Positions 1 through 64,000 of a stretch of 64,000 bases of DNA are shown in pieces. The notes beneath the pieces were generated by a model. The model did no database searches. It was not told where the DNA came from and saw only the letters and a program-made list of their open reading frames with translations. The DNA is from Microcoleaceae cyanobacterium (GTDB lineage: Bacteria; Cyanobacteriota; Cyanobacteriia; Cyanobacteriales; Microcoleaceae). The position numbers and the translations under genes were made by a program. Numbering within the stretch: position 1 is the stretch's first letter; the number at the start of each line of letters is the position of its first letter. The stretch covers positions 1 through 64,000 of the forward strand of contig JBOFUV010000131.1 of assembly GCA_051652765.1 (NCBI GenBank), read 5' to 3'.

Positions 1-2
1 AT

Positions 3-1469
3 AATGGTGGGAAAAACAACTCTCTCCAGAACGGTTTGCATCGCTATCAGCCCCATGTTCAGGATTGGAAGTCAGGAGATCCAACCTGGCAAAACGGGGA
101 AGGCAAGGGCATTATTGGAGCCGTTAACTACCTCGCCAGCGAGGAGATGAACAGTATTTACTTCCTGACGAACAACCTCAAAGGTGATGGTCAAGAGGTA
201 TTCCCCTGGACAAATCCGAATGAACGTCTGCGGTTCGATGTCAGTAAGTTAGATCAGTGGGAAGTGGTGTTTAGTCATATGGACAAGCAAGGAATTCAAC
301 TCCATGTGGTGACTCAGGAACAGGAAAATGATCAGGATCTGGATGGCGGTGACCTAGGGGTTACACGAAAACTGTACTACCGGGAATTGGTGTCTCGCTT
401 TGGGCATCACCTGGGAGTGAACTGGAACTTGGGAGAAGAAAACACCAACACCACCCAACAACGCAAGGATTTTGCCAGTTACATTCGTGACCTTGATCCG
501 TATGATCATCAAATCGTGGTGCATTCATATCCAGGTCAACACAAAGTCGTATACAACCCCTTGTTAGGATTTACAGACTTGGATGGCGCTTCCCTCCAGA
601 CTAGCAGCACCAATAGATCCACTCAAAATTGGGTTGACCTATCTGCGGCGGCGGGTCACCCCTGGATTGTAACAGTGGATGAGATTGGGCCACCCAGTGA
701 TGGGGTTAAGCCAGATGCCGTTGATCCTGCTCACGATTCCGTCCGCAAAGATCACCTGTGGGGCAACCTGATGGCAGGCGGAGCAGGGGTAGAATGGTAT
801 TTTGGCTTTGCCTATGAGGACGATGACCTGGATACAGAAAATTGGCGCAGTCGTGATCTGATGTGGGATCAGACCCGCCATGCCCTGGATTTCTTCCAGG
901 ATCATCTGCCGTTCACAGAGATGAAACACATGAATGAGATTACCTCAGTCTCAAACGACTATGTGTTTGCCAAAGCCGGAGAGGTCTATGCAGTCTACCT
1001 GCTCGATGGCGGCACAACCAATATCAATCTGCCGAATGGTAACTATACCGTGCAGTGGTACAACCCTCGTTCCGGGGGCGATTTGCAGCTCGGAACGGTA
1101 ACTGATATTACTGGAGGTGGATCAGTTTCCCTCGGCCAAGCCCCCAGTGAAACCTCTAAAGATTGGGTTGCATTGGTACAGAATAGTGCCGTGAATAGCC
1201 GAACTTCAAGGATAGCCACTCACTTCTCAGACACTCCTAAAAGTGTTCTGCTTGATGACCCTCTGCAAGGAGAGGTTCCATCTGGGGACGGCGATCTATT
1301 AGTGCCGGGGCTGCAAACGGGCATTCTTGGCGGCAACCTGGCAATAACTCTAACTCATGAGAATACGACTTCATCTACAAATCCCCTGCCCATGGAAATC
1401 GATCAGTTAATACCAGGGTTAGGGGCATTGGGAATCGAGGCATCAGGAGAGCAGAATTGGGCCTTCTAG
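3..1469 (+). CDS. 5'-truncated DUF5060/DUF4038-type (apiosidase/GH140-like TIM barrel) protein with collagen-binding-like domain
   Basis: Frame is open from base 3, so the gene starts upstream of the window. Motifs YYRELVSRFGHH, WNLGEEN, DPYDHQIVVH, WGNLMAGGAGVEWYFG and C-terminal YTVQWYNPRSGG...DWVALV are typical of DUF5060/DUF4038 + Collagen_bind_2 proteins. Confidence 0.7.
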   Translation, partial: NGGKNNSLQNGLHRYQPHVQDWKSGDPTWQNGEGKGIIGAVNYLASEEMNSIYFLTNNLKGDGQEVFPWTNPNERLRFDVSKLDQWEVVFSHMDKQGIQLHVVTQEQENDQDLDGGDLGVTRKLYYRELVSRFGHHLGVNWNLGEENTNTTQQRKDFASYIRDLDPYDHQIVVHSYPGQHKVVYNPLLGFTDLDGASLQTSSTNRSTQNWVDLSAAAGHPWIVTVDEIGPPSDGVKPDAVDPAHDSVRKDHLWGNLMAGGAGVEWYFGFAYEDDDLDTENWRSRDLMWDQTRHALDFFQDHLPFTEMKHMNEITSVSNDYVFAKAGEVYAVYLLDGGTTNINLPNGNYTVQWYNPRSGGDLQLGTVTDITGGGSVSLGQAPSETSKDWVALVQNSAVNSRTSRIATHFSDTPKSVLLDDPLQGEVPSGDGDLLVPGLQTGILGGNLAITLTHENTTSSTNPLPMEIDQLIPGLGALGIEASGEQNWAF

Positions 1470-1561
1470 ATTGGTCTTCTAGCTTGGCCTCAAACGTTAT
1501 GGGGTGAAGGAGCAGCGCTTTTATTTGGGGCTTTGTTTCTTTACCCTTTCTTTTTGGATAC

Positions 1562-3049
1562 CTAAGCTTTATTCATGGTTTTACTTATTAAAAGTACTTG
1601 ACTTGCAATCTGTTCTTTAACTTGTAGCTGATTGATTTTTCCTTGAGGATTTCGAGGTAGTTGATCAATACAAATCCAATACTTTGGCAATTTGTATTTG
1701 CTGAGTTTATTCTGAAGCCAATCTTTGAGGAATTCTTCTGAAACTGTAGAATTAATAGGAACATAAACAGCCGTCACAACTTGTCCCCAATCTGCATCTG
1801 GCCAGCCAATGACACAGACATCTTTGACTAGATTTGTAGAGCGAATAACGGACTCTATCTCAGCCGGAAAAACATTTTCCCCACCCGTAATGATTTTCTG
1901 ACTATTCCGTCCAACGATAGTTAAATAACCCTGTAAATCAAAATAACCCAAGTCATCTGTTGAGAATGTTTGTAAGGGTGAAGTTTGTAAAGGTGAATTA
2001 TGGTTGTTCCCTTGATCATAGTAACCCCACATCAGAGAACTCGCTTGAATTGTGATCAATCCTGATTGATGAATTGTGCATTCTTCACCTGTTTCTTGAT
2101 GAATTTTAACGGTCGCATGAGGCAAAACTTGACCCACTGAAAGATGTCCAGAGAGAAAATCTTTTGGTTTTAAAGTAACAATTTGGGATGCTGTTTCAGT
2201 CATGCCATAGGTCGGAGCCAGTTGAATATTCTGTTGTCTGGCTTGGCTCAGCAATTCCGGCCAAGCTGGAGCACCTCCTAAAAGCACCGTATGAAATTGA
2301 GTTAGCCATTGTCTCTGTTCAGCATGGGTTAACAGCCGTTGAAGTTGAGTCGGAACCAAAGAAATAAAAAAATCCGAGAAATTAACGTTAGGAACTTGGC
2401 CTCGTTCTACAGCTTTAAATGGAAAAATCGCCAGTTTTCCATTCGTGATCCAGGAACGAATAAATTGCATTAATCCACTGACATGATAGAGCGGAAGTGT
2501 ACAAAAAGAATGAATCTGCGATCGCCCAAAAAACTGTTGAAATCCGATTACTGAAGCGGTTAAAGTTTCCCAAGTATGAATTACAAATTGGATTTTTCCT
2601 GAGGAACCTCCCGTTGGAATTAGAATCGAACCATGAGGAATGAAGGAGAATGTTGAAGCTTGTAGTGAAGTTTGTAGTGAGTCTGAGCTTGAATCATCGC
2701 CTAAAATCAAGTCTGGTTGAACCTGTTGGAAAACCTGTTTCCACTCAAGTTCAGCCCAGTTAGGATTGCAGAGAAAGACCGGACATTGTTCAACAACTGC
2801 AGCTAGAAAGCAACCTAAAAACTGTTCGGGCTCTGTTGCGATCAACAGAATTTTAGGCTGGAAATCATCTATGGTTGTACAGTCTTTAAATTTGCGGGAT
2901 TTAGGTTCAAAATCTCTAACCTTGAAATCTTGAATGATCTGAGTTTGTTGCTGAAATGTACAAATAACTTTTTGTAAACAACACCCAATTAACGACTCAG
3001 TTGATCCCTTTTCTAACCGCTTAAGAATTTCACCCGATACCGACTTCAT
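1562..3049 (-). CDS. menE: 2-succinylbenzoate-CoA ligase
   Basis: AMP-binding motifs PTGGSSGK, TYGMTET, TDDLGY, IITGGENVFPAEIE, LPRNPQGK. Start MKSVSG at 3049 preferred; the ORF extends to 3121. Confidence 0.85.
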   Translation of the reverse strand: MKSVSGEILKRLEKGSTESLIGCCLQKVICTFQQQTQIIQDFKVRDFEPKSRKFKDCTTIDDFQPKILLIATEPEQFLGCFLAAVVEQCPVFLCNPNWAELEWKQVFQQVQPDLILGDDSSSDSLQTSLQASTFSFIPHGSILIPTGGSSGKIQFVIHTWETLTASVIGFQQFFGRSQIHSFCTLPLYHVSGLMQFIRSWITNGKLAIFPFKAVERGQVPNVNFSDFFISLVPTQLQRLLTHAEQRQWLTQFHTVLLGGAPAWPELLSQARQQNIQLAPTYGMTETASQIVTLKPKDFLSGHLSVGQVLPHATVKIHQETGEECTIHQSGLITIQASSLMWGYYDQGNNHNSPLQTSPLQTFSTDDLGYFDLQGYLTIVGRNSQKIITGGENVFPAEIESVIRSTNLVKDVCVIGWPDADWGQVVTAVYVPINSTVSEEFLKDWLQNKLSKYKLPKYWICIDQLPRNPQGKINQLQVKEQIASQVLLISKTMNKA

Positions 3050-3180
3050 AGAGATCTCCCTCGCGATCGCAGGTAGAATGCCCGCACTACAACTTAAATC
3101 AAGCTGCCACATGTAAAACACTAGGTCAACCTAGACTACCCATAGGGCAACCCAAGTGATGGATGCAAAGCTTGCCGAAC

Positions 3181-3210
3181 AGGCTTCTGGCCTGCGCGGG
3201 CAAGATACCT
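3181..3210 (+). repeat. Short dispersed repeat, copy 1 (aggcttctggcctgcgcgggcaagat)
   Basis: Matches 10818-10843 at 23 of 26 nt. Confidence 0.6.
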
Positions 3211-3262
3211 ACACCACGTTTACAATTCAAACAGGTTTTCTACAGCAACAACGACAAGAAAT

Positions 3263-4387
3263 TTATTGTGCTGCAATAACTTCTTCAGCAAGCCCAAAAG
3301 AAAGAGTCATTCCAGCTCCGCTTAAGCCATTAACAATTGTAACTCCAGGTTCCGGAGAAGTTACAAACTCAGTTTTGCCGGGAAGTTTAGCATAAATTCC
3401 ATGCCAGGTTTCGGCTATTTCAAAGGAGGGAAGCTGAACAAATTCTTTGAGATAATTCAGGATATATTGATTTAGCTCAGCTCGATCAAATGGGTCAGGA
3501 TTTAAGCCATATTCATGGGAATCTCCAATGGTTAATTCACCCTCTGAATTTTGTGATACCATCACATGAATTCCCCACTCTGGAAACCAAGGAGTTTCAG
3601 CTTGAATTCTGGTTTTCAATGCCTCTAAAGAAGAACATCCTGCGAAGGAAGCATAATGAGTTAAAGTCAATCCTCCACAGAGTGCTGCTCCAATCCGAAA
3701 TTGATCAGGCTGAGGTACTGTCCGCATCATTTGCAGCTTGACTTTTGTAATGTTACTATCTGCATAAATTTCAGGATAAAGTGTTTCAAAGTCAGCCCCG
3801 CTGCACACAAAAATTTGATTAGCTGTCCAAATTTCTCGACCTACCATTAACTTAGGAAAAGCAATCTCAGTAACAACTGTACCAAACTGAAATTCAACCT
3901 GATATTCACGGAATAAAAAGCCAGGAATTTTACAAATTGCCTCCCTCGGATCAACAATCACTTCCGTAGAACTCCAGAGCGATTCTAATAATCCTTCCGG
4001 TCGAACCGCAGGGCTTTTTTGCAAGGTCTCCTCAGGAGTGATCAGAGCAACTGTTGCAGCAGCTTGCCCAACAGTTGAAACAAACTCTTCCAAAACCATC
4101 CTTTCATCTTCATGATAGGCAACATGGAGAGAACCGCAAGGATCGGTGTGAAATCCAGCTTTTACACCCGTTTCCAACCAGATTTCGCGGGATCTCAGGG
4201 CGCGATCGCGCAGATATCCAAAGGGCTGACCCACAGGCCATACCATCCCAAAGTTACGAATTGAAGCTCCAACTGATTGAGGATGACGTTCAAAAACAGT
4301 GACGTTTAACCCTTGTTTGGCTGCCGCTAAAGCATGGGCAAGTCCGACAATTCCTGCTCCAATAATTGCAACGTCTGTGTGTTTCAT
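3263..4387 (-). CDS. FAD-dependent oxidoreductase, TIGR03364/HpnW-like (DAO fold; candidate aminophosphonate amine oxidoreductase)
   Basis: IIGAGIVG Rossmann motif, GASIRNFGMVWP, KLQMMRT, GLTLTHY, IGDSHEY, SGAGMTLSFGLAEE. Overlaps the HAD gene by 4 bp. Confidence 0.85.
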   Translation of the reverse strand: MKHTDVAIIGAGIVGLAHALAAAKQGLNVTVFERHPQSVGASIRNFGMVWPVGQPFGYLRDRALRSREIWLETGVKAGFHTDPCGSLHVAYHEDERMVLEEFVSTVGQAAATVALITPEETLQKSPAVRPEGLLESLWSSTEVIVDPREAICKIPGFLFREYQVEFQFGTVVTEIAFPKLMVGREIWTANQIFVCSGADFETLYPEIYADSNITKVKLQMMRTVPQPDQFRIGAALCGGLTLTHYASFAGCSSLEALKTRIQAETPWFPEWGIHVMVSQNSEGELTIGDSHEYGLNPDPFDRAELNQYILNYLKEFVQLPSFEIAETWHGIYAKLPGKTEFVTSPEPGVTIVNGLSGAGMTLSFGLAEEVIAAQ

Positions 4388-5109
4388 AGATTCTCTATTT
4401 GATTTCTTAATTCAAGGATTGAACTGAGTAATCCATCATTCGGATATTGTTCTAGTTGGTCTCGTGCATGAGTCCCGTTTGTTACGCCCAAAGACAAACA
4501 ACAGCCTGCGTTAGTTCCTGCTTCAATATCAGAAGGAGTATCTCCAACCGTTACAACTTTTCGAGGATCTTTGATTCCCAATTTATACATCGCTTTTTGA
4601 ATCATATAGGGAGCAGGACGACCCTCATTATGATAAATTTCAGAAGGAGTTACTGATACTTGAATCATGGAAGTATCTGTACCGATGTAGTTCCGATCTA
4701 ATCCTTGATTCCAGCCCAAACGCGCTAGGATAATATCAGTAACTTCTCGGTAAAACCCTGTATTTAAACCAATTTTAATACCTTGAGATTTCAGCCATTG
4801 AAAAAGCTCTAAGCAGTTTTCAGTTGGCTCTACAGGCTGAGTCTGATAATGAGTTTCCAGAACTTCCTTAAAGTCACGATAAGAAGTTTCAACTCGGTCA
4901 AGATAATCGAGATGATCCTGACCGAGTTGTTCAGCCCAAAGGGTCTGAAATACCAACTTTTTTGTCCAACCCATCATTCTAATAATTTTCTCTGGAGCGG
5001 CTTGCAATCCAGTCCGTTCTGCAGCTTGAAAAAAACAGTCTTGAACCTCATTTTTGTCCTTGACCGTTGTTCCAGCCATATCAAACACAATCAGTTGGAT
5101 CTTGGACAT
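4384..5109 (-). CDS. Phosphonatase-like HAD hydrolase (TIGR03351/PhnX-like)
   Basis: FDMAGT motif I, cap MGWTK (position of the phosphonatase Schiff-base Lys), LNTGF, GRPAPYM, VGDTPSD...GxNAG. Start MSKIQ at 5109. Confidence 0.85.
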   Translation of the reverse strand: MSKIQLIVFDMAGTTVKDKNEVQDCFFQAAERTGLQAAPEKIIRMMGWTKKLVFQTLWAEQLGQDHLDYLDRVETSYRDFKEVLETHYQTQPVEPTENCLELFQWLKSQGIKIGLNTGFYREVTDIILARLGWNQGLDRNYIGTDTSMIQVSVTPSEIYHNEGRPAPYMIQKAMYKLGIKDPRKVVTVGDTPSDIEAGTNAGCCLSLGVTNGTHARDQLEQYPNDGLLSSILELRNQIENL

Positions 5110-5276
5110 CGTAAATAATACCAATAATTGTAGAAACACTCATTTCGGCAATATGCTATCACATCTTTTGCAGAGAACACAATCAAGTTTCAAGGGGAAA
5201 TCTTAAGAAAAATTAAACGTAGATCTTGACATTTTGAGTTCACTAACAGGTCATCTCTGCATTACGCATTTACAAG

Positions 5277-5341
5277 TTTACAACTTAACTTTATAACTTA
5301 ATTTTACAACTTAACTTTATAACTTAATTCTATAATCTAAT
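5277..5341. repeat. 13-bp tandem repeat (TTTAYAACTTAAY x4 plus one degenerate unit)
   Basis: TTTACAACTTAAC/TTTATAACTTAAT repeated twice, then TCTATAATCTAAT. Confidence 0.85.
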
Positions 5342-5536
5342 TTAATAGTTTAAGTCTTTATAACAATCAGTAATGGTTGATGAGATGTCTGTGCAAGCAA
5401 GATATCACTCCATGACATGTGGCAAGTCAGATCGCTACAGTTCAAATCTAACTACTACAATCAGTTTAACTGAATCGCCAATTTTTTTAAGATAGATGGA
5501 GAGCCTCAAGCAAGACCTAAAGATTGCCTCATAGAA

Positions 5537-5591
5537 TGTAAGTTTTTCTTAAGATAAGAATAACCTTTTCTTAAACTCAGGGTGATAGAGT
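5537..5591 (+). promoter_or_regulatory. Putative Pho box (SphR/PhoB) plus extended -10 for the phosphonate ABC operon
   Basis: 11-bp-spaced units TGTAAGTT (5537), CTTAAGAT (5548), AATAACCT (5559), CTTAAACT (5570), then TGnTAGAGT at 5583-5591. Resembles the cyanobacterial CTTAACCT consensus. Confidence 0.6.
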
Positions 5592-5766
5592 ACACGACAA
5601 TTAATGTATTAATGTCCTTAGCTCTAGCTTAATTTTAGACAAGAATCTTAAATTTTTAAGCTTTCAGACTGAAGTCATGTTATGGGTTTAAGTACATAGT
5701 TTAAGGGGATGAATTAGTTCAGCTTTCATCGCCTGTTTCTCTAGCTTCTGTTATCTAAATTACCCT

Positions 5767-6915
5767 ATGTCTAAGTATCAAACTCGAAGAAATTTCATCC
5801 TCGCCTCTTTAGCCAGCTTTACATCTGTGATTGTTGCTTCCTGTTCTGGTGGTGGATCTAATTCAGGCGGAGGCTCAACTCAGTCTACTCCAACCGGAAG
5901 CGCTCCTACAAACACAGAAGCAACTACTGCTGATACAACTACTGCTAATGCCAGCGGAGCAGCAGATACAATCACTGTTTATACTGCTTTAGAAGATGAT
6001 CAAATCAAGGCGTATCTATCTTTATTTAAGGAAGCTCATCCTGATATTAAAGTTAATATCGTGCGGGATTCAACAGGAATTATCACAGCAAAGTTGCTAG
6101 CTGAAAAAGACAATCCTCAAGCAGATGTGGTGTGGGGATTAGCTGCTTCTAGCCTTTTAGTTGCAGATCAGCAAGGACTTTTAGAACCTTTTGCCCCAGC
6201 AGGTTTAGATAAAGTTCAACCTAAATTCAGAGATGATCGAGAGCCGCCTCACTGGGTTGGAATTGATGCCTGGATGTCTGCATTTTGTGTCAATACTGTT
6301 GAAATGGAGAATAGAGGATTACCAATTCCTCAATCCTGGGAAGATTTAACTAAGCCGGAATATAAAGGCTTAATTGTGATGTCTAATCCAGCTTCTTCTG
6401 GCACAGGATTTCTATCGGTTTCAGCACTTTTACAAATGAAGGGTGAAGAAGAAGGCTGGAAATATCTGGATGCTTTGAATGAGAATATTGCTCAGTATAT
6501 GCATTCTGGATCAAAGCCTTGTAAAGCGGCTGGAACTGGAGAATACCCCATTGGAATTTCCTTTGATTATCGTGCTGTAAAACAGAAAAATGAGGGAGAG
6601 CCGATTGCAGCAGTTTTCCCAACTGAGGGTTCAGGCTGGGATATTGAAGCGAATGCTTTAGTGAGGAAAGCAGAGATTAAACCTGCGGCCAAAACCTTCT
6701 TGGATTGGGCAATTACTCCTGAAGTTTCTGAGAAGTATGCTGAAAACTTTGGGATTACAGCAGTTTCAACAAATGTTCCTGTTCCTGAAGGTTTCCCGGC
6801 TGATCCAACGGCTCAACTTGCTAAGAATGATTTCAATTGGGCGGCTGAGAATCGGGATGCAATTTTAGAGGAGTGGACAAAACGTTACGACTCCAAATCC
6901 GAACCTAAGAGTTAA
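5767..6915 (+). CDS. aepX: Putative 2-aminoethylphosphonate ABC transporter substrate-binding lipoprotein (AepX/PhnS2 type)
   Basis: Tat-like TRRNF, lipobox [63 protein letters not shown]. Confidence 0.85.
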
Positions 6916-6927
6916 TTTCCATGACTG

Positions 6928-6951
6928 AAGGCGCTTCTGAGAAGCGCCTTT
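6928..6951 (+). terminator. Intercistronic stem-loop after the binding-protein gene
   Basis: Perfect inverted repeat AAGGCGCTTCT-G-AGAAGCGCCTT; weak terminator or mRNA stabiliser. Confidence 0.6.
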
Positions 6952-7050
6952 GATACTTCAAATTAATAGCTCTAGCAGTATTCTGATCGATAATCTATAC
7001 CGACCAATTAAAGGGTTCAAGACTTATAGGAGAAAAATAGGAGAAACATA

Positions 7051-8262
7051 GTGACTTACTCTTCTGAACAACCGGTTAAGACCGCTCGACAACAAGCTCA
7101 TCATGGTTATTCAACTTCAGATCGCTTCACTCAATCCCCGAATGAGTCTATTGGATCAAGCTTAGGAGAGCCTTATCTACAAATTGAAGGAGTTAACAAA
7201 TCCTTTGGTAATTTTGTTGCTTTACGGGAGATTTATCTCAATGTTTATCCCAGTGAATTTGTCTGTTTACTCGGGCCGAGTGGCTGTGGAAAGACAACAC
7301 TATTGCGAATTATTGCTGGGCTAGAACAACAAACAAGTGGTCGCGTGATTCAAGCTGGAAAAGATGTTTCACAATTACCCCCTTCTAAACGAGATTTTGG
7401 AATTGTATTTCAGTCCTATGCTTTGTTTCCAAACTTAACGGTTGAACAAAACATTGGTTATGGCTTGCAAAATGAAGGGCGACCCAAACAAGAAATTCAG
7501 GCAAAAGTTAGTGAGCTAATTAGCCTGGTTGGACTTGAGGGAAATTCCCATAAATTTCCCTCTCAAATGTCTGGTGGACAGCAACAACGAGTTGCTTTAG
7601 CACGGGCATTGGCTCAATCTCCTGGACTTTTACTATTAGATGAACCGCTGTCAGCTTTAGATGCCAAAGTCAGGGAAAAACTCCGCACTGAAATCACTCA
7701 ATTACAGAAGCGTTTGGGAATCACAACCGTTATGGTTACCCATGATCAGGCAGAAGCTTTATCCATGGCGGATCGAGTCGTAGTGATGGACAAAGGATAT
7801 ATTGCCCAGGTCGGAACACCCCACAATGTTTATCAAGAACCCAATACTCCCTTTGTTGCTAATTTTATTGGGGTGATGAATTTCCTTAAGGGAACTGTAA
7901 TTTCCTCAGATCAGGTTCGTTGTGGCAATGTTGTACTTAATGTAAGCCCTCGAGTTTTACAAGAAATTAATAGCACCGTGAACATTGCTGTGCGTCCGGA
8001 AGATATTAAACTTTTGGGGGAAGTTGATACTGTTAATTCACAACAATTGAATCTACCCAATGTCTTGATAGTCAACGTTGACAGTACTGAGTTTTTGGGA
8101 TCAAGCTACTTAATTGTTGTGAGTCCAGAAGGAGATTCTAAAGATAAAATCTCAGTGAATATTCCCATTGAAATAGCAAGACAACTCAGTCTAAATTCCC
8201 TCGATTGTTGTTTGGCAGTCCAACTTCCTCCTGAGTTGATCAAGGTTTTTCCAAACAATTAG
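7051..8262 (+). CDS. Putative 2-aminoethylphosphonate ABC transporter ATP-binding protein (PhnT2 type)
   Basis: [38 protein letters not shown]-terminal TOBE-like region; AGGAGA RBS upstream of the GTG start. Confidence 0.85.
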   Translation: MTYSSEQPVKTARQQAHHGYSTSDRFTQSPNESIGSSLGEPYLQIEGVNKSFGNFVALREIYLNVYPSEFVCLLGPSGCGKTTLLRIIAGLEQQTSGRVIQAGKDVSQLPPSKRDFGIVFQSYALFPNLTVEQNIGYGLQNEGRPKQEIQAKVSELISLVGLEGNSHKFPSQMSGGQQQRVALARALAQSPGLLLLDEPLSALDAKVREKLRTEITQLQKRLGITTVMVTHDQAEALSMADRVVVMDKGYIAQVGTPHNVYQEPNTPFVANFIGVMNFLKGTVISSDQVRCGNVVLNVSPRVLQEINSTVNIAVRPEDIKLLGEVDTVNSQQLNLPNVLIVNVDSTEFLGSSYLIVVSPEGDSKDKISVNIPIEIARQLSLNSLDCCLAVQLPPELIKVFPNN

Positions 8263-8611
8263 TTAACAGCCAGTTAATTTAATTCTTCTAGATAGGTTAT
8301 GAGTTTTCTATAGAATGGGTTAGCGCAATACATCTGAGTTACATTAAGCATTCTCTAAAGAGTTTTTGTAAATCAAGTGAGTTGTTCTTGCCGAAAGTAT
8401 CTGGAGATTGGTTCATAGCATTTGTGACAATTTCTAGGATAATTTCTCCTATCTCTCTCTAAAGAATAAAAGTTAAATGACTTCTTGAACTTACCTGAAC
8501 TTTATGGGTTAGGAGTCTTGCCTGATTGAATTTTATGAATCAGCCATTTCATTAGATTCAATCCTCCGCGAACTGCTCTAACCCCCACACTTCTGTTATA
8601 TCAGGAATTAC

Positions 8612-8675
8612 TTAGAAAAAAGTGTTTAGAAAAAGTGTTTAGAAATAAACTGTTTAGAAAGAAATATTTAAGAAA
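8612..8675. repeat. Imperfect 13-15 bp tandem repeat (TTAGAAAAAGTGT-like) just upstream of the permease
   Basis: ttagaaaaaagtgt ttagaaaaagtgt ttagaaataaactgt ttagaaagaaata. Confidence 0.7.
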
Positions 8676-10406
8676 ATGACAACTTCAAACTCATTCTTAC
8701 AACGATTTTTGCCACAAGGGATTCAGCACAAAGCCATGGCTGAAGACTGGATTATGAGAATTTTGTTGGGGTTAGGAACCCTGTGGTTACTGATTGGAGT
8801 TGTGTTTCCTTTAGTGCCAATGATCAGTCGTAGTTTTCAGGATCGAGATGGGAACTGGATCGGACTTTCCAACTACGTTAAATACCTCACAACTCCTGCT
8901 TTAGGTCAATCTTTTGGAAATAGTTTGTATGTTGCAATTGTTAGTACCTTAATTTGTGTTGTGCTAGCGTTTGTCTACGCTTATGCCCTAACTCGAACAG
9001 CAATACAAGGCAAAGGAATTTTCCGCACCTTAGGAATGTTACCGCTTTATGTTCCTCCCATGGCCCATGCAATTGGACTAGTTTATTTATTTGGAAATCA
9101 GGGAATCGTAACCAAAGGGCTTTTTGGTCTGTTTCCAGGTTGGGATATTAATCTCTACGGCTCAACAGGGATTATTTTAGGGGAAGCTCTATACTGTTTT
9201 CCACAAGCCTTAGTGATTCTAATTACTGCCTTGAGCTTAACAGATGCTCGACTGTATGAATCAGCAGAAGTCCTTCGTACCTCACCTTTGCGAACGTTTT
9301 TAACTATAACGATTCCTGGAGTTAAGTATGGCTTGATCAGTGCAATTTTTGTCTGCTTTATTCTGGCATTTACAGACTTTGGTGTCCCCAAAGTTGTCGG
9401 GGGAAGTTTTAATGTTCTGGCAACGGATATTTATAAGCAGGTTATTGGTCAGCAGAACTTTGCAATGGGCGCAACAATTAGTGTTTTCCTGCTTGTTCCT
9501 GCTGTGATTGCTTATATCATCAATCGCATCATTCAGCGCCGCCAGACCACCTTTGTTAGTGCTAAGTCAGTGCCATTTCAAGCCAAGCCTAACTCAACTT
9601 TGGACTGGGTAATGTTTACTTTTTGCTGTTTGACCGCGTTAGCAGTTCTAATTGTATTCGGCACAATTATTTTTGCTTCTGTTGTCAAAGTTTGGCCCTA
9701 TAATTTTAGTTTCAGCCTCAAACATTATGACTTCGGTAATGTTGGAGGTGGAGGCTATCAAGCCTATCGAAACAGTATCTTGATGTCTCTACTGACAGCA
9801 GTTTTTGGGACGATAATTGTTTTCATTAGTGCTTACTTGATTGAGAAAGGTAAGGAATTACCCTGGTTAAGATTTGTCAATGCTTTTCTTTCAAACTTGC
9901 CCTTGGCATTGCCGGGATTAGTATTAGGTCTATCCTATGTTTTCTTCTTTAATCACCCTAGAAATCCTCTGAACTTCATCTATGGGACGATGATAATTTT
10001 AGTGCTCTGTAATATTGTCCATTTCTACACAGTTTGTTTTCTGACGGCCAGTACGGCGCTCAAGCAAGTTGATCCCGAATTTGAATCTGTTTCTGCATCC
10101 ATGAGAGTGCCATTCTACAAAACATTTTGGCGAGTGACTGTTCCCATGTCGATACCAGCTATTTTAGAAATTGGGATTTATTATTTTGTTAATGCCATGA
10201 TTACAATCTCTGCCATTGTCTTTCTTTATCCAGCCAATTTGCCTCTCGCTGCAGTGGCAATTGTCAATATGGATGATGCTGGAGATGTTGCGGCGGCGGC
10301 GGCGATGTCAACCCTGGTTGCGTTTACCAGTATTGGCGTGAAAATCCTTTATCATTTTCTGACTCAAGGCTTACGCAACCGAACTCAAGCCTGGTTAAAT
10401 CGATAG
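8676..10406 (+). CDS. Putative 2-aminoethylphosphonate ABC transporter permease (PhnU2 type, two BPD_transp_1 domains)
   Basis: About 12 TM segments; DARLYESA, TDFGVPKVVGGSFNVLATDIYKQVIGQQNF, LKQVDPEFE, MDDAG. Confidence 0.85.
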   Translation: MTTSNSFLQRFLPQGIQHKAMAEDWIMRILLGLGTLWLLIGVVFPLVPMISRSFQDRDGNWIGLSNYVKYLTTPALGQSFGNSLYVAIVSTLICVVLAFVYAYALTRTAIQGKGIFRTLGMLPLYVPPMAHAIGLVYLFGNQGIVTKGLFGLFPGWDINLYGSTGIILGEALYCFPQALVILITALSLTDARLYESAEVLRTSPLRTFLTITIPGVKYGLISAIFVCFILAFTDFGVPKVVGGSFNVLATDIYKQVIGQQNFAMGATISVFLLVPAVIAYIINRIIQRRQTTFVSAKSVPFQAKPNSTLDWVMFTFCCLTALAVLIVFGTIIFASVVKVWPYNFSFSLKHYDFGNVGGGGYQAYRNSILMSLLTAVFGTIIVFISAYLIEKGKELPWLRFVNAFLSNLPLALPGLVLGLSYVFFFNHPRNPLNFIYGTMIILVLCNIVHFYTVCFLTASTALKQVDPEFESVSASMRVPFYKTFWRVTVPMSIPAILEIGIYYFVNAMITISAIVFLYPANLPLAAVAIVNMDDAGDVAAAAAMSTLVAFTSIGVKILYHFLTQGLRNRTQAWLNR

Positions 10407-10696
10407 TAAGAAGGATTAAGCAGGCTAAACCCGTAAAAACGGCTGTCAGGATCGAGGGTTGGATCAACGGTTCACTGCTACAAAAGTTAGCCAGATGTCC
10501 AACATCCGCTGCAAATTTCCTGTTCTCGTTCAGACCTTAGCCCTGGTGAAATAAACTCTTCAACACTCCAGCCGTTCAAAATGGTGAGTTTGTTACTGTT
10601 CAAGGCTACTCAGTCCCAACATCTTTAATTGTGGAGACATTGAAGGGTTGCTTTTCCCAAAAATTGCGGAATCTGATATCTATGTGATCAGCGATT

Positions 10697-10726
10697 CTCC
10701 TAAATCCTCTTAAAAAAGGGGGACTT
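10697..10726. repeat. Small dispersed palindromic repeat (cctcttaaaaaaggggg type)
   Basis: Related copy at 32327-32357 (ctcccccttaaaaagggag); resembles common cyanobacterial intergenic repeats. Confidence 0.5.
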
Positions 10727-10800
10727 GAATGGCTAAACAGTGCCTCACCGATTTAAAAACCGCTGGATAGCATAATCTAACTTGAAGCGTGAACTGAAGT

Positions 10801-10848
10801 GAGCATCTTGTCTATGCAAGCTTCTAGCCCGCGCGGGCAAGATGTCTC
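10801..10848 (+). repeat. Short dispersed repeat, copy 2, hairpin-forming
   Basis: GAGCATCTTG...CAAGATGTCTC inverted repeat; core matches 3181-3206. Confidence 0.6.
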
Positions 10849-11138
10849 ATCAATCAGTAGTGATTGGTATAGTTTTGTTAAATTGTTATCCATGTCTTCA
10901 ATTCAGCTTACAAAAAGCTACATTCGCTGACTTTTGCAAGCATTTTTTTGATTCAGAGGTAGAAATTTTAGGGAATTCAACTCGAATTTTGATCTCATAG
11001 ATACCGTTTAAAACTGATGTTATGCTACGATGCAAATAAGTGGCATTTCCTAATGCGCGGCTATGCATGGGTGATTTTCAGATTTAGGAAAGTTCAAGTT
11101 TCAAATTTAGCAATTCAATTAGCAATTCAAGAGGTAGT

Positions 11139-11357
11139 ATGAGCCAAACGGTTACACACCCGATGGAGAAATTTCAACGTCAGGTGAGTTCTCTGGTCAG
11201 GTCTAATATTGTCAATTCCACGGACAGTCTTTGGAAGATTGCCTTGCTTTTTGGTGAGGAGTGGCAGTTTTGGAAGCGAGAACTTTTAGAGTTTGGGTTT
11301 TCAATGCAAGACCCTATTAGCGAGCTTTTAGCAGTTGAAGCTTGGGATGAAGAGTGA
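11139..11357 (+). CDS. DUF4327 family protein
   Basis: HPMEKFQRQVSSLV...DSLWKIALLFGEEWQFWKRELLEFGFSMQDP...WDEE; GAGGT RBS. Confidence 0.8.
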   Translation: MSQTVTHPMEKFQRQVSSLVRSNIVNSTDSLWKIALLFGEEWQFWKRELLEFGFSMQDPISELLAVEAWDEE

Positions 11358-11360
11358 AGA

Positions 11361-12605
11361 TTATTTCTGACACTGGACGAGTACTTCTACCAACTCTTTC
11401 ACGGTTTGAAGGCGATCGCGCACTCGATAGGTCGTTGCTTTGCTGATCACTTTCTTCAGCTCAGGAGTCATCGTTGGAACGTTGTCTAGATTGAATCCAT
11501 AGCTTTGAGCTTGCTTGCTATAAAAGTTCAACGGGCTTTCGCCAGTGACGAGGAATATCAGGGTTGTACCAATTGCATAGAGGTCAGATTGAGTTAGAGG
11601 CTGCCCCCTGTCCTGCTCTGGAGCGCTGTATCCTTCTGCACCGATTCGGGTTCCAGGGGGAGTTCCGATTTCTTTGACAGCCCCAAAGTCAATGACGATG
11701 ATGCGGCGATCGCGACGATGCAGCAATAAGTTTGCGGGTTTAATATCTCGATGGACAATCGGCGGGGTTTGAGTGTGGAGGTAGTCCAACACCTCACAGG
11801 TTTGCAACATCCATTCAACTGCTTGGATAGGAGCTACGGGGCCACGTTGATGAATCAGTTTTTCTAGATCCTGACCATGGATCATCTCCATCACTAAATA
11901 CTTCTTACCCTGCTCTACAAAAAAGTCGTAAAACTGGGGAATTCCCTGATGATTCAGGGCTTTCAGCATCCGGGCTTCCCGCTCAAAGAGTTCTTGCGCC
12001 TTGGCAATTTGTGCCATATCTGTGTTCATCTCTTTGATCACCGCCAAATTTGGAGGGGTGATTTGTCCTAGACCTTGGGTTGGACTTTGGATTGGATTCT
12101 GCTCTGGGTCCCAAGCTAGCAAGGTTGTTCCCATCCCTCCCTGGCCTAGGGTTTGGAGTACTTGATACTGGCGCACGGTGCGCTCAACCTTGATCGGAAA
12201 ACCGCAGTGAATACAAAACAGGTGATGGGGTGGATTGCCTGCATGGGTACAGTTGGGGCGGATGGGGGGGGTTGTTTTCTGGGAAGTCACTTGAAACTGA
12301 AGTAACGGGCCGCCCCGTGCTAGTTCAATCATTGCTCCAGGCAGTAAAACCGCCTGATTAATGAGTAATCCATTCAGAAATGTGCCGTTTGTTCCTTTGC
12401 TCACCAAGCGCCAACTTTGGCCGGGGGTTGAGGAGTCAGATTCATGGAGTTCAACATGGTAGCGAGATACAAGCGGATCAACAATTACAACATCGTTGTC
12501 TGCGGCTCGCCCAATTCGAATGCAGGACTCTTGGGTGAATTTCCACTGTTCTAGGGAGGTTTTGAGTTTGGGGTCTAAGCGAACTAACGTGACAACCTTA
12601 GTCAT
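11361..12605 (-). CDS. FHA-domain Ser/Thr protein kinase (FHA + Zn ribbon + kinase)
   Basis: IRIGRAADND, VSRYH, GTNGTFLNG (FHA); CTH...FCIHCG; LGQGGMG, VIKEM, HRDIKPAN, IDFG, YSAPEQ. Confidence 0.9.
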   Translation of the reverse strand: MTKVVTLVRLDPKLKTSLEQWKFTQESCIRIGRAADNDVVIVDPLVSRYHVELHESDSSTPGQSWRLVSKGTNGTFLNGLLINQAVLLPGAMIELARGGPLLQFQVTSQKTTPPIRPNCTHAGNPPHHLFCIHCGFPIKVERTVRQYQVLQTLGQGGMGTTLLAWDPEQNPIQSPTQGLGQITPPNLAVIKEMNTDMAQIAKAQELFEREARMLKALNHQGIPQFYDFFVEQGKKYLVMEMIHGQDLEKLIHQRGPVAPIQAVEWMLQTCEVLDYLHTQTPPIVHRDIKPANLLLHRRDRRIIVIDFGAVKEIGTPPGTRIGAEGYSAPEQDRGQPLTQSDLYAIGTTLIFLVTGESPLNFYSKQAQSYGFNLDNVPTMTPELKKVISKATTYRVRDRLQTVKELVEVLVQCQK

Positions 12606-12715
12606 ACAGGGCAATATTCTGATTCTCTATTCAATACTTTACAAACACTTCAGTAGAAACAGTCAAGCAATTAAGGATGGCGGTAAGATCAAGGCGTAAC
12701 TTCTTGAGCCTGACG

Positions 12716-13480
12716 ATGACAACAACCTCACCCCTTGCTCAAAACACTGAAGTTTTCTACCCCAGTGCCGACGGAGAACCTGTGGCTGAAACCTACGACC
12801 ATTTGTATGTGCTGCTGATGACGCTAGAAGTGCTCAGACAATACTTACTGGGTCAACAGGCAACGGTGTTGGGCAACCAGTTTATGTACTATTCTCAGGG
12901 CTATCCCAAACTTAGAACAGCTCCTGATGTCATGGTGATTCTGAACGTAGAACCAGGGGGACGGGACAACTATAAAATTTGGGAAGAGGGTCAGGTACCT
13001 ATCGTCATCTTCGAAATGACCTCAAAAAGTACCCGTTCAGAAGATCGCACCTTCAAAAAAAAGCTCTACGAACAACTGGGAGTTCAGGAATATTGGCTGT
13101 TTGATCCAAAAGGAGAATGGATTCCAGAACAGTTGCAAGGGTATCGTCTGCAGAGAGAAACCTATGAACTCATTACAGACAGCCGCAGCGAACCTTTGAA
13201 GTTGCGGCTAATCGCCGAGGGAAAACTGATTGGATTTTACCGGGAAGAGACAGGAGAGAAGCTATTGATTCCCGGTGAATTAGCAACGGCTTTACAGCAG
13301 GAAACTCTGGCTAGACAGCAAGCTGAAGCACAAATGGAACAAGAACATCAACGCGCTGAGCGAGAACATCAACGAGCCGAACAAGAGCACCAACGCGCTG
13401 AAGAACTAGAAGCCTTGGTCAATCAGTATCGCGATCGCTTCGGAGATCTCTCATTCGGAGACCCCCCAAAAGAAGGATAA
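12716..13480 (+). CDS. Uma2 family (DUF820) endonuclease-like protein
   Basis: YPSADGEPVAET, APDVMV, IFEMTSKST, LGVQEYWLFDP; C-terminal EQEHQRA coiled-coil repeats. Confidence 0.9.
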   Translation: MTTTSPLAQNTEVFYPSADGEPVAETYDHLYVLLMTLEVLRQYLLGQQATVLGNQFMYYSQGYPKLRTAPDVMVILNVEPGGRDNYKIWEEGQVPIVIFEMTSKSTRSEDRTFKKKLYEQLGVQEYWLFDPKGEWIPEQLQGYRLQRETYELITDSRSEPLKLRLIAEGKLIGFYREETGEKLLIPGELATALQQETLARQQAEAQMEQEHQRAEREHQRAEQEHQRAEELEALVNQYRDRFGDLSFGDPPKEG

Positions 13481-13511
13481 AAGACTCTCAAACAAAAATT
13501 AAGACCCGCTC

Positions 13512-15308
13512 TCAAATCTCAGGCTTGTCTACCAGGTTACCTTCCAAGGGAGATTTCAGGGGATCTTCCAGATTGACCTTCAAGTTCTCCTCAAGTACTA
13601 GCTCTTGCCAAGACTGCAACGCAGCAATCACAAAATAACCCATGGGATGGGCAATAACCCGCTCAAAGACTTTTAAATTGCCCGATCGAAGGGTGTTGCT
13701 CACCAGTTGCTTTAGCTCTGAGGTATGCTCCACCTGGCAAATAACTTCAGCGGCGGCCCGCATTTGTTCAGAAATTGCGCGAGTCGGGTAAACTTCATCA
13801 ACCTGCAAAATCACTTGCTCTAACTCTTCGGCGACCCGAGCCAGATCTGGAGAAATCCCGTGATCCGGAGCCTTGTGATTTAGAGCAGACTTTGATGTTT
13901 CCATGGGCTGATCCCAAACCAAGTCTCGCGAGTACAGCGACCAACGGCGGGACTGCAACGTGGACTGTACTAGCTCAGTAAATTCTCCAGGTTTAAAGGT
14001 GTGATCCCAATCTTCCGGTTGGCGATAGGGATTAGAATCGAGACTGTTTTCTGGCGGAAGGCGCAGGAACGCATAGTCACATTTCACCTCATCCAGGTAG
14101 GTGGTTGCCGTAATTCCCCAGTCTTCGATATAGGCTCCCGTTAGGGTTGCCTTCGCCAGATTCGCTTGACTCAATCGGGTGCGAACCAGCTTGGCCCCAG
14201 ACAGATTTGCCTTGCGGAGATTGGCATAGCTCAAGTTTGCCTCGATCAAACTGGCATTGGTTAAATTCACTTGCTGCAAATTGACCCCCCGCAAATCTTG
14301 ACGATCCAGGTTAAGGTTTTGGCCTTGACCGGTTTCCAGGAGCGTTCTGACCTGAAAGTTTTGGAGATAGGTCATGCCAGAACGGACACGATTCAAATGC
14401 TTTGCCCTGCGCCACCCTGTCCGAATTAAAGTGGCTTGCCGAAAATCCGTTCCCCGCAAGATCGCCCCAGCAAAATCAGCATCCGTTAAATTGGCCCGCC
14501 GAAAACTGGTTCCCCCCACAGCCGCCAAATTCACCGCCAAGTTTTGAATCAAGCCCTCTTTTCCTCGATTGCGAATGGCTCGCCAGCCCAAGCCATCAAA
14601 CAAGAACGTAATTCCGACTGCGAGGGCGATCGCCAATCCGACGCTTTCCCCCGAAATATAGGCCGCAATTCCTCCGGCAATGCCAATCACAGCAACTGCT
14701 CGAATGGCACTGATTAACAGGGCAAATTCTTCGACCACCGCAAACGCCACCGCAAACGCCACCGCCGAGGCAAACCCAATGGCTCCCGCAAACCCTGCCA
14801 ACACCGCTGAAATCGCAATATTGCCTAATAGGGCAAATCCCTGGGCAAAGCCAGTTACAATCCCAATCGTTAAACCGACTAAAGCAATTTCAATCACTCC
14901 CAACAAAGGCCCCAAATGGCCTTCTTGACTCCGTCGCCAAGCAATAAACAGAAACGTGATCGCTAGGGCAAAAGTCATCCACCCCCGATTTGCCGCTTCC
15001 GGACTAGAAATACTAAAAACAAACAAAACGCCGTAACAGACCAAAACCAATCCTAGGCCCAGAAGCACCGAAAGCATTGCTGCTGAGACAAACAAGATGC
15101 CAATCCAACGGTTCTGAAGACCCGCCTTAGTGCCTTTGAAGTGAGTGCCTTTCAGGATGGCCCCACCAAAGTTAGCGCCCTGAATCTCAGCATAACTGAA
15201 ATCGGCTCCCGACAAATCTTTCCCCCGAAAAGACTGACCCCTGAGGATTTGACCCCGAAAGTCCCTGCGACCGTTTGCATAAAGCTGTAACACTTGGTGG
15301 CTTTTCAT
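13512..15308 (-). CDS. Membrane-spanning pentapeptide repeat protein
   Basis: N-terminal YANGRRDFRGQILRGQSF, central hydrophobic segments, then A(N/D)LxxA repeats and GAYIEDWGI. Confidence 0.85.
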   Translation of the reverse strand: MKSHQVLQLYANGRRDFRGQILRGQSFRGKDLSGADFSYAEIQGANFGGAILKGTHFKGTKAGLQNRWIGILFVSAAMLSVLLGLGLVLVCYGVLFVFSISSPEAANRGWMTFALAITFLFIAWRRSQEGHLGPLLGVIEIALVGLTIGIVTGFAQGFALLGNIAISAVLAGFAGAIGFASAVAFAVAFAVVEEFALLISAIRAVAVIGIAGGIAAYISGESVGLAIALAVGITFLFDGLGWRAIRNRGKEGLIQNLAVNLAAVGGTSFRRANLTDADFAGAILRGTDFRQATLIRTGWRRAKHLNRVRSGMTYLQNFQVRTLLETGQGQNLNLDRQDLRGVNLQQVNLTNASLIEANLSYANLRKANLSGAKLVRTRLSQANLAKATLTGAYIEDWGITATTYLDEVKCDYAFLRLPPENSLDSNPYRQPEDWDHTFKPGEFTELVQSTLQSRRWSLYSRDLVWDQPMETSKSALNHKAPDHGISPDLARVAEELEQVILQVDEVYPTRAISEQMRAAAEVICQVEHTSELKQLVSNTLRSGNLKVFERVIAHPMGYFVIAALQSWQELVLEENLKVNLEDPLKSPLEGNLVDKPEI

Positions 15309-15425
15309 TCGCAGTTGAGCACAAGTTAGCATCCATCCTCAGTATCTTAGCGGCTGAGACTTCCCCTTTGCCCCTACAATATCAAGGGTGACTGTAGCAA
15401 ACTTAACACTTTGGAGGAAGAACCC

Positions 15426-15980
15426 ATGCTGAAGCTCTACGGTGGTGCCGTCAGCCGCGCCTCAATTGTTCAATTGTACCTAGAAGAATTGGGTATTCCT
15501 TATGAATTCGTTCAACTCGATATGAAAGCAGGAGCCCATCGGCAACCGGACTTCCTTGCAATTAACCCCATGGGTAAAGTCCCAGCCATTGAAGATGGAG
15601 AGTTCAAGCTTTGGGAGTCTGGGGCTATTTTATTGTACCTGGCTGACAAACATGGCCAGATGCCTGAATCAGTTGAGCAGCGAGCTGAAGTTGTTCAGTG
15701 GGTGCTTTTTTCCAACTCAACCCTAGCCACTGGAATGTTCATTGAGGGGAATCGGGAACGGGAAACGCCAAATCTGATGAATCCGTTGAATGAACTTTTG
15801 CAACGGCAGTTCTACATTACGGGTGAAGCCTTCAATGTTGCAGATGTTGCGGTGGGTTCAACGTTAGGATTTATGCAAATGATGTTGAAGTTTGACTTTA
15901 GTCCCTATCCTGGGGTTATGAGCTACGCAAATCGGCTGTTTGAACGTCCTTCATTCCAAAAAGTGATGGGAGGCATGTAA
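15426..15980 (+). CDS. Glutathione S-transferase family protein
   Basis: MLKLYGG.VSRASIV, INPMGKVPAI, LWESGAILLYLA; GGAGG RBS before ATG 15426. Confidence 0.9.
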   Translation: MLKLYGGAVSRASIVQLYLEELGIPYEFVQLDMKAGAHRQPDFLAINPMGKVPAIEDGEFKLWESGAILLYLADKHGQMPESVEQRAEVVQWVLFSNSTLATGMFIEGNRERETPNLMNPLNELLQRQFYITGEAFNVADVAVGSTLGFMQMMLKFDFSPYPGVMSYANRLFERPSFQKVMGGM

Positions 15981-16104
15981 GCCCTGAAGGTTAAGTCCAG
16001 CCATCTTAAGCTGACAACCCCGAGTTTACGTTAAGCTTCAAGGGTCACTTCAAGAGTGACGTTAAGAATTACTTTAAGAGTTGCTCTAAAAATTTCTGTT
16101 GAAT

Positions 16105-16147
16105 TAGGGAATGGGTCTGAAGATTAAAACTTCCTGCCTATTCCCTA
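16105..16147. terminator. Stem-loop between the convergent GST gene and psbK
   Basis: TAGGGAATGGG (16105-16115) pairs with CCTATTCCCTA (16137-16147). Confidence 0.5.
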
Positions 16148-16164
16148 CACACCAGTCCCAAACC

Positions 16165-16302
16165 CTATCTGAACCCGACTGAAGCCTGCCAAACAAAAGC
16201 CAACAGTAGAAAAAAGATGGGGATTAGGGGCAAAACATCAACCACTGGACTAAAGACGGAGTAAGCTTCGGGCAGCTTCGCTAGTAACAGTACAGCTTCC
16301 AT
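16165..16302 (-). CDS. psbK: Photosystem II reaction center protein K (not in ORF track)
   Basis: Manual translation: [45 protein letters not shown] (45 aa); AGAGG RBS upstream. Confidence 0.97.
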
Positions 16303-16352
16303 GAACTCGTGAACCTCTCTACAGGATTTTCAGAATTTTCACGTATTTTAAC

Positions 16353-16919
16353 ATGGACGCTCACACTTCTCTTCAATTCCTGATGACACCCTTATTTGAG
16401 ACTAAGCGCTTGACCATACGATCTTGGATGCCTGAACAAGATGCGGCTCAATCCTTTAAAATTTATGGCGATCCAGAAGTGATGCGCTTCATTCGTCTGG
16501 CGGATTTGTCCGTCGATGCCGTGGGCGATCGCCTCCGTCAAAGATTAGACCAAGATGGATTTCGCAACAATGGCACAGGATCATGGGCAGTCGTTAACCT
16601 TGAAAATCAAGAGATATTGGGGGCAATTCTCTTGGTACAACTCCCTGATAATCAAGGTCAGTTAACCACCGACTATGAAATTGGTTGGCATTTCCGCAAG
16701 TCTTCCTGGGGTAAGGGTTATGCCACTGAAGCCGCCCAAGGAATCATAAACTATGGATTTAACACACTCAACCTGGCTGAGATCTACGCCGTTGTGAAGC
16801 CAGAAAACCATCCCTCGATTCGAGTGACTCAACGGCTAGGCATGACCCCTTTAGGATTGACAAACCAGTATTACAATACTGACCTGCTGCTGTTTAGAAT
16901 TAGGCAGCCTAAACAGTGA
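16353..16919 (+). CDS. GNAT N-acetyltransferase (RimJ/RimL family)
   Basis: FETKRLTIR, YEIGWHF, WGKGYATEAA, NHPSIRVTQRLGM. Confidence 0.88.
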   Translation: MDAHTSLQFLMTPLFETKRLTIRSWMPEQDAAQSFKIYGDPEVMRFIRLADLSVDAVGDRLRQRLDQDGFRNNGTGSWAVVNLENQEILGAILLVQLPDNQGQLTTDYEIGWHFRKSSWGKGYATEAAQGIINYGFNTLNLAEIYAVVKPENHPSIRVTQRLGMTPLGLTNQYYNTDLLLFRIRQPKQ

Positions 16920-17012
16920 GGTTTGGGAACGCTCCAAACCTCACCCACAAATTATTTTAGATTGCTACATTTCACGCAACGTTATTTTACTCAACGTTCT
17001 CTAGAAAGCTCT

Positions 17013-17474
17013 TTATGCCTTGAGCCAAAGCTCCTGAATTTTTCCAGGCAAGCTATTGCTGATCTCTTGAATTCTTTCTTGGGAAAGTTCATCCTTGGTT
17101 GCTGAGAATACTGCTTCAATCACAGCTTCTCCACTCGTGCCTCTTGGCATTCCCCCTTCCTGCTCAATTCGGCGGATAAACAAATTATCATCAATGTTCA
17201 AAGGAGGTCGAATCCGGCTTAGCCAAGCAACGATTGGATTAGTATCTTTCCACAACATCGAGATCTCTGCTTGTAGAGTTTTATCTGAGGTTGACTGAGC
17301 TTCACTATGGAGTTCTGTGGCGACTCGATCGGCTGCTTCAGTGGTCATCAAATCTCGCATTGTGCGAAACACAACTTCACATAAATCCCTTGCTTCATAA
17401 AGATCGGTTAACTCAGCCTTGGACTGAATCTTTTCTAAAAACACTGAGTTGGATGCTGAGATTTGTTCTGACAT
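17013..17474 (-). CDS. DUF2267 family protein
   Basis: DLYEARDLCEVVFRTMRDLM, LWKDTNPIV, VFSATKDEL...LPGKIQELW. Start MSEQIS at 17474 with GAGGG RBS. Confidence 0.8.
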   Translation of the reverse strand: MSEQISASNSVFLEKIQSKAELTDLYEARDLCEVVFRTMRDLMTTEAADRVATELHSEAQSTSDKTLQAEISMLWKDTNPIVAWLSRIRPPLNIDDNLFIRRIEQEGGMPRGTSGEAVIEAVFSATKDELSQERIQEISNSLPGKIQELWLKA

Positions 17475-17797
17475 TATCAAGTTTCCCTCAAAAATATAAT
17501 CATATAGTGATTCAGGTTGAGGTGAGGTGTATAGATCTGCCCTACAATACCTGCCAGTGCTGCTTCCCTTTGCGATTGCTGGCCGCAGATCTGTGAGGCC
17601 GTGCAATGGGTTTTGGGCGATCGCCTGGAAATAAGGAGTGCAGACCTAGAGTATTCAGGGATACGTTTCATGCTTTGTTAAAAATTTGACAGAACTTCTT
17701 TGATGGATGTATGCTTTGCGGAGATTCTAGGGTAAAATTGGCGCAAAATCAGTCTTAAAGAGTCTGTTCTTCCCTTAAAGTATTAGGAGCCTAGTTT

Positions 17798-18181
17798 ATG
17801 GTTGGTTTCATAATTAGTATTGTTGTCATAGCAATCAGCTTATTGATCATCTCAAAAATTCCTCCCATCGGGGTTGAAATCGACAATCCTGTTAAAGCGT
17901 TAATGGCAGGGGCGGTGATTGGAGCATTTAGTGGGATCTGGGGCTTATTTCCCAATGTTCTTAGAAATCTCACATGGCTTTTGAGTTTGGGGATTCTCCC
18001 TCTGATCGGCAGCATTATCGTTTTTGGGATCTCTGCCTATGCAGTAGAAGGATTTCGGCTGCGCTACGGGATTTGGAGTGCAATCTTGGGAGCGATCGCC
18101 CTCGCTATTGTTAGCTCCATTTTGAATTTCATTCTGGCTCAAGTTGGCATTGTTGGGGGCGGAATTCCTGTTACTCCCTAA
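17798..18181 (+). CDS. Phage holin family (YvlD/DUF360-like) membrane protein
   Basis: Four hydrophobic segments, GVEIDNPVKAL, VEGFRLRYGIWSAILGAI; AGGAG RBS. Confidence 0.8.
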   Translation: MVGFIISIVVIAISLLIISKIPPIGVEIDNPVKALMAGAVIGAFSGIWGLFPNVLRNLTWLLSLGILPLIGSIIVFGISAYAVEGFRLRYGIWSAILGAIALAIVSSILNFILAQVGIVGGGIPVTP

Positions 18182-18220
18182 GGGCTGAATTTGTACTGAG
18201 AAGCTCTGCTTGAGTGTGAA

Positions 18221-18280
18221 TTCAACAAGTTCAAGTTCAATCAACTCAAGCTCAGCAAATCTAAGTTCAACAAATCTATA
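18221..18280. repeat. Imperfect 15-bp tandem repeat x4
   Basis: ttcaacaagttcaag ttcaatcaactcaag ctcagcaaatctaag ttcaacaaatctata. Confidence 0.7.
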
Positions 18281-18481
18281 TTTAACGTTATGAGCTGACT
18301 CAAGTTTGTATGCCACAGGTAGAGCCAGCTTGTTTTTTATTGTACTTGCACCTTAAATTTGATGAGAGGGAAAGTTAGAAATAGGGGTCGAATCAGTACA
18401 GATACCTGCAAAATTAACTAATTCAAATCAGTTAAACTGGACAAAACCTTTAGATATAATTAAATATAATCCTTAAGTATA

Positions 18482-19174
18482 ATGTCAACACTATTAATTG
18501 CTGCAACTGATACAGCAGTGGGAAAGACCGTTTTAACAACAGCGTTAGTTGCCTATTGGCAAACGTACTATTCTTCCCAAAAGCTGGGAGTCATGAAACT
18601 AATTCAATCTGGTGTTGGCGATCGGGAACTCTATCAAGAATTATTCACTCTAGATCAATCCCTGGAAGAGATTAACCCACTCTATTTTTCAGCTCCTTTT
18701 GCTCCTCCAATTGCAGCACAGCAAGAAGGTCGAACTGTCGATCTAGCAAAGGTTTGGTCAGCATTCCAAAAGTTAAAATCTCAGCGAGATCTGGTGCTGC
18801 TTGAAGCCTTGGGAGGATTGGGATCTCCGATTACCGAAGAATTAGTTGTTGCAGACCTAGCACGGGATTGGAATCTGCCTACGGTACTGGTTGTGCCTGT
18901 GAAGTTAGGCGCAATTGGTCAGGCCGTGGCGAACGTTGCCCTAGCCCGTCAAATGAAGGTAAACTTAGTTGGAATTGTGTTGAATTGTGTAGAACCTTGT
19001 GCTGAGGGAGAGATGAAGAATTGGACACCGATTCCCTTAATTCAATCGTTAACTCAAACCCGAATTTTAGGAATTTTGCCGCACTTGGAAAATTTCAAAG
19101 ACTTGTCTCAATTAGCGAAAAGTGCAGCAAATTTAGACCTGGAATTTCTCTTGCCCTTACGAGCAGCGAGTTAA
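18482..19174 (+). CDS. bioD: Dethiobiotin synthase
   Basis: ATDTAVGKT, APPIAA, EALGGLGSP, VKLGAIGQAVAN. Confidence 0.93.
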   Translation: MSTLLIAATDTAVGKTVLTTALVAYWQTYYSSQKLGVMKLIQSGVGDRELYQELFTLDQSLEEINPLYFSAPFAPPIAAQQEGRTVDLAKVWSAFQKLKSQRDLVLLEALGGLGSPITEELVVADLARDWNLPTVLVVPVKLGAIGQAVANVALARQMKVNLVGIVLNCVEPCAEGEMKNWTPIPLIQSLTQTRILGILPHLENFKDLSQLAKSAANLDLEFLLPLRAAS

Positions 19175-19332
19175 TCTATTGCAATCAGGAATGATTGATC
19201 AGAAGAGGGTAGAGGGGCGCTGCCTCTCCTTTAGGACGAAGTCCCCAAACCCCCATAGTTTTCTCATGATTGATTTAGGATTGCTAGATGAAATACTTAA
19301 TATCAAATATCTAAATATTTGCGACTTTGTTA

Positions 19333-19974
19333 TTATCCTTCATTTTCACAGGTGAAAACGACTTTATACAGATGAAATTCATTTTCGGCAATGCCTTGCC
19401 AGTAGGGAGCATCTGAACCAAAACCTGGCTTTTTCCTAAGGTCTTCAATTGCTTCGCGATCGCGCCATTGACCATAGTTAATCACCCGAGTTCCATCTAA
19501 ACTGCGGTGGAAATTGGCTGAAATCAATCCCTCCAATTCCATTGCAGGCCCAATATGGGCTTTTGCCAGTTCAACCATCCGGGGTTGATGCGCTGGAGTC
19601 ATGGAAAATTCGGCAATATGAACAATGTATTCCTCTGGCCGAATCTGGGGAGTGCCGACTTTAGATTCAGAAGCCACGATTTCGTAGACATGGAGATCGG
19701 GTTGACCGAATTGTCGCAGCGTTTCAGCTTGAGCTTGTGCCTCCGAATTGTTCAGAAATGTTTGATAATCTTCTAAGCTTCTCCACTGGGCATAATTTGC
19801 AACTTTCTGACCATCAAAGCTTTGATGCAAACTAGCAGAAACAAAACCCGGTTGTTGTTTAACAATTTTTAGAAACGCCTTGATAGTTTCAATCAATTCC
19901 TGTTGTTTTCTAGGAGTAACATTAAACAGGATGATCACTGTTGTCAGTTCATTTTGAGTTGCAAGGGTAGGCAT
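19333..19974 (-). CDS. Antibiotic biosynthesis monooxygenase family protein (two ABM domains)
   Basis: Duplicated motif PGFVSASLHQSFDGQKVANYAQW / EGLISANFHRSLDGTRVINYGQW; AGGAG RBS. Confidence 0.85.
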   Translation of the reverse strand: MPTLATQNELTTVIILFNVTPRKQQELIETIKAFLKIVKQQPGFVSASLHQSFDGQKVANYAQWRSLEDYQTFLNNSEAQAQAETLRQFGQPDLHVYEIVASESKVGTPQIRPEEYIVHIAEFSMTPAHQPRMVELAKAHIGPAMELEGLISANFHRSLDGTRVINYGQWRDREAIEDLRKKPGFGSDAPYWQGIAENEFHLYKVVFTCENEG

Positions 19975-20198
19975 GAATGATCTCCTGATGTTGTAAACGT
20001 CAGAATCTTAGCGTTCTGAACGATGGTATTGAAGGGATGCCACAGACTTTGTTAAACTCTCACCCAAAGTCATGATGAGTTGATCTAAATTAGAGTAATT
20101 GATATTAGATTTGGCTTGTCATCCGATGACGCTGTCTGCAATTGACGCTGTCTTCAAGGCCAACCGATAGGTTCTCGGAGGTTTCAGAAGTTTTGTGA

Positions 20199-20522
20199 CT
20201 AAAACTCGTTGACGTTAGAGATTACATCCAAATGATCGGGCTGATCCCCGGCTTGGACACCTAGGACTAATCCTTTTAAGTACAAATTCCCCTCATCATA
20301 CTGGAGATAAAGCTGCCAAGCCCCTCGATTGTCAATGTTCGCACTGTAGATAATTGGCCAAAGTCCCTTAACTCGTCTCAGGTTGGTTTTTGGAAACTGT
20401 TTTTTCTCAAAGCATTCAGGGGTTTCCAACTCAGCTAAAACCTCTAAAAATCGAAAGCGAAGAGAGTCTGGCAGATTTCTAACTGCCTTTCGAATAATTT
20501 CTTGATTATCAATTAAGGTCAT
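20199..20522 (-). CDS. Hypothetical protein, possibly RelE/ParE-like fold
   Basis: 107 aa; AGGGAG RBS; helix-helix then LRRVKG..IYSANID..WQLYLQY beta-strand pattern. Confidence 0.6.
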   Translation of the reverse strand: MTLIDNQEIIRKAVRNLPDSLRFRFLEVLAELETPECFEKKQFPKTNLRRVKGLWPIIYSANIDNRGAWQLYLQYDEGNLYLKGLVLGVQAGDQPDHLDVISNVNEF

Positions 20523-20542
20523 AAATTCTCCCTGTTTTTGAT

Positions 20543-20905
20543 CTAGTCTGGAACTTTTTTATAGAGCAATTCTCCAACTTGCTTATAGGCAGAAGCCACA
20601 TCTTGACTGTGGATATTAATCACCCGAAATAGGGTGATTGATGTATGCTCAAAGATCGGATCTTCATCAATTGCCAAGATGACTCGAATATAGTAATTGA
20701 CAATAAATGAATACAGCGATGAGCCATAATCATTTGTAAAGCTAAATTGATAAAACTGATGTAAGCGCCTTTCTTGAATTAACTTTTGAGTCAGCAGCAG
20801 AGGAGAAGCTTGATGAAGTTCATCTAGAATCACTTTTTGCTCTGCACTACTGAATGTTGTTAGATCTTGTTCGAATTCACCTGTTGATTCAAATACAATT
20901 TCCAT
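20543..20905 (-). CDS. Hypothetical protein, possibly RelE/ParE-like fold
   Basis: MEIVFESTGEFEQDL...SLYSFIV..IRVILAIDED...ITLFRV pattern. Alternative start at 20941. Confidence 0.65.
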   Translation of the reverse strand: MEIVFESTGEFEQDLTTFSSAEQKVILDELHQASPLLLTQKLIQERRLHQFYQFSFTNDYGSSLYSFIVNYYIRVILAIDEDPIFEHTSITLFRVINIHSQDVASAYKQVGELLYKKVPD

Positions 20906-20984
20906 GACAGATTGGTTTTGGTAGAGATCTCTCAACTGCATTAAGGATTAATATATCTGTGAAATTAACGTTAAGATCACTCAT

Positions 20985-21506
20985 TCAGTAGGGCCAAGTT
21001 GTGACTAGAAATACGACAACAGCGGCGATCGCCAAGGCCCCCTCAATTAAGTTGCCGACTAGGGTTCCAACAATGATTCCAATTCCAGCTTGAAAGGCTA
21101 TTTTAATTCTAGGGCCAAATGCCAGATTTCTACGATATAGGAATTCACCAATGACTGCACCAATTAAGGGGCCGATAATCATTCCCAACAAAGGGCCACC
21201 AAAGGGCAAGGCTGGCAACATGCCGAAGAATCCTAAGATAAACCCGATAACGGCTCCAATTTGTCCCCAGTGACTTGCTCCTGCTTGCTTTGCCCCCACG
21301 TAGCTGCTGAGAAACTCAATGCCAATGCTCAGGAGAAAAACGGCGATCGCAACCCCTACGGGCCACCCTAAGCCTGTAAATCCATTCACTAAACCCCAAA
21401 TTAAAACGGCTCCTAAAATCAAGCTTGAACCTGGTAGGGCTGGAACTACAGCTCCAACAATTCCCACCAACATGACCAAGACTAATAGCCAATAGAGAAC
21501 AATCAT
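20985..21506 (-). CDS. DUF456 family membrane protein
   Basis: GAVVPALPG, GAKQAGASHWGQIGA, GPLIGAVIGE. Confidence 0.85.
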   Translation of the reverse strand: MIVLYWLLVLVMLVGIVGAVVPALPGSSLILGAVLIWGLVNGFTGLGWPVGVAIAVFLLSIGIEFLSSYVGAKQAGASHWGQIGAVIGFILGFFGMLPALPFGGPLLGMIIGPLIGAVIGEFLYRRNLAFGPRIKIAFQAGIGIIVGTLVGNLIEGALAIAAVVVFLVTTWPY

Positions 21507-21618
21507 GGTTTGATTTTTGACAAACTACTCGATTAAAGGATACAAAGTTTTTGGACAGAATTCCTGATTTGTCCTCTCCACCTCAGTAATGCAGTTTACC
21601 TGGAGCATGGAGCTTCGT

Positions 21619-22272
21619 CTAACGTTCCAAGGTATTGGCGAGTTTATCTGCAATTTCTGCAATCCAATTTTCGTCCTGCTGAGTGTAGCTGCGGGGAGCA
21701 TTGGCCGCCAGGATTAAGACTCCTTGATGACCAACAGGCTGGCAGATAATGCCCTGGGTGTTTTCAGGAAAATAGTCAAATTCAATCCGCCCCGGATAGA
21801 GGGCTAGCTTGACCAGATAAATCGGCTTTTGGGTTTGTAGAACCCGCTGGACAATTGGCCCAGGTTTAATTTCTAACGGGTTTTCTCCGGCCTGTTTTCC
21901 TAGGATTCCTCGGCGGAGAAGGACTTGATCTTGATACAGTAAAACAACAGAACGAGTTACCGTGTTCGTCAGTAATGCATGGGAAGCCCAAGCCAGCTCC
22001 GTTTTAACGGCATCAGGCAGATCGGGCGCAAGTATAAATCCTGGTTCACCCATCAGTTCGACGGCATCTGGGGATTTGGGCTGAACCCGTTGCCATAGCA
22101 AACCCACCAGAACCAACAACGCACTCAAAATCACACCCAGGGCATCTGAACGAGCCTGAGAATCGAGCACTTGGGGCGTGAGTACCCGATTGACGAGGAG
22201 TAATGTCCCGCCCACTCCCCCTGCAACTAAGGGAAGTAAGCGCACGATTCGATTGGGGTCAGACTTGGCCAT
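21619..22272 (-). CDS. Cofactor assembly of complex C subunit B (CCB2/CCB4 family, GAF-like C-terminus)
   Basis: SQARSDALGV, ELAWASHALLTNT, LYPGRIEFDY, PRSYTQQDENW; adjacent to rpaB. Confidence 0.8.
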   Translation of the reverse strand: MAKSDPNRIVRLLPLVAGGVGGTLLLVNRVLTPQVLDSQARSDALGVILSALLVLVGLLWQRVQPKSPDAVELMGEPGFILAPDLPDAVKTELAWASHALLTNTVTRSVVLLYQDQVLLRRGILGKQAGENPLEIKPGPIVQRVLQTQKPIYLVKLALYPGRIEFDYFPENTQGIICQPVGHQGVLILAANAPRSYTQQDENWIAEIADKLANTLER

Positions 22273-22308
22273 GATCAAAGAACGCTATCTAATCATTACG
22301 ACTAATTG

Positions 22309-23043
22309 CTATCCAACAATTTCGCCCAGTTCAATGATCCGCTGAAATAAATAGCCCGTACCACGAGCAGTCAAAATTAATTCAGGGTTGCTTGGATCTT
22401 CTTCCAGCTTGGCTCGCAATCTAGAAATATGAACATCGACCACGCGGGTATCTACATGACGTTCAGGGGTATAGCCCCAAACTTCCTGTAAAATCTCAGA
22501 CCGAGAGAAGGGCTCACCCGATCGGCTCACCAGCAGTTCTAACAGACTAAACTCCATCCCCGTCAAGCGAATCCGTTCATCGCCCTTATAGACTTGGCGT
22601 CTATTCGTATCAATTCTGATGCTGCTGACCTGAATCACCCCAGAACTAGGAATTCCGGACGTACCATTCTTGTCAATCCGCCGCAGCACAGAGCGAATTC
22701 GCGCCTCCAATTCCTTCGGGGAGAAGGGCTTGACAACGTAATCATCGGCCCCCAGTTCCAGACCTGTAATTCGATCAGCCACGTCTCCCAGGGCCGTCAG
22801 CATGATGATCGGAATATCAGATTCCTTCCGGAGTTCTTGACAAACGCCGTAGCCATCTAGTTTAGGCATCATCACATCTAGTACAACTAAGTCCGGGTCA
22901 GTTTTGCGAAAGGTGTCCAGGGCCTCCTCTCCATCAGCCGCTGTAACCACTTCATAACCAATCATCGACAAACGAGTTTCCAAAATCCGGCGGATACTGG
23001 CTTCATCATCAACAACCAGGATTCTTTCTTTATGACTGTCCAA
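22309..23043 (-). CDS. rpaB: OmpR-family response regulator RpaB (Ycf27)
   Basis: ILVVDDEASIRRILETRLSMIGY...WGYTPERHVDTRVVDVHISRLRAKLEEDPSNPELILTARGTGY; TTG start with AGGAG RBS. Confidence 0.96.
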   Translation of the reverse strand: MDSHKERILVVDDEASIRRILETRLSMIGYEVVTAADGEEALDTFRKTDPDLVVLDVMMPKLDGYGVCQELRKESDIPIIMLTALGDVADRITGLELGADDYVVKPFSPKELEARIRSVLRRIDKNGTSGIPSSGVIQVSSIRIDTNRRQVYKGDERIRLTGMEFSLLELLVSRSGEPFSRSEILQEVWGYTPERHVDTRVVDVHISRLRAKLEEDPSNPELILTARGTGYLFQRIIELGEIVG

Positions 23044-23638
23044 GTGCCTCAGCGCTCCTTCAATAAAAAATAGTGTAACAACTTTTTACAGAACTTTATA
23101 GAACTTCAACCCGATCGATCCCTAATTTCAACGAGCTTGTATTAGGTTCCTAGTCTATAAGTGAATTATTATTGTAGCTTCACTTTGCTTGACAATTTGA
23201 TTTATTCTTTTACCTTATCATTAAGGTTAAGTAAGAAAGTTTCCAATTTCGTTAAGATTAGATACGATCTTCACCGGAGAATGGCTCTGAATGAGAGGTG
23301 CAAAGTTGGAGTGTTAGCAACCTGCTGACAAGGGTAAGATACTTCTGCTGCACTCTCTGAATTCAAATCGGATTGTGATACGTTAGAGCATGAAATGAAC
23401 ATGGCCTGGGATAAACCTTAGAGTCAGTTCAAGAGCCTGAGGTCTGGAATTTTTTTTAAAAGTTATATTTTTTTAACGGCTACGCTTCCAGGTTTATCTT
23501 TATCTCTATTTTATCTCTTGAATTTATCTGTTGAACGACTAGGATTTGACTCGGCTGAGCTGTATCTTCTCTTTTGGTCTTCCCATTTTCAGGATGTTCT
23601 GGTTTGTTTTCCCTGTTTTTGACCTGGTACAATTGACA

Positions 23639-25255
23639 ATGCCAAAATCTCGAACATTTTACGCTTGTCAAGAATGTGGCAATGATTTTCCACAATATTT
23701 CGGTCGATGTCCAAGTTGTCATGCCTGGAACTCCCTACAGGAACAACTTGAACAGCCAACAGCAACCGCCCTTCCACGCACGAGTTGGAGCACAATTCCT
23801 GTAGAGCGACCGGGGCATCCGCGTGAAGATCGGGACAACCAGGACTTAATCGGTCAACCTAGGGCCGCTTACAAACTCTCGGAAGTTTCTGATCAGGGTC
23901 AGTCTCGACGGTCTTCTGGGTTTGAAGAACTGGATCGGGTTTTAGGCGGGGGCATTGTTCCGGGTTCCCTAGTTTTGATTGGGGGTGAACCGGGAATTGG
24001 GAAATCAACCCTCTTGCTTCAGGTGGCGAATTGCTTATCTCTGAGCGCCCGCGTCCTCTATGTCTCCGCTGAGGAATCGGCCCAACAGATCAAACTCCGA
24101 GCCCAGCGATTGGGGGTGGGACTCATCTCCTCTCGTGAACCCTCTCCTGAACACCCCTCTAAACCAACCCACAATCATCAGGAATCACTGCTTGGAGAGG
24201 ATCTTGCTGAGGAATTGCCTGTTGCTCAAGATCACCCTCAAGGCCAACGTTCCCGAACTGAACGTTCCGCTCCTGAACCGTTTCAGGCTGATCCTGAACT
24301 TTATCTGCTGCCCGAAACAGATTTAGAGGTGATTCTCCGAGAATTAGAATCCCTCAAGCCCCAACTGGCCGTGATTGACAGTATTCAGACCATTTACTTT
24401 GCCAGTTTAGCCTCGGCTCCGGGTTCAGTCGCTCAAGTGCGGGAGTGTACCTCTGCCCTCATGCAGGTCGCCAAACGAGAAAATATTACCCTGTTTTTGG
24501 TCGGCCATGTGACCAAGGATGGATTGTTGGCAGGGCCAAGAGTGCTTGAACATTTAGTCGATACGGTGCTTTATTTTGAGGGCGATCGCTTTGCGGCTCA
24601 TCGTTTGTTGCGATCGATGAAAAATCGGTTTGGGGCCACTCATGAAATTGGCGTGTTTGAGATGGTGGCTGAAGGATTGAAGGAAGTGCCTAATCCGTCA
24701 GAATTGTTTCTGGGCAGTCGAGACGATTTTGCCCCTGGAACCGCGACAGTTGTTGCCGTTGAAGGAACGCGCCCGATTGTCGTTGAGGTGCAAGCCCTAG
24801 TCAGCCCCACGAGCTATGGTTCGGCTCGACGGGCGACAACAGGAGTCGATAACGGTCGGCTGTTGCAAATTTTGGCAGTTTTAGAAAAACGGGTTGGCAT
24901 TCCCCTATCCAAACTGGATGCCTATGTTGCCTCTGTCGGCGGCTTAAGGGTTGATGAACCTGCGGTGGATTTGGGCGTGGCGATCGCCATTGTGGCCAGC
25001 TTTCGCGATCGCGTTGTGGATGCTCACACCGTGCTGATTGGGGAAGTGGGATTAGGGGGCCAAGTTCGCCCCGTCTCCCAGTTGGAATTGCGGCTGAGGG
25101 AAGCGACCAAACTCGGATTCAAGCGGGCAATTGTACCTAAGGGCCAACTGCCTACGGGCCTTGAAATTGAAATTGTCCCGGTGAATAAAGTTCTGGATGC
25201 TATTGTGGCAGCGATGCCTGTTCATCCTGAAACAGCGAACTCCCACAACAACTAA
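23639..25255 (+). CDS. radA: DNA repair protein RadA/Sms
   Basis: CQECG...CPSCHAWN Zn finger, GGEPGIGKST, IDSIQT, KNRFG, EVGLGG. Start MPKSR at 23639. Confidence 0.95.
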   Translation: MPKSRTFYACQECGNDFPQYFGRCPSCHAWNSLQEQLEQPTATALPRTSWSTIPVERPGHPREDRDNQDLIGQPRAAYKLSEVSDQGQSRRSSGFEELDRVLGGGIVPGSLVLIGGEPGIGKSTLLLQVANCLSLSARVLYVSAEESAQQIKLRAQRLGVGLISSREPSPEHPSKPTHNHQESLLGEDLAEELPVAQDHPQGQRSRTERSAPEPFQADPELYLLPETDLEVILRELESLKPQLAVIDSIQTIYFASLASAPGSVAQVRECTSALMQVAKRENITLFLVGHVTKDGLLAGPRVLEHLVDTVLYFEGDRFAAHRLLRSMKNRFGATHEIGVFEMVAEGLKEVPNPSELFLGSRDDFAPGTATVVAVEGTRPIVVEVQALVSPTSYGSARRATTGVDNGRLLQILAVLEKRVGIPLSKLDAYVASVGGLRVDEPAVDLGVAIAIVASFRDRVVDAHTVLIGEVGLGGQVRPVSQLELRLREATKLGFKRAIVPKGQLPTGLEIEIVPVNKVLDAIVAAMPVHPETANSHNN

Positions 25256-25264
25256 TCCCTGGAC

Positions 25265-26026
25265 ATGAAGCCTCAGTTTCTAATTCTTGGTGCCCAAAAA
25301 GCAGGAACAAATTCTCTATATCACGCTCTCTGCCAACATCCCCAAATCTTGCCAGCAACGGAAAAAGAAGTTCATTTTTTTACCTTGAACTATGAAAAAG
25401 GATTGGGCTGGTATCAATCCCAATTTCCAGTCAGTGCCGAGGGTCGATTACTCGTCAGTGGAGAAGGCACTCCTTACTACCTGTTTCATCCCTGCGTGCC
25501 TCAACGGGTCTCTCAAGACTTCCCAAACATCAAGCTGATTGTCTTGCTCCGAAATCCCGTGGAACGAGCCATTTCTCATTACTACATGGAAGTCAAGCTG
25601 GGATATGAATCCTTACCGTTGGAGGAGGCGATCGCCCAAGAAACCCATCGTTTGCAAGGGGAAGCTGAACAATTGCTAGCTCACCCCAGTCACTATAGCT
25701 ATAGCCATCAACATTACAGCTATTTGGCGCGAGGAATCTATGCCGATCAGTTGCAGGCTTGGTTTCGTTATTTTCCCCAGCATCAATTTTTAATTCTAGA
25801 CAGTCAAACCTTTTACACTCAACCTGCCAAAACGTTGGATCAAGTCTTTCGGTTTTTAGGCGTGCCCAGCTATCGGCTCTCTTACCACAAGAAGTATAAT
25901 GCAGGCAATTATCCAGCCGTTGCTTTTAGGATGCGTCAGCATCTGACAGACTATTTCAAGCCCCATAATCAGCGGCTGAAGATGTTGTTAGGTCAAGTGT
26001 TTAGCTGGGACATTGAGTCGGAGTGA
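25265..26026 (+). CDS. Sulfotransferase (Sulfotransfer_1, heparan 3-O-sulfotransferase-like)
   Basis: 5'-PSB motif GAQKAGT, KEVHFF, GEGTPYY, 3'-PB motif LRNPVERAISHY, YFKPHNQRL. Confidence 0.9.
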   Translation: MKPQFLILGAQKAGTNSLYHALCQHPQILPATEKEVHFFTLNYEKGLGWYQSQFPVSAEGRLLVSGEGTPYYLFHPCVPQRVSQDFPNIKLIVLLRNPVERAISHYYMEVKLGYESLPLEEAIAQETHRLQGEAEQLLAHPSHYSYSHQHYSYLARGIYADQLQAWFRYFPQHQFLILDSQTFYTQPAKTLDQVFRFLGVPSYRLSYHKKYNAGNYPAVAFRMRQHLTDYFKPHNQRLKMLLGQVFSWDIESE

Positions 26027-26772
26027 AGCCTGTGAAGATTGATTACGAGGGCGCGTGGGATGAGTATATCTCGAACTGGCAAAGCCAGAATCCAGGGGAA
26101 ATTCATCCGGGAGATGAGTGGATTGGGGCCGCCGCCGGAGCAGCCCAGTCTTTGGCAGAGTATGAAGCGCTGATTGAACAGAAATTTATTACGCCCTACA
26201 TTAACCCCAATCACACAGTGCTAGAAATTGGCATTGGGGGTGGGAAAACGGCAGCTCTGTTGTTGAACGCTTGCAACCGTTTGATCTGTGCCGATATTTC
26301 CCAACAAATGCTGGCAACCACTCAAGCTCGTTTGGGCTCGGAACGGGTGAGTTATGTCAAGCTAGATGGGCTAAGGTTAGCGGGAATTGCCCCTAGCTCT
26401 GTCGATGTTTGTTTTTGCTATGACACGATGGTGCATATTGAACCCAGGGATATTTTTAACTACCTGACCCAAATTCCTGGGTTATTGCGGGGCGATCGCC
26501 TCTGCCTATTTCATCACACCAATATTCTGAGTGAGTTGGGGTGGCAAAAATTTTTAAAGGATTGGGATAAAAATCTATTAGGCCAGCGTCATGGCACGGC
26601 ATTCTCAGTCATGACGGATCAGATTATGGAAAAATTTCTTAGTCACTTAAACTACGAAGTGCTACACAAAGATACCCAATCAGTTCCTAGGGATTGTGTT
26701 TGGATCTGTCGAGCGCCTTTAGTAAACTCAAATGACTGGATGGGTTTGGATCTCCTCAAACATGAGACTTAA
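26023..26772 (+). CDS. Class I SAM-dependent methyltransferase
   Basis: VLEIGIGGG, ADIS, DVCFCYDTMVH; GTGA overlap with the sulfotransferase. Confidence 0.85.
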   Translation: MKPVKIDYEGAWDEYISNWQSQNPGEIHPGDEWIGAAAGAAQSLAEYEALIEQKFITPYINPNHTVLEIGIGGGKTAALLLNACNRLICADISQQMLATTQARLGSERVSYVKLDGLRLAGIAPSSVDVCFCYDTMVHIEPRDIFNYLTQIPGLLRGDRLCLFHHTNILSELGWQKFLKDWDKNLLGQRHGTAFSVMTDQIMEKFLSHLNYEVLHKDTQSVPRDCVWICRAPLVNSNDWMGLDLLKHET

Positions 26773-26924
26773 ATCCCCCCTGAAATTTTGTGGATTGGGC
26801 ATCTGGTTTGACTAAGATAGCCGGAAAACCATCTCTTAATGATTTTGTTCACAAACCCGAACGGAACCCTTTCAGAGGTATTCTCTGAATCATTACTCTG
26901 AATCATCCAAACCTCTGCGAGATT

Positions 26925-28190
26925 ATGCGAGCGTTATTTCTTCACCCTAACTTTCCAGCTCAATATCGCCATATTATTACTGCCCTCGGCGCTGATCCCA
27001 GTAATCAAGTTGTCTTTGGCACCAAAAATGAACGACCGGAGTGGAGTATTCCCGGTGTTCGTAAAGCCTTGTTCAAGCCGACCCGTGAACCCAGCTCAGA
27101 AACCCACCAATATGTCCGCTCCCTGGAAAGTGCCGTATTGTACGGGCAAGCCGTCTATCGCATCGCAGAACAACTCAAGGCCAAAGGATTTGTTCCCGAT
27201 GTAATCTGTGGCCATTCCGGTTGGGGGCCAACGTTGTTTGTGAAAGAAGCGTTTCCTGATGCGCCGTTGCTCTGCTACTTTGAGTGGTTTTACCATGCCA
27301 AAGGTTCCGATGCTGACTTTGATCCGGCTGAACCCCTCACCATCGATGACATGGCTCGGATTCGGATTAAAAACGCGCCCATTTTGGTTGACCTTTATAC
27401 CTGTGATTGGGGCCTTTCTCCAACGTATTGGCAGCGATCGCAATTTCCTCCAGAACTCCAGACCAAACTTTCGGTCTTGCATGATGGCGTTGATACCAGT
27501 TACTTCGTTCCCAAGCCTGGGGCAAAGCTGGTTTTACCGGATTGTGATCTTTCCCATGTTGATGAACTGGTGACTTATGTCGCGCGGGGTATGGAGCCCT
27601 ATCGAGGCTTTCCTGAATTCATCGAAGCCGTGGCTTATATTCAGGAACGTCGGCCCAACTGTCATGTGGTGGTGGTAGGTTCTGAACGGGTCTGTTATGG
27701 CAAGTCTCTCCCCAATGGGGAGTCTTACAAAGATCACATGCTGAAGAAGATTCCGTTAGATTTGTCTCGAGTTCACTTTGTCGGCCCCTTGCCCTATGGC
27801 CAGTACCTTCAGGTGATTCAAGCGTCGGATGTGCACATTTATTTGACTCGACCCTTTGTTTTATCTTGGTCAATGATTGAGTCCTTGTCAACGGGATGCT
27901 TAGTTGTAGGGTCTGACACCCCTCCGGTGAAGGAGGTGATCGAGGATGGGAAAAACGGCCTACTGGTCGATTTCTTTTCCCCCAAACAAGTTGCTGACCG
28001 GGTGGATGAAGTGTTAGATCATCCCGACCGCATGGCCGAACTCCGAAAACGAGCTAGGGAGACCGTGCTGGAGCGGTACAATCTCTCAGCGTTGCTCTCT
28101 CAGCAATTGCAACTGATCACAGAGGTTGCCAACCGTTGCTTGCCTGCAACCGTTGGTCAGGTTAAAACTATTGGCTTCCCGATGGCCTAA
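26925..28190 (+). CDS. Glycosyltransferase family 4 (Glyco_trans_4_3-type N-terminus)
   Basis: HPNFPAQYRH, GHSGWG, RGMEPYRGF, YLTRPFVLSWSMIE, SDTPPVKEVI. Confidence 0.9.
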   Translation: MRALFLHPNFPAQYRHIITALGADPSNQVVFGTKNERPEWSIPGVRKALFKPTREPSSETHQYVRSLESAVLYGQAVYRIAEQLKAKGFVPDVICGHSGWGPTLFVKEAFPDAPLLCYFEWFYHAKGSDADFDPAEPLTIDDMARIRIKNAPILVDLYTCDWGLSPTYWQRSQFPPELQTKLSVLHDGVDTSYFVPKPGAKLVLPDCDLSHVDELVTYVARGMEPYRGFPEFIEAVAYIQERRPNCHVVVVGSERVCYGKSLPNGESYKDHMLKKIPLDLSRVHFVGPLPYGQYLQVIQASDVHIYLTRPFVLSWSMIESLSTGCLVVGSDTPPVKEVIEDGKNGLLVDFFSPKQVADRVDEVLDHPDRMAELRKRARETVLERYNLSALLSQQLQLITEVANRCLPATVGQVKTIGFPMA

Positions 28191-28639
28191 TCCTCCCTTG
28201 TTACTCTGTTCAGACTGTATAGCTACCCCATCTGATTGGATTCACAATTCTAGATTCACAATTTCAAGAGACCAGTGGTACAACATTCTTGAGCTAATTT
28301 CTTGAGCTGATGTTTTGATCTAATTCTGGGATTTGAGGGGAATCTTGAAGACATGGAACCTTTAAGTCACCCCCTACGTCTAGAATCGCTTGGATACCTC
28401 ATACAATCATTTAGACTGTAATGGCATAAAAGGCAATTAGGGGAAGGATCTCTTGAATTCATCCATAGCTTGCCTCAGGGGTCAAAATAGCCACACTCGC
28501 CTAGTAGACAAGAGTGTAGGCAAGGGACTAGACTTGCTGAGGACAAAAAGGTTAAACTACTGCCGAATAATGTATCTTTTAGGCAGTTTCTTTAGTCCCA
28601 ACGGCTCAGTAATATTTATCGCGGAGGAGTGAAACTAAC

Positions 28640-30664
28640 ATGACATCAACAGGTCCAACTCGATTAACCCCAGGCCCTGATAGTTACGATCAGGATTTGC
28701 TGGCGAGTGCTCCCAGACCAGATACAATTTTGGGACTGACTGGGAATGACTCCATCCTGTCCTCAACATTGGGTGGTAGCCAAGTCGAAGGCAATGAAGA
28801 CAACGACGTTTTAGTGAGTAGAGGGCCAGATGATACCGTATTCGGGGGTGTCGGCAATGACTCCCTGAGTGCTCGAAACACAGGTACTCGCTTAGTTGGG
28901 GATGACGGGCGTGATACCCTGTCTTCTGACTTTGCAGCAACGCTGTACGGTGGTGCCGGAACAGACTTGGTTCTGGGGGCTGCGGGAAGTAATATTCTCT
29001 TCGGTAACCTGGACAACGACCAAATCTATGGTGGGGTTCAAGGCGCAGACTCTCTCTATGGTGGTAAGGGCAATGACACTTTAGGGTTTTTGAATCCTGG
29101 CGGCAGTAACAATATTGATGGTGAGTCAGTCAATTTAAGCCAAGGCAACCCCGGCCAGAACTTTGTGGCTGGGAACATTGGCAGTGACCTGATTGTTGGG
29201 ATTGGCGCTGGGGACAGCCTTTATGGTGGCCAAGACGACGACACTGTTTCTGCTTTTGGCAGTGGCACTTATGCAGCCGGTGACGTTGGGGATGACATTC
29301 TTGAAGTTGCGAACCCAACCACTACCTCCGTTGTATCTGGAACTAATGTCCAATTTGTAGGATTATTCCGGGTCACTTTACAAGGGGGAGACGGGGATGA
29401 TGAGCTAACAGGTGGCATTGGCGACTTCAACGAAGGTGGCCAAAATGTCCTGGATGGAGGTGCTGGAAATGACATCATCACCGGTATTGCAAGTCTCGAT
29501 TCTCTTTTGGGGGGAGCGGGAGATGACTTTATCACCACTGAGACTATTACTGGAGTCTTGGTAAGCCCTGGAGTACTATCAGATGCCGTTGCATCCGTCC
29601 TTTTTGGGGAAAACACCCTAGAGGGTGGGGATGGCAATGATACGATTCTTGCTGCTTCTCAGGACGACCTGATGTTAGGGGGTGCTGGAGATGATAGTTT
29701 GGCTGGCCCCTTCAAGGTGATGGATGGAGGTGACGGAGATGACACGTTAGCTGGAAACCTGTTCACCCTCACAGATGTCACTACTCGCTTTGAAGTGAAT
29801 CTTAATGGAGGCGATGGCGATGACTTCATCCGAGGCGCTTTTGTTACTGCTGGAGGAACCCTGGTTAATGTCCTAGATGGCGGCCTCGGCAACGACACTC
29901 TGATTCTGAATACAACTAACGATAAGTTAGTGGGTGTTCTGGATGGAAACGACAGCATTGTTGCCGGGGGTCTAGCTCCTGCAGGTGTCTTTGAACTGTT
30001 GGATACTTTGGGTAACAACACCCTGGTCGGTAGTAATGGCGATGACAGCCTCCGCACTGGAGATGGATCTGACTTCCTTCAGGGAGGAACCGTCGTTGCA
30101 GCCTCCGGTACGATTCCAGGAATTCTGGAGTCTATTGGGGCTGGAGATGACACTCTGGTTTCAGGGGCAGGTAACGACTATCTGTTTGGCGGTACAGGGA
30201 CTGACTTCCTGATTGCTGAAGCTGGTGATGACACTCTACAAGGAGGCTACAACTCCTCAGCGGGTGGAGATGTGCTAACCGGTGGTGAAGGATCTGATCG
30301 CTTCTTCTATCAATTTGCTGGGGAAGTTGAAGGTGCTCCTCAAGCTCTAGCAAGCCTATCCGACCTGATTACTGACTTTGACGATAGCACAGACACTATT
30401 GTTTTCAGTCGATCTGGGTTTGGGTTTGATGGCAGTGGCAGTGAACTCTCCGACGAGCAGTTTGTGCTGGTTGGTAGTGGGTTCTACTCTAATGCTAGTG
30501 CTGGAAGTTTCACGGGTGAGTTGTTGGCCTACGAACGTCAAACCGGATTCCTGTTGTACGACAATGATGGCGTAAATCCAAATCCAGCAACTGTTGTGGC
30601 CCGCTATGAAAGAGATGGCAACAGCTTCCCGATCATCACTGAGAACGACATCACTATTATCTAG
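28640..30664 (+). CDS. RTX/hemolysin-type calcium-binding secreted surface protein
   Basis: Many GGxGxD nonapeptide repeats, very acidic, no Sec signal, C-terminal DLITDF...GFLLYDNDG...DITII (type I secretion-like); GGAGGAG RBS. Confidence 0.88.
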   Translation: MTSTGPTRLTPGPDSYDQDLLASAPRPDTILGLTGNDSILSSTLGGSQVEGNEDNDVLVSRGPDDTVFGGVGNDSLSARNTGTRLVGDDGRDTLSSDFAATLYGGAGTDLVLGAAGSNILFGNLDNDQIYGGVQGADSLYGGKGNDTLGFLNPGGSNNIDGESVNLSQGNPGQNFVAGNIGSDLIVGIGAGDSLYGGQDDDTVSAFGSGTYAAGDVGDDILEVANPTTTSVVSGTNVQFVGLFRVTLQGGDGDDELTGGIGDFNEGGQNVLDGGAGNDIITGIASLDSLLGGAGDDFITTETITGVLVSPGVLSDAVASVLFGENTLEGGDGNDTILAASQDDLMLGGAGDDSLAGPFKVMDGGDGDDTLAGNLFTLTDVTTRFEVNLNGGDGDDFIRGAFVTAGGTLVNVLDGGLGNDTLILNTTNDKLVGVLDGNDSIVAGGLAPAGVFELLDTLGNNTLVGSNGDDSLRTGDGSDFLQGGTVVAASGTIPGILESIGAGDDTLVSGAGNDYLFGGTGTDFLIAEAGDDTLQGGYNSSAGGDVLTGGEGSDRFFYQFAGEVEGAPQALASLSDLITDFDDSTDTIVFSRSGFGFDGSGSELSDEQFVLVGSGFYSNASAGSFTGELLAYERQTGFLLYDNDGVNPNPATVVARYERDGNSFPIITENDITII

Positions 30665-30766
30665 GGACGTTCATCCCCCATCTGGACTCCTCTTGGAGTG
30701 AGCCGTTGGGACTCAGTTAGGGAAGTTAGATATTTCTCCTGAGTTGATACCTGAGTTAATAAAAAT

Positions 30767-30798
30767 AGGCCGAGGCAGAACTGCCTCGGCTTTTTCTT
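30767..30798. terminator. Rho-independent (probably bidirectional) terminator
   Basis: GCCGAGGCAG-AA-CTGCCTCGGC followed by a T-run and preceded by an A-run, between convergent genes. Confidence 0.75.
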
Positions 30799-30828
30799 GT
30801 GCTAGAAACTCTCTGGGCTTTGAAGCTT

Positions 30829-31920
30829 TTAGAGTGGAGACAGGCTCCTCATTGCTTTGTTGGCGATATCGGCATAGCGAAGCTCACCACACAAAATCTG
30901 GCTGAGCAAACGGGTTGCAGCCGGAACTTTTACTCCAGCTCGATAGCCCACCCCAGGGAACCGATAAAACAGACCCGCCAATCGTCCGGCCCAAACCATG
31001 TCTGCTCCCCATTCCTGGTGCATGGTCTGGGTATAGCGTTCTAAAGCATTGCCGACTTCCCCCAAGGCTTGATCAATAGCTTCCGCAGCTTTCACGCCAC
31101 TCAGAATAGAAGGACGAATCCCTTCTCCAGAGAGGGGATCTGCCAAACTCGCAGCTTCACCGGCAATCACAGCATTCTGAGTGTGCAAGGGTTCATTCCC
31201 ATCCCATAATCGCAGGGGATGTTCGTAAACTGGACTATTGCCAGAAAGTCCAGCTTTTTCGGTGTACTGGGCGAGATCCTGCCTCAGATTTTTGGGTTCG
31301 CCGCCTCGAAAGGTGGCAATACTGAGAGAATAGCCATCGGCCTTGGGAAATCCCCAAATGTTGCCATTTTTGACCATGCCGAATTCAAACATCGGCATCT
31401 GGTTCTGATTACTAGTCAACTCCATGACCAAGCTCTGGCGGGGTTTGGACTGTTTTAGCTTTAACCATTGAGCGGTTTGTCCGGTGGCCCCATCTGCGCC
31501 AATCAAATACCGACCAACAACAGGGCCTGTTTGCGTATTAACTTGCCAGGTGTCTCCTTTAAAGGCAATTCCTGTCACTTCAGTTTGATCCCTCAGCTCA
31601 GCACCTTGATTCTGGGCCTGTTGCATCAGAAACTGGTCGAAAATATCCCGCCGTACCATCCACATGGGCTTGGCAATTGTCCCTTCAACTGGATCTCCAA
31701 GCTTCCAGGTGTACCGAATCTTCTCAACGGTTGTAGAAATTGCAGGCGTGAAATCAAAGTCAAACCATTGGGCGATCGCTGGGGAAACACCTCCCCCACA
31801 GGGCTTTTTACGAGGCCAAGATGCCTTTTCCAGCACAAGAACAGAACGCCCCCGCTTAGCCAGATGGTAAGCGGCAGTTCCCCCTGCGGGGCCAGCACCG
31901 ATAATAATGCAATCGAACAT
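30829..31920 (-). CDS. Geranylgeranyl reductase family protein
   Basis: IIGAGPAG, PRKKPCGGG, GADG, GEAASLADPLSGEGIRP. Confidence 0.85.
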   Translation of the reverse strand: MFDCIIIGAGPAGGTAAYHLAKRGRSVLVLEKASWPRKKPCGGGVSPAIAQWFDFDFTPAISTTVEKIRYTWKLGDPVEGTIAKPMWMVRRDIFDQFLMQQAQNQGAELRDQTEVTGIAFKGDTWQVNTQTGPVVGRYLIGADGATGQTAQWLKLKQSKPRQSLVMELTSNQNQMPMFEFGMVKNGNIWGFPKADGYSLSIATFRGGEPKNLRQDLAQYTEKAGLSGNSPVYEHPLRLWDGNEPLHTQNAVIAGEAASLADPLSGEGIRPSILSGVKAAEAIDQALGEVGNALERYTQTMHQEWGADMVWAGRLAGLFYRFPGVGYRAGVKVPAATRLLSQILCGELRYADIANKAMRSLSPL

Positions 31921-32377
31921 GCTTGTATGTTTGGTTAATCTTAAGTGGGTTCAGACGTCTGAGAGAGCAGATGTAAAAGGGAGTCTAACTCAAGCCTAGA
32001 AGATCTTCCTAAGCAGTGTTAATTCTCCTCAGTGCCCTTTAGATAGGGAGAAGTGTCAAAGTGACCCCTTCCTAGGAGTATTTCCAGAAGTGTTTCTAGA
32101 CGCACCAACGGCTTTTTGAGAAGTCGGGAACTTTAGGAGAGTCGCTAATGGGTAAAGACTTCATTGCATGGGCAACCTCTTAGACTACCTCTAGAACTGA
32201 AGACAATCGAAAAATCGAGACTAGAGAACGAATGTCCGAGCCTTAGTTTTCCTTTGCTACGATTCTAACCTCTGACTAATTCTCTGTCCTTATTCACACC
32301 GCTTTAGCCAATAAAATTAATTCAAACTCCCCCTTAAAAAGGGAGAATTTGGGGATCAAGCTAAACTTTCTCTTGAG

Positions 32378-32926
32378 TTAAACCGTCAGGATATCCTTCT
32401 CTTTCTCTGTGAACAGTTCGTCGATTTTTACAGTGTACTTATCAGTCAATTTTTGAACCTGATCTTGTAAATCACGGCATTCATCCTCAGAAACTTCTTT
32501 GCTTTTCTCCTGTTTCCGCACTGAATCCACTGCATCCCGACGGACATTTCGCACCGCAACTTTCCCTTCCTCGGCACACTTATTGGCAACTTTAACCAGT
32601 TCTTTCCGGCGATCGCTGGTGAGGGGAGGAATATTGAGCCGAATGATCGACCCATCATTACTCGGAGTCAATCCAATATCAGACAGAGAGATGGCTTTCT
32701 CGATCAGACTAACACTATTGCGATCAAAGGGTTGAATCGTAATGGTTGAAGCATCAGGGGTACTAATACTCGCCAGGGATTTCAGGGGAGTCGGCGCTCC
32801 ATAGTATTCAACAACAATCCGATCCAACAAGGACGTACTGGCCCGTCCTGTACGAATTGTATTAAACGATCGTTGAGTTGCTTCAATCGCTTTTTGCATC
32901 AAGGATTCAACTTCAGCTAACTTCAC
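32378..32926 (-). CDS. frr: Ribosome recycling factor
   Basis: [32 protein letters not shown]. Confidence 0.97.
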
Positions 32927-33641
32927 ACAAACCTCCTACAAATGTTCCAACATGTTCTCCACTTACAGCACGGCCAATATTTCCCCGCACATTCAGATCA
33001 AATACAATAATCGGAATGTTGTTCTCTTTGCAAAGGGCTATGGCAGTGCTATCCATAACCCGTAAGTCATGATTCAGGACGTGAACGTAGGTTAACGTGT
33101 TGTAGCGTCGTGCCTGAGGATGAAGTTTAGGATCTGCATCATAGATTCCGTCAACCTTAGTCGCCTTGAAAATAACTTCGGCATCGATTTCTGCTGCCCG
33201 CAGTGCGGCTGTCGTATCGGTTGTAAAAAAAGGATTGCCTGAACCCGCACCAAAAATCACCACGCGGTTTAGTTCTAGGTGACGGATGGCCTTGCGGCGA
33301 ATATAGGGCTCTGCAATTTCTTGCATGGCGATCGCCGTTTGGACTCGAGTCGGTACTCCAATTTGTTCTAGAGAATCTTGCAGCGTGATGGCATTCATCA
33401 CGGTTGCAATCATGCCAACATAGTCTGCTGTAGCCCGATCCATGCCAGCAGAAGCAGCTTTCATGCCTCGAAAAATATTCCCTCCCCCGACCACAATTGC
33501 AACTTGAACGCCCTCTGCAACAACCTCTGCAATTTCTTGGGCGATGTCCTGAACAACACCGGGGTCAATTCCGTAACCCAAATCGCCCATTAGGGCTTCC
33601 CCACTCAGTTTGAGCAAAATCCGCCGATATGCTTGGCCCAT
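32913..33641 (-). CDS. pyrH: UMP kinase
   Basis: [32 protein letters not shown]. Confidence 0.97.
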
Positions 33642-33843
33642 GTTTACCCCCTTACCTTGGTTGGCCCGGAGTGTTGAGCTTGAACCCTGTCATCATCGAA
33701 GTTCTCGGAAGTCTGCACCTCTTGAGCAGGTCTAGTCGTGCCAGGACTGGGGTAATCATAAAAAATATGTTGGAAGTGTATGTTGGGCTGTATGTTGGAA
33801 CTAAACAAAAAGTAAACCGCAAAAACCACAGACTAGAGGGATT

Positions 33844-34380
33844 TCATCGCCATTTAATGCGATCCCCCACTGCACAGGTGATGGTAGGTTCCAGAGGCTT
33901 GCCCTGAAATAACTGATCAATGGCCAGTCTTAAATAGGGAGCGTTAATAGATTCAGGGAGTTCAGAGCTATCATCAATTTTGCCTCGATAGCGGAGAACG
34001 CTTTCGTGATCAAGGAGAAAGGCTTCTGGAAGGATTTCAGCACCAAAACAGAGGGCGACATCTTGAGTGACATCTCGAATATAAGGAAAATTCAGGTTGT
34101 GAGTGGAGGCGAAAGCTTTCATACTCTCAAAGTCATCCCCTGGGGATTGAGCGGTATCATTCGGATTAATCCCTACTAATCTTACGCCTTGAGATGCATA
34201 GTCGCGCTGAATCTGCTTGAGCCGCTCCAAGTACGAACGCACAGAGGAAGACTGGTTAGACATAAAAACCACCACAATCACCCTGTACTTTTCTAAGTAC
34301 CGAGCTAAGTGATGTACCTCACCGTCAACTCCAGGCAGCTCAAAGTCAGGAGCATAACTGTTAATTGGAGTTCCCTTCAT
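33844..34380 (-). CDS. Thioredoxin/AhpC-TSA (PRX_like1) family protein, CxxC absent
   Basis: APDFELPGVDG, INPND...DDFESMK, LNFPYIRDVTQDVA, RYRGKIDD, IKWR; MSNQSSSV at the usual CNHCP site. Confidence 0.85.
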   Translation of the reverse strand: MKGTPINSYAPDFELPGVDGEVHHLARYLEKYRVIVVVFMSNQSSSVRSYLERLKQIQRDYASQGVRLVGINPNDTAQSPGDDFESMKAFASTHNLNFPYIRDVTQDVALCFGAEILPEAFLLDHESVLRYRGKIDDSSELPESINAPYLRLAIDQLFQGKPLEPTITCAVGDRIKWR

Positions 34381-34671
34381 GTTGAGTGTCAATGGCTTAA
34401 CTTTGAACCACTATTCGAACTACTACAATCTGAAACACCACAAAGGAAGTTGGTTTGGGAGACAGCCAACTGAAAATTCCTTACACTACTCTAACCTAAG
34501 AACCGTCTAATCCAGTAACAAATCTGTTGGGTTTCTCGCTCAAGTCAAGGGTTCAATTCAGCTAGGCCAACTCAAAATAGAGTAACATTCCTGTGCCCTC
34601 TTAAACTTTTATTCTGTCCGTGAACATCGGATGAACGGCCCAGATCATGAATTGCTCAGACTTCAAATTTC

Positions 34672-35589
34672 CTATTCTCTGAACCAGTTCTGGGCCAGAG
34701 CCTGATAGCCGATGAGTTTGTAAACGAGCTTGGCCGCAGTAAACTCTGAAACTACGGAATCTTGAACTGGAGCCAGTTCCATCACATCACAGCCAATCAC
34801 CTGATGGGTTGTAAATAACTGTTTGAGAAAGGCAAGCAGAGCGTACCAATGAAGTCCTCCCGGTTCAGGAGTCCCGACTCCCGGCATTAAGCTCGGATCA
34901 ATCCCATCTAGATCAATGGTGAGAAAGACCTCATTGGTGGGAATATTAGCGATCGCCGCTTGACTCCAGTCAGGATGAGTTGCCATCTCTCTGGCCCAAA
35001 TCACCGCAAGCTGCTTCTCTTTAATTAAAGTTGCTTCCTCTTGACACAGACTGCGAATCCCAATCTGAACCGTTGGCAATCCCATCTCAACCACGCGCCG
35101 CATCACGCAGGCATGGTTGTGGATTGACCCTTCGTACTCGTGACGCAGGTCGCCATGGGCATCAATTTGAACCACCGTAAAGGGTTTATCCAGAAGTTGC
35201 CGATAGGCTGCCACCACACCTGCGGTAATACTGTGTTCCCCACCCAGGGCAATCACAAATTTTCCGGCGGTTGCCAAATCAAACACAGCTTGCTGAGTGC
35301 TTCGTAACATTTCTTCAGCAGAAACGAACCCACGACGAGTGTCGGCGACGGGAGAATGGGTGTAAATTCCCACTGCTTCTCCCACCTCTCGATCCAGTTC
35401 ATCATCGTAGCATTCTAATTGTTGAGAGGCTTCTAGGATGGCTGCAGGGCCATGCTGACACCCTTGCCGGTAAGTTGTTGTCGCTTCATAAGGAATCGGC
35501 AGAATTGCAACCTGGGCTGTCTCAAACTCCGGGGTAATCTCAGAACCCAGAAAATCTAATGTTGATGCCGAGGTAGGGGTCGTGATCAT
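34672..35589 (-). CDS. speB: Agmatinase
   Basis: GGEHSIT, DAHGD, IDLDGIDPS, GTPEPGG, DVMELAP. Confidence 0.92.
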   Translation of the reverse strand: MITTPTSASTLDFLGSEITPEFETAQVAILPIPYEATTTYRQGCQHGPAAILEASQQLECYDDELDREVGEAVGIYTHSPVADTRRGFVSAEEMLRSTQQAVFDLATAGKFVIALGGEHSITAGVVAAYRQLLDKPFTVVQIDAHGDLRHEYEGSIHNHACVMRRVVEMGLPTVQIGIRSLCQEEATLIKEKQLAVIWAREMATHPDWSQAAIANIPTNEVFLTIDLDGIDPSLMPGVGTPEPGGLHWYALLAFLKQLFTTHQVIGCDVMELAPVQDSVVSEFTAAKLVYKLIGYQALAQNWFRE

Positions 35590-35694
35590 AGGACTTAGGG
35601 TAAATCAAACGGTTTAAAGGGGTTTGGTCGGTGTTTGTTGGAGTCTGTCCAGTCAGTTGAATAGATTAGTAGACAGGGGCATTGAGTATTTTTG

Positions 35695-36279
35695 TTACCA
35701 ACCCAATACAGAATAGAAAGCCGACTCCTCAAGTTCCGGTTGACTCCCTGGATCTTCTGTCGTTAGCCGAATTTCAGTGCAAAAAGTAGACGTGTTAAAG
35801 CCACCAAATCGCTTCACTGCACTGGTACGCATCCTCACATCGGCACTAGCAAACCAGAAGCGCTCGATAGAACTCATGGTCTCGTATTCTGTAACTAGCA
35901 TCAAGCCATCTTCATCATCCATTTCAAATTGACCCACAACCGGAACGATCTCAGCGTAGCCCCGCTCTCGTAACATTCGGCCTTTTCGAGGGTTGTCCGA
36001 ATCAGGCACGATTGCAAATATCGTTGATCCCTGATGATTTTCATCTTCTTTATCCCAAGCCATTTCGCCATTCCAAGTCACATAAGCGCCTCCAGCCGCC
36101 AGAGCCGGATCAATTTCATGCATTTGACAAATTTCGACTACTTTTGGGTCATCTGCCCCTAGAGATTCAACCAAAATCTCTGAGTGACCCTTCTCAGCTT
36201 GTCTGAAGGCTAAGTGATGAGTGGTTCGCAGCGATCGCCACTTTCCCGCACTTTTTTGAAAAAACTCCATTGCATCCAT
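35695..36279 (-). CDS. cpcS: Phycobiliprotein lyase CpcS/CpeS family
   Basis: MDAMEFFQKSAGKWRS.RTTHHL, LRERGYAE, ERFWF, FCTEIR. Confidence 0.88.
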   Translation of the reverse strand: MDAMEFFQKSAGKWRSLRTTHHLAFRQAEKGHSEILVESLGADDPKVVEICQMHEIDPALAAGGAYVTWNGEMAWDKEDENHQGSTIFAIVPDSDNPRKGRMLRERGYAEIVPVVGQFEMDDEDGLMLVTEYETMSSIERFWFASADVRMRTSAVKRFGGFNTSTFCTEIRLTTEDPGSQPELEESAFYSVLGW

Positions 36280-36412
36280 AAGCTGATTTGATTCCTCAGA
36301 TAGATTTTTCCTTGATTTCATTTCTTTATGATAAAGCCAGGGTTAGTTCTGTGAACTTTTACGACAGAGATGAGTTGATAAATGTGCATTATGGACGGTT
36401 TGTCAAGCAATT

Positions 36413-36430
36413 GTTATGATAGTTTACATA
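36413..36430 (+). promoter_or_regulatory. HLR1-like (RpaB) site upstream of nblA
   Basis: GTTATGAT-AG-TTTACATA against (G/T)TTACA(T/A)(T/A)-N2 direct repeat; second half perfect, first half degenerate. Confidence 0.4.
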
Positions 36431-36499
36431 ATGAGCATAACGGTTGACAAATCTACCCTATCAACTATTAGTCCACCTCATAGACTGGAGGAGTGAGAG

Positions 36500-36667
36500 A
36501 TGAACGCACCTGGAAACCTCAGTTTGGAACAACAGTTTAAGTTGCAGATGTTACGAGATCAGGTCAAGCATCTGAGTTTGGAAGAAGCCCAAGAATACCT
36601 AGTTGAAGTTCTGAGGCAAGGAATGGTGAAAGATAACTTGCTACGCCACTGGATTAAGAGTTCTTAA
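36500..36667 (+). CDS. nblA: Phycobilisome degradation protein NblA (not in ORF track)
   Basis: Manual translation: MNAPGNLSLEQQFKLQMLRDQVKHLSLEEAQEYLVEVLRQGMVKDNLLRHWIKSS (55 aa) with LSLEQQF motif; GGAGGAG RBS. Confidence 0.93.
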   Translation: MNAPGNLSLEQQFKLQMLRDQVKHLSLEEAQEYLVEVLRQGMVKDNLLRHWIKSS

Positions 36668-36804
36668 CAAAATTAGCATGTACTCAATGGGTACTGAAAG
36701 TGTTCGCAGCAATTTCTAGGCAGTTAAAGCACAAAAGCAAGTGAGTAAGAACTAATTTGGCTCTTACTCACTCTCTATACAGAAATTTGTTCCGAATCGG
36801 AGAT

Positions 36805-37638
36805 TTAACCAAATCGACCGCTAACGTACTGTTGTGTGGCCTCTTCCTTCGGGTTTTGGAAGATGGTTTGAGTCTCATCAAACTCAACAAGATACCCAAA
36901 TCGCTTGCTACCGCTCTCAGCCTTCGCGTTGTAGAACGCCGTCATGTCAGCGACCCGAGTGGCTTGCTGCATGTTGTGGGTCACGATAATGATGGTGTAT
37001 TTTTCCTTCAACTCGTGAATCAGCTCTTCAACCGCTAGGGTAGAAATTGGGTCAAGGGAAGCACAAGGTTCATCCATTAACACGACATCTGGTTCAACAG
37101 AAATCGTGCGAGCAATACATAGCCGTTGTTGCTGTCCTCCAGACAAAGCAAAACCGCTTTGACCCAGTTTGTCCTTGACTTCGTCCCAAAGAACTGCCTG
37201 ACGCAAGGAACGCTCAACGATCTCGTCCATCTCTTCTTTTGTTTTGGCCAGACCGTTGACGCGAACCCCATAGGCAATGTTGTCATAAATAGTTTTTGGG
37301 AAAGGATTCGGCTTCTGGAAAACCATCCCAATCCGCCGCCGCACTTCAACCGGATCAACATCCGGATCATAGAGGTTCTTCCCTTTGTAATAGACCTTTC
37401 CGTCCAGATGAAAAATCGGAATCAAATCGTTCAAGCGATTAAAGCACCGTAAAACAGTACTCTTACCACAACCTGAAGGGCCAATAAAGGCAGTGACCTT
37501 ATTCTTGGGAATACTCAAGGAAATCGAACGTACGGCTTTGAAGTCACCGTAGAACACATCAAGATTTTCAGTCTCCAAAGCTGGGTCAACCGCTTTGGCT
37601 GCGGGTTGCCTCGCCGGTTGATATCCGTAGTCCACCAT
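36805..37638 (-). CDS. pstB: Phosphate ABC transporter ATP-binding protein
   Basis: [37 protein letters not shown]. Confidence 0.96.
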
Positions 37639-37899
37639 AATAACTTAACTCCCAATAAATTTTATCTACCCCATACTTGGGTTACATTTGCCTTGTTTCC
37701 AGCCCACCCCTGTTATACCAGACCCGCCCAGATTGTATACGTATCTAGCAAACCCATTCCTTGCAACAGCCCCGACAAGAATAATTTCTCCAGGAGCGCT
37801 GCTTTGATCAAACAGCAGTCAATACGAGAATAATTGAACTAGAGACAGATACAAGCTGAGCCGAATTGGATGCCTGTCAGCAGACAATTAAAATTGCTT

Positions 37900-38793
37900 T
37901 TAAAACTGCTTTTGACGAGTTGCCCAGCGAGCCAGAATGCTTGTCAACAATACCAAGAGCAACAAAACCAGAGACGCTGCCCAGGCAAACTCTTGCAACA
38001 CTCTATCAAATCCTCTAGCAAACTCATACACTAAAAAAGACAGAGAAGGTAGAGTTTGGGACAACGGACTGGGATTAGGCCAGTTATTGGTATAGATGAC
38101 CGTAAATAGCAAAGGAGCAGTTTCCCCTGCCGCACGGGCAATCCCTAAAGTCACCCCAGTTAAAATTGCAGGCAATGCTGCAGGAAGAACGACTTGAAGG
38201 GCCGTTTGATAATTGGAAGATCCTAAACCAACAGAAGCCGAACGAATATCCTGAGGGACAATCTTCAGCGCTTCATCCGTTGTTCGGACAATCGTTGGCA
38301 ACATCAGAACTGCAAGAGCGATCCCCCCAGCAAGTACAGAAAATTGCCCCATATTAAGAACCACCAAGCTGTAAACAAAAACCCCGGCGATGATCGAAGG
38401 CACACCACTCAGAACGTTCGTTGCAAAACTAATCGTCCCCTTAACTCTATCAGAAGCAAACTCTGAGACAAAGATAGCCGCTAAAACTCCAAAGGGGACA
38501 GCAAGTAAAGCGGCCAGAGAGACCACCTGAATCGTCCCCAGAATAGCACTGGCGATTCCTCCAGAGGTTTGACCCGCAGTCGGAGGCAACTTAGTAAAAA
38601 GATCGAGATTTAACCGACCTGCTCCTTTGAACAATACATAGAGTAACACCGCAAACAAAGGAACCAGAGCAATCGCAATACAAGCCCCTGAAATCCCAGT
38701 CATCACAATGTCAAGAATATCCCGAGGACGGCTGCGATTCCGAATTAAACCCTGGACACTTGAATCACTATAGGTTTGAGAAGCGTTTGACAT
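37900..38793 (-). CDS. pstA: Phosphate ABC transporter permease PstA
   Basis: LSGVPSII, RTTDEAL, ARAAGETAPLLFT. Confidence 0.95.
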   Translation of the reverse strand: MSNASQTYSDSSVQGLIRNRSRPRDILDIVMTGISGACIAIALVPLFAVLLYVLFKGAGRLNLDLFTKLPPTAGQTSGGIASAILGTIQVVSLAALLAVPFGVLAAIFVSEFASDRVKGTISFATNVLSGVPSIIAGVFVYSLVVLNMGQFSVLAGGIALAVLMLPTIVRTTDEALKIVPQDIRSASVGLGSSNYQTALQVVLPAALPAILTGVTLGIARAAGETAPLLFTVIYTNNWPNPSPLSQTLPSLSFLVYEFARGFDRVLQEFAWAASLVLLLLVLLTSILARWATRQKQF

Positions 38794-38839
38794 AACTTTA
38801 GATCAGGATATGTAAGGTCAGAGATTGAACAACAAGAAA

Positions 38840-39799
38840 CTACTGATATTTCGCCTGAACCCGGCTTACAATCTGCTGCGCTAGGATATTCACAATAAGC
38901 GTTAGGATAAACAAAACAAACGCAGCATACATCAGGGACGAGATCTGAAGTCCAGACGCTTCTGGGAACTGGTTAGCCAGAAGTGAGGCAATGGTGTTGC
39001 CGGGAGCAAATAGAGAGATATTAAATCGGTTTGAGTTACCAATGATCATGGTAGCGGCCATGGTTTCTCCCATTGCTCGACCCAGTGCCAACATGATTCC
39101 CCCAACAATCCCAGAGAACGCTGCCGGAACCAACACGCGAAAAATCGTCACCCAGCGGGTCGAACCCAAGCCCAAAGAAGCCTGTCTCAAGTCTGGAGGA
39201 AGGCTAGCCAAAGAATCTCGGGCGATCGCCGTAATAATCGGCAAAATCATAATTGCCAAAACCACTCCCGCTGGAAAGGTTCCTGGCCCCGCTGGAGGAG
39301 TGCTAAAAAACGGAATCCAGCCAAAATTATTAAAAATAAACAGCTGAACGGGTCTCAGAAAAGGAACCAACACAAAAATTCCCCACAGACCATAAACGAC
39401 ACTTGGAATCGCCGCCAGCAACTGCACCATGAACGTTAGAACAGTCCGAATCTGGGGCAGAATGAAGTCTTCACTCAAAAAAATTGCAGTCCCTACCCCT
39501 AATGGAACAGCAAACAACAACGCGATTAGGGACGTAACAATCGTTCCATAGATCATTGGGAAAGCCCCGTAATTAACATTGACGGGATCCCAAGCACTGT
39601 TGAAGACAAACCCTAAGCCGAACTGTTTCATCGCCGGGAAGGCTTTCTCAATAATCGGCAGTGCGATCAAGACCAAAAGTACTACAACTCCCCAAGCGAA
39701 GATTTTAGTCAACCAAGAAAAACCGAAATCCAGGTTTTTCTCCATCGGTGTGCGGGACTGGGGAATCCCTCCTTGAAAATCGTTAGCAGGTGTAGCCAT
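38840..39799 (-). CDS. pstC: Phosphate ABC transporter permease PstC
   Basis: AAIPSVVYGLWG, LGRAMGETMA, TIASLLANQFPEA. Confidence 0.95.
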   Translation of the reverse strand: MATPANDFQGGIPQSRTPMEKNLDFGFSWLTKIFAWGVVVLLVLIALPIIEKAFPAMKQFGLGFVFNSAWDPVNVNYGAFPMIYGTIVTSLIALLFAVPLGVGTAIFLSEDFILPQIRTVLTFMVQLLAAIPSVVYGLWGIFVLVPFLRPVQLFIFNNFGWIPFFSTPPAGPGTFPAGVVLAIMILPIITAIARDSLASLPPDLRQASLGLGSTRWVTIFRVLVPAAFSGIVGGIMLALGRAMGETMAATMIIGNSNRFNISLFAPGNTIASLLANQFPEASGLQISSLMYAAFVLFILTLIVNILAQQIVSRVQAKYQ

Positions 39800-39846
39800 A
39801 GGGAATCAAGAACTAATTCTTTGCTCAACAGTAATAAACTCAATCT

Positions 39847-39897
39847 AAAAAGCAGTCAGACAAACTTACCCATATGGAAAAGTTCAATCTGACTGCT
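39847..39897 (-). terminator. Stem-loop downstream of pstS
   Basis: AGCAGTCAGA (39851-39860) pairs with TCTGACTGCT (39888-39897); T-run follows on the minus strand. Confidence 0.55.
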
Positions 39898-39908
39898 GCA
39901 CCCTCAAA

Positions 39909-41081
39909 CTATTTAACCTTGATTTGATAGTCAGGACTGATTGCATCTGCAGCAGCCGCGACTTTTTCAACAACATTCTCAGGCAGAGGAATATAGCCCA
40001 GCTCGGCACTCACCTTCTGACCTTGGGTCAAACCATACTCAATCGTTGCTTCCAGAGCCTTGGCAATTGCCGGATCACTGTACTTGGTATTGGCGAGCAT
40101 CCAAGAGTAGGTAACGATAGGATAAGATGCCTCACCTTCTGGGTCATCAATAAATGCCCGTAGGTTCTCTGGCAACTCAACCGCCGCCAAAGCCGCAGAA
40201 GTGTTTTCAGGGGAAGGCATAACAAACTTTCCTGCCTTATTCTGAAGAGAGGCCATCGCCAGTCCCGCATTCTTGGCAAATCCTTCTTCGATGTAGCCGA
40301 TTGAACCAGGAGTCTGACCGATCTGAGCCGCAACTCCATCATTCTTAGGAGCACCAATTCCAACAGGCCACTGAACCGTCTTGCCATCACCTACAGAACT
40401 CTTCCAATCTTCGCTAATCGCACTCAAGTGCTTAGTAAAGACACCTGTAGTTCCGCTTCCGTCAGAGCGGAAGATTGGAGTAATTGGTAAATCAGGCAGG
40501 GTCACTCCCGCGTTGTCGGCAGCAATTTTTGGATCATTCCAGTTGGTAATCTTGCCCAGAAAAATCTCGGAGTAAACTTCTCTAGAAAGCTTCAATTCTG
40601 GAACATCGGGAACATTATAGGACAGAACAATGGCCCCTGCAGTCATGGGCAACAAAATCACCCCGTTGGTGACCCTTGCGATTTCCTCATCTGTCATCGC
40701 AACATCGCTTGCACCAAAATTGACCAGCGACTGAGTGAATCGCTCAATTCCAGCGCCACTTCCGACGGACTGATAGTCAACTTGAAGGTTGGGGACAGCA
40801 CCACTGAAATCCTGGAACCAGCGCTGATACAAGGGAGCTGGGAAGGATGCACCCGCACCAATCAAGTTGGTTCTACTGTTTAGCACAAGCTGAGTTGCAA
40901 CACCACCCGTTGGTTCTGTACCACTGGGCGCAGTAGTCGTTGTGCTTCCAGCCGCAGGGGTTTCAGTGGTTGTTGTGGTTGTTGTTGTAGTTGTTCCACC
41001 GCAAGCAACTAAACCTAGAACTAGGGCAACAATAGAAGCTTTAGTAACACAAGAATTTAGACGAAAAACCATAGCTATCAA
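39909..41081 (-). CDS. pstS: Phosphate ABC transporter substrate-binding lipoprotein
   Basis: Lipobox LVAC, GAGASFPAPLYQRW, YQSVGSGAG, FGASD, RSDGSGTT, YPIVTYSW. Alternative start at 41072. Confidence 0.95.
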   Translation of the reverse strand: MIAMVFRLNSCVTKASIVALVLGLVACGGTTTTTTTTTTETPAAGSTTTTAPSGTEPTGGVATQLVLNSRTNLIGAGASFPAPLYQRWFQDFSGAVPNLQVDYQSVGSGAGIERFTQSLVNFGASDVAMTDEEIARVTNGVILLPMTAGAIVLSYNVPDVPELKLSREVYSEIFLGKITNWNDPKIAADNAGVTLPDLPITPIFRSDGSGTTGVFTKHLSAISEDWKSSVGDGKTVQWPVGIGAPKNDGVAAQIGQTPGSIGYIEEGFAKNAGLAMASLQNKAGKFVMPSPENTSAALAAVELPENLRAFIDDPEGEASYPIVTYSWMLANTKYSDPAIAKALEATIEYGLTQGQKVSAELGYIPLPENVVEKVAAAADAISPDYQIKVK

Positions 41082-41113
41082 GAATTCCGCTTTTTGACGT
41101 TGAATTACCCTAG

Positions 41114-41157
41114 AGCATAGCGTCTAGTCAACAAATCAAGGTAAAGAAAAGGTTAAG
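41114..41157 (-). promoter_or_regulatory. Pho box and -10 of the pstSCAB operon
   Basis: Minus strand CTTAACCT (41157-41150), 3 nt, CTTTACCT (41146-41139); TATGCT -10 at 41119-41114. Confidence 0.75.
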
Positions 41158-41333
41158 GATTTTTGCCAAGTTACATCTCTAAATTCTCTTAAATCAGTCT
41201 TAATCCTTTGAGGTTTTGTAACGACACGCAACTCTAGATGAACCCCATGACTACCCTATTCCCAAAGTCTACGGAGAAACCAGACCGTGGTAAAATTACA
41301 AGACTCAAATTGATAGCAATTGCAAACTGAAAC

Positions 41334-42464
41334 GTGGTGCAAGTCTCTCCTTCAACTCCTCCTCAAGTTGGTGATGGTCAAGGTACAACTCGTAGCCCAA
41401 CGATTGATCTGAACCATCCCAGCGATTTACAGACCTGGCTAGATCAACGGATTGATCAGATTATTGCTGGATATCGCCTTGACCGAACCGAGGCAATGCG
41501 GTTGACTCAGATTGAAGGTCAAGAAAGTATTCTAATGCTCTGTCAAGGGGCCAATCGAGTCCGTCAAGCCTGTTGTGGCAATACAGTTGACCTCTGTAGT
41601 ATTGTCAATATCAAATCCGGCAACTGTTCTGAAAATTGCAGTTTCTGTTCCCAGTCCGCCTATTATCCCGGAACAGATTCTCCAGTTTATGGCCTCAAGT
41701 CTCCTGAAGAAATTTTGGCTCAAGCTAAGGCTGCCGAATCTGCTGGGGCAAAGCGATTTTGCCTAGTTTCTCAGGGACGGGGTCTGAAGTACAATAGCCC
41801 CAAATCGACTGAGTTCGAGCAAATTCTAGAAACGGTTCGTCAGATTCAAGTTGAGACTCGTATTAAGCCCTGTTGTGCCCTGGGAGAACTAACCCTGGAG
41901 CAAGCCCAAGCCCTTGCTGAAGCTGGAGTGACTCGCTACAACCACAACCTTGAATCCTCGGAAAATTTCTATCCCAACATTGTCACAACTCATACTTGGC
42001 AAGATCGGGTGGACACAGTCAAAAACCTTAAGGCGGCAGGAATTCAAGCCTGCACTGGAGGGATTATTGGCATGGGAGAAACCTGGGAAGACCGGGTCGA
42101 TCTGGCTTTGTCACTGCGGGAATTAGAAGTTGAATCCGTACCGATTAACTTGCTCAACTCCCGTCAAGGAACTCCCTTGGAAGGCCAACTTAAACTTGAT
42201 CCGTATGAGGCTTTGAAGGCGATCGCAATCTTCCGGCTGATTTTACCCCAGCAAATCCTACGATATGCCGGGGGACGAGAGGCCGTCATGGGAGAACTGC
42301 AAGCGTTAGGGTTGCAATCCGGCATCAATGCCATGTTAATTGGCCACTATCTTACGACCTTGGGTCAGCCCCCTGAACGCGATCAAGAAATGCTGGCTGC
42401 CTTGGGGCTTGAGGGAGGAGAAGCTCCAGTTCTAGGCCAAGCTCTGGCTGATCAGGACGCATAA
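41334..42464 (+). CDS. bioB: Biotin synthase
   Basis: CSENCSFCSQS radical SAM motif, YNHNLE, CTGGIIGMGE, VPINLL, GHYLTT. Confidence 0.95.
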   Translation: MVQVSPSTPPQVGDGQGTTRSPTIDLNHPSDLQTWLDQRIDQIIAGYRLDRTEAMRLTQIEGQESILMLCQGANRVRQACCGNTVDLCSIVNIKSGNCSENCSFCSQSAYYPGTDSPVYGLKSPEEILAQAKAAESAGAKRFCLVSQGRGLKYNSPKSTEFEQILETVRQIQVETRIKPCCALGELTLEQAQALAEAGVTRYNHNLESSENFYPNIVTTHTWQDRVDTVKNLKAAGIQACTGGIIGMGETWEDRVDLALSLRELEVESVPINLLNSRQGTPLEGQLKLDPYEALKAIAIFRLILPQQILRYAGGREAVMGELQALGLQSGINAMLIGHYLTTLGQPPERDQEMLAALGLEGGEAPVLGQALADQDA

Positions 42465-42647
42465 CCCAGTCACGACGAGGGGTTTGTCTAATTTTGACGT
42501 GGGTTGTGAAGGTTAGGGCTGTGAACATTTGTAGTCATGCAGGGATCAGCCTGATCGGGGTAGATGCTCCCTCCACATTCGCCCTTAAATCAGATCGCGT
42601 ATAAATCAAACTATGAGCAGATAATAAAAGTGAACGACGAATAGTCA

Positions 42648-43250
42648 ATGCTCACGAATCATCGATTAATGACACCTCCTCTCGAACTTTTGTGGGCTAT
42701 CATTGGCGTTTTGCTCACAATCGGTGGCACCTTTTTGCCTGCTTTTGTTGCCGATCCAGCTTGGTTATGGGAACAAAAAGAAGTTCAGGTCTACTCCCTG
42801 GGTGTCACCTTTCAGATTGGGGCAGTGTTATTCATTGGATGCATGGGTGGACGGAATGCGGCTGCGATCTCCCAAATTGCCTATCTGGCCCTAGGGCTAA
42901 CAATCCTGCCTGTATTTTCAGAAGGTGGGGGTTTGGCCTACTTGAACCAACCGACCTTTGGCTACCTCCTGGGATTTATTCCGGGGGGGTGGGTTTGCGG
43001 ATCTTTGGCTTTCAGGTCTCCTCCTAAGCTGGAGTTCCTTTCTCTCAGTTGCTGTTGCGGACTACTCACAATTCATGGTGTTGGCATCGTCTATTTTATA
43101 TTGGGTAACATGAATGCCATGCTGAGCCCAACTGTTCCGCTGACTGAAGCGCTCTACAGATATTCGCTGTATCCCTTCCCTGGGCAGTTTGGGGTTGCTT
43201 GTGCTGTGACTGTTTTATCCTATGTGCTGCGAGGTTTGATGTTCTACTAG
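42648..43250 (+). CDS. bioY: Biotin transporter BioY
   Basis: TFQIGAV, LPVFSEGGG, PTFGYLLGF; directly downstream of bioB. Confidence 0.9.
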   Translation: MLTNHRLMTPPLELLWAIIGVLLTIGGTFLPAFVADPAWLWEQKEVQVYSLGVTFQIGAVLFIGCMGGRNAAAISQIAYLALGLTILPVFSEGGGLAYLNQPTFGYLLGFIPGGWVCGSLAFRSPPKLEFLSLSCCCGLLTIHGVGIVYFILGNMNAMLSPTVPLTEALYRYSLYPFPGQFGVACAVTVLSYVLRGLMFY

Positions 43251-43264
43251 CCAAGATTAAGCCT

Positions 43265-43753
43265 TTGAAAAAAAATTCTCTCTTTTGGACTGCTGCTGTC
43301 ACGAGCTTAATCGTTGATCATCTCACAAAATTTTGGGTGGTACAAACGTTTGAGTTAACTGCTCCACCTGAGACTGTTCCGATCTGGCCAGGAGTTTTTC
43401 ATTTCACCTATGTTGTCAATACGGGGGCTGCTTTTAGTCTGTTTCATGGCGGAGTATTTTGGCTGCGCTGGCTTTCCCTAGGAGTGAGTTTATTCTTGCT
43501 GGCGATCGCTCTATTTGGCCCCCGATTGAACCGCTTAGAACAGTTAGGATATGGCCTAATTTTAGGGGGTGCTCTGGGAAATGGAATTGATCGCTTTGTT
43601 TCTGGTCATGTTGTTGATTTTTTGGACTTTCGCTTGATCCAGTTTCCCGTGTTTAATCTGGCCGATGTCTCAATCAATATTGGGATTTTTTGCTTGTTGA
43701 TAGTCACATTTAGACAAGACTTCATCCGTCACCCCCCCGAAGAACGGCGCTAA
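43265..43753 (+). CDS. lspA: Signal peptidase II
   Basis: DHLTK, NTGAAFS, GALGNGIDR, VVDF, FNLAD. TTG start at 43265 inferred. Confidence 0.93.
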   Translation: MKKNSLFWTAAVTSLIVDHLTKFWVVQTFELTAPPETVPIWPGVFHFTYVVNTGAAFSLFHGGVFWLRWLSLGVSLFLLAIALFGPRLNRLEQLGYGLILGGALGNGIDRFVSGHVVDFLDFRLIQFPVFNLADVSINIGIFCLLIVTFRQDFIRHPPEERR

Positions 43754-43848
43754 CCGCTTGAAGTTTAGAGCAATCAAGAGAGGTTGTTCCTACAGACTGG
43801 CTGCGCTAACGTAGAAGTTATCAGTAATCGTAGTTATCAGCAAAAACG

Positions 43849-44175
43849 ATGGACAAATTTGCTTCTCCTGCCCTGATCAATCACCGCCTGAACAGCCCAA
43901 CAACAACTGTTCTAGGGGAGTTCAGTGAGTTAGAACTGGCTCAAGCTCTAGCGGAAAAACTAGCAATTTCTGAGCGAGACTGGCATCGACTCAAATCCAA
44001 CCCTCAGGCAAGAGCAAATGAACTCGCTGCTGCGGCTCTAATTTTTCTGCTCAAAAAGCAACCTGGGGAAGCTCTACCTCGTTTGGAGCAAGCAGTAGGT
44101 TGGCTGAATCACTCTGTCAAAGCTCCTCCTTGCCCAACCCATGGTGTTAAGACTGTTTCTAACGAGAGCGACTAA
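43849..44175 (+). CDS. Conserved cyanobacterial protein (DUF6439-like)
   Basis: ELAQALAEKLAI..DWHRLK...GWL...PPCPTHG; convergent with pmgA. Confidence 0.7.
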   Translation: MDKFASPALINHRLNSPTTTVLGEFSELELAQALAEKLAISERDWHRLKSNPQARANELAAAALIFLLKKQPGEALPRLEQAVGWLNHSVKAPPCPTHGVKTVSNESD

Positions 44176-44620
44176 AGCTCTCAAGGTCTTTACGCAGAGT
44201 CAGCTCTGTTCCTCGATAGTTCCATTCAACTCGGTCAAAGACTTGATGTAGGATGTAGAGACCTCGTCCACATTCATGATCAACATGGGGCAGATCACTA
44301 TCCCAAATAGGAAGAGATTCTGAGCGACTTAGGCAACAACATTGGGGAGGTTGGAACCCGCTTCCCTGATCAGAAATAATCCACCAGAGTTGATTCTTTA
44401 AAACCGAAAATCGAACGACAATCGTTTTATTGGGATCTAGCTCGTTACCATGCTTTGCTGCATTGACCAACGCCTCCTGCAGTCCAAGCCGTAACTCAGC
44501 CTGCCATTGACTCGGGACTTCAGCTAGAAGGAGATCGAGGACAGGACAAAGGTAAAGCGTGGAAGCAAAGCTTACAGTCACCCAGTTTCGTTTGGCCGGA
44601 CGCGATGAGACTGCAATCAC
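44159..44620 (-). CDS. pmgA: Anti-sigma regulatory factor (HATPase_c_2), PmgA
   Basis: SFASTLYLCPVLDLLL, RLGLQEALVNAAKHGN, ISDQGSGF, CGRGLYIL. Confidence 0.85.
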   Translation of the reverse strand: MIAVSSRPAKRNWVTVSFASTLYLCPVLDLLLAEVPSQWQAELRLGLQEALVNAAKHGNELDPNKTIVVRFSVLKNQLWWIISDQGSGFQPPQCCCLSRSESLPIWDSDLPHVDHECGRGLYILHQVFDRVEWNYRGTELTLRKDLESFSRSR

Positions 44621-44957
44621 TCAGAAAACTCCCTAGCTAACTGATGGACATTGTTCACGTTCTGACGCATAGACTGAACATTCTCCCATAGCTTTGACTC
44701 AGTGGATTTGACTCAGCGAGAACGTCAAACTCGAGTATTCGTTCTTACTTTTAAGGTTACCAAAACCCTCGCTAAAATACATCCTCTGGAACATGCCGTT
44801 TTAGAAATTCTCCTTGAATTTTTGCTCCGCAGGGTGGGAAGAAAGCCCCTAGGATCGGTACAAGGAGCAATTGAAGCGCCAGCCAGACTGAACTTTGATT
44901 CAAAAAATCTGTTACGATGACTCACAGGCTTTACAAGAACTTTACAAAATTCACAAA

Positions 44958-45893
44958 ATGTCCTTAGCTGTAGTAACTGATGCCAGTTCGGATCTAGGTG
45001 AATACTGGCAGTGGCGGGATCAGTTAATTTATTATGTTCATCGCGATGTCCATCTGGGTGCATCCTCATCTCAGCGCGCGGCTCTGCTGATGGTTCATGG
45101 GTTTGGGGCTTCAACAGATCACTGGCGCAAAAATATTCTGGGTTTGCAGGCAGATTTTGAGGTCTGGGCGATTGACTTGGTGGGGTTTGGACGGTCAGCC
45201 AAACCCAGTTGGGACTACAGCGGTGAACTTTGGCGAGATCAACTGCATGACTTTATCACTCAGGTGATTCAGCGCCCTACGGTTCTGATTGGAAATTCCC
45301 TAGGGGGCTACAGTGCCCTGAGTACAGCAGCTTCTGATCCAGAATTAACAGCGGGTTTAATTTTGCTGAATAGTGCTGGGCCTTTCACTGAACCTCAACC
45401 CCAGGCAGAACTATCTCCTGGGCAGAAAACCAGGTTGCAACTCCGGCGATCGCTGTTTCGGCAGAGTTGGGTCAGTTTTTTGATTTTTCAATGGACACGG
45501 CGACGCTCCCTGATTCGTCGCGTTCTCAAGCAAGTTTATCTCGATCAAAGTGCTGTCACTGAGCAGCTTGTAGAAGAAATCTATCGTCCATCTTGTGCTC
45601 CTGGGGCGGCTCAAGTTTTTGCCTCAGTGTTCAAATCGCCTTCGGGTGACCCAGTAGATGTTTTGTTGAACCGGCTTCAATGCCCTCTATTGCTCCTCTG
45701 GGGAGAGGGTGACCCGTGGATGGATTGTCGCAGTCGTAGCGTTAAATTTCACCAGCATTATCCCCAACTGACGGAATATTTTCTGCAAGCGGGCCATTGT
45801 CCCCATGATGAAATTCCTAATCAAGTCAACGATTTGATTCGGTCTTGGGTATTGTCTTTGGATCAATTTGCTGAAGCCGAGGTTAGTCTGTGA
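44958..45893 (+). CDS. Alpha/beta fold hydrolase
   Basis: VHGFGAS, DLVGFGRS, GNSLGG nucleophile elbow, WGEGDPW, AGHCPHDE. Confidence 0.9.
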   Translation: MSLAVVTDASSDLGEYWQWRDQLIYYVHRDVHLGASSSQRAALLMVHGFGASTDHWRKNILGLQADFEVWAIDLVGFGRSAKPSWDYSGELWRDQLHDFITQVIQRPTVLIGNSLGGYSALSTAASDPELTAGLILLNSAGPFTEPQPQAELSPGQKTRLQLRRSLFRQSWVSFLIFQWTRRRSLIRRVLKQVYLDQSAVTEQLVEEIYRPSCAPGAAQVFASVFKSPSGDPVDVLLNRLQCPLLLLWGEGDPWMDCRSRSVKFHQHYPQLTEYFLQAGHCPHDEIPNQVNDLIRSWVLSLDQFAEAEVSL

Positions 45894-45917
45894 TCAAGGG
45901 AACTCGACGCGGAAGTT

Positions 45918-46274
45918 TTACCAGGAAAATTTGGGATGAATTCTAGGATTGAGCTTCTCCTGAACAAGTTTGCCTTCTTTCAAATGCTGCTGAACAATTG
46001 TAGGAACATCAGAGGGCTGAACCCATGCATACCAAGTCTCATCCGGCAGTATACGAACACTAGGGCCAATGTTGCATTGCCCCATACACCCACTACATTC
46101 AACCTCAAAACCTGGATTGATTAGGGCCTGGAAGGCTTTCAGGGTTTCTGCAGCACCGTTCCTCAGACAGGATTGATGTTGACAAACTAAAACCCGGTAA
46201 ACGGTTTCAGATGAAGCAATTTGGCTACTAGCAAGACTGTCAGAAAATGTATTTTCAGAAAGGGTTTCAGGCAT
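45918..46274 (-). CDS. Thioredoxin-like (2Fe-2S) ferredoxin domain protein
   Basis: VCQHQSC...GCMGQCNIGP...WY....HL..G. Confidence 0.85.
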   Translation of the reverse strand: MPETLSENTFSDSLASSQIASSETVYRVLVCQHQSCLRNGAAETLKAFQALINPGFEVECSGCMGQCNIGPSVRILPDETWYAWVQPSDVPTIVQQHLKEGKLVQEKLNPRIHPKFSW

Positions 46275-46422
46275 CAGGATTGAGTCAGATCGATGGTTTC
46301 TACTCTTTCCATTATGGGCGATGAAAGTTTTGGATCGTTATCTCGAACTCCGCATAATTTAATCGGTTCAAAGCTTTGATCCTCAAAGCTCTGAACTCTT
46401 TTGCATAAGCATCAATTTAAGC

Positions 46423-47316
46423 TTACTGAACAGGTTTGATTTCTAGAAGCCCATCGGCGGTAAATTTTACTTCAAACTGAGTTGTTTCTTTTCCAGATGC
46501 AGTAGTAGTGCCCATTTTTACTAACCCTGGAAGGGGAGTATTATCCAAGTTTTGTTTAGCAACTTCAGACTGAGGCTCAACCTGAGCGATCGCCCCCTCA
46601 GGGGTTACCTGCAAGAGATAAGCAGAGTCTTCTGTCACTGGCGTATTCTTCTTTGTCCACTCCTGATCAAGCTTGTCATAAACGGTTTGGCTCAGTTGAG
46701 TGACATCAACTGCTGCGGTTGAGGTCTGAGGTTTTGTGGCAGTGTCTGGCATTGGAGTTGAGGTTGATGCTGAAGTGCTGTCAGTAGAAACTTTTGGGGT
46801 TTCTGTACTAGAGGATGATGTTGCCACAGGGGCTGAGGTCTCTGCAGAAATCGGAGTTGCATCAGGGGAAACCGTCGGAGCAGGAGAAGTGGTTGTTTCT
46901 AGTTTGGCCGCTGTCGTTGCTGGGGAGGGGGAGGTCGTTGTGGTTTTGGCTTCCGAGTCCAGAATTGTGGATTCGGTCGTTGCCGAGGTTGAAGGCGTGA
47001 GTTCGGTTGTGGTAGGTGTTGCCGTTATTTCCGGGGTTGCTGCTGCGATTGGCTTAGGAGTTTCAACTGGAACTAGGGTGGTAGATGCTGGTGTCTCTTG
47101 CAGGTCAGGGGATGACGTTACTACGGTTTCCGTTACCGTGGTGGATTCGTTAGCAGTCACAGGGGGCAAGGGATTCAGAGCAATAGAGCCCCATAATGTT
47201 CCCAAGATAGATGCAGCCAGAGCAACAATTGACGTTGCTTTTAGGGTTGAGGGCATTTCTGAACTTGTGGCTGAATCAACTGAATGATCCTGACTCTTAG
47301 AGTAGTTAGGGTGCAT
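46423..47316 (-). CDS. Membrane-anchored Thr/Ser/Pro-rich protein with small C-terminal domain (similar to the C-terminus of DUF4335-type proteins)
   Basis: One hydrophobic segment, long TSPA-rich linker, then VYDKLDQEW...TPLP.L...FEVKFTADGLLEIKP. Confidence 0.6.
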   Translation of the reverse strand: MHPNYSKSQDHSVDSATSSEMPSTLKATSIVALAASILGTLWGSIALNPLPPVTANESTTVTETVVTSSPDLQETPASTTLVPVETPKPIAAATPEITATPTTTELTPSTSATTESTILDSEAKTTTTSPSPATTAAKLETTTSPAPTVSPDATPISAETSAPVATSSSSTETPKVSTDSTSASTSTPMPDTATKPQTSTAAVDVTQLSQTVYDKLDQEWTKKNTPVTEDSAYLLQVTPEGAIAQVEPQSEVAKQNLDNTPLPGLVKMGTTTASGKETTQFEVKFTADGLLEIKPVQ

Positions 47317-47676
47317 GTTCAATACCTCGTAGATCAAAACATTTGGAGTTGAAAAATATTGTTACACAATTCCAAATTTTCCTGCGTTTTTCAAGGACAA
47401 AAGACCACCTAATTCAGCGTTCAAAGGAATGACTTAGATGGGATATTCTGAGCGAACTCTCTTTTCAAATTCAGATCAAATTCAGAATATCCTAATACAC
47501 TAAAACCCTTAAATTTATGTATTCATAACTACACTTAAGATCGCCAATTTAAGAAAGATGATGTTGCCCTTGTGACACTAGTGATTTGTCTGGACAAACT
47601 TCACAGGTTGGGGTGACAGTTTTCTTCTTCTGCCTAGCAGTACAAAATGAAATCTAATCAGCCTCAACCCTAAACT

Positions 47677-48642
<966 letters not shown>

Positions 48643-48782
48643 CTAAAACTCAATTAAAACGTTCTCCTATTGTAGGAATCTTACACGAATCTAGCTATTC
48701 TAACGTTTAACTATTCTTACAATGTTTTTACAATGTAAACTTTTGCTGTTTCAGGAGTCGCCCAATCTATCTAAATCGTCTC

Positions 48783-51700
48783 TCAAGGATTTTTGTAACA
48801 AGCATTTTTGTAAATCACTTCAGCTTCTATGCCTAAAGTTTTAAAACGTTGTGTAACAGCTTCACTATCTTCAACCCAAAGTTGAGGATTATCACTGTAG
48901 AGACGAACCGTTTGTTGATGATTTTGACCTAGAACCAAGACTTCGATTGGGACTTTAACTGCATGGGGATTGCCCGAGTATTCGGTCAGAACAGCCTTCA
49001 GATCATTCAACATTTGAGCTTCCTTTAAAATTGTTTTAGGGAATACTTTAAGCCTGACGACTGGCTGAGAAAATGATTGAATAGAACGATCAGATATCTG
49101 AGAGGTTACTTCTGGCTGAAGCGCAACTGTTGATGATTGAACCAACTCAAACTTAGATAGTTCAGATGTTAATAACTCAGGTTTAACTGACTCAACTGTT
49201 TCAACAATCAGTTGAATCTTATCTTCATCCCGACTATCAGAGCAATCGGCTCGACCTGTGATTAGAACAACTTCGCCTTCCTTCAGTTGATTTTGAATCG
49301 CTTGATAAGTTCGCGGAAAAACGACTGCTTCAACTTGTTGCGTTAAGTCTTCTACCTGTAAAAAAGCCATCGGATCACCCTTTTTTGTAACGTGAAACTT
49401 GACCGTTGTCAGCATTACAATTGCCTTGATCATAGACTTGCTTTTCTGTTCTGAGATCTCAGATAAAGTGATCACATCTGGATCTGAATTTGCGGCAACA
49501 ATTGTTTTTAAAGGGTGATCTGAAACATAAAATCCTAGCAATTCTTTCTCAAATTGTAACTTTTCTTGGGTTGGAAAATCTTCAACTTTGGGGGCAGGAG
49601 GAGCATCCTCATGGGATTGACTGGTCAACGAAGTTTCACCCAGAAGATCAAAAATACTGCCTTGACCAATCGCTCGATCTTTGGCCTTATTTTGCGCCCA
49701 AGCCGTTAACTTTTCTAGATGCTGAATCGATTGTTTGCGATTTGGATTTAGACTGCTCAGTGCACCACATTTCACTAAAGATTCTAAAGCACGACTATTC
49801 ACAATCTGTAGACTAACGCGATCGCAAAAATCTGCTAAATCCTTAAATTTTCCACCCTCATGACGAGCAGACAAAATATTCTCAATTGCCCCCTCTCCAA
49901 CATTTTTAATTGCAGAAAGACCAAAAATAATTTTGCCATCTGTTGGCGTAAAATCAAACCCCGATTGATTGACATCTGGCGGGACAACATTGATCTTTAG
50001 TCTCCGTTGACAAGAATCAATATATTTCTGAATTTTATCAGTAGTGCCACTGTTTTCTGTGAGTAAAGCCGCCATGTACTCAACAGGATAGTTTGCCTTT
50101 AAATATGCCGTAATATAAGTTACATAGCCATAGGCAGTCGAGTGAGATTTGTTAAAACAATACTCTGCAAACTTAACCATCTTGTCGAACAAACTTTTGG
50201 CAATCTTTTGATCAATTCCATTTTCACTTGTCCGAGCAATAAAAGTTTCCTGGTGCTTTTCCATCTCTGAGACTTTCTTCTTTCCCATAGCTCGACGGAG
50301 TAAATCTGCTTCGCCCAGGGAATAATTTGCCAAGTCCTGAGCGACTCTCATAATCTGCTCTTGATAGACTAAAATTCCGTAGGTTTCTTGAAGAATGGGT
50401 TCCAACAAAGGATGCTCGTATTCAATCGGTTCTCGGCCATGTTTGCGATTAATAAAATCAGGAATCAAACCTGCATCAAGCGGCCCTGGTCGATAGAGGG
50501 CTAGAATCGACGATAAATCTTCAATACTAGACGGCTTCAGATCCCTAACAATTTGTCGCATTCCTGAGGATTCAAGCTGAAAGATGCCTTCTAAATCTCC
50601 TTTAGCCAGAAGATGATAGGTTTTTTGAATATCTTCGGGCAGTTTTTTTGCTGTACCACGGGCTAAAATTTCCATGGTTTTCCGTTCAGAGGCTGGAAGT
50701 TCATAGGGGTCAATCGTCAGGCTATAATTCTGCTGAATATAACCGAGCGATCGCTGGATTGTTGTTAAATTCTTCAGCCCTAGGAAATCCATTTTCAACA
50801 ATCCAATGGCCTCAATATCTTCCATAAAATATTGAGTAATCACGGCCCCGTCATTATTTCTTTGGAGTGGAACAATTTCATCCAAAGCCTCCTTGGAAAT
50901 TACAACTCCAGCTGCATGAACCCCAAAGGTTTTATTAGTACCTTCAATCCGAATTGCCATGTCTAGCCATTGTCGCACTGGAATTGTATTGATCTCTTCT
51001 CCAGCATCATTCTTAATTGGAACGTGTTCTTGTTCATAAGCCGTTTTAAATTCTAATGAAGGCGTTTCATCAGAAATCATGACCTTAAGCTTTGCAGGTT
51101 TTCCACGGGATACCGGAATTAACTTTGCCATTTGATCCGATTTACTATACGGAATTCCCAGAACTCGCGCCACATCTCTTAACACCGCCTTGGATGTCAT
51201 CCGATTGAAGGTAATAATTTGAGAGACCTTATCCTTGCCGTATTTGTCTGTAACATATTGAATCATTTCATCCCGCCGTTCAATACAAAAGTCCGTATCA
51301 ATATCCGGCATTGACTTTCGTTCTGGATTTAAAAATCGCTCAAATAACAAGCCATGATGAACGGGATCAATATTTGTAATTTCTAGTGCATAAGCGACCA
51401 GAGAACCTGCTGCCGAACCTCGGCCAGGGCCAACTGGAATATCATGATCTCTGGCATATTTGATATAGTCCCAAACCACCAGAAAATAGGTTGAAAATCC
51501 CATTTTCTGCATCATTTTTAGTTCGTAGTCTAAGCGCTCTCGATAAACAGAACTGACTTCAGTCCGATTGTCTGCTTTTAATCGTTCTAGGAGTCCTTGC
51601 CAAGCGACTTCTTCTAAGTAGGTATCGGGAGTATAATTGGCAGGCAGTGGATAATCTGGGATGCGGGGTTCCCCTAAAATTCCAGTATAGTCCTCAACTT

Positions 51701-52529
51701 TTTCAGCAACGGTTACTGTGTTGGCGATCGCGGTTTTGATCACATCTTCTGGTAGATGATCTTGGAACAATTGAGCCATTTCTTCAGCAGATTTTAAATA
51801 TTCTGTACCGCTATAGCGCATTCGTCGCTCATCTACAATTAATTTTTGCGTGTTGATACACAACAAAGCATCGTGAGCTTCAACGTCATTGCAGGAGATA
51901 AAATGAGAGTCATTAGTGGCAATAATTTCAATGTCAAATTCCCGCGCAATTTTTACGAGTTCAACATTCACTAAACGGTCTTCAAGAGAGCCATGATCTT
52001 GAACTTCAAGATAGTAGTCTTCTTCAAAAATTTGCTTGTACCATTGAGCAATGGTTCGAGCTACATCATATCTGCCTTGCAAAATAGCTTGAGGAATTTC
52101 TCCTCCCAGACAGGCACTCGTGACAATTAAGCCTTCATGATATTGTTCTAACAGTTCTTTGTTAATACAAGGACGAGCAAAAATTCCCTTTCCTTGAAAT
52201 CCTTGAAGATGGGAAATCGTCGTGAGTTTAACCAGATTTTTATAACCTTGAGTATTTTTAGCCAAGACAACCTGATGGTATTTTTTTCGTCGAGTTTCTT
52301 GCTTTTCAAGTTCCCCATTGACTACATACATTTCATTCCCAATAATGGGTTTAATTCCTTTGTTTTGACAGAGTTTAATCAACTCGACTGCCCCGTACAT
52401 TACCCCGTGATCGGTAACAGCGATTGCTGTCATTTCTAACTCTAATGCTCGATCAATCAATTGGGGTAATTGAGACGCTCCATCCAGCAAGCTATAATCA
52501 CTATGAATATGTAACCCAACAAAAGACAT
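48783..52529 (-). CDS. dnaE: DNA polymerase III alpha subunit, contiguous and intein-free
   Basis: PHP domain ([11 protein letters not shown]), [37 protein letters not shown] fold; a single 1248-aa ORF. Confidence 0.97.
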
Positions 52530-52554
52530 AGATTTAAGTAGTCAAATAAATAAG

Positions 52555-54333
52555 ATGATTGATTTTCGTAATCTTAACACTATCTGGACTTCTATTTTAG
52601 TTGAAACGCTACATTGTCTGGGGTTAAAAACAGCAATTCTTTGTCCAGGTTCACGGTCTGGCCCGTTAACAGTTGCCTTTGCTCAACACCCTGAAATCGA
52701 GTCAATTCCTATCTTAGATGAGCGTTCTGCTGCGTTTTTTGCCCTAGGAACAGCTCGAAAATCTGGCCTACCTACGGTTTTAGTCTGTACATCCGGAACA
52801 GCAGGAGCTAATTTCTATCCTGCGGTCATTGAAGCTAAAGAAAGTTGTATACCTCTGATTATTTTAACAGCCGATCGCCCCCCTGAACTGAGAAACTGTC
52901 ATGCTGGACAAACCGTAGATCAAGTAAAGTTATATGGCCATTATCCCAATTGGCAAATGGAGTTGAGATTACCTGCAATTGAGTTCAAAGCATTATCCTA
53001 TCTTCGACAGATGATCATCTATAGTTGGGAGCGATCACTAATCCCTATTCCCGGCGTTGTTCATCTCAATCTTCCCTTTGATATCCCTTTAGATCCGATC
53101 TCAAAACTAGAGGCTAATGCCCTAGAAAATCAGTTTCCAACTGATTTTTTTATAACTGTAAAACAGGGAAAAAACATCCGTTCAGTCTTGGATTTGGAAC
53201 CTCCTCTTACCTCTTATTTAAGTCATTGGCAGTCTTATGATCGTGGTATTTTAATTGCGGGAGTAGCCCAACCCAATTGTCCTCAAGTTTATGCTCAAGC
53301 TGTTATGCAATTGGCTCGTTTTTTGAATTGGCCAATCTTAGCTGAAGGGCTATCTCCTGTGCGGAATTATCATCATCTTTACGAACCGATCATTTCAACC
53401 TATGATTTGATTTTACGTAATCCTCAATTAGCAGAATCCCTATCCCCTCAAGTTGTGATTCAAGTGGGGGAATTGCCCACAAGCAAACTGTTGCGTACTT
53501 GGCTTGAAGAGACTGCCGTTGAGACTTTTATTTTGGATTCAACCTATCAAAATCTAGACCCATTACATCGTCCAACATTACATTTGCGAATCTCGATAGA
53601 ACAGCTTCTAGAAGTTTTGTTATCAGAGAACTTCTTAACCTCAGATCCAGCAAAGCCGTCTACTTATTTAAACCAATGGTTGAATGTAGAAATTCAAGCT
53701 AGAGCCTTGATCAACGAGGGGATGAAAACCTTAGATGAACTAATAGAGCCTAAGGTTTCCTGGCTACTTCCTCAAGTTTTGCCGATGAAGACTCCCATTT
53801 TTATTTCGAATAGTATGCCTGTTCGGGATGTTGAATTCTTTTGGCAGCCTAATTCTAGTCAAATTCAACCCTTTTTTAACCGGGGGGCAAATGGAATTGA
53901 TGGAACTTTATCAACTGCATTAGGCATTGCTCATCGGAATCAAAGTAGTGTTTTGCTGACGGGAGACCTGGCCCTTTTACATGACATTAATGGGTTTTTA
54001 TTCCACAATCAACTTCGAGGACATTTAACAATTTTATTAATTAATAATCAAGGCGGTGGGATTTTTGAAATGCTACCGATTGCTAGATTTGATCCCCCAT
54101 TTGAAAAGTTTTTTGCCACTCCTCAAGCGATTAATTTTGCTCAACTGTGTACCGCTTATCCAGTTGCTTATCAGATGATTTCATCTTGGTCAGAACTAGA
54201 AAGGGCTCTGAGTCCTTTACCTCAGTCTGGAATCCGAGTTCTGGAAATTTGCACGAATCGGAAATCAGACGCATTATGGCGATTGCAATTATTTAATCGG
54301 TTCAGCGTCGAAGACCTGAATTTAGGGCTTTAA
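52555..54333 (+). CDS. menD: SEPHCHC synthase MenD
   Basis: CPGSRSGPL, DERSAAFFALG, CTSGTA, TADRPPEL, NRGANGIDG, GDLALLHD, NNQGGGIF. Confidence 0.95.
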   Translation: MIDFRNLNTIWTSILVETLHCLGLKTAILCPGSRSGPLTVAFAQHPEIESIPILDERSAAFFALGTARKSGLPTVLVCTSGTAGANFYPAVIEAKESCIPLIILTADRPPELRNCHAGQTVDQVKLYGHYPNWQMELRLPAIEFKALSYLRQMIIYSWERSLIPIPGVVHLNLPFDIPLDPISKLEANALENQFPTDFFITVKQGKNIRSVLDLEPPLTSYLSHWQSYDRGILIAGVAQPNCPQVYAQAVMQLARFLNWPILAEGLSPVRNYHHLYEPIISTYDLILRNPQLAESLSPQVVIQVGELPTSKLLRTWLEETAVETFILDSTYQNLDPLHRPTLHLRISIEQLLEVLLSENFLTSDPAKPSTYLNQWLNVEIQARALINEGMKTLDELIEPKVSWLLPQVLPMKTPIFISNSMPVRDVEFFWQPNSSQIQPFFNRGANGIDGTLSTALGIAHRNQSSVLLTGDLALLHDINGFLFHNQLRGHLTILLINNQGGGIFEMLPIARFDPPFEKFFATPQAINFAQLCTAYPVAYQMISSWSELERALSPLPQSGIRVLEICTNRKSDALWRLQLFNRFSVEDLNLGL

Positions 54334-54635
54334 ACAGGAGCTTGAGCCAGTAAAGCATCTAGATTTCCGGCTGTATTCAGGTGATGGAGATCGTCACAGC
54401 CACCGATGTGTTGATTGTTGATAAAGATTTGTGGGACTGAACGACGACCATTCGCCCGCTCTGACATTTTAATCCGGGCGGCTCCGTCGCCGTCAATTTT
54501 GTATTCAGTGTATTGAACTCCTTTCCACCACAGGAGTAACTTTGCTCGAATGCAATAGGGGCAGGTTTGCCAGGTATAAATTTCGACGTTAGCTTTAACC
54601 TGATCCGAACGATGCTTAAAAAAGGCGTTTAGCAT
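54330..54635 (-). CDS. grxC: Glutaredoxin 3
   Basis: CPYC, SVPQIFI, GGCDD; shares the TTAA stop overlap with menD. Confidence 0.9.
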   Translation of the reverse strand: MLNAFFKHRSDQVKANVEIYTWQTCPYCIRAKLLLWWKGVQYTEYKIDGDGAARIKMSERANGRRSVPQIFINNQHIGGCDDLHHLNTAGNLDALLAQAPV

Positions 54636-54672
54636 TGGAGTAGAACCTCTCTAAAAAGCAGTTGACTGAAAG

Positions 54673-54927
54673 CTAATAGCTATTAACACTCAACCGTCTA
54701 GTTCCTGGCTTAACTCGATTGCCCCGACGGAAGTCTTTTAACATGACTGCGTAATAGTAGCCCACGAAGCACAGGTTAATGCCAAAGAAAACGGCAGTGA
54801 GCAAAAATCTCAACACAGAGGCGATACCAAAGTCTGAGAACAGGGCAAACATTGAAAAGACGACTGAACACAGGCCAAACCCAGAGGCAAAAGAGCTGAG
54901 AACTAGAAGACGAATTTTAGACATCAC
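54673..54927 (-). CDS. Small hypothetical membrane protein (2 TM)
   Basis: Two hydrophobic segments and a basic tail; no recognised family. Confidence 0.45.
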   Translation of the reverse strand: MMSKIRLLVLSSFASGFGLCSVVFSMFALFSDFGIASVLRFLLTAVFFGINLCFVGYYYAVMLKDFRRGNRVKPGTRRLSVNSY

Positions 54928-55210
54928 TGAACTAGAGAATTACTTAACGGTATATCTGACGGTTGTCTGCTGAACTTGGTTAAGGAACAGAACTGCTGTC
55001 ATCTCTCAGAGGTTGAACAGTATAGTTCTATCTAAAAGCAAGCCATGGCTCAACTTCTTCAAGATCATTGACTCTGTCAATCAGAGTTTTAACTTCGTAT
55101 TTTATCTGTATTTTAGCGATGTTTTAACGATGTTTTAAAGACCTCAAGTCAATTTCTCCAATTGGCTGAGGCGGGCGTTTGCCCGCATTGCCTTTTAACA
55201 GCTCACTGAT

Positions 55211-55981
55211 TTACATCTTATCCAGTTGTTGGCGTAGGTCTTCTAGTTCAGCATCCACTACAGTAGAAGCCTGGACACCACTACTTCCTGCAGGCAACTG
55301 ACCTTGAACTTGGGGTGCAGGGCCAAGCTGCATCTGAGCTTTGAGAGATGCCAGTTCATCATCAACATCGGTGCCTGCTTCTAGCTGAGCGAATTGACTC
55401 TCTAGGTCTGATCCTGCGAGTTCCCCAGCAGCTTGGGATTTGGCTTCCATTTGTAAGACTTTTTCTTCCATCCGCTCGAAAGCAGCAGCCGAGCCTGATG
55501 TATTGATACCCCCAATCATGCCCTGCAATTGCTCATTCGCTTTGGCTGCTTGAGACCGAGCCTTGAGCATGTTTTTCTTCGTTTTTGCCTCAGAAATCTT
55601 ACTCTCTAGAGTAATTAGATTGCGTCTGAGGCCGTCAACCTGGGAGGTTTGTTGATCGAGGGTGCCTTTAATCGCATTTGCTTGTTCTGTGAAGCTTTTC
55701 TTCCGCTGTAAAGCTTCCCTGGCTAGGCCCTCATCCCCTTTTTGCAATGCCAGTTGCGCGCGGGTTTGCCACTGGTTGGCCTGGGATTGATACTGATTGT
55801 ATTGTTGCTGGCTGCGCTTTTCGGTTGCGATCGCCTGGGCAACAGCCTGACGAAGCTGCACCATATCCTCTTGCATATCAATCACAGCCTGCTCCAGGAT
55901 TTTCTCTGGATCTTCAGCCTTACTAACCAGATCATTCAAGTTTGATCTAACAACTCGGTTAATGCGATCAAATAGTCCCAT
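55211..55981 (-). CDS. vipp1: PspA/IM30 family protein with C-terminal extension (Vipp1/IM30)
   Basis: MGLFDR...AEDPEKILEQ, AFERMEEKV, C-terminal VDAELEDLRQQLDKM helix. Confidence 0.85.
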   Translation of the reverse strand: MGLFDRINRVVRSNLNDLVSKAEDPEKILEQAVIDMQEDMVQLRQAVAQAIATEKRSQQQYNQYQSQANQWQTRAQLALQKGDEGLAREALQRKKSFTEQANAIKGTLDQQTSQVDGLRRNLITLESKISEAKTKKNMLKARSQAAKANEQLQGMIGGINTSGSAAAFERMEEKVLQMEAKSQAAGELAGSDLESQFAQLEAGTDVDDELASLKAQMQLGPAPQVQGQLPAGSSGVQASTVVDAELEDLRQQLDKM

Positions 55982-56157
55982 GACGCTGTTCTTCCTTAAA
56001 ACAAATAGTAGTTAGGGTTCATCGTCCTTCAGAAGCATTTCGCCTCAAGTAGCCTAATCAGTTATTCAGATTGCCCTATGGAAATGCTACCAGTCCTACG
56101 TCCAGTTTAGCGCTAGAACTGAAAATCCTAACTCCCATTCCTAGGGTTAACGTCCCA

Positions 56158-56847
56158 CTAGGGATGCTCAATTTCGGTATCTTGGCCTCTGAGCAAAAGT
56201 CGGGCCTTCATAGCTGCAAGTTCAGCATCAACATCTCCCCCCGCTTCTAATGCCGCAAATTGCCGCTCGATTTCAGTCGAGGTCAAGCTAGCACTGGCCT
56301 CCGAGCGGGCTTCTAGTTGAATCACCTGATCCTCCATCCGCTCAAACGCTGTCCAGACACCATTGGTGGACATATTACCCAGAGCCTGATTGAGTTTTTC
56401 AGCCGCCTTAGCCGAGCGAGCACGGGCAGTGTAGAGGTCTTTTTTGGCTTTCATCTCGCTAATTTTGACTTCTAGCTGTCGCATGTTGCGCCGGAGTCCA
56501 TCAACGATTTGAGTTTGTTGCTCCAACTGTAGCCTTGTTGCCGTAGAGGTTTCAAGGTAAGACTTCCTTCGGGTCAGGGCATCCCGCGCCAACCCTTCCT
56601 GCCCTTTTTGCAGGGCCAGTTGAGCCCGACGATACCATTCTTCCTGGGTATCCCTAGCTTGAACATACTGGCGCTCCGTTCGTTTTTGGGTGGCGATCGC
56701 TTGAGCAACGGCTTGCCGGAGTTGTAGCAAGTCTTCTTGCATATCCATGAGCACTTGCTCCAGAATTTTCTCTGGATCTTCAGCTTGGCTCACCAAACTA
56801 TTCAGGTTGGCCCGAATCACTTGCCAGAGACGACTTAGAACTCCCAT
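56158..56847 (-). CDS. pspA: PspA/IM30 family protein (PspA-like paralogue)
   Basis: AEDPEKILEQ, AFERMEDQV, VDAELAAMK; lacks the Vipp1 tail. Confidence 0.8.
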   Translation of the reverse strand: MGVLSRLWQVIRANLNSLVSQAEDPEKILEQVLMDMQEDLLQLRQAVAQAIATQKRTERQYVQARDTQEEWYRRAQLALQKGQEGLARDALTRRKSYLETSTATRLQLEQQTQIVDGLRRNMRQLEVKISEMKAKKDLYTARARSAKAAEKLNQALGNMSTNGVWTAFERMEDQVIQLEARSEASASLTSTEIERQFAALEAGGDVDAELAAMKARLLLRGQDTEIEHP

Positions 56848-56949
56848 GACTCAACGTAGTTTTCCATCAGGTTAATCAACCATTCGACAGACGTATGCTT
56901 CGCACTTAGCTCTTAGCTTAACTTTTATCTTCTAACTTGGCTTTTTAAT

Positions 56950-58272
56950 TTACTCCCCTGCAGTCGGAATATCAAACTGAGGAGAAAGACCTCGATCACT
57001 TAACTCCTTCGCAAGCTGTTGAGCCGCAGTTTGGGTATCCAATGCCCCCAGTTGAATCTGGGTACCCGCTTTGAATTCCCGGACGTAGGCATCAGGCACA
57101 ATTACCCTGGCTTTCTCCAGAGAACTCACATCACTGTAGGGTACGACTACGTAATACAAACCATCCACGGCCCGAGTCGGCTCAGTCTGGGGCTGATTGG
57201 CTGATTGATTAGCTTGATTAGCTGGAGGAGTTGCGCCTGCTGCGGGCTGAGGAGATGGCGTTGCGGCAGCTTGCGTTGCCGGGGCCTGAGGCTCTGGCAA
57301 CAGTTCCTTGCTGAGATTGTTCAAGCTAGGGCCTGTGGGCTGGAGGGTTGGGGGGGCTAAATTTTGGGGTGGGTTAAGGGGGTTGGCTGGAGACACCACT
57401 GGGGCTGGAATTGGACTAGGGCTAGGATTGACGTTGCTGAGAGTATTGAGGTCAAGGTCAACAAACTCCTGGGCTGCAAGGTTCGGCGACTGCGCTGAAC
57501 TGCCTGGTGAGGATGAGACTGGCGCTGCGGTATTGCCTGAAGAGGGTTGAGGAAGGGTCTCTGGATCGCCCGCCTTGAAAAAGCGGTTCAATCCCAAGGT
57601 TGCTCTGCCGTTGGGGGACATCACAACATAACCCAGGGTCATACAGGAGCCCAAAAGCAACAACATGGAGACAATTCCCAAAGGGCTAAGCAAACTAGCA
57701 ATTGAGCTGCGCTGACCCCGGACTCTTGCCCTAGGCTGATCAATAGTTTTCACCAAGGCTTCGGAAGATTCCAAGTAATCTTCCGGGGGCGTGAGATATT
57801 GCTCCGAACCTGATGATGTAGAACTAGCTCTTGAAGAATTTGTTCTTAAAGAATTGGCCCTTGCAGAACTTGTTCCTAAGCTGTGAAAGCCCTGGGTTGA
57901 GCCGCTTTGGACTTGAGTCCGGGGAACTAAAGGGGCAGCCTCCGTATTCATCACAACTGATTCCCAACCTGCTGGGGAAGTTGCAGTGCCTAACGTCTGA
58001 CCAACCCGGTTAGAATCTGCACTTGTAGAACCTGCACTGGGTTCTAGGCGACTATCGTCTGAAGTTACAGCCAAGACTTGAGACGGTTTGTGGGCGTGCT
58101 GGGTATTGGCGGGATCAAGCGAAATTTGTTTGATGCGCTTGCGCTGACGACGATATCGAGTGAGTTCTTCTTCCAATTGAACATCTAGACAACCAAGGAC
58201 TGATTGAAGCTGAGGCGATATCTCCGACTGAGAAGAAGCGGTTGAGAATGAAGAACTGATCGGCTGAATCAT
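56950..58272 (-). CDS. Conserved cyanobacterial membrane protein with SPOR-like C-terminus
   Basis: LDVQLEEELTRYRRQ, PEDYLESSEAL, one TM, Pro-rich linker, YYVVV...VPDAYVR...IQLGAL. Confidence 0.65.
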   Translation of the reverse strand: MIQPISSSFSTASSQSEISPQLQSVLGCLDVQLEEELTRYRRQRKRIKQISLDPANTQHAHKPSQVLAVTSDDSRLEPSAGSTSADSNRVGQTLGTATSPAGWESVVMNTEAAPLVPRTQVQSGSTQGFHSLGTSSARANSLRTNSSRASSTSSGSEQYLTPPEDYLESSEALVKTIDQPRARVRGQRSSIASLLSPLGIVSMLLLLGSCMTLGYVVMSPNGRATLGLNRFFKAGDPETLPQPSSGNTAAPVSSSPGSSAQSPNLAAQEFVDLDLNTLSNVNPSPSPIPAPVVSPANPLNPPQNLAPPTLQPTGPSLNNLSKELLPEPQAPATQAAATPSPQPAAGATPPANQANQSANQPQTEPTRAVDGLYYVVVPYSDVSSLEKARVIVPDAYVREFKAGTQIQLGALDTQTAAQQLAKELSDRGLSPQFDIPTAGE

Positions 58273-58787
58273 GACGAAATCCTCGCAAAATCTGATGAAG
58301 TCTATGGGGCTACATCCTAGAGAGCGTCTTAAAACTTTCACCTAGACCCTAGCCTAGCATTATTGCTCAACGACCTCTCCGTTCCTTGAATAATATCAAG
58401 TTTTCTGAAGTTTCGATGAGAACCAGTGGCCTCAAGCCTTGTTGGAAAAAATGACTGCTTCTTTAAGGGTTATTAAAGATCGATCAGATTTAATCCACTT
58501 AAAATGTGTTTTTGATCACAAACTCTAATCCAATTTTCACTTGATCCCCAGTCACTTTTCTGCTGTTATTCCCCTCAGTAGACAGGTTTTACAGATCTTA
58601 ATATTCCTGCCTTTGAATGTATCTGTGTTTAAAGCAAATCTAAAGTAAACCTAAAAATCAGATGTATCCCAACCTGGCTCTAACTGGTATGGGATCACGA
58701 CTAACAGGCATTTAAACCAGATTTTCAGTAGATCAGAATAAAAGATATGAATCAGCAGGCCGAAAATGATTTTATGAAAATAATTTT

Positions 58788-59054
58788 ATGAAAATAACCG
58801 ATCGCCAAACTTCTTGCTGTCGCTATTGCCAACACTACACTCCCGAAGGACGGCGAGGTGGTCAATGTAGTCAACTCAACGTTCCGGTTCATGGCGAGTG
58901 GGGCGCATGTTCCCTTGCGGTGCAAGCTTTTGCTCCAGTCTGGGAACACCCGATGGAAGCGTTAGCGATATCTAGTCAGGTTGCTCCAACTCACACAGAA
59001 ATATTGACCTCAAGCCCCGTGCCCTCAACCTCACCGACTCCTGTTTTGGTTTAA
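58788..59054 (+). CDS. Conserved cyanobacterial Cys-rich small protein
   Basis: CRYCQHYTPEGRRGGQC..L.VPV...W.AC.LA motif. Confidence 0.7.
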   Translation: MKITDRQTSCCRYCQHYTPEGRRGGQCSQLNVPVHGEWGACSLAVQAFAPVWEHPMEALAISSQVAPTHTEILTSSPVPSTSPTPVLV

Positions 59055-59067
59055 GATCGTAGCTTGT

Positions 59068-59901
59068 TTAAGGCAGCCAGGGATACTGACGGAAATTTGG
59101 CTGCCGCTTCTCTAGGAACGCTTGTTTTCCTTCATTCCCCTCGTCGCTCATGTAGTAGAGTAGGGTGGCATTTCCAGCCAATTCCTGTAACCCAGCTTGA
59201 CCATCGCAGTCTGCATTAAAAGCGGCCTTGAGACACCGAATGGCAATCGGACTTTTCTCCAGAATTTCGTTGGCCCATTGAATTCCTTCGGCCTCCAACT
59301 GCTCTACTGGCACAACACAGTTGATCAGGCCCATGTCTAGGGCTTGTTGAGCATCGTATTGGCGACAGAGAAACCAAATCTCGCGGGCTTTTTTCTGGCC
59401 AACACTGCGAGCCAGGTAGCTTGCCCCAAATCCACCGTCAAAACTACCTACCTTTGGGCCAGTCTGACCAAAAATAGCATTGTCAGCCGCAATGGTTAAA
59501 TCACAGATCAAATGCAAGACATGGCCTCCACCAATGGCATAGCCCGCAACTAGGGCGATCGCAACTTTGGGCATGGAACGGATCAGTCGTTGGAGATCGA
59601 GGACATTCAGCCGGGGGATACCTGTTTCATCGACATAGCCTGCTTCCCCCCGCACACTCTGATCTCCCCCTGAACAAAACGCATACTTCCCGTCAGTATG
59701 GGGGCCAGCACCGGTGAATAAAACCACCCCGATCTTGAGATCTTCCCGGACATCGACGAAGGCATCGTACAGTTCGACCACCGTTTTGGGTCGGAAGGCA
59801 TTGCGTTTGTGAGGACGGTTGATTGTGATTTTAGCGATTCCATCCGCTTTCTGATAGAGGATATCCTCGTAGATTTTGACCGTTTGCCAATCAACAGACA
59901 T
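59068..59901 (-). CDS. menB: 1,4-dihydroxy-2-naphthoyl-CoA synthase
   Basis: [38 protein letters not shown]. Start MSVDW at 59901. Confidence 0.96.
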
Positions 59902-60004
59902 TGCTCTCTCTGAAGTCCTTTTCTGAAATCCTTTGTGAAAAGGAAGTATAGTACACCCTAAATGCGTTGGTCGAGTCAGACAGAATTTCTTCACAAGTCA
60001 TTGG

Positions 60005-60910
60005 TCACAGGCCCAGCTTCTCTAGAACAGACTTTGTGGAAACAATATGACGGTCTAACCCTAATTTTTGGGGTTCAATACCAAGGGCGAGGGCAATCAG
60101 TTGAGGCAAGTGTAAAACGGGTAAGCCCAGGGATTGACCGATGACCTGTTCAACATCAGGTTGGCGAGAATCCAAGTTGAGATGACAGAGGGGACAGGGG
60201 GTCACCAAGCAATCTGCACCTTGAGCCATGGCTTCCTGAATGTGATTTCCGGCCATCCGAAAGGAGAGTTCGGGCGCATAGCTAGAAATGGGCCAACCGC
60301 AACATTGGGTGCGCCCCCGGTAATAAATTGGGGTGGCCCCAACTGCCCGGAAGACATTTTCCATGGATTCAGGTTGGTGGGGATCGTCATAGGGCAAACT
60401 TGCCTGACCTCGAAGCAAATAGCATCCGTAGAACGCAGCACATTTTAACCCAGACAATTTACGGGTGACCCGTTGTTCAATTTCATTCAAGCCGTAGTCC
60501 CCAATTAAGGCCCAGAGCAAATGTTTTACCACCGTTGCCCCCTTGTAAGGAGAACAACTTTGTTGATTTAACAGAGTATTAATCTGCTGAACGTAGGCTG
60601 AATCAGTCTCTTGCAAGGTTTTCAGGCGTTCATCAACCCTTCCTAAAACTCCCTGGCAGGTGCTGCAATGGGTCAGCAGGGGCAAATTCAATTCCTCGGC
60701 CAAGGCAATGTTACGGGCATTGACAGTATCTTCCAGCAATTGAGAATCTTCTTTAAATGTGCCTGAGCCACAACAGGCTGCTTTTTTTAACTCAACTAGC
60801 TCAATCCCCAAGGTTCGAGTCAAAATTTGAGTTGAGTCATAAAGCTCCCGGCAAGCTCCCTGAGCCACACAACCAGGAAAGTAAGCATATTTTAGGGTTT
60901 TAGATGGCAT
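60005..60910 (-). CDS. HdrB-like CCG-domain protein (cyanobacterial succinate dehydrogenase subunit C/SdhE type)
   Basis: YFPGC, CCGSG, CSTC, FYGC, CCGW, CPLCHLNLD. Confidence 0.85.
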   Translation of the reverse strand: MPSKTLKYAYFPGCVAQGACRELYDSTQILTRTLGIELVELKKAACCGSGTFKEDSQLLEDTVNARNIALAEELNLPLLTHCSTCQGVLGRVDERLKTLQETDSAYVQQINTLLNQQSCSPYKGATVVKHLLWALIGDYGLNEIEQRVTRKLSGLKCAAFYGCYLLRGQASLPYDDPHQPESMENVFRAVGATPIYYRGRTQCCGWPISSYAPELSFRMAGNHIQEAMAQGADCLVTPCPLCHLNLDSRQPDVEQVIGQSLGLPVLHLPQLIALALGIEPQKLGLDRHIVSTKSVLEKLGL

Positions 60911-61088
60911 GGCTTTATCTTTTGGTTCTAAGTTCCATCATCGCCTGTACTGCTCGAAATTCCAAATTCAGGAGAGCCCTGGATCTTTGCTTTTTCTTAA
61001 CAAAGTGCTAAGAACTCTTGCCTGAGGAATCCCACTTTCAGCTAAGATATTATACGCGGCATTTAACTTAAGAAAGGATTCGCAGTCT

Positions 61089-61334
61089 ATGAGTGACACG
61101 TTTGACAAGGTAAAAAAGATTGTTGCAGAGCAGCTTGAGGTTGAACCCGAGCAAGTTACCCCTGAAGCAAACTTTGCAAATGACCTAGGCGCAGACTCCC
61201 TCGACACCGTAGAGTTAGTCATGGCTCTGGAAGAAGAATTTGATATTGAGATTCCCGATGAAGCTGCGGAGCAGATCCTAACCGTTCAGGCCGTTGTAGA
61301 CTACATCGATAGCAAAGTCAAAGCATCCGCTTAG
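61089..61334 (+). CDS. acpP: Acyl carrier protein
   Basis: [35 protein letters not shown]. Confidence 0.97.
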
Positions 61335-61436
61335 AGACTTTCCCCTGAATTTGAAATCGAATCAAATTACCTTTTACCTAAACCTCTGCATTTTGCATTC
61401 GGGCGTTCATTGCTGAAAACGAAAATCATAACTGAT

Positions 61437-62681
61437 ATGAACCATAAGCGCGTTGTTGTAACAGGTCTGGGCGCAATTACTCCGATCGGTAATACCCTGG
61501 TGGAGTATTGGCAAGGATTGTTGGACGGGCAGAATGGAATAGGTGCAATCACTTTGTTTGATGCGTCTAGGCATGACTGTCGGATCGCAGGGGAGGTGAA
61601 AGGATTTGAAGCCAGCGACTACCTTCCTCGGAAGGACGCAAAGCGAATGGATCGATTTTCTCAGTTTGCAGTGGTTGCCAGTCAACAGGCGATCGCTGAT
61701 GCAAACTTTGTCATTGATGACCTGAATGCAGACCAGGTTGGTGTGATCATCGGTACAGGGATTGGGGGACTCAAAGTCCTTGAAGATCAGCACGAGGTCT
61801 ATCTTACCCGTGGCCCAGATCGATGTAGCCCCTTCATGATTCCAACCATGATTGCGAACATGGCAGCGGGGTTGACGGCAATTCATCTGGGTGCAAAGGG
61901 GCCAAACTCCTGTACTGTAACGGCCTGCGCTGCCGGATCAAATGCAGTGGGTGATGCCTTTCGACTAATTCAACGGGGCTATGCTCAAGCGATGATCTGT
62001 GGGGGGACAGAGGCAGCGGTTACACCCTTGTCCCTGGCTGGGTTTGCCGCTGCCAGAACCCTTTCAACTCGAAATGACGACCCCAGTCGAGCCTGTCGTC
62101 CCTTTGATCAGGATCGGGATGGATTTGTGATGGGAGAAGGATCGGGAATCTTAATTCTGGAAGAGATGGAGTATGCCCTGAGTCGGGGGGCGCAAATTTA
62201 TGCAGAAATTGTCGGCTATGGCATGACCTGTGATGCTTACCACATGACTTCTCCTGTACCGGGTGGGGAGGGAGCAACTCGAGCAATGGCTTTGGCGATG
62301 AAAGATGCAGGGTTGACTCCCGATCGGGTGGACTATATCAATGCCCATGGAACTAGTACTCCGCTCAATGATTCCAATGAAACCGCAGCGATCAAGCGGG
62401 CATTGGGGGAAGAGGCATATAAGGTCGCTGTCAGCTCTACCAAATCCATGACAGGCCATTTATTAGGGGGTTCTGGCGGAATTGAGGCTGTCGCAACCGT
62501 GATGGCGATCGCCAATGACAAGCTACCCCCAACGATCAACCTGGAAAATCCTGATCCTGCCTGTGATTTGGATTACGTTGCCAATCACAGTCGTGACAAG
62601 GTGGTGAATGTTGCCTTGTCCAACTCTTTTGGGTTTGGGGGTCACAACGTTACTTTAGCCTTTAAAAAGTTTTGCAAGTAG
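61437..62681 (+). CDS. fabF: Beta-ketoacyl-ACP synthase II
   Basis: [40 protein letters not shown]. Confidence 0.96.
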
Positions 62682-62970
62682 ATTTTGTAAGTCAGTTTTG
62701 CTTGTCAGCTTTGCAAGTCATAAACTTTTGCCAGTCAACTCGGGGTCAAACTTAGGGCTTGGTTGTTAATCAGTCAGGATGTTTCTACTAGAAGGCATTC
62801 TGACTGATTCACAGTTGACATGAGTTGCTAAAGTAAAGTCAGGATTTAGACAGTTAAGTGGTTTGCTCCCCCGGCTTCCAAACGTTGGCTAAGGTTGGCT
62901 AAGGTCTGATACAAAAGTTGAGCCGAGCCTTCCTAACCCCCTTTGGGAAGGGGATCAAACAGCACTTTGT

Positions 62971-63021
62971 TAAAACAGTTACTAAAACAATCACTAAAAC
63001 AATCACTAAAGCACTCACTAA
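62971..63021. repeat. 12-bp tandem repeat x4 upstream of ycf51
   Basis: taaaacagttac taaaacaatcac taaaacaatcac taaagcactcac. Confidence 0.8.
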
Positions 63022-63031
63022 TGATAAATCT

Positions 63032-63544
63032 ATGTTAAGTACTGCTCAACTGCTCACTTACTCTCAATGGGCTGGAATTGCCACCTTGGTTTTTGCGGTT
63101 ATTACTGGCCTTGGGTTCATTTTTAACTGGGGAATTCGCTTCCGGTTGGTCGGTGTGACTGCATTCATGGGAGTTTTAGCCGGGGGTATCTTTGGCTTGG
63201 GGTTGGGGTTATTCACACGGACAGAAATCCCTGGAGCGCTCAGCTACAGCCGTGTGTTTGACGATGGGGCGAGACAAATCGTGATTACAGTCGCACCAGA
63301 CATTACAGAATCTCAGTTGGCAGCAACCCTGCAGCAAGCGGGATCTGATTTATTCTCTCCGGGCCGAGTGGGACGTGCTAACCAATCCCTGTCAATTCGC
63401 GCCCGAACCTTAATTCATCCTCAACCGGGTATTTCTGAGCCCTTGTATTTGGGGGAGATCAAACGTTCCCTCTCCCAGCGCGAAGATAACAATTTTGAGA
63501 TCAATCTCTTTCCTGAGGCGATCGCCAAGCTCCACAAGACGTGA
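63032..63544 (+). CDS. ycf51: Ycf51 (DUF2518) family protein
   Basis: WGIRFRLVGVTAF, VFDDG, L.ATLQQA...LFSPGR, RTLIHPQPGISEP. Confidence 0.85.
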   Translation: MLSTAQLLTYSQWAGIATLVFAVITGLGFIFNWGIRFRLVGVTAFMGVLAGGIFGLGLGLFTRTEIPGALSYSRVFDDGARQIVITVAPDITESQLAATLQQAGSDLFSPGRVGRANQSLSIRARTLIHPQPGISEPLYLGEIKRSLSQREDNNFEINLFPEAIAKLHKT

Positions 63545-63588
63545 AAGTCCTAGACGAAGTTCCAACAAAGTGCAGGAGAGTTTGAGCA

Positions 63589-64000
63589 TTGAGCGATCGC
63601 GAACCGTTGCAGTCCTCTAAACTTGAAGCATCAGGTCAACCCCCTGAATTGTTAGAATTCATCCCTGCGATCGCCCAGATGGTGATCGCGATCGGTGCTA
63701 TTCCCAAAGAGATTGTCAGACGCTACCAACAAATCAATCCTCACTGTCAATTTGTCACCCTAGAATCAGGGGATTTAATGGCGGCGGGACTGGCAGTAGG
63801 ATCAATTGATTGCCTGCTGTTTGATGGTACCTTAGCCCATTTTCATCATTTTTCAGCAGTCCTCTCTCATCAACTGGATTTTTTGCGAGATGGCGGGCAA
63901 GTTTTAACCCTGATTCCCAATGCTCAATACTGGGTAAATATTGTAAATCTGTTGCGAGGGAAAGTCGAACCCTTGGAAGTTGCAAGGTCTAGCTTCAATC
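63589..64000 (+). CDS. 3'-truncated protein with a degenerate methyltransferase-like N-terminus (not in ORF track)
   Basis: Open from TTG 63589 (AGGAGA RBS) to the window end: ...ELLEFIP...YQQINPHCQF...SIDCLLFDGTLAHF...LRDGGQVLTLIPNAQYWVNIVNLLRG. Confidence 0.6.
   Translation, partial: MSDREPLQSSKLEASGQPPELLEFIPAIAQMVIAIGAIPKEIVRRYQQINPHCQFVTLESGDLMAAGLAVGSIDCLLFDGTLAHFHHFSAVLSHQLDFLRDGGQVLTLIPNAQYWVNIVNLLRGKVEPLEVARSSFN

Follow-up and report, generated by a model that had tools for sequence, protein, structure and literature searches.

A PhnX-like hydrolase without His56 beside a TIGR03364-type oxidase: a predicted two-enzyme route for aminophosphonates in a cyanobacterium

The window, a stretch of 64,000 nucleotides from a Microcoleaceae cyanobacterium (assembly GCA_051652765.1, contig JBOFUV010000131.1), contains a clustered locus of five genes whose arrangement is confirmed as earlier described (Table 1). 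It is flanked by a menE-like gene and an FHA/Ser-Thr kinase gene, and neither a phn gene nor a regulator was found among the neighbours by open reading frames and family scores.

Table 1. Genes and predicted elements of the locus (positions in the window)
Feature	Position	Strand	Family or remark
FAD-dependent amine oxidoreductase, TIGR03364 / PbfD type, 374 aa	3263..4387	-	TIGR03364, PF01266
PhnX-like HAD hydrolase, 241 aa, counted from ATG	4384..5109	-	best family TIGR03351 (below cut-off)
Pho-box-like array, degenerate, predicted	5537..5577	+	upstream of transporter; 8-base units, 11-base period
PhnS2 / AepX-like substrate-binding protein, 382 aa	5767..6915	+	TIGR03261
PhnT2 ABC ATPase, 403 aa, GTG start	7051..8262	+	TIGR03265
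PhnU2 fused double permease, 576 aa	8676..10406	+	TIGR03262

The initial annotation had noted the absence of phnW, phnA, a C-P lyase and a regulator from the locus. This holds and can be extended: a search of the whole genome, which is 99.97% complete, gave no PhnW, PhnJ, PhnA or HD oxygenase. The protein closest to PhnW (184.8 against a cut-off of 360.8) proved to be a class V aminotransferase of general type, and two PhnD-like genes, considered as part of a hidden PhnCDE system, have no adjacent phnC or phnE in the stretches read. The reported absence of an aldehyde dehydrogenase applies to the locus, but an acetaldehyde/alcohol dehydrogenase, AdhE, is encoded elsewhere in the genome (1427.9 against 951).

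The stop codon of the hydrolase gene overlaps the start codon of the oxidoreductase gene (ATGA, 4384-4387); an alternative GTG at 5139, upstream of the hydrolase ATG, would add 10 residues that are absent from the family. Translational coupling of the two genes had been proposed. The four shared bases are indeed present in the window, but with starts called mechanically the exact −4 overlap recurs in just 2 of 63 loci having both genes, and we reject coupling as a conserved trait. Low GC3 alone is indecisive as a sign of lateral transfer: it is also low in the neighbouring menE gene.

All three genes of the divergent transporter score above their family cut-offs, as the assignment to PhnS2/T2/U2 requires: 488.5 against 392.75 for the binding protein (TIGR03261), 490.4 against 457.7 for the ATPase (TIGR03265) and 763 against 593.25 for the permease (TIGR03262). 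We take TIGR03261 to be equivalent to AepX. The binding protein has an RR motif and a lipobox-like Cys at its N-terminus, as read from the sequence, and is 46% identical over 319 aa to its counterpart in an Acinetobacter pbfD-phnW-phnX cluster. Its nearest solved structures are AfuA-like and PLP-binding proteins; no solved AepX was among the structure matches. Judged by layout and TIGR families, the three-gene arrangement with its fused permease resembles AepXVW / PhnS2T2U2 (Murphy et al. 2021, PMC8316502), in which AepX binds AEP; the word 'cyanobacteria' is absent from the main text of that paper.

The oxidoreductase is a full-length member of TIGR03364, in agreement with its initial description (455.5 bits against a cut-off of 285.1, model positions 1-365 of 365). 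It is ∼30% identical to PbfD1-type Acinetobacter proteins of phnWX-type or PhnX clusters, and in a quick tree it branches apart from them. The second-nearest Atlas cluster is mostly from Planctomycetota, which is a lead only; a check of the names of 20 out of 150 representatives did not turn up the PbfD2 of Mariniblastus fucicola. Tested PbfD oxidises both AEP and M1AEP, yielding phosphonoacetaldehyde along with H2O2 and either ammonia or methylamine (PMC10590968). Membership of TIGR03364 is not universally linked to phosphonates: a Burkholderia member (37% identity) adjoins histidine-utilisation genes and has no hydrolase annotated within 6 kb.

Of particular interest is the hydrolase. Phosphonatase features had been claimed for it, and the motifs DMAGT, MGWTK and GRPAPYM are all present. 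Residues D10, A12, M46, G47, K50, T117, R164, D190 and D194 are retained, of which D10/A12, M46/G47, K50, R164 and D190 match Asp12 (DxAGT), Met49-Gly50, Lys53, Arg160 and Asp186 of PhnX; Thr126 and Asp190 of the Bacillus cereus enzyme (TIGR01422; PDB 1rql, 1fez) also have equivalents. Nevertheless the protein scores below the cut-off of both relevant families (176.4 against 218.9 for TIGR03351, its best family, over the full length; 104.1 against 220 for TIGR01422) and has lost the equivalents of His56 and Cys22, so not every phosphonatase feature is kept. Two papers count His56 as catalytic in B. cereus PhnX. At its position the hydrolase has Val53, and Val occupies 66 of 67 alignment rows (all 66 readable relatives), the remaining row being unaligned there owing to a broken frame; seven of seven canonical PhnX rows have His. 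The hydrolase further differs from B. cereus PhnX in overall identity (24–28%), in Phe for Tyr128, in lacking a long insertion near the C-terminus and in falling on a separate branch of the tree.

Affinity is closest to TIGR03351. We take this family to be defined by DxAGT, a Lys in the cap, an Arg where Lys is usual, and linkage to TIGR03364 but not to phnW; the hydrolase fits on each count. Its members also lack His56 (Ala in a Tsukamurella member and in both fusions with a His-less domain, below) and adjoin TIGR03364 genes, a synteny that is quoted in PMC10590968. In contrast to them, the window hydrolase and its relatives (165–216 on TIGR03351) form their own clade, consisting of cyanobacterial proteins and one Hymenobacter protein (98/98 support, with a long-branch warning), with its own invariant cap MGW.K..VF and invariant E21 and H214. 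No test of a PhnX-like enzyme lacking this His was found in the literature searched.

Genomic context was counted over 80 loci, the best-ranking ones among 269 that are related. As in the window, the oxidase gene is clustered with a close hydrolase gene in 62 of the 80; each transporter gene is nearby in 32, an HD oxygenase in 24, a ureidoglycolate-lyase-like gene in 12, phnF in 11 and phnG in three. At least one phosphonate marker of this kind was present in 44 loci; none was seen in the other 36, many of which end at contig edges. By genome, a hydrolase homolog accompanies the oxidase in 31 of 32, while PhnW was found in none of 37. PhnS2 or PhnJ occurs in 34 of 38 hand-picked genomes (PhnS2 only in 18, PhnJ only in 14, both in two). 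The spread of the module across cyanobacteria is patchy.

Fusion proteins provide support for the two-enzyme route, with the proviso that they stem from small metagenome clusters of 1–3 members and could be read-through artefacts. Two consist of an oxidase of this group (40–46% identical) joined to a canonical PhnX; in two others a PhnX-like domain without the His is linked with an alcohol dehydrogenase of TIGR03366, apparently of the PbfG kind. PbfG makes phosphonoacetaldehyde (PMC13576164). Fusion of the window's hydrolase type to an oxidase was not listed among 815 long candidates, which is weak evidence. In an Anaerolineae locus a 57% identical oxidase adjoins a canonical PhnX.

Together the family scores, the context in 80 loci, the fusions and the missing PhnW and C-P lyase support the two-enzyme route suggested initially, to which we assign a probability of about 0.75; the substrates of all five proteins are predicted from sequence and context. 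PhnS2T2U2 would import 2-aminoethylphosphonate (AEP) and/or its N-methyl form, the FAD enzyme would use oxygen to convert it to phosphonoacetaldehyde, and the His-less hydrolase is predicted to cleave this to phosphate and acetaldehyde. In this cleavage Lys50 would form a Schiff base and Asp10 would make the attack; the role of His56 would pass to a different proton relay, perhaps one of the invariant residues Glu21 and His214. The acetaldehyde may be disposed of by AdhE.

The novelty implied at the outset was too high. PbfD2 and PhnX were demonstrated in vitro without PhnW by Zangelmi 2023, who also state that many cyanobacteria have PbfD homologs (PMC10590968). As described, the M. fucicola system of that study likewise pairs an FAD enzyme of TIGR03364 type and a hydrolase of PhnX type in a two-enzyme aerobic route, with phnW in neither cluster nor genome. 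It differs in host, here a cyanobacterium, and in the partner of the oxidase, which here is PhnX-like and lacks the His. For its coupled assays the study relied on PhnX from Vibrio splendidus. Achromobacter hpnW-phnSXUT operons (PMC11203657) also have a TIGR03364 gene replacing phnW, a phosphonatase, a transporter and often an HD oxygenase, but theirs is a canonical PhnX with His, LysR is present as a regulator, and a Pho box was not found. The pathway logic is already known; the initial annotation had not noticed that the hydrolase lacks His56.

Other substrates deserve consideration: the locus may handle a different aminophosphonate (a 1-hydroxy form, or N-alkyl forms only), with the hydrolase cutting a 2-oxo-phosphonate other than phosphonoacetaldehyde. 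The invariant residues peculiar to the hydrolase clade would suit this, as would the HD oxygenase and ureidoglycolate-lyase-like neighbours and the proposal of HAEP in the TIGR03364 family text (quoted in PMC10590968). We nonetheless consider it unlikely, given that tested PbfD oxidised AEP and gave phosphonoacetaldehyde from M1AEP, that oxidases of the group are fused to or adjoin canonical PhnX, and that the window genome has no HD oxygenase match.

Less likely still, the hydrolase could be a phosphomonoesterase of the ordinary sort, in a locus that imports an amino-phosphate ester or other amine and no phosphonate. The predicted fold is a HAD fold (TM 0.78 to B. cereus PhnX) that matches PhnX (Z 24.1) and AlnB, a phosphatase (Z 24.4), about equally well; it does not tell PhnX and HAD phosphatases apart, and we reject it as proof of phosphonatase activity. 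The loss of His56, the AfuA-like and PLP-binding structures nearest the binding protein and the histidine-utilisation context of one TIGR03364 gene point the same way. Against this, DxA (for DxD), Lys50 and Arg164 are conserved in 65–67 of 67 rows, the three best Foldseek matches are PhnX, the six best solved-structure sequence matches are B. cereus PhnX, and neighbours include phnF, phnG and a phosphonate HD oxygenase.

A role in phosphorus scavenging had also been proposed. The Pho (SphR) box consists of at least three 8-base units resembling CTTAACCT, spaced by linkers of 3 bases (PMC1906773). The predicted array before the transporter has five mismatches over three units; by a matrix derived from relatives this region ranks 28 of 1901 upstream regions, with pstS at 15 and two alkaline-phosphatase-like genes also near the top. 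A similar box precedes the same gene in one relative (G002), and period-11 arrays occur in 7 of 31 transporter promoters, against 0, 1 and 0 at periods 10, 12 and 13. The enzyme pair gave no such signal (rank 905 of 1901; 0 of 60 relatives at up to three mismatches). Control by phosphorus is weakly supported, and for the transporter promoter only, which phosphate starvation may induce. A 13-base tandem repeat at 5277-5335 was rejected as a Pho box, its period being 13 not 11; genome-wide, arrays like it are equally common at periods 10, 11, 12 and 13 (12, 15, 14 and 19). A sigma-70 and terminator scan returned fewer sites than in shuffles, and a term search of a Trichodesmium phosphate-starvation paper gave no passage on these genes. 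It is highly improbable that, with unchanged chemistry, nitrogen (ammonia or methylamine) is the main gain and the enzymes lie outside phosphate control: the unmarked enzyme pair and the phosphate insensitivity possible in AepX systems (PMC8316502) would allow it, but in relatives boxes of period 11 occur in excess upstream of the transporter gene, and the matrix also places pstS and the two alkaline-phosphatase-like genes near the top.

We lean slightly towards a wider version of the (N-methyl)AEP route: that a scattered set of cyanobacteria, filamentous for the most part and in many cases lacking C-P lyase, exploit aminophosphonates by means of an oxidase that uses oxygen and a separate phosphonatase subfamily that breaks the C-P bond without His56, employing another proton relay. 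Standard phnW/phnX/phnJ surveys would overlook the module, since the hydrolase does not reach the cut-off of either family, and would score such cyanobacteria as phosphonate non-users. The module could explain the phosphonate use reported, by uncharacterised routes, in hot-spring cyanobacteria. If the wider reading is correct it would supply a marker set for aminophosphonate use and widen a pathway published for heterotrophs to include oxygenic phototrophs; the locus itself offers a cheap test of whether a PhnX-like subfamily can cut phosphonoacetaldehyde without His56.

The five genes lie where the initial annotation had placed them, flanked by a menE-like gene and an FHA/kinase gene, and re-reading of the window confirmed its account of their arrangement: the reading frames of the hydrolase and the oxidoreductase share four bases, and both are divergent from the binding-protein, ATPase and permease genes on the opposite strand. 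Profile checks likewise bore out the TIGR03364-like oxidoreductase and the PhnS2/T2/U2 transporter, which, judged by family scores, belong to their families. The hydrolase is under the cut-offs of both TIGR03351 and TIGR01422 and therefore passes neither family. Third-position GC is low across the region, with four of the five locus genes within the lowest 1–3% of long ORFs and the neighbouring menE-like gene similarly low (4%). Spacers carry short tandem repeats of a kind common genome-wide, and an inverted repeat, seen on reading the sequence a short way 3′ of the binding-protein stop, may act in transcript stabilisation or termination.

Features of the window, with profile scores in bits against curated cut-offs
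Feature	Position	Strand	Remark
FAD-dependent oxidase	3263–4387	−	TIGR03364, 455.5 against 285.1
PhnX-like hydrolase	4384–5109	−	best family TIGR03351, 176.4 against 218.9; next TIGR01422, 104.1 against 220
Binding protein, ATPase, permease	5767–10406	+	over TIGR03261, TIGR03265, TIGR03262 cut-offs
Low third-position GC	1562–10406
Spacer tandem repeats	5277–5335; 8612–8676		periods of 13 and 15 bases
Pho-box-like array	5548–5577
Inverted repeat	6928–6950		perfect, 11 bases
pstS, then three pst-like genes	36805–41072		pstS over TIGR00975 cut-off

PMC10590968 describes PbfD enzymes that oxidise N-methyl-AEP to phosphonoacetaldehyde, equates PbfD1 with TIGR03364, reports that M. fucicola PbfD2 also accepts AEP, replacing PhnW, and names PbfD2 plus PhnX as a pathway; in Achromobacter, hpnW stands where phnW would (PMC11203657). 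As predicted from its genes, the locus would work in the same way, fed by an importer like the AepX characterised in PMC8316502. The PhnW-less two-enzyme route proposed initially fits this precedent, with one difference: the coupling enzyme in the published PbfD assays was V. splendidus PhnX, whereas the partner here is a PhnX-like hydrolase without the His56 equivalent (His-less) that falls under the family cut-offs.

The genome (99.97% complete) contains no match to PhnJ, PhnA or the phosphonate HD oxygenase, in keeping with the lack of phnA and C-P lyase initially reported for the locus. The absence of PhnW also holds genome-wide: the best match, apparently a general class V aminotransferase, scores 184.8 against a cut-off of 360.8. 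Neither phnC nor phnE occurs in the stretches read around two PhnD-like genes, and AdhE is encoded. Among the enzyme families covered by separate searches, a set without PhnY*-type oxygenases, the locus is the sole phosphonate-cleaving route found.

A quick tree built on 47 of the 91 non-duplicate rows groups the oxidase with cyanobacterial, Bacteroidota and Chloroflexota proteins (53–78% identity); Acinetobacter (about 30%), proteobacterial (34–37%) and actinobacterial proteins fall outside. A PhnX, PhnX-like or HAD gene lies near the TIGR03364 gene in seven of eight annotated plasmid regions that came with gene tables. In the eighth, from Burkholderia (L106:5971–7104), it adjoins an amino-acid ABC transporter and histidine-utilisation genes instead, a context from which the family may include non-phosphonate enzymes. 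Two long proteins among 150 listed representatives (P0254 and P0315) are fusions of an oxidase of this group, at 46% and 40% identity, with a canonical PhnX that scores above its cut-off; they come from clusters of 3 and 1 members and may be artefacts. An Anaerolineae locus places an oxidase (57%) immediately downstream of canonical PhnX. These fusions and this adjacency tie the predicted product of the oxidase group to phosphonoacetaldehyde.

The phosphonatase features claimed for the hydrolase were upheld in part. Aligned to B. cereus PhnX, with the register set by the K53R entry, it keeps the equivalents of Asp12, Ala14, Met49, Gly50, Lys53, Thr126, Arg160, Asp186 and Asp190, but has Val at His56, a residue listed as catalytic or water-activating (PMC11203657 and PMC7916636), lacks Cys22 and replaces Tyr128 with Phe. 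After removal of 13 rows of other types and 4 duplicates, this Val and Lys50 (hydrolase numbering) are found in 66 of 67 rows, the last being a broken frame; Glu21 is fixed in 65 of 67 (the other two partial) and His214 in all 67. Canonical PhnX has His56 in 7 of 7 rows and forms a separate branch (100/100) in a careful 36-row tree, in which, under a long-branch warning, the cyanobacterial hydrolases and a Hymenobacter protein form one clade beside TIGR03351-type proteins. PhnX supplies the three best Foldseek matches to the predicted model, which is confident (pLDDT 92.5), and by Z score PhnX ties with the phosphatase AlnB. In two further long proteins (P0241, P0242), a His-less domain of TIGR03351 type is fused to a TIGR03366 alcohol dehydrogenase. 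PbfG, a pf00107 enzyme nearest threonine dehydrogenase, converts hydroxyethylphosphonate to phosphonoacetaldehyde (PMC13576164); if, as we infer, TIGR03366 is PbfG, the fusion argues that phosphonoacetaldehyde reaches His-less hydrolases too. We found no published test of a TIGR03351-type hydrolase in the open-access literature. Judged by cut-off and by His56, the protein does not belong to PhnX; on these sequence grounds, PhnX-like subfamily is the most fitting name for it.

The binding protein shares 46% identity with its counterpart in an Acinetobacter pbfD-phnW-phnX cluster; among solved structures, AfuA-like and PLP-binding proteins come closest to it. Cyanobacterial Pho boxes have 8-base units and 3-base linkers (PMC1906773). 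Among loci assigned to cyanobacteria, three-unit arrays of period 11 with at most three mismatches precede the binding-protein gene in 7 of 31 relatives (0, 1 and 0 at periods 10, 12 and 13) and the hydrolase in 0 of 60. When 1901 upstream regions were ranked with a matrix built on the eight best boxes, the window's array came 28th; pstS was 15th, two alkaline-phosphatase-like genes took ranks 2 and 4, and the hydrolase stood at rank 905. Array enrichment and matrix ranks together make phosphate control plausible for the uptake genes and leave it unsupported for the two enzymes. A two-unit Pho box also lies 85 bases upstream of the window's pstS.

Of 31 near genomes, 5 encode an oxidase above the TIGR03364 cut-off; among 401 phylum genomes, with four candidates scored in each, at least 6 do, this one included. 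A species-genome scan returned 269 relatives, of which the best 80 loci (69 from named cyanobacteria, 5 Bacteroidota, 1 Chloroflexota, 5 unassigned), many interrupted by contig ends, carry the hydrolase at 62 (at least 45% identity), each transporter gene at 32, HD oxygenase at 24, phnF at 11 and phnG at 3; 44 have at least one of PhnS2, PhnU2, HD oxygenase, phnF and phnG. The pair directly follows phnG in three (L060, L061, L070), apparently within a C-P lyase cluster. Among hand-picked carrier genomes, 31 of 32 encode a hydrolase homolog (25 at ≥57% identity, 6 at 37–39%) and 0 of 37, eight with completeness figures, encode PhnW; of 38, among which kin do not count as independent, 18 have PhnS2 only, 14 PhnJ only, 2 both and 4 neither. 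Two same-genus genomes (loci L124, L125) retain the full set of five genes, each with its own split: hydrolase with transporter and the oxidase elsewhere, or hydrolase with oxidase and the transporter elsewhere.

Several neighbourhoods differ. At 12 of the 80 loci (L028, L036, L037, L039–L042, L049, L050, L055, L058, L063), mostly Pseudanabaena, the pair adjoins a ureidoglycolate-lyase-like gene of 213 aa (PF04115, E 1e-8; e.g. L050:11132–11773), often accompanied by HD oxygenase and a Nudix gene; we found no mention of this lyase-like gene in the phosphonate literature consulted. In some carriers (L043, L046, L073, L076, L088, L127), peptide-type or polyamine/iron-type ABC transporter genes adjoin the pair or the hydrolase, replacing PhnS2T2U2, and are possible unrecognised aminophosphonate importers. 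Thermostichus-type loci (L059, L069, L077, L126) combine oxidase and transporter with strong Pho-box-like arrays, and a more distant PhnX-like gene (37–39%) sits at a separate site; this set is a candidate basis for the uncharacterised phosphonate use by hot-spring Synechococcus cited in two reviews (PMC3266647, PMC10574752).

That the route is little characterised in cyanobacteria stands insofar as we found no description of such a locus in accessible open-access text, including PMC12366243, PMC10291797, PMC9629505 and PMC6411698, although the PMC10590968 supplement may list such clusters; it needs qualifying, since that paper reports that many cyanobacteria have PbfD homologs lying outside phnWX/phnWYA clusters. 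The observation holds up, and the published route accounts for most of it. Its remaining interest lies in the His-less hydrolase, with its predicted activity, and in the reach of the route into cyanobacteria.
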